In this document: positions 1 to 11,866 of the stretch, piece after piece
Numbering within the stretch: position 1 is the stretch's first letter
How the letters are laid out: every line of letters starts with the position of its first letter
From: a virus
Taxonomy: Monodnaviria; Loebvirae; Hofneiviricota; Faserviricetes; Tubulavirales; Inoviridae
Length of the DNA stretch: 11,866 bases
Reading direction: 5' to 3' (one strand)
Virus record (IMG/VR): IMGVR_UViG_2663762893_000001
Translations under genes and position numbers: made by a program
Notes under the pieces: generated by a model
What the model saw: the letters and a program-made list of their open reading frames with translations, nothing else
Database searches by the model: none
Told to the model about the DNA's origin: nothing

Positions 1-6146: not shown

Positions 6147-7789
6147 CGGTTTATTCCTTTATTTTTTCCTTTCTCTGGGTTTCCTTTCCCCGATATTCAT
6201 ATTCATTTGTACCAGCAATTGCAGCAGTGGCTGCGCGGGCTGTTATTCCTAAAGTCGTTGGCCGGGTGCTTGTTCGTCGCTTTGCTGCCAATGATGCGAT
6301 TTATACGGCATCACAGCTTACAGCAACCCGTGTTTTTGTTGGCCGCGCTGCGGCTAATGCTGCCGAATACTTGCCTGCTGCCTCATCATACAAAATGAGC
6401 GGTGTTGCAACGTGGGCGGGTATTGCTGCTGCTGTATCATCTTTTGTTCCGTCTTCTTTGAGTTCATCTGACGGCTCGGTAATGGTAATGACTAACGGTA
6501 AAAAGATTTCCGATAATTTATATGAAGTAACGTACAGTGGTCAAAGTGGTGAAAGTAAGACGATAACCGTTAATTTTGAACCACAGGAATTAAGTCCGGT
6601 AATCCTTCATGTTAGTCGTAATAATGTGGATGCGGGTTCTCCAGTTGTAGGTGTTGAAACAGGATATTCCACGCCAGATAATGCACTTTATTATTATCAG
6701 GATTCGAAAGAGCTAATTTATTACTATGGTGATAATCCAACTGAAATTGCCAGAAATTATCTTAATGACTATAACTCGCGTACTTATACTGAAACACTAA
6801 CGAATTTTGAACGCACTGTGACGAATAAAGTTGTCAACAGTAATGGAGATGTATCCTTTACTGAACAGAATTATAAGTTTACTTATCCTTCCTCATTTTA
6901 TGAAATACCTGAGATTACACACTTGTATAGCAACCCGGCCGCATCTTCATTTCCCGCAGGTATTCCCATGTATGAAAATGTAGCAGGGCTTCCCATGTAT
7001 TACAGCGTTGCTTATTTAACAGCAGGAAAGCAATATCAGTATCACAACACGCCTTGTAAAACGACTAATCAGTCAAATGGTGGATATTCGACGATTTGCG
7101 CCGTTCCTGAAAAAGAGGATTACACCGCAAAAGATATTGATGAAAAGAGTGAGCTTACTATCTGGACCAATACCAAATATAAAGCCATGACGGAAGTACT
7201 GGAGGCCGGAAATATTGAGTCCATGATTGATTATCTGGAGTATCTTGATAGTGTTAGTGTATCGCCAGCACTTCTTGCCGACATGATTAACGAGCTGTGG
7301 TCTGAAGCTGCCGTTAATGTCGATTATAACGGCTTACCGTTTAAAGAGGTTTCACCGGCTGAAGTAACTTCTGCGATGTCGGAACTTAGGCTATCTCCAA
7401 CGTTATTAGATATGCTTTCACCTGTATCTGACAGTGCAGGGGCTGACGTCAATATTGATATTACCATTAATAACAACTCAGGATCTGACACTGGAAATAA
7501 TGGCAATATAGATTTGGGAGAAGATCCCGGTGTAAAAGAGCCTGAGCTTGAAGAAACGCCAACGGCAAGAGATATTTTAACGCCAATTATTAACTTGTTG
7601 CCTTTTACAAACGAATTTAACATCGGCTCTCGTTCAGCATCCTGCCCCGTTGTTGAATTCAGCGTGTTTAATCACCAGTACAGAATTGACTCCCATTGTC
7701 CGTTAATTGAGCAGAACAGAAGCGCCGTAGAAACCATATTTCTGATTATATGGGGATTTGTTGCGCTCCGTATTATTCTGAGTGCCTAA
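6077..7789 (+). CDS. Minor coat / adsorption protein (pIII-like), up to 570 aa
   Basis: Largest structural ORF after the major coat gene; GGAG 8 nt upstream of ATG 6077. Hydrophobic N-proximal segment LTVYSFIFSFLWVSF, Ser/Gly/Asn-rich linker (SGSDTGNNGNIDLG) and C-terminal membrane anchor IFLIIWGFVALRIILSA. True start is uncertain; the in-frame ATG at 6395 is an alternative. Confidence 0.75.
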   Translation: MEIGFPFMGDRLSLCRYSWAKRLTVYSFIFSFLWVSFPRYSYSFVPAIAAVAARAVIPKVVGRVLVRRFAANDAIYTASQLTATRVFVGRAAANAAEYLPAASSYKMSGVATWAGIAAAVSSFVPSSLSSSDGSVMVMTNGKKISDNLYEVTYSGQSGESKTITVNFEPQELSPVILHVSRNNVDAGSPVVGVETGYSTPDNALYYYQDSKELIYYYGDNPTEIARNYLNDYNSRTYTETLTNFERTVTNKVVNSNGDVSFTEQNYKFTYPSSFYEIPEITHLYSNPAASSFPAGIPMYENVAGLPMYYSVAYLTAGKQYQYHNTPCKTTNQSNGGYSTICAVPEKEDYTAKDIDEKSELTIWTNTKYKAMTEVLEAGNIESMIDYLEYLDSVSVSPALLADMINELWSEAAVNVDYNGLPFKEVSPAEVTSAMSELRLSPTLLDMLSPVSDSAGADVNIDITINNNSGSDTGNNGNIDLGEDPGVKEPELEETPTARDILTPIINLLPFTNEFNIGSRSASCPVVEFSVFNHQYRIDSHCPLIEQNRSAVETIFLIIWGFVALRIILSA

Positions 7790-7801
7790 AGGAGTGCAAC
7801 T

Positions 7802-8089
7802 ATGTTTGGGATTCTGATTAGTGCATTAAATACTTTGTTAGGTTTTGTATTCCGGTCATTGATTATTAAATTCGTCGTATTCTTTGCGCTGTATTTTGTA
7901 GTCCAGGGCTTCGTTGAAATCCTTGTTGAGTTACTGCCAGATTCAAGCAATCTCTCATCGCTGTTTGCCAATTTATCAGACGGATTCTGGTACTTCATTA
8001 ACCTGAGTAAATTACCACAGGGGATTAGTATGATTATCTCCGCAATGGCTACTCGTTTTATTATTCGACGTATTCCTGTTATAGGGTGA
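7802..8089 (+). CDS. Minor coat protein (pVI-like), 95 aa, hydrophobic
   Basis: GGAG 7 nt upstream. Highly hydrophobic small protein directly after the pIII-like gene, as for gene VI in inoviruses. Confidence 0.65.
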   Translation: MFGILISALNTLLGFVFRSLIIKFVVFFALYFVVQGFVEILVELLPDSSNLSSLFANLSDGFWYFINLSKLPQGISMIISAMATRFIIRRIPVIG

Positions 8090-8092
8090 GTT

Positions 8093-9118
8093 ATGGCTAT
8101 TTCTGCATATATTGGCATACCCGGCTCAGGAAAAAGTTATGAAGCCGTTTACAATGTCATTATTCCGGCATTTACCAGCGGCCGGAGAGTTGTGACGAAC
8201 ATTTATGGTTTACAAAAAGATAAAATCACCGAACGTTATCCTGATGCAACGGGAGAAATTATTGTTGTGGATAATGATGATGTGCTTAAAGCAGATTTCT
8301 TTCCTTTTAAAGGTGGGGAAGGGAGCTTTTGCCAGTTTGGTGATTTAATTGTTATTGATGAAGCATGGCGAATCTTCGGTAGCGATAAGGATATGACGGC
8401 TGAGAAGAAATCATTTATTGCTGAACATCGTCATTTTACGCACCCTGAAACGGGTATTAGCTGTGATTTGGTTATTGTAAATCAGTCACTTTCTAATATT
8501 GCTCGCTTTCTGAAAGACAAAATAGAAACAACTTACCGGATGCGCAAGCTGAAAGCGTTGGGCCTGAATAATCATTATTGCATTGACGTATATTCAGGCC
8601 ACAAAATCTATAAAAGCAACCTCGTCACCAGTTATCGCAATAAATATAACCCTGATATTTTTGAACTTTACAAAAGTTATGAAGGAAATAACGGTAATGA
8701 AAAGCAGACAGATAAACGCCAGAGCATCTGGAATTCTGGCAAAGTCAGGTTCTTTCTTGTGCTTTTTCCATTGATGTTTATCGGGTCAGGCTGGCTGATT
8801 TACTCATTTTTCAGCACGTTTGGCCGAAGCGATCCCTCGCCAGATTTGACTACAACAGATGTACGTGATGCGGCCATGTTTCGTTCTTCCGCTGCTACTC
8901 CAGCACCAGATACTCCCTCAGAACCAGCTGAACCGCCACTTTCAACCGAGTGGCGTATATCAGGGAGAATGACCAGTGAAGGCAGGGCGTTTGTGATTCT
9001 TGTTAACGGTGCCGGTGTTTTGCGTGCCGTTCCTGCATCCAGTTTTAATTACAAAGGGATGTTGATGAGCGGAATTATTGATGGTGAGCGTGTGACGCTT
9101 TATACGGGGAAAAAATAA
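8093..9118 (+). CDS. Zot-like assembly ATPase (pI-like morphogenesis protein)
   Basis: 341 aa. N-terminal Walker A GIPGSGKSY and Walker B-like LIVIDEAW. The segment GIPGSGKS...PAFTSGRRVVTNIYGL parallels V. cholerae Zot as I recall it. Central TM segment FFLVLFPLMFIGSGWLIYSFF and Pro-rich C-terminal domain. Confidence 0.88.
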   Translation: MAISAYIGIPGSGKSYEAVYNVIIPAFTSGRRVVTNIYGLQKDKITERYPDATGEIIVVDNDDVLKADFFPFKGGEGSFCQFGDLIVIDEAWRIFGSDKDMTAEKKSFIAEHRHFTHPETGISCDLVIVNQSLSNIARFLKDKIETTYRMRKLKALGLNNHYCIDVYSGHKIYKSNLVTSYRNKYNPDIFELYKSYEGNNGNEKQTDKRQSIWNSGKVRFFLVLFPLMFIGSGWLIYSFFSTFGRSDPSPDLTTTDVRDAAMFRSSAATPAPDTPSEPAEPPLSTEWRISGRMTSEGRAFVILVNGAGVLRAVPASSFNYKGMLMSGIIDGERVTLYTGKK

Positions 9119-10362
9119 TGAAAAAGATTTTACTCGCATTAACGCTACTATTTTCTTCATGTGCTTTCGCAGGGTCAGAGCTTGAATTAAATAAAGTCAA
9201 GCTACCGGAGGCTATTTCTCTTATTTACAGTGAGGTGCTTAAAGTCCCGTATATGCTAGATCCACAGCTTGTTAATGATGAACGAATGATTACATTCAGG
9301 TTAACACCTGATATTGATGAACGGGAATTTGTAACCCGTTATCTTGGCAATATGAACATTCGAATATGGACGAAAAAGGGTGTTGATTTTATCGCGCCCT
9401 ATACGCCGAAAGAGCCGGTTAAGCCACGTTATACATGGACTTATACGCCTCAGTACCGTTCTGTTGCTTACCTGTCTGATATTCTTGGCGGCTACGTTTC
9501 AGGCTCCTTCAATAACAGTGGAGCCGTGATTTCTGACGATTCGCTAAAAGGTTCATCAGGGGCAAGCAACTACATCAATCGAACCGGTGATATTCTGGTT
9601 TATTATGGTACGAAAGAGGATATCGCCATCCTGAAAACACTGGTCACTTCGCTGGATACGATGAGTGATGAAGTGGTTGTTTCTGGTTATGTTTTTGAGG
9701 TTCAGACCTCGCAGTCTGACGGCTCCGGCATTCTTTTAGCGGCTAAAATTCTGTCTGATAAATTCAATATTTCAGTTGGTGCTGCCGGACTGGATAATTT
9801 TATCAATATTCGAACCGGCTCCATTGATGCCATTTTCAATCTGCTGAAAACCGACAGTCGTTTTACTGTTGTCAGTGCGCCACGACTGCGGGTAAAAAAT
9901 AATGCCTCAGCGTCTTTTTCAGTCGGCTCTGATGTGCCAGTACTGGGCAGTGTTACGGTGAATAACAATACGACAACGCAATCCGTTGAATATCGTTCCA
10001 GCGGTGTTTTGTTTAACGTGACGCCATCAATCAAAAGTCGGACAATGGATCTCAAGATTCAGCAGCAGCTTTCCAACTTTGTGACCACTGAAACCGGCGT
10101 CAATAACTCGCCAACCCTTATCAAGCGTGATGTAACAACCGAAGTCAGCCTTGCAGATGGTGATATTATTTTACTTGGTGGCCTTGCTGAACAGAAAGAC
10201 AGTAAGGCCAGTTCCGGCTGGAGCTTCTTCGGTTCCCGTACCAGTGAAAGCAACAAGACTGATATTATGGTGATGCTTCAGGTCAGAAAGGTTGACCGGA
10301 GCAGGGCGACGCCCCGCAGCGCCGCGAGGAGCGGTGAACTGTTCCGGGACAACCTGAACTGA
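9118..10362 (+). CDS. Secretin (pIV-like outer-membrane export channel)
   Basis: 414 aa. ATG overlaps the pI stop (TAATG at 9116-9120). N-terminal signal peptide MKKILLALTLLFSSCAFAG. C-terminal secretin-type region VVSAPRLRVKNNASASFSVGSDVPVL ... LADGDIILLGGL. Confidence 0.88.
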   Translation: MKKILLALTLLFSSCAFAGSELELNKVKLPEAISLIYSEVLKVPYMLDPQLVNDERMITFRLTPDIDEREFVTRYLGNMNIRIWTKKGVDFIAPYTPKEPVKPRYTWTYTPQYRSVAYLSDILGGYVSGSFNNSGAVISDDSLKGSSGASNYINRTGDILVYYGTKEDIAILKTLVTSLDTMSDEVVVSGYVFEVQTSQSDGSGILLAAKILSDKFNISVGAAGLDNFINIRTGSIDAIFNLLKTDSRFTVVSAPRLRVKNNASASFSVGSDVPVLGSVTVNNNTTTQSVEYRSSGVLFNVTPSIKSRTMDLKIQQQLSNFVTTETGVNNSPTLIKRDVTTEVSLADGDIILLGGLAEQKDSKASSGWSFFGSRTSESNKTDIMVMLQVRKVDRSRATPRSAARSGELFRDNLN

Positions 10363-10450
10363 TTGTATGGATTTTTATTATGGCGTTAACTTTTATGGGG
10401 TATGAACAGTACGACATCTTCTAGGTATTCAGTTACTTAGAGGATTTATT

Positions 10451-10699
10451 ATGTCTGTAAAAAATAAGGCGCGTGACCGACTTCCCGGTGGACGCCTTAA
10501 GTCTTATCGTCGTGTAGGTTCACATTTTGCCAGTTGTGCCAGATGGTTTGATAAATCGCCGTCCTGGTATCGCAATATGATGATGACCAGGCCTGAGCGT
10601 CGTGAAGTCAGAAGGCTTCTCAATCAGGTAATGCGTGGTCATGATGCTGACGGCATTGCTTTTCCGGTCAGTCATCGTCCGTTTGTTTATTGGTGGTGA
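10451..10699 (+). CDS. Hypothetical arginine-rich small protein (82 aa)
   Basis: Strong GAGGA RBS 6 nt upstream of the ATG. Basic, Arg/Trp-rich composition. No homolog recognised. Confidence 0.5.
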   Translation: MSVKNKARDRLPGGRLKSYRRVGSHFASCARWFDKSPSWYRNMMMTRPERREVRRLLNQVMRGHDADGIAFPVSHRPFVYWW

Positions 10700-10844
10700 A
10701 TTTCGTACGCACGAAATTTCACGCATAAACACCAGACAAAAAATCGTTAACTGTCTGTTTTGAAAGATAACGCCGGTCAGTGACAAAACTTGTTTTGTTG
10801 CTGTCCGGGGTTGGCCAAGCCGTACAGTTTCCATTTTCAGCGTT

Positions 10845-11093
10845 ATGGCTGATTCGGCGCGGCAGCATTCATCGGGGCTTATCATGGAAAAATTCATGAC
10901 ACATCAGGAGCTGAAAGTGATGCTTCTCAAAGATCCAGCATTCCGGGCTGCTTATGAAGCTGAGAGCCAGAACCCGCAATCCGGTTACCAGATTATCCGG
11001 CATCATGGTGATGGCACTGAAGAAGTGGTGTTTGATTCTCGTGTATCAGGTACAGATTTACCAACTAACTGGATGAACAGGCCTGATTGGTGA
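10845..11093 (+). CDS. Hypothetical small protein (82 aa from first ATG; alternative ATG at 10884 gives 69 aa)
   Basis: ORF in phage-side DNA just upstream of dif. Weak RBS at either start. No homolog recognised. Confidence 0.35.
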   Translation: MADSARQHSSGLIMEKFMTHQELKVMLLKDPAFRAAYEAESQNPQSGYQIIRHHGDGTEEVVFDSRVSGTDLPTNWMNRPDW

Positions 11094-11233
11094 GGTCAGG
11101 CCGTTCACTTACTGCTGACAGACATTTGATTCTGATTCGTTTGGAGAAACGGATGATTTTGAATCACTGTCGATAGTAGCCAGTTGACGGCCAGTGTCAA
11201 CGATTCCCGCCAGATTCTGCCATCCTTACCATT

Positions 11234-11261
11234 GGTGCGCATAATGTATATTATGTTAAAT
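11234..11261 (+). other. dif: dif / attR: canonical 28-bp chromosome dimer resolution site (XerC/XerD)
   Basis: Exact match to GGTGCGCATAATGTATATTATGTTAAAT, the E. coli dif sequence. Confidence 0.93.
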
Positions 11262-11413
11262 TGCCTGTGAAGGTCCTTTACTTCACCATTCACATCCACA
11301 CACAGATAAATCAATACGTTGTGATTTCTGACTTCCCTCCCGTTTCGGTAGAAAAATTCAACCTCTGTTCAGTGATGGCACACCATAGACCATGAGTTGG
11401 ATAATTGCGTTGT

Positions 11414-11866
11414 TTACAGCAGCCAGCGCTTTGATGGCACTATATCCCTCACGCTTCTGAATATGTTTGGGTGTGCGTGGGTTTTCCAGTAGTACTCGTA
11501 GCCCTGGCGATATAACGCAAAAGGTAATTTAGCGATCTGTTCATCAGTCAGGTTGGCATCACCGGAGTAAAGCACTTCGCTACCGGCGACTTCCTGAGCT
11601 CGTGCATCTGAAGCCTGCTTAAGACGTTGTTGAATAGTATCCAACTGTGAATCCTGCATACCATTGCGCCGTACAAGTCCTGAATTAAACATGCTAATGG
11701 TTGCAATCGATTTGAATCGTTTGTCCGTCTCGGCGGTAGCAAGTGAATACCCTCCTCCCCCGCAAATCCCCAACAAACCAATACGGGTGCTATCAACACC
11801 AGGATACTGGCTGATGAAATCAGCCATACCGTGGATATCTTCAATACGATTCGCAGGTTTATCCAC
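11414..11866 (-). CDS. Dienelactone hydrolase-family protein, C-terminal ~150 codons (N-terminus beyond the window end)
   Basis: Minus-strand ORF running to the window edge; its first in-window codon is GTG, so the true start is upstream of position 11866. Contains a G-x-C-x-G nucleophile elbow (LLGICGGGG) typical of dienelactone hydrolases. Chromosomal flank to the right of dif. Confidence 0.6.
   Translation of the reverse strand: MDKPANRIEDIHGMADFISQYPGVDSTRIGLLGICGGGGYSLATAETDKRFKSIATISMFNSGLVRRNGMQDSQLDTIQQRLKQASDARAQEVAGSEVLYSGDANLTDEQIAKLPFALYRQGYEYYWKTHAHPNIFRSVRDIVPSKRWLL

Follow-up and report, generated by a model that had tools for sequence, protein, structure and literature searches.

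Small basic-protein gene behind the inovirus secretin gene belongs to a widespread mobile-element family and follows a conserved leader mini-ORF and a hairpin that pairs its Shine-Dalgarno sequence

Here, we identify the 82-amino-acid (aa) ORF between the secretin gene and attR of a CUS-1/YpfPhi-type filamentous prophage as a genuine gene under purifying selection and as a member of a widespread, mobile-element-borne protein family that is so far undescribed and lacks a Pfam model. The gene is preceded by a leader mini-ORF and by a hairpin whose 3' arm contains the Shine-Dalgarno (SD) sequence of the gene; both leader and hairpin are conserved and strand-specific, and they are tied specifically to genes of this family. 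With modest confidence, we suggest that the gene encodes a basic protein of a mobile-element family, that its translation is coupled to the leader ORF, and that the product is a candidate nucleic-acid binder. The 82-aa gene had already been annotated and mentioned in the literature as an ORF without assigned function; the large unnamed family and the conserved element of leader ORF and hidden ribosome-binding site (RBS) are new. What was an anonymous ORF becomes a testable unit that comprises a hidden RBS and a conserved leader ORF as well.

The window, i.e., the whole stretch of 11,866 nucleotides analyzed (IMG/VR record IMGVR_UViG_2663762893_000001), is an E. coli chromosomal segment with a CUS-1/YpfPhi-type filamentous prophage (inovirus) at dif (Table 1). 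Positions 9900 to 11400 match E. coli SCU-101 and O2:K2:H1 C 237-04 at 100% identity and UTI89 at 99.7%. In the RefSeq annotation of the identical region, the gene order is repressor, gII, gV, coat genes, zot-like gI, and secretin, followed before dif by two "hypothetical proteins." The same phage is known as a 9,565-bp circular episome (NZ_CP128883.1), and a Klebsiella plasmid carries it as a tandem insertion. YpfPhi and CUS-1 are filamentous prophages tied to the fitness of the plague bacillus and of neonatal-meningitis and urinary E. coli, respectively, and the attR-proximal ORF pair, of which the gene studied here is the first, is among their ORFs flagged in the literature as functionally unassigned. 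A review of YpfPhi describes the two attR-adjacent ORFs, YPO2280a and YPO2281, the former being the first of the two beside attR, as having "no predictable functions" (PMC4266046). YPO2280a and the corresponding CUS-1 ORF have the same sequence and position as the 82-aa gene, and we take WP_001399975.1 to be YPO2280a, a match inferred from position. In the literature searched, we found no functional study of the gene, and the leader ORF and the hairpin are undescribed both there and in the YpfPhi review (PMC4266046), as is the wider family.

Table 1. Positions of the features discussed, numbered from the first nucleotide of the window
Feature	Position	Strand	Details
Hybrid attL	starts 1666		GGTGCGCATAATGTGCGACTCGTTATGTTGAAA
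Secretin gene	ends 10362		
Leader mini-ORF	10380..10424	+	MALTFMGYEQYDIF, 14 codons + stop
SD-sequestering hairpin	10416..10445	+	12 bp
Shine-Dalgarno GAGGA of 82-aa gene	10440..10444	+	6 nt before ATG, within hairpin 3' arm
82-aa basic protein gene	10451..10699	+	ATG start; RefSeq WP_001399975.1, "hypothetical protein"
Imperfect hairpin around stop codon	10684..10731	+	inner 10696-10706 / 10711-10722; outer arms TGTTTAT / ATAAACA
17-bp inverted repeat	10769-10812		-27.2 kcal/mol, z = -4.3
attR	11234-11261		perfect 28-bp E. coli dif

The 82-codon ORF evolves as a protein-coding gene. First, summed over 22 distinct 82-codon genes, Nei-Gojobori dN/dS amounts to 0.12 for the annotated frame, whereas the antisense frame that mirrors it has 0.26 and four others have 1.35 to 1.46, and variable columns are distributed 42/37/72 over the three codon positions. 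A 125-aa antisense ORF (10520-10897) is an artefact whose frame mirrors that of the 82-aa gene. Second, a protein search recovered 82-aa homologs with 68 to 98% identity in Salmonella, Pantoea, Brenneria, Morganella, and Xenorhabdus, and a 79-aa homolog in Pectobacterium; the length of 82 aa is kept in most sampled relatives, from at least seven genera including Yersinia, also at 68 to 79% identity. The counterpart in Y. pestis NCTC5923 (YpfPhi) is 100% identical over 82 aa, as is RefSeq WP_001399975.1 in E. coli. Third, 116 of 5,426 complete E. coli genomes have the ORF, every match is full length, and in all matches listed it is annotated as a CDS. Disrupted variants form clusters of 1 to 6 members versus 246 in the intact main cluster; the shortened or frameshifted database entries are P0009, P0011, P0015, P0025-P0029, and P0034. 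The original prediction, made from the DNA alone, had described an ORF in this place with a GAGGA 6 nt before its ATG and a very basic, Arg/Trp-rich product. All of this was found, with a translation exactly as quoted: the 9.9-kDa protein contains 14 Arg, 4 Lys, and 4 Trp residues, has a net charge of about +12 and a pI of 11.5, and includes an Arg-rich helix, TRPERREVRRLL. Absence or frame disruption in close relatives had been named as what would speak for a noncoding function; instead, conservation in related prophages was confirmed, and disruption is confined to the small clusters.

In all inovirus loci examined, the secretin gene is the immediate upstream neighbor of the gene, which lies on the attR side when the phage is integrated at dif; these loci include prophages of Morganella and an IKe-like prophage of E. 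coli A20. The replication proteins encoded alongside are of different types (Phage_GPA in Xenorhabdus and Pectobacterium, Rep_trans in Morganella, the II/X family in E. coli), the coat modules also differ, and the downstream neighbor is variously a 65-aa ORF, a minus-strand ORF, or toxin-antitoxin (TA) genes. Because the place behind the secretin gene is constant despite differing replication and coat modules, the behavior of the 82-aa gene is that of a module conserved among dif-integrating enterobacterial inoviruses and not that of strain-specific cargo. The earlier comparison with variable cargo such as ctxAB is thus at odds with a position that is constant across three different replication modules and with the occurrence of the family on plasmids, integrative elements, and tailed-phage contigs. 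In a similar vein, a pair of new genes, h1 and h2, was described in the same region of IKe-like integrating phages in work on UPphi, which like the prophage studied here belongs to the dif-integrating enterobacterial inoviruses (PMC7307601). Like the 82-aa gene, with which they are likened by region only, h1 and h2 sit where IKe, I2-2, and M13 are intergenic, and the non-integrating relatives IKe and I2-2 lack genes of this region (PMC7307601).

The family extends far beyond inoviruses. In a profile search against 1.8 billion representative proteins, 153 clusters match the 82-aa profile at E <= 1e-3. The members are basic proteins of 50 to 146 aa with a common core of ~50 residues that ends exactly at the C-terminus (approximately residues 35 to 82 of the 82-aa protein) and reads [ST]-P-x-W-W-x-N-x-x-M-T-R-P-x-R-R ... 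G-x-D-x-D ... F-P-L-x-x-K-P-H-x-Y-Y-W; a looser form, P-x-W-[WY]..[MT]-x-R-P-x-R-R ... [FW]-P ... P-x-x-Y-[YW]-[WYF], is present in the 82-aa protein. In an alignment of 131 sequences, M1, P37, P48, R50, P72, P77, and Y80 are at least 90% conserved. Family members are found on plasmids (Salmonella IncFIB, Acetobacter/Komagataeibacter, Proteus MOBQ), beside TA modules and ParA, in integrase-bearing islands (L050, L094, and L095, each with its own tyrosine integrase), and on 34 IMG/VR contigs of 5 to 250 kb and 33 to 68% GC. On tailed-phage contigs they adjoin tail-fibre, J-like, tape-measure, and endolysin genes; because neighboring ORF calls in high-GC contigs are partly spurious, only clear tail-fibre, J-like, and tape-measure neighbors were used. 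Cultured phage genomes almost never carry the family, and the phage GenBank collection yielded essentially no homolog save for one 3.6-kb Salmonella fragment. Given members on plasmids, integrative elements, and tailed-phage contigs, the protein is unlikely to take part in inovirus assembly, and the breadth of contexts argues against any role specific to such assembly or to Xer recombination.

Searches for similarity to characterized proteins were negative. The 82-aa protein has no Pfam match at E <= 1, and together with ten remote homologs it gave no usable match in Pfam, PHROGs, NCBIfam, or PADLOC, the NCBIfam and PADLOC scans returning sub-threshold noise only. The best PHROG match is phrog_12343 (E = 0.001), of unknown function, like the remaining weak ones. 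Profile searches of PDB sequences gave no usable match, the profile libraries scanned gave no match of the type of RstC, the RS1/CTXphi anti-repressor, and neither sequence nor structure searches found a similar DNA- or RNA-binding family or fold. An AF2 model based on the 131 sequences (pLDDT 78.5, pTM 0.49; a shallow alignment gave a poor model with pLDDT 51) is non-compact, with helices at residues 22 to 30 and 38 to 61 and extended N- and C-terminal tails, and no structural neighbors of it were found. The family merits a profile model of its own, which would end the annotation of its members as isolated "hypothetical proteins."

In the window, the leader reads ATG GCG TTA ACT TTT ATG GGG TAT GAA CAG TAC GAC ATC TTC TAG. 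Its own SD is weak (GGA, 8 nt upstream) and is strong in many relatives. Among the inovirus relatives examined, all but Pectobacterium have an ORF of 13 to 14 codons before the 82-aa gene; the upstream ORF in Pectobacterium is a different one, of 18 codons and TAG-terminated. The inovirus leaders end in G-Y-E-Q-x-D-I-F-stop, with the variant GYEMQDIF at one Morganella locus, 24 to 29 nt before the main ATG. Over the last 8 codons, pN/pS is 0.11 versus 2.0 to 2.4 in the other frames, and synonymous pairs are seen at GGA/GGG, GAA/GAG, CAG/CAA, GAC/GAT, and ATC/ATT as well as at the stop codon (TAG/TAA). The stop codon always lies within the 5' arm of the hairpin (TAG at 10422-10424 in the window). 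AUC UUC UAG is at the same time the anti-SD arm, so that I-F-stop is partly dictated by pairing with AGAGGAU and RNA pairing alone explains part of the conservation of the leader peptide. The argument at the level of the peptide therefore rests on Y-x-[EQ]-x-D, which lies outside the stem, and on the recurrence of the motif with different nucleotides in distant loci. Two promoter-like sites on the minus strand (10406>10377 and 10389>10362) are both directed away from the leader, and an Rfam scan (E <= 10) gave chance matches only and no antisense RNA family.

The 5' arm of the hairpin (10416-10427, ATCTTCTAGGTA) comprises the leader's final two codons and its stop, the loop is TTCAGT, and the 3' arm (10434-10445, TACTTAGAGGAT) contains the SD. 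The plus strand has a predicted RNA minimum free energy (MFE) of -14.7 kcal/mol (z = -3.8; 0 of 200 shuffles as stable) and the minus strand one of -7.1 kcal/mol (z = -1.3). Several stem pairs are G:U and become A:C on the other strand, which makes the stem plus-strand-specific. Across 19 distinct relatives, stem pairing is kept in 97.3% of cells compared to 40 to 58% in controls with the partner slid, and two stem pairs show compensatory changes, e.g., CTAAATA/TATTTAG in Xenorhabdus BG5. A covariance model built only from inovirus leaders and searched against 732 kb scored 67 to 69 bits upstream of the gene on the plus strand and 15 bits on the minus strand (palindrome echoes). It also found two remote leaders, L094 (E = 5.5e-4) and L010 (E = 0.08), and the single other match in the 732 kb had 14.6 bits (E = 0.98). 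The ORF had been called well-initiated; the GAGGA is indeed there, but it is paired in a conserved hairpin inside which the leader ends, with a predicted probability of being unpaired, P(unpaired), of 0.02. A transcription terminator was rejected as an explanation of this hairpin because no U-run follows it in relatives, and an ssDNA promoter because the 82-aa gene lies on the packaged plus strand.

The second hairpin that had been predicted, around the stop codon of the 82-aa gene, was also confirmed: the TGA (10697-10699) is part of the 5' arm of GTGAATTTCGT / ACGAAATTTCAC, which has one bulged T, and together with the outer stem the structure has an RNA MFE of -16 kcal/mol (z = -2.85; 1 of 200 shuffles as stable). 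This hairpin is real but modest. No U-tract follows on either strand, the plus strand continuing with CCAGACAAAAAATC and the minus strand having no T-run; a terminator scan did not call it; and distant relatives do not keep it at the stop codon, other relatives having a different small hairpin and Brenneria L028 a similar one ~20 nt after the stop. It is therefore poor evidence for the proposed transcript end at this point, and we reject it as an intrinsic (rho-independent) terminator. It is also not attP, attL and attR lying elsewhere (Table 1). The conserved structure downstream of the gene is instead the 17-bp inverted repeat, which would more readily qualify as a packaging or minus-origin signal.

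Mini-ORFs recur across the family. By strict criteria (SD-led, at most 16 codons, ending 12 to 36 nt upstream), a mini-ORF precedes 27 of 47 family loci versus 92 of 1,551 control SD+ATG sites (5.9%) from the same loci (binomial, 2e-21), counts that overstate independence because the sequences are related and are not independent events. Leaders ending in ..DIF-stop precede homologs of only ~40% identity in other element types (L010, L055, L056, L094, L095, and L097). The longer remote leaders include MYYYAEDIF, MNYFAEDIF, MDIF, and MNYWEIDIRS, and those of 1 to 3 codons are MLF, MRF, MRL, MRM, MTM, MT, ML, and the bare start-stop M, each followed directly by a stop codon. Most have a good SD, and GTA or ATA usually follows the stop, which in the 22 remote loci is TAG in 19, TAA in 3, and TGA in none. 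The prediction of a mini-ORF was borne out in six loci fetched afterwards: a Salmonella plasmid has MYLLQEHF, an Acetobacter plasmid M, and a Proteus plasmid ...LDSL, each with a stop, and later-fetched leaders read MMLYWYRSLDIF in L094, MHYLDQDIF in L095, and ...SYDIF in L097, likewise up to the stop. Distant loci thus repeat the Y-x-[EQ]-x-D-I-F-stop motif, a possible ribosome arrest peptide, although its I-F-stop part also forms the anti-SD arm. The median P(unpaired) of the SD is 0.25 in the family versus 0.39 in controls (p = 0.004), a difference that comes from the close subgroup; in the inovirus subgroup and in some others the SD is clearly and strongly sequestered, and in the most remote members sequestration is not clearly stronger than in controls. 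A strict mini-ORF is missing in ~40% of remote loci, some of which are instead overlapped by a longer upstream ORF.

Altogether, the conservation of leader and hairpin suggests a model in which translation of the 82-aa gene is probably gated by the leader and not free-running; translation of the leader itself, like its control over the gene, is what we infer. The gene would probably be transcribed as the last cistron of a long plus-strand operon, with only 17 nt between the secretin stop and the leader ATG. In this transcript, the hairpin would block de novo initiation at 10451. A ribosome on the leader would unwind the 5' arm at the UAG, in that way exposing the SD 16 nt further on, so that the same or a new ribosome could initiate the 82-aa gene at its main AUG, 26 nt downstream. 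Gating could rest on simple coupling that depends on termination, or on a pause at ..D-I-F-stop that depends on the peptide or on termination. UAG is read only by RF1, and the ..D-I-F peptide and the preference for UAG may point to termination itself as a regulated step. The DIF-stop/TAG mini-ORF may be a new example of translation-level sensing.

As for the product, the roles first proposed (nucleic-acid binding, anti-repressor, packaging factor) are guesses; binding to nucleic acids is plausible on grounds of composition, the protein having a charge of +12 and being Arg-rich, largely extended, and helical. We tentatively suggest that it is a low-abundance nucleic-acid binder, with RNA as the likeliest target, and a regulator or modulator in the host cytoplasm as opposed to a part of the virion or of its assembly.

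An unlikely alternative is that the protein is a toxic or growth-modulating effector, with a function in addiction, exclusion, or host takeover, and that leader and hairpin hold its production at a very low level, as in coupling of the mok/hok type. A hidden SD together with coupling to a leader ORF typically marks dangerous genes, as in mok/hok and tap/repA; moreover, homologs often adjoin TA modules in the accessory regions of plasmids and islands, and the gene stands alone, with no conserved partner. However, adjacency to TA genes is common for any accessory gene, the protein, with its net charge of +12, lacks the hydrophobic segment of type I (hok-like) toxins, and we identified no toxin-family match in PADLOC, Pfam, or NCBIfam and no antisense RNA or antitoxin partner. 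Farther-reaching, and to be regarded as distinctly improbable, is the proposal that the family comprises unrecognized mobile-element effectors switched by a translational sensor, the TAG mini-ORF, with the basic protein acting on RNA or the ribosome. The mini-ORF would pause or terminate according to the translation state of the host (e.g., RF1 activity, ribosome recycling, or a small molecule), and in one branch of the family it would encode the conserved Y-x-[EQ]-x-D-I-F nascent peptide.

Two further explanations start from the location of the gene. XafT (DUF3653) is a Xer activation factor encoded near attP of TLCphi, a dif-integrating filamentous element, and the 82-aa protein might by analogy be an accessory factor for XerCD integration or excision at dif. 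In inoviruses, the gene does sit in the attP-proximal region of dif-integrating phages, and the lack of genes of this region in the non-integrating IKe and I2-2 would fit (PMC7307601). Yet we consider such a function very unlikely: the protein has no DUF3653/HTH or other Pfam match, some family members sit in elements with a tyrosine integrase of their own (L050, L094, and L095), and Xer activation is not expected in the small MOBQ plasmids and the tail and lysis regions of tailed phages in which other members are found. Alternatively, hairpin and "leader" could be DNA-level phage signals (operator, packaging signal, or minus-strand origin) next to an incidental upstream ORF. In Ff phages, the packaging signal and the origins lie in the region after gene IV; furthermore, the hairpin is nearly palindromic, and the compensatory changes keep the DNA palindrome as well as the RNA stem. 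Against this, the G:U/G:T pairs make the structure strand-specific, the leader is under codon-level purifying selection outside the stem, its stop codon is always in the 5' arm, and the same arrangement stands before homologs on dsDNA plasmids, islands, and tailed-phage contigs, so that we give a DNA signal slightly less credence still. Because the same hairpin precedes homologs on dsDNA elements, we suggest that it acts in the mRNA and not as a signal in inovirus ssDNA. Finally, that the 82-codon frame is fortuitous and the region noncoding intergenic DNA, as the truncated or frameshifted entries and a product without known function or domain might suggest, is already effectively refuted by the low dN/dS in the annotated frame only, the constant length at 68 to 79% identity, the 246-member intact cluster, and the family of 153 clusters.

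The model of a leader-coupled gene for a basic, possibly nucleic-acid-binding protein has parallels in known systems. With regard to the product, XafT, like the 82-aa protein, is small and encoded near the attP of a dif-integrating filamentous element; however, the two share no sequence or domain similarity, and the family ranges far beyond Xer-dependent elements. Lambda N, an RNA binder with an arginine-rich motif, is likewise small, very basic, and largely non-globular with an Arg-rich helix, a likeness in composition only, as there is no sequence-family match and no nut/boxB-like target was identified. With regard to the element upstream, the mini-ORFs at the short end of the range can be set beside the lambda bar minigenes, which are comparable minigene elements, and beside the leader ORFs of plasmids.

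Leader-peptide coupling is described for the plasmid replication genes repY-repZ of ColIb-P9/IncI and tap-repA of R1 (PMC8053102). There, as here, the RBS of the second gene is masked by a structure at or within which a short ORF upstream terminates; in the plasmid systems this makes downstream translation dependent on that of the leader, a dependence that is predicted for the inovirus gene. By contrast, we found no antisense RNA or pseudoknot at the inovirus locus, the 82-aa protein is not a replication initiator, which is what the plasmid systems regulate, and the leader has a conserved C-terminal Y-x-[EQ]-x-D-I-F and a stop that is predominantly UAG. The start-stop sites of E. coli are short start-stop elements (bioRxiv 10.1101/520783). 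These and the minigenes resemble the remote leaders of the family in being SD-led ORFs of 1 to 3 codons (M, MT, ML, MRL, and MLF, each before a stop); unlike them, the mini-ORFs described here are tied to one protein family across diverse elements and GC contents.

The 82-aa gene is followed downstream by an imperfect inverted repeat, which is near-invariant across the E. coli, Yersinia, Salmonella-type, Pantoea and Brenneria relatives and is a candidate for a phage packaging signal or a minus-strand origin (see table). On the minus strand, the two sigma-70-like promoter matches are both directed towards the secretin gene, into its 3' end; a scan of the 1.3-kb region found 6 promoter-like sites vs 1.7 expected. 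The weak Rfam match on the same strand is most likely a chance match.

Features around the 82-aa gene and at the prophage ends (window coordinates)
Feature	Position	Strand	Details
attL	1666-1698		hybrid site GGTGCGCATAA TGTGCGACTCG TTATGTTGAAA
sigma-70-like promoter match	10406>10377	-	just upstream of the leader ORF preceding the 82-aa gene
sigma-70-like promoter match	10389>10362	-	just upstream of the same leader ORF
17-bp imperfect inverted repeat	10769-10812		arms AACGCCGGTCAGTGACAAAAC / GTTTTGTTGCTGTCCGGGGTT; -27.2 kcal/mol, z = -4.3
second attR-proximal ORF	10884/10896-11093	+	65-69 aa, WP_001298440.1
Rfam OrzO-P antitoxin RNA, weak match	11075-11171	-	21 bits vs gathering score 60, E = 1.1
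attR	11234-11261		perfect dif

The mini-ORFs that precede homologs of the 82-aa gene share a preference in their stop codons. In the 22 remote loci, which carry distant homologs, the stop is TAG in 19, TAA in three and TGA in none, placing TAG far above expectation, and among the leaders of the family genes (L009-L097) the triplet after the stop is usually GTA or ATA. Apart from partial pairing constraints, we found nothing that would account for this.

The second attR-proximal ORF matches phrog_6642 (E = 1e-53) and is taken to be the homolog of YPO2281, the second of the two attR-adjacent ORFs of Y. pestis YpfPhi. Its linkage to the secretin gene is less consistent than that of the 82-aa gene. 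Many antitoxin or XRE-like small proteins begin in a way similar to the N-terminus of this ORF, HQELKVMLLKDPAFRAAYEA.

At attL, the XerC arm is identical to dif and the central region is odd and longer; in strain C 237-04, attL-type sequence lies at the junction between the tandem prophage copies. Both of these copies have the zot-like gene I annotated with a frameshift; in the window (8093-9118) the gene is an intact ORF of 341 aa. The same phage is found in E. coli as a 9,565-bp circle, deposited as an 'untypable plasmid' (NZ_CP128883.1) and presumably the replicative form, and as a tandem insertion in a 248-kb IncFIB/IncHI1B plasmid of Klebsiella pneumoniae (NZ_CP132684.1). In E. coli ETEC-2264, further integrase-bearing elements are stacked at dif, 3' of the 82-aa gene, and truncated units, each made up of repressor, gII and part of gV, are repeated upstream of a complete prophage. 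These truncated units resemble an RS1-like satellite array.

Follow-up and report, generated by a model that had tools for sequence, protein, structure and literature searches.

A noncoding block of about 100 nt at the right-hand end of a filamentous prophage of Escherichia coli, here called patch B, is better conserved than the genes around it, folds on the plus strand into two adjacent stem-loops whose helices covary, and is found with several types of replication and assembly genes. We propose that patch B is a host-primed minus-strand (complementary-strand) origin lying just 5′ of attP, a reading that we hold at about even confidence; its priming function, the enzyme that would act on it and its link to integration are what we infer from the observations below. 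The analysed window is a stretch of 11,866 nt, to whose first letter all coordinates refer, and it contains the E. coli dif locus with an inovirus of the CUS-1/YpfPhi type between hipBA and dif (Table 1).

The circular phage genome corresponds to 1679–11244, as indicated by a 9565-bp circular record (L015, an episomal form from an E. coli strain) that joins 11244 directly to 1679, so that attL adjoins 11244. Over 3411–11248 the prophage shares 99.7% identity with YpfPhi of Yersinia pestis; it is present in UTI89, NU14 and about 96 further complete E. coli genomes, while a megablast search of the INPHARED phage collection with the whole phage gave no match. The literature assigns CUS-1 and YpfPhi to the CTX-type class of IMEX, which integrate at dif as folded single-stranded DNA, and we take the class assignment from there. 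The attachment site agrees with it: in order, attP consists of the XerC arm, 11 nt of central region, the XerD-like arm, a hairpin of 11 bp and another dif-like site in inverted orientation, the two inverted dif-like sites give a forked plus-strand hairpin (−33.1 kcal/mol, z = −5.4), and dif is intact at attR. As the earlier note on this DNA had it, the phage-derived XerC arm lies at the end of 10700–11233, whose final three bases (ATT, 11231–11233) pair with the arm in the forked hairpin. The flank and arm at 11208–11244 are kept at 98–100% by UPPhi, whose sequence at this end is unrelated in other respects. The stretch 10700–11233 is not a single intergenic region; it forms the right-hand terminus of an inovirus of the CTX type that integrates at dif. 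It has four parts, namely a variable spacer, a structured cis element of about 100 nt, an accessory gene of 69 aa, and a spacer of about 140 bp with a leftward promoter and attP at its end. The first spacer varies by lineage in both length and sequence, about 45 nt of it being missing in several.

Table 1. Features of the prophage and its attachment sites, in window coordinates.
Feature	Position	Strand	Remarks
attL	1668–1760	+	remainder of attP: central region, XerD-like arm, 11-bp hairpin, second inverted dif-like site
Two accessory ORFs	1767–3394	−	
Predicted plus-strand origin core	3436–3479	+	just 3′ of the repressor gene; second conserved noncoding patch
HTH repressor	3491–3937	−	
Gene II (G2P family)	4109–5161	+	PF05144 1.2e-73, PF05155 3.6e-34
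Gene V	5173–5490	+	
Coat and assembly genes	to 10362	+	secretin last
82-aa ORF	10451–10699	+	
Stretch under study	10700–11233		between the 82-aa ORF and dif
Variable spacer	10700–10765	+	after the stop of the 82-aa ORF; small hairpin ATTTCGT-ACGC-ACGAAAT at 10700–10717
Patch B	10766–10869	+	conserved noncoding block, two adjacent stem-loops; proposed minus-strand origin
SL1	10769–10812	+	20-bp hairpin, 4–5-nt loop containing CTTG
SL2	10814–10863	+	stem (10814–10822 with 10855–10863) closing a T-rich loop; predicted from the alignment by RNAalifold
Accessory gene, 69 aa	10884–11093	+	PHROG 6642, 33 homologue clusters
Spacer	11094–11207	.	GATTC/GAATC repeats, inverted repeats at 11138–11151 and 11183–11201
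Leftward sigma-70-like promoter	11173–11200	−	TTGACA-16-TACTAT, 10/12 consensus positions
attP-proximal flank and XerC arm	11208–11244	+	11231–11244 pairs as the outer stem of the forked attP once the phage is circular
dif	11234–11261	+	exact E. coli sequence

The earlier note, which was made from the sequence alone, had taken 10700–11233 as a candidate site for the cis elements that act in single-stranded DNA, the plus-strand origin among them. Its description holds for the most part, its interpretation about half. The stretch does contain a constrained element folding on the plus strand, which is consistent with a cis element of single-stranded DNA, though the hairpins that the note named are not the conserved ones and the plus origin maps elsewhere, some 7 kb away at 3436–3479. 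That sequence reads ACGTGCAG-TGTTGGTAATA-CTGCACGT, TT, GTCTCA-TTCC-TGAGAC, with the loop nick predicted as TGTTGGT^AATA, and the M13 origin reads GAGTCCAC-GTTCTTTAATA-GTGGACTC, TT, GTTCCA-AAC-TGGAAC; in each, a stem of 8 bp closes an 11-nt loop ending in TAATA, and TT separates this hairpin from a second, short one. The gpII protein of M13 cuts between T and AATA. The second hairpin of the phage sequence also exists as a compensatory variant (GTACCA/TGGTAC), and 2666–2706 of the intergenic region of I2-2 is 90% identical to the core. The phage itself encodes the cognate Rep of the G2P family, and I2-2, whose gene II is 58% identical to that of the phage, has the same plus-origin sequence. Moreover, three independent natural duplication or deletion junctions (L005, L008 and L028) fall at T3449/A3450, foreign sequence being joined to AATACTG after GT, a pattern to be expected from aberrant rolling-circle termination; their sources are E. 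coli ETEC-2264, Klebsiella spallanzanii and an IMG/VR contig. A search of the window for the Ff nick motif found it only at 3446 and nowhere in 10700–11233. In CTXPhi the corresponding position is that of ig-1, which holds the RstA nick site. These comparisons argue for a plus origin at 3436–3479 and outside 10700–11233, with a predicted nick between 3449 and 3450. The site that the earlier note had offered as the alternative, 3938–4108, was rejected as the origin, since phages with gene II in common do not conserve it; it behaves as an immunity and promoter region.

Patch B is 85–100% identical in CUS-1, YpfPhi, UPPhi and phages of Phytobacter, Brenneria and gut metagenomes, and is found also in Klebsiella-type phages, whereas the genes of phages sharing it at this level are only 63–76% identical. 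Compared directly with the flanking genes, the block is 87% against 70–75% identical in one relative (L012) and 89% against 63–65% in another (L067). In a distant BLAST search with the stretch, about 60 complete E. coli genomes matched only 10766–10869, at 86–89%; these are UPPhi-type prophages, whose assembly genes resemble those of I2-2 and IKe and which have only genes II and V in common with YpfPhi. All complete phages examined that contain patch B have it 240–500 nt 5′ of one and the same attP, itself highly conserved (95% identity). The prophage variants L028 and L038 lack patch B, which counts against a minus origin; they lack gene IV as well, and may be defective. A permissive Rfam search of 10300–11400 returned no family and a distant search of INPHARED with patch B no match; a pattern scan of metagenomes gave 107 hits, mostly chance ones in GC-rich DNA, leaving only known variants and one new gut lineage.

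The first helix, SL1, is the strongest hairpin of the stretch; attP aside, no inverted repeat with a short loop is longer anywhere in the prophage (9.6 kb), and no other long hairpin of this kind occurs there. It was absent from the hairpins that the earlier note listed, and yet it is the one that is conserved. Across 21 distinct variants 93% of the stem cells pair and 6 pairs are changed on both sides, a result equalled by none of 500 shuffles. The stem cells of 31 variants comprise 504 Watson–Crick, 60 G.T and 3 A.C combinations and, since G.T so exceeds A.C, the plus strand is the one that folds; its folding energy for SL1 is −22.2 kcal/mol against −18.4 kcal/mol for the minus strand. The folded form of patch B is therefore the packaged plus strand or a plus-sense RNA. 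The second helix, SL2, directly abuts the first, and it covaries too: its stem of 7–10 bp is kept by three lineages with different sequences (GCCAAGCCG/CGGCGCGGC, ACCTGGCCG/CGGCCAGGT and ACCAGGCCAC/GTGGCCTGGT), and its loop measures 31–34 nt in 31 of 31 variants. We also considered an integron attC-like reading of AAC...GTTGGCC and rejected it, as only the AAC/GTT triplet pairs and an integrase is absent. The apex of SL1, AAAACTTGTTTTG, locally resembles a segment of the M13 minus origin, AAAAACTTGATTTG, over a length too short to weigh.

Patch B occurs with three types of Rep, namely the G2P of CUS-1, the L063-type G2P, which has no meaningful BLASTP similarity to that of CUS-1, and a Rep_trans protein (L067), and therefore it is not a Rep-specific plus origin. 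It occurs likewise with at least four morphogenesis lineages, and stays about 89% identical across morphogenesis modules that are unrelated or 25–56% identical in protein. This bears on the possibility that SL1 is the packaging (morphogenetic) signal of CUS-1-type phages, protruding from the gpV–ssDNA complex to start assembly as hairpin A of Ff does. SL1 would fit such a role in being, after attP, the longest hairpin of the genome, in lying downstream of gene IV with the plus strand as the folded one, and in its 20-bp stem, which resembles the 22–24-bp stems described in the literature for the packaging signals of IKe and Ff; nor did we find another candidate in CUS-1. The hairpin after gene IV there, at 10416–10445, is highly conserved but weak (−5.5 kcal/mol), invariant and overlapping the Shine–Dalgarno sequence of the 82-aa ORF, for which reasons we rejected it as a packaging signal and regard a translational role as more likely. 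In UPPhi, however, a hairpin directly after gene IV (8614–8673 of L004) is homologous to the annotated morphogenetic signal of I2-2, and patch B is a separate element 330 nt beyond it, so that patch B is not the packaging signal of UPPhi. Identity of about 89% across such divergent or unrelated assembly genes is, moreover, unexpected of a site for assembly proteins, by which patch B is unlikely to be read, and SL2 with its fixed loop size has no counterpart among known packaging signals. Signals of the Ff/IKe/I2-2 type are a long near-perfect hairpin immediately after gene IV with the motif described in the literature, CGGGT and then GGTG, on the ascending limb, an arrangement that patch B does not have. 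We thus consider a packaging role for SL1 improbable.

Structure on the plus strand combined with independence from all phage proteins points to a function read by the host, of which the minus-strand origin is the classical example in inoviruses. According to our proposal, patch B would fold in the packaged plus strand with the 20-bp hairpin set against the stem that closes the 31–34-nt T-rich loop, and a host enzyme would recognise it on SSB-coated viral single-stranded DNA and make the primer by which the single strand is converted to the replicative form. RNA polymerase holoenzyme would be the likeliest enzyme, as at the minus origin of Ff, with primase or PriA less likely. Complementary-strand synthesis would proceed towards lower plus-strand coordinates and, given the distance of 240–500 nt by which patch B precedes attP, would copy attP last, the attP hairpin being the final part to become double-stranded.

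The closest known counterpart is the Ff minus origin (hairpins B and C; the primer is made by RNA polymerase holoenzyme), which is, like patch B, about 100–150 nt of plus-strand single-stranded DNA with two adjacent hairpins, and is located between gene IV and the plus origin. Recognition by a host enzyme, as in Ff, would fit the independence of patch B from Rep and morphogenesis genes. Indeed, patch B presents what is expected of an Ff-type minus origin in position and form (two adjacent plus-strand hairpins between gene IV and the plus origin, independent of phage proteins), and gene IV is followed by patch B, the plus origin and gene II, an arrangement equivalent to the Ff order of packaging signal, minus origin and plus origin. 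Unlike in Ff, attP, accessory genes and the repressor gene separate patch B from the plus origin. Nor is there any sequence similarity between patch B and the minus origin of Ff or I2-2. The Ff-type core TCAAGCTNTAAATCG, characteristically flanked by C/G runs, is found exactly in M13 and in I2-2, where it lies between the packaging signal and the plus origin, whereas a search for it in the window and in UPPhi gave only chance matches with 3 mismatches, 3 of 4 of them inside coding regions. Patch B has, in place of this core, a 20-bp hairpin and a short stem with a large loop of fixed size. We infer that it is a new version, in sequence and structure, of a known kind of function.

Folded single-stranded DNA is also what host RNA polymerase or the primosome reads on entering strands in Frpo-type promoters and plasmid ssi signals. 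By the definition in the literature, Frpo rebuilds canonical −35 and −10 boxes within one long stem; manual inspection of the patch B helices revealed no canonical −35/−10 pair with a spacing of 16–18 bp. A weak −10-like sequence, (T/A)ACA(G/A)T, was read manually where the SL2 loop opens on its 5′ side, in 15 of the 23 distinct loops, and, speculatively, this hexamer and the fixed loop size suggest a mimic of a fork junction for RNA polymerase. Carried further, and here our confidence is rather low, patch B may represent a new, portable class of inovirus minus origins. Its hallmarks would be coaxial SL1 and SL2 with a loop of 31–34 nt and a −10-like ACA(G/A)T at the junction of double and single strand that imitates a promoter fork junction or open complex; its position 5′ of attP would have been selected so that the attP(+) hairpin stays single-stranded longest, which would tie formation of the replicative form to integration by XerCD.

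As a counterpoint to the minus origin, the plus-strand fold suits a plus-sense RNA as well as single-stranded DNA, and in most lineages a plus-strand ORF begins 15–25 nt downstream, so that a role in expression is possible. Patch B could accordingly be an element of a transcript: a structured 5′ UTR, a processing or stability site, or a weak promoter of the cargo gene that follows it, which is here the 69-aa ORF, at the position taken by ctxAB in CTXPhi. An ORF with a Shine–Dalgarno sequence follows the block by 15–60 nt on the plus strand in CUS-1, UPPhi, Phytobacter, Brenneria and Klebsiella-type phages, and RNA tolerates G.U pairs, which fits the strand asymmetry. These downstream ORFs, however, are mutually unrelated, and the ETEC-2264 variant keeps the block though its downstream gene, a cargo ORF that replaces the 69-aa gene, is on the minus strand. 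We found no sigma-70-like promoter on the plus strand, no U-tract terminator after either helix and no Rfam match, and both conservation above that of coding genes and a loop held at 31–34 nt would be unusual in a leader. A transcript-level role is, in our estimate, unlikely.

The 69-aa ORF itself is a real gene. The earlier note had seen an ORF at 10845–11093, which it thought weakly supported, with 10884 as an alternative start; the ORF is present, and the conserved start is 10884 and not 10845. The protein matches PHROG 6642 over the full length of the profile (positions 1–69; E = 1e-53, more precisely 1.1e-53), position 1 of which is residue 14 of the long ORF, the ATG at 10884. In a large protein collection 33 clusters of homologues (55–100% identity) come from Enterobacterales (Escherichia, Yersinia, Raoultella, Brenneria and Pectobacterium), and they share an invariant core and a conserved beginning, M-x-K-F-x-T-H, at 10884. 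In contrast, the ATG at 10845 lies inside the conserved noncoding block and is ATT in relatives. The PGAP annotation starts the gene at 10896 (WP_001298440.1). The earlier note had named a conserved protein from this ORF, together with the mapping of origin and packaging signal elsewhere, as findings that would tell against its assignment of these signals to the stretch, and the protein half of that pair is what we observe. By its position beside attR the ORF is apparently the homologue of YPO2281, one of two unexplained ORFs next to attR in YpfPhi. The protein gave no match in Pfam, NCBIfam, a PDB sequence search or a Foldseek fold search, and its AlphaFold model (pLDDT 70) is uninformative as to function.

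The constant neighbourhood of patch B and attP raises another possibility, that the block is an accessory site of the Xer/attP module, binding a host factor that promotes the folding or the use of the attP(+) hairpin, and travels with attP rather than with replication. The same attP does follow the block at 240–500 nt in each complete phage examined that has the block, and the block is common to phages that otherwise share only attP. On the other hand, a review of CTX-type integration mentions no accessory site, and hairpin copies on plasmids occur with no attP nearby in L014 (between traD and traG) and L018. We regard this explanation as decidedly doubtful. The phage I2-2 is non-integrating and has no such block but, as it possesses an Ff-type minus origin of its own, this absence does not discriminate here. 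SL1 copies occur on enterobacterial plasmids, and one in L016 has a piece of attP nearby; at least some of the copies look like inovirus remnants. An interpretation of the plasmid copies as independent ssi signals was rejected, some of them adjoining an attP fragment; unlike Frpo and ssi signals, they lie outside leading regions. The copy between traD and traG on an IncF plasmid would be on the transferred strand but, as a single locus, is given no weight here.

Many features of the phage are those of CTXPhi and the other CTX-type IMEX (RS1, YpfPhi and CUS-1Phi): integration at dif through a forked single-stranded attP with two inverted dif-like sites, an intact dif restored at attR, and tandem arrays with partial, RS-like copies. 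As in ig-1 of CTXPhi, the plus origin would lie just 3′ of the repressor gene, and accessory genes lie beside attR, where ctxAB sits. The phage differs in combining an Ff-type G2P Rep with an Ff-type nick hairpin, CTXPhi having RstA and a 167-bp origin, and in encoding its own secretin; the CTXPhi literature consulted makes no mention of an element like patch B. I2-2 (Lineavirus), with a gene V 42% identical to that of the phage in addition to the likeness in gene II and the plus-origin core noted above, differs in being non-integrating, in having an Ff-like minus origin and in lacking patch B and attP.

YpfPhi of the plague bacillus, CUS-1 of ExPEC and UPPhi have been studied as fitness and virulence elements, and in the literature consulted on them the cis-acting DNA is unmapped, a 2014 review mentioning a promoter region only. 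Coordinates can now be given for a predicted Rep nick site (3449/3450), for the attP hairpin and for the conserved pair of hairpins that we regard as the best minus-origin candidate. As it moves between phages independently of replication and assembly genes, patch B would be a host-read module, and as such it would be useful for phagemids or satellite vectors and for recognising dif-integrating inoviruses in genomes. If its place beside attP matters functionally, this would account for the timing of double-strand conversion in a phage that integrates as single-stranded DNA.

Beyond the 69-aa gene, the inverted repeats that the earlier note had singled out, CGTTT-GGAG-AAACG and GTTGAC-N7-GTCAAC, are present exactly at 11138–11151 and 11183–11201, and its impression of a hairpin-rich stretch was borne out: perfect hairpins whose stems reach 5 bp or more number 11 against 3.65 ± 2.3 expected, a number reached by 7 of 300 shuffles. 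Its GATTC/GAATC repeats are likewise significantly over-represented (7 against 1.65 ± 1.2 expected, with 0 of 1000 dinucleotide shuffles reaching 7). The check by folding of single-stranded DNA that it had called for gave z = −3.2 for the noncoding part 10700–10895 and z = −2.0 for 11094–11233, each relative to shuffles. The existence of these repeats and the somewhat better than shuffled folding of 11094–11233 are what speak for the version of the earlier note, in which plus origin, minus origin and packaging signal would all reside in the two small hairpins and the GATTC repeats. The plus origin, however, maps to 3436–3479, and substitutions in relatives break the stems of both small hairpins without compensation. 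Although 93–100% conserved among close CUS-1-type phages, and only among them, 11094–11207 is missing from the Brenneria, Phytobacter and UPPhi relatives that retain patch B and attP. We consider this version very improbable. A long imperfect hairpin at 11099–11192 was also discarded, the substitutions in relatives being non-compensatory.

The same spacer carries the leftward promoter, whose TTGACA box is present in all variants and whose TACTAT box is present in all but one (AACTAT in L037). A Frpo-like reading of 11200–11173 was rejected, as the geometry fails in single-stranded DNA, leaving an ordinary double-stranded DNA promoter; in the ETEC-2264 variant it faces the minus-strand cargo ORF.

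The plus-strand origin of CUS-1, YpfPhi and UPPhi is probably a short segment with an M13-like architecture, 90% identical to a stretch of the Lineavirus phage I2-2, and within it three independent natural junctions (in the relatives L005, L008 and L028) fall at the same position, between T3449 and A3450. In L005 and L028, partial tandem copies lie upstream of a full prophage, and each of them is bounded by this nick-site junction. These copies, consisting either of the repressor and gene II with a truncated gene V or of no more than the beginning of gene II, resemble the RS1 element beside CTXPhi.

A strong hairpin (−24.5 kcal/mol) is retained in UPPhi; its homologue in I2-2 is annotated as the morphogenetic signal. 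The UPPhi hairpin shows compensatory changes and carries the CGGGT...GGTG motif. The segment 3′ of gene IV, the secretin gene, is near-invariant between lineages, even where the gene IV ends diverge. The 82-aa ORF has its Shine-Dalgarno sequence covered by a 12-bp hairpin in this segment, and the hairpin thus may control translation of the ORF.

The dif-integrating enterobacterial inoviruses L063, L067, L123, L138 and L039 are extensively mosaic: Rep (three types), gene V (several types) and the assembly module (at least four) combine freely; attP and the conserved noncoding two-hairpin block (patch B) are nearly constant throughout. Copies of SL1, the 20-bp hairpin of patch B, with compensatory changes, are also carried by large enterobacterial plasmids. 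On an IncF plasmid one copy is flanked by traD and traG, and we infer it to be on the transferred strand. Others adjoin a piece of attP and appear to be remnants of phages.

Near the right end, GATTC/GAATC is present seven times, a significant enrichment (reached in 0 of 1,000 shuffles), and five of these copies are grouped within 90 bp adjoining the XerC side of attP. A strong, leftward sigma-70-like promoter (TTGACA-16-TACTAT) is oriented antisense to the 69-aa gene. The ETEC-2264 variant has an unrelated 81-aa minus-strand ORF in place of this gene, and there the promoter faces that ORF.

Prophages of E. coli SCU-101 form a tandem pair. The pair is a deletion variant, and its annotation gives 378 aa for the zot-like gene and lists no secretin gene. 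It retains patch B, attP and the ORFs of 82 and 69 aa. The 367-aa ORF adjoining attL has a very low GC content (0.29-0.36, versus ~0.45 for the phage), and YpfPhi has different ORFs in its place. It is probably a cargo gene of recent acquisition.

Coordinates of the features in the window and in the comparison sequences
Feature	Sequence	Position	Strand
367-aa ORF	window	1767-2870	-
Probable plus-strand origin	window	3436-3479	
Stretch matching the origin	I2-2	2666-2706	
Partial tandem copies	L005	1-1750	
	L028	900-1775	
Segment 3′ of gene IV	window	10400-10450	
12-bp hairpin	window	10416-10445	
UPPhi hairpin	L004	8614-8673	
Plasmid SL1 copies	L014	4001-4050	
	L018	3004-3052	
	L016, L017	3001-3046	
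GATTC/GAATC cluster	window	11128-11217	
Leftward promoter	window	11173-11200	-
SCU-101 tandem prophages	L001	1-12900
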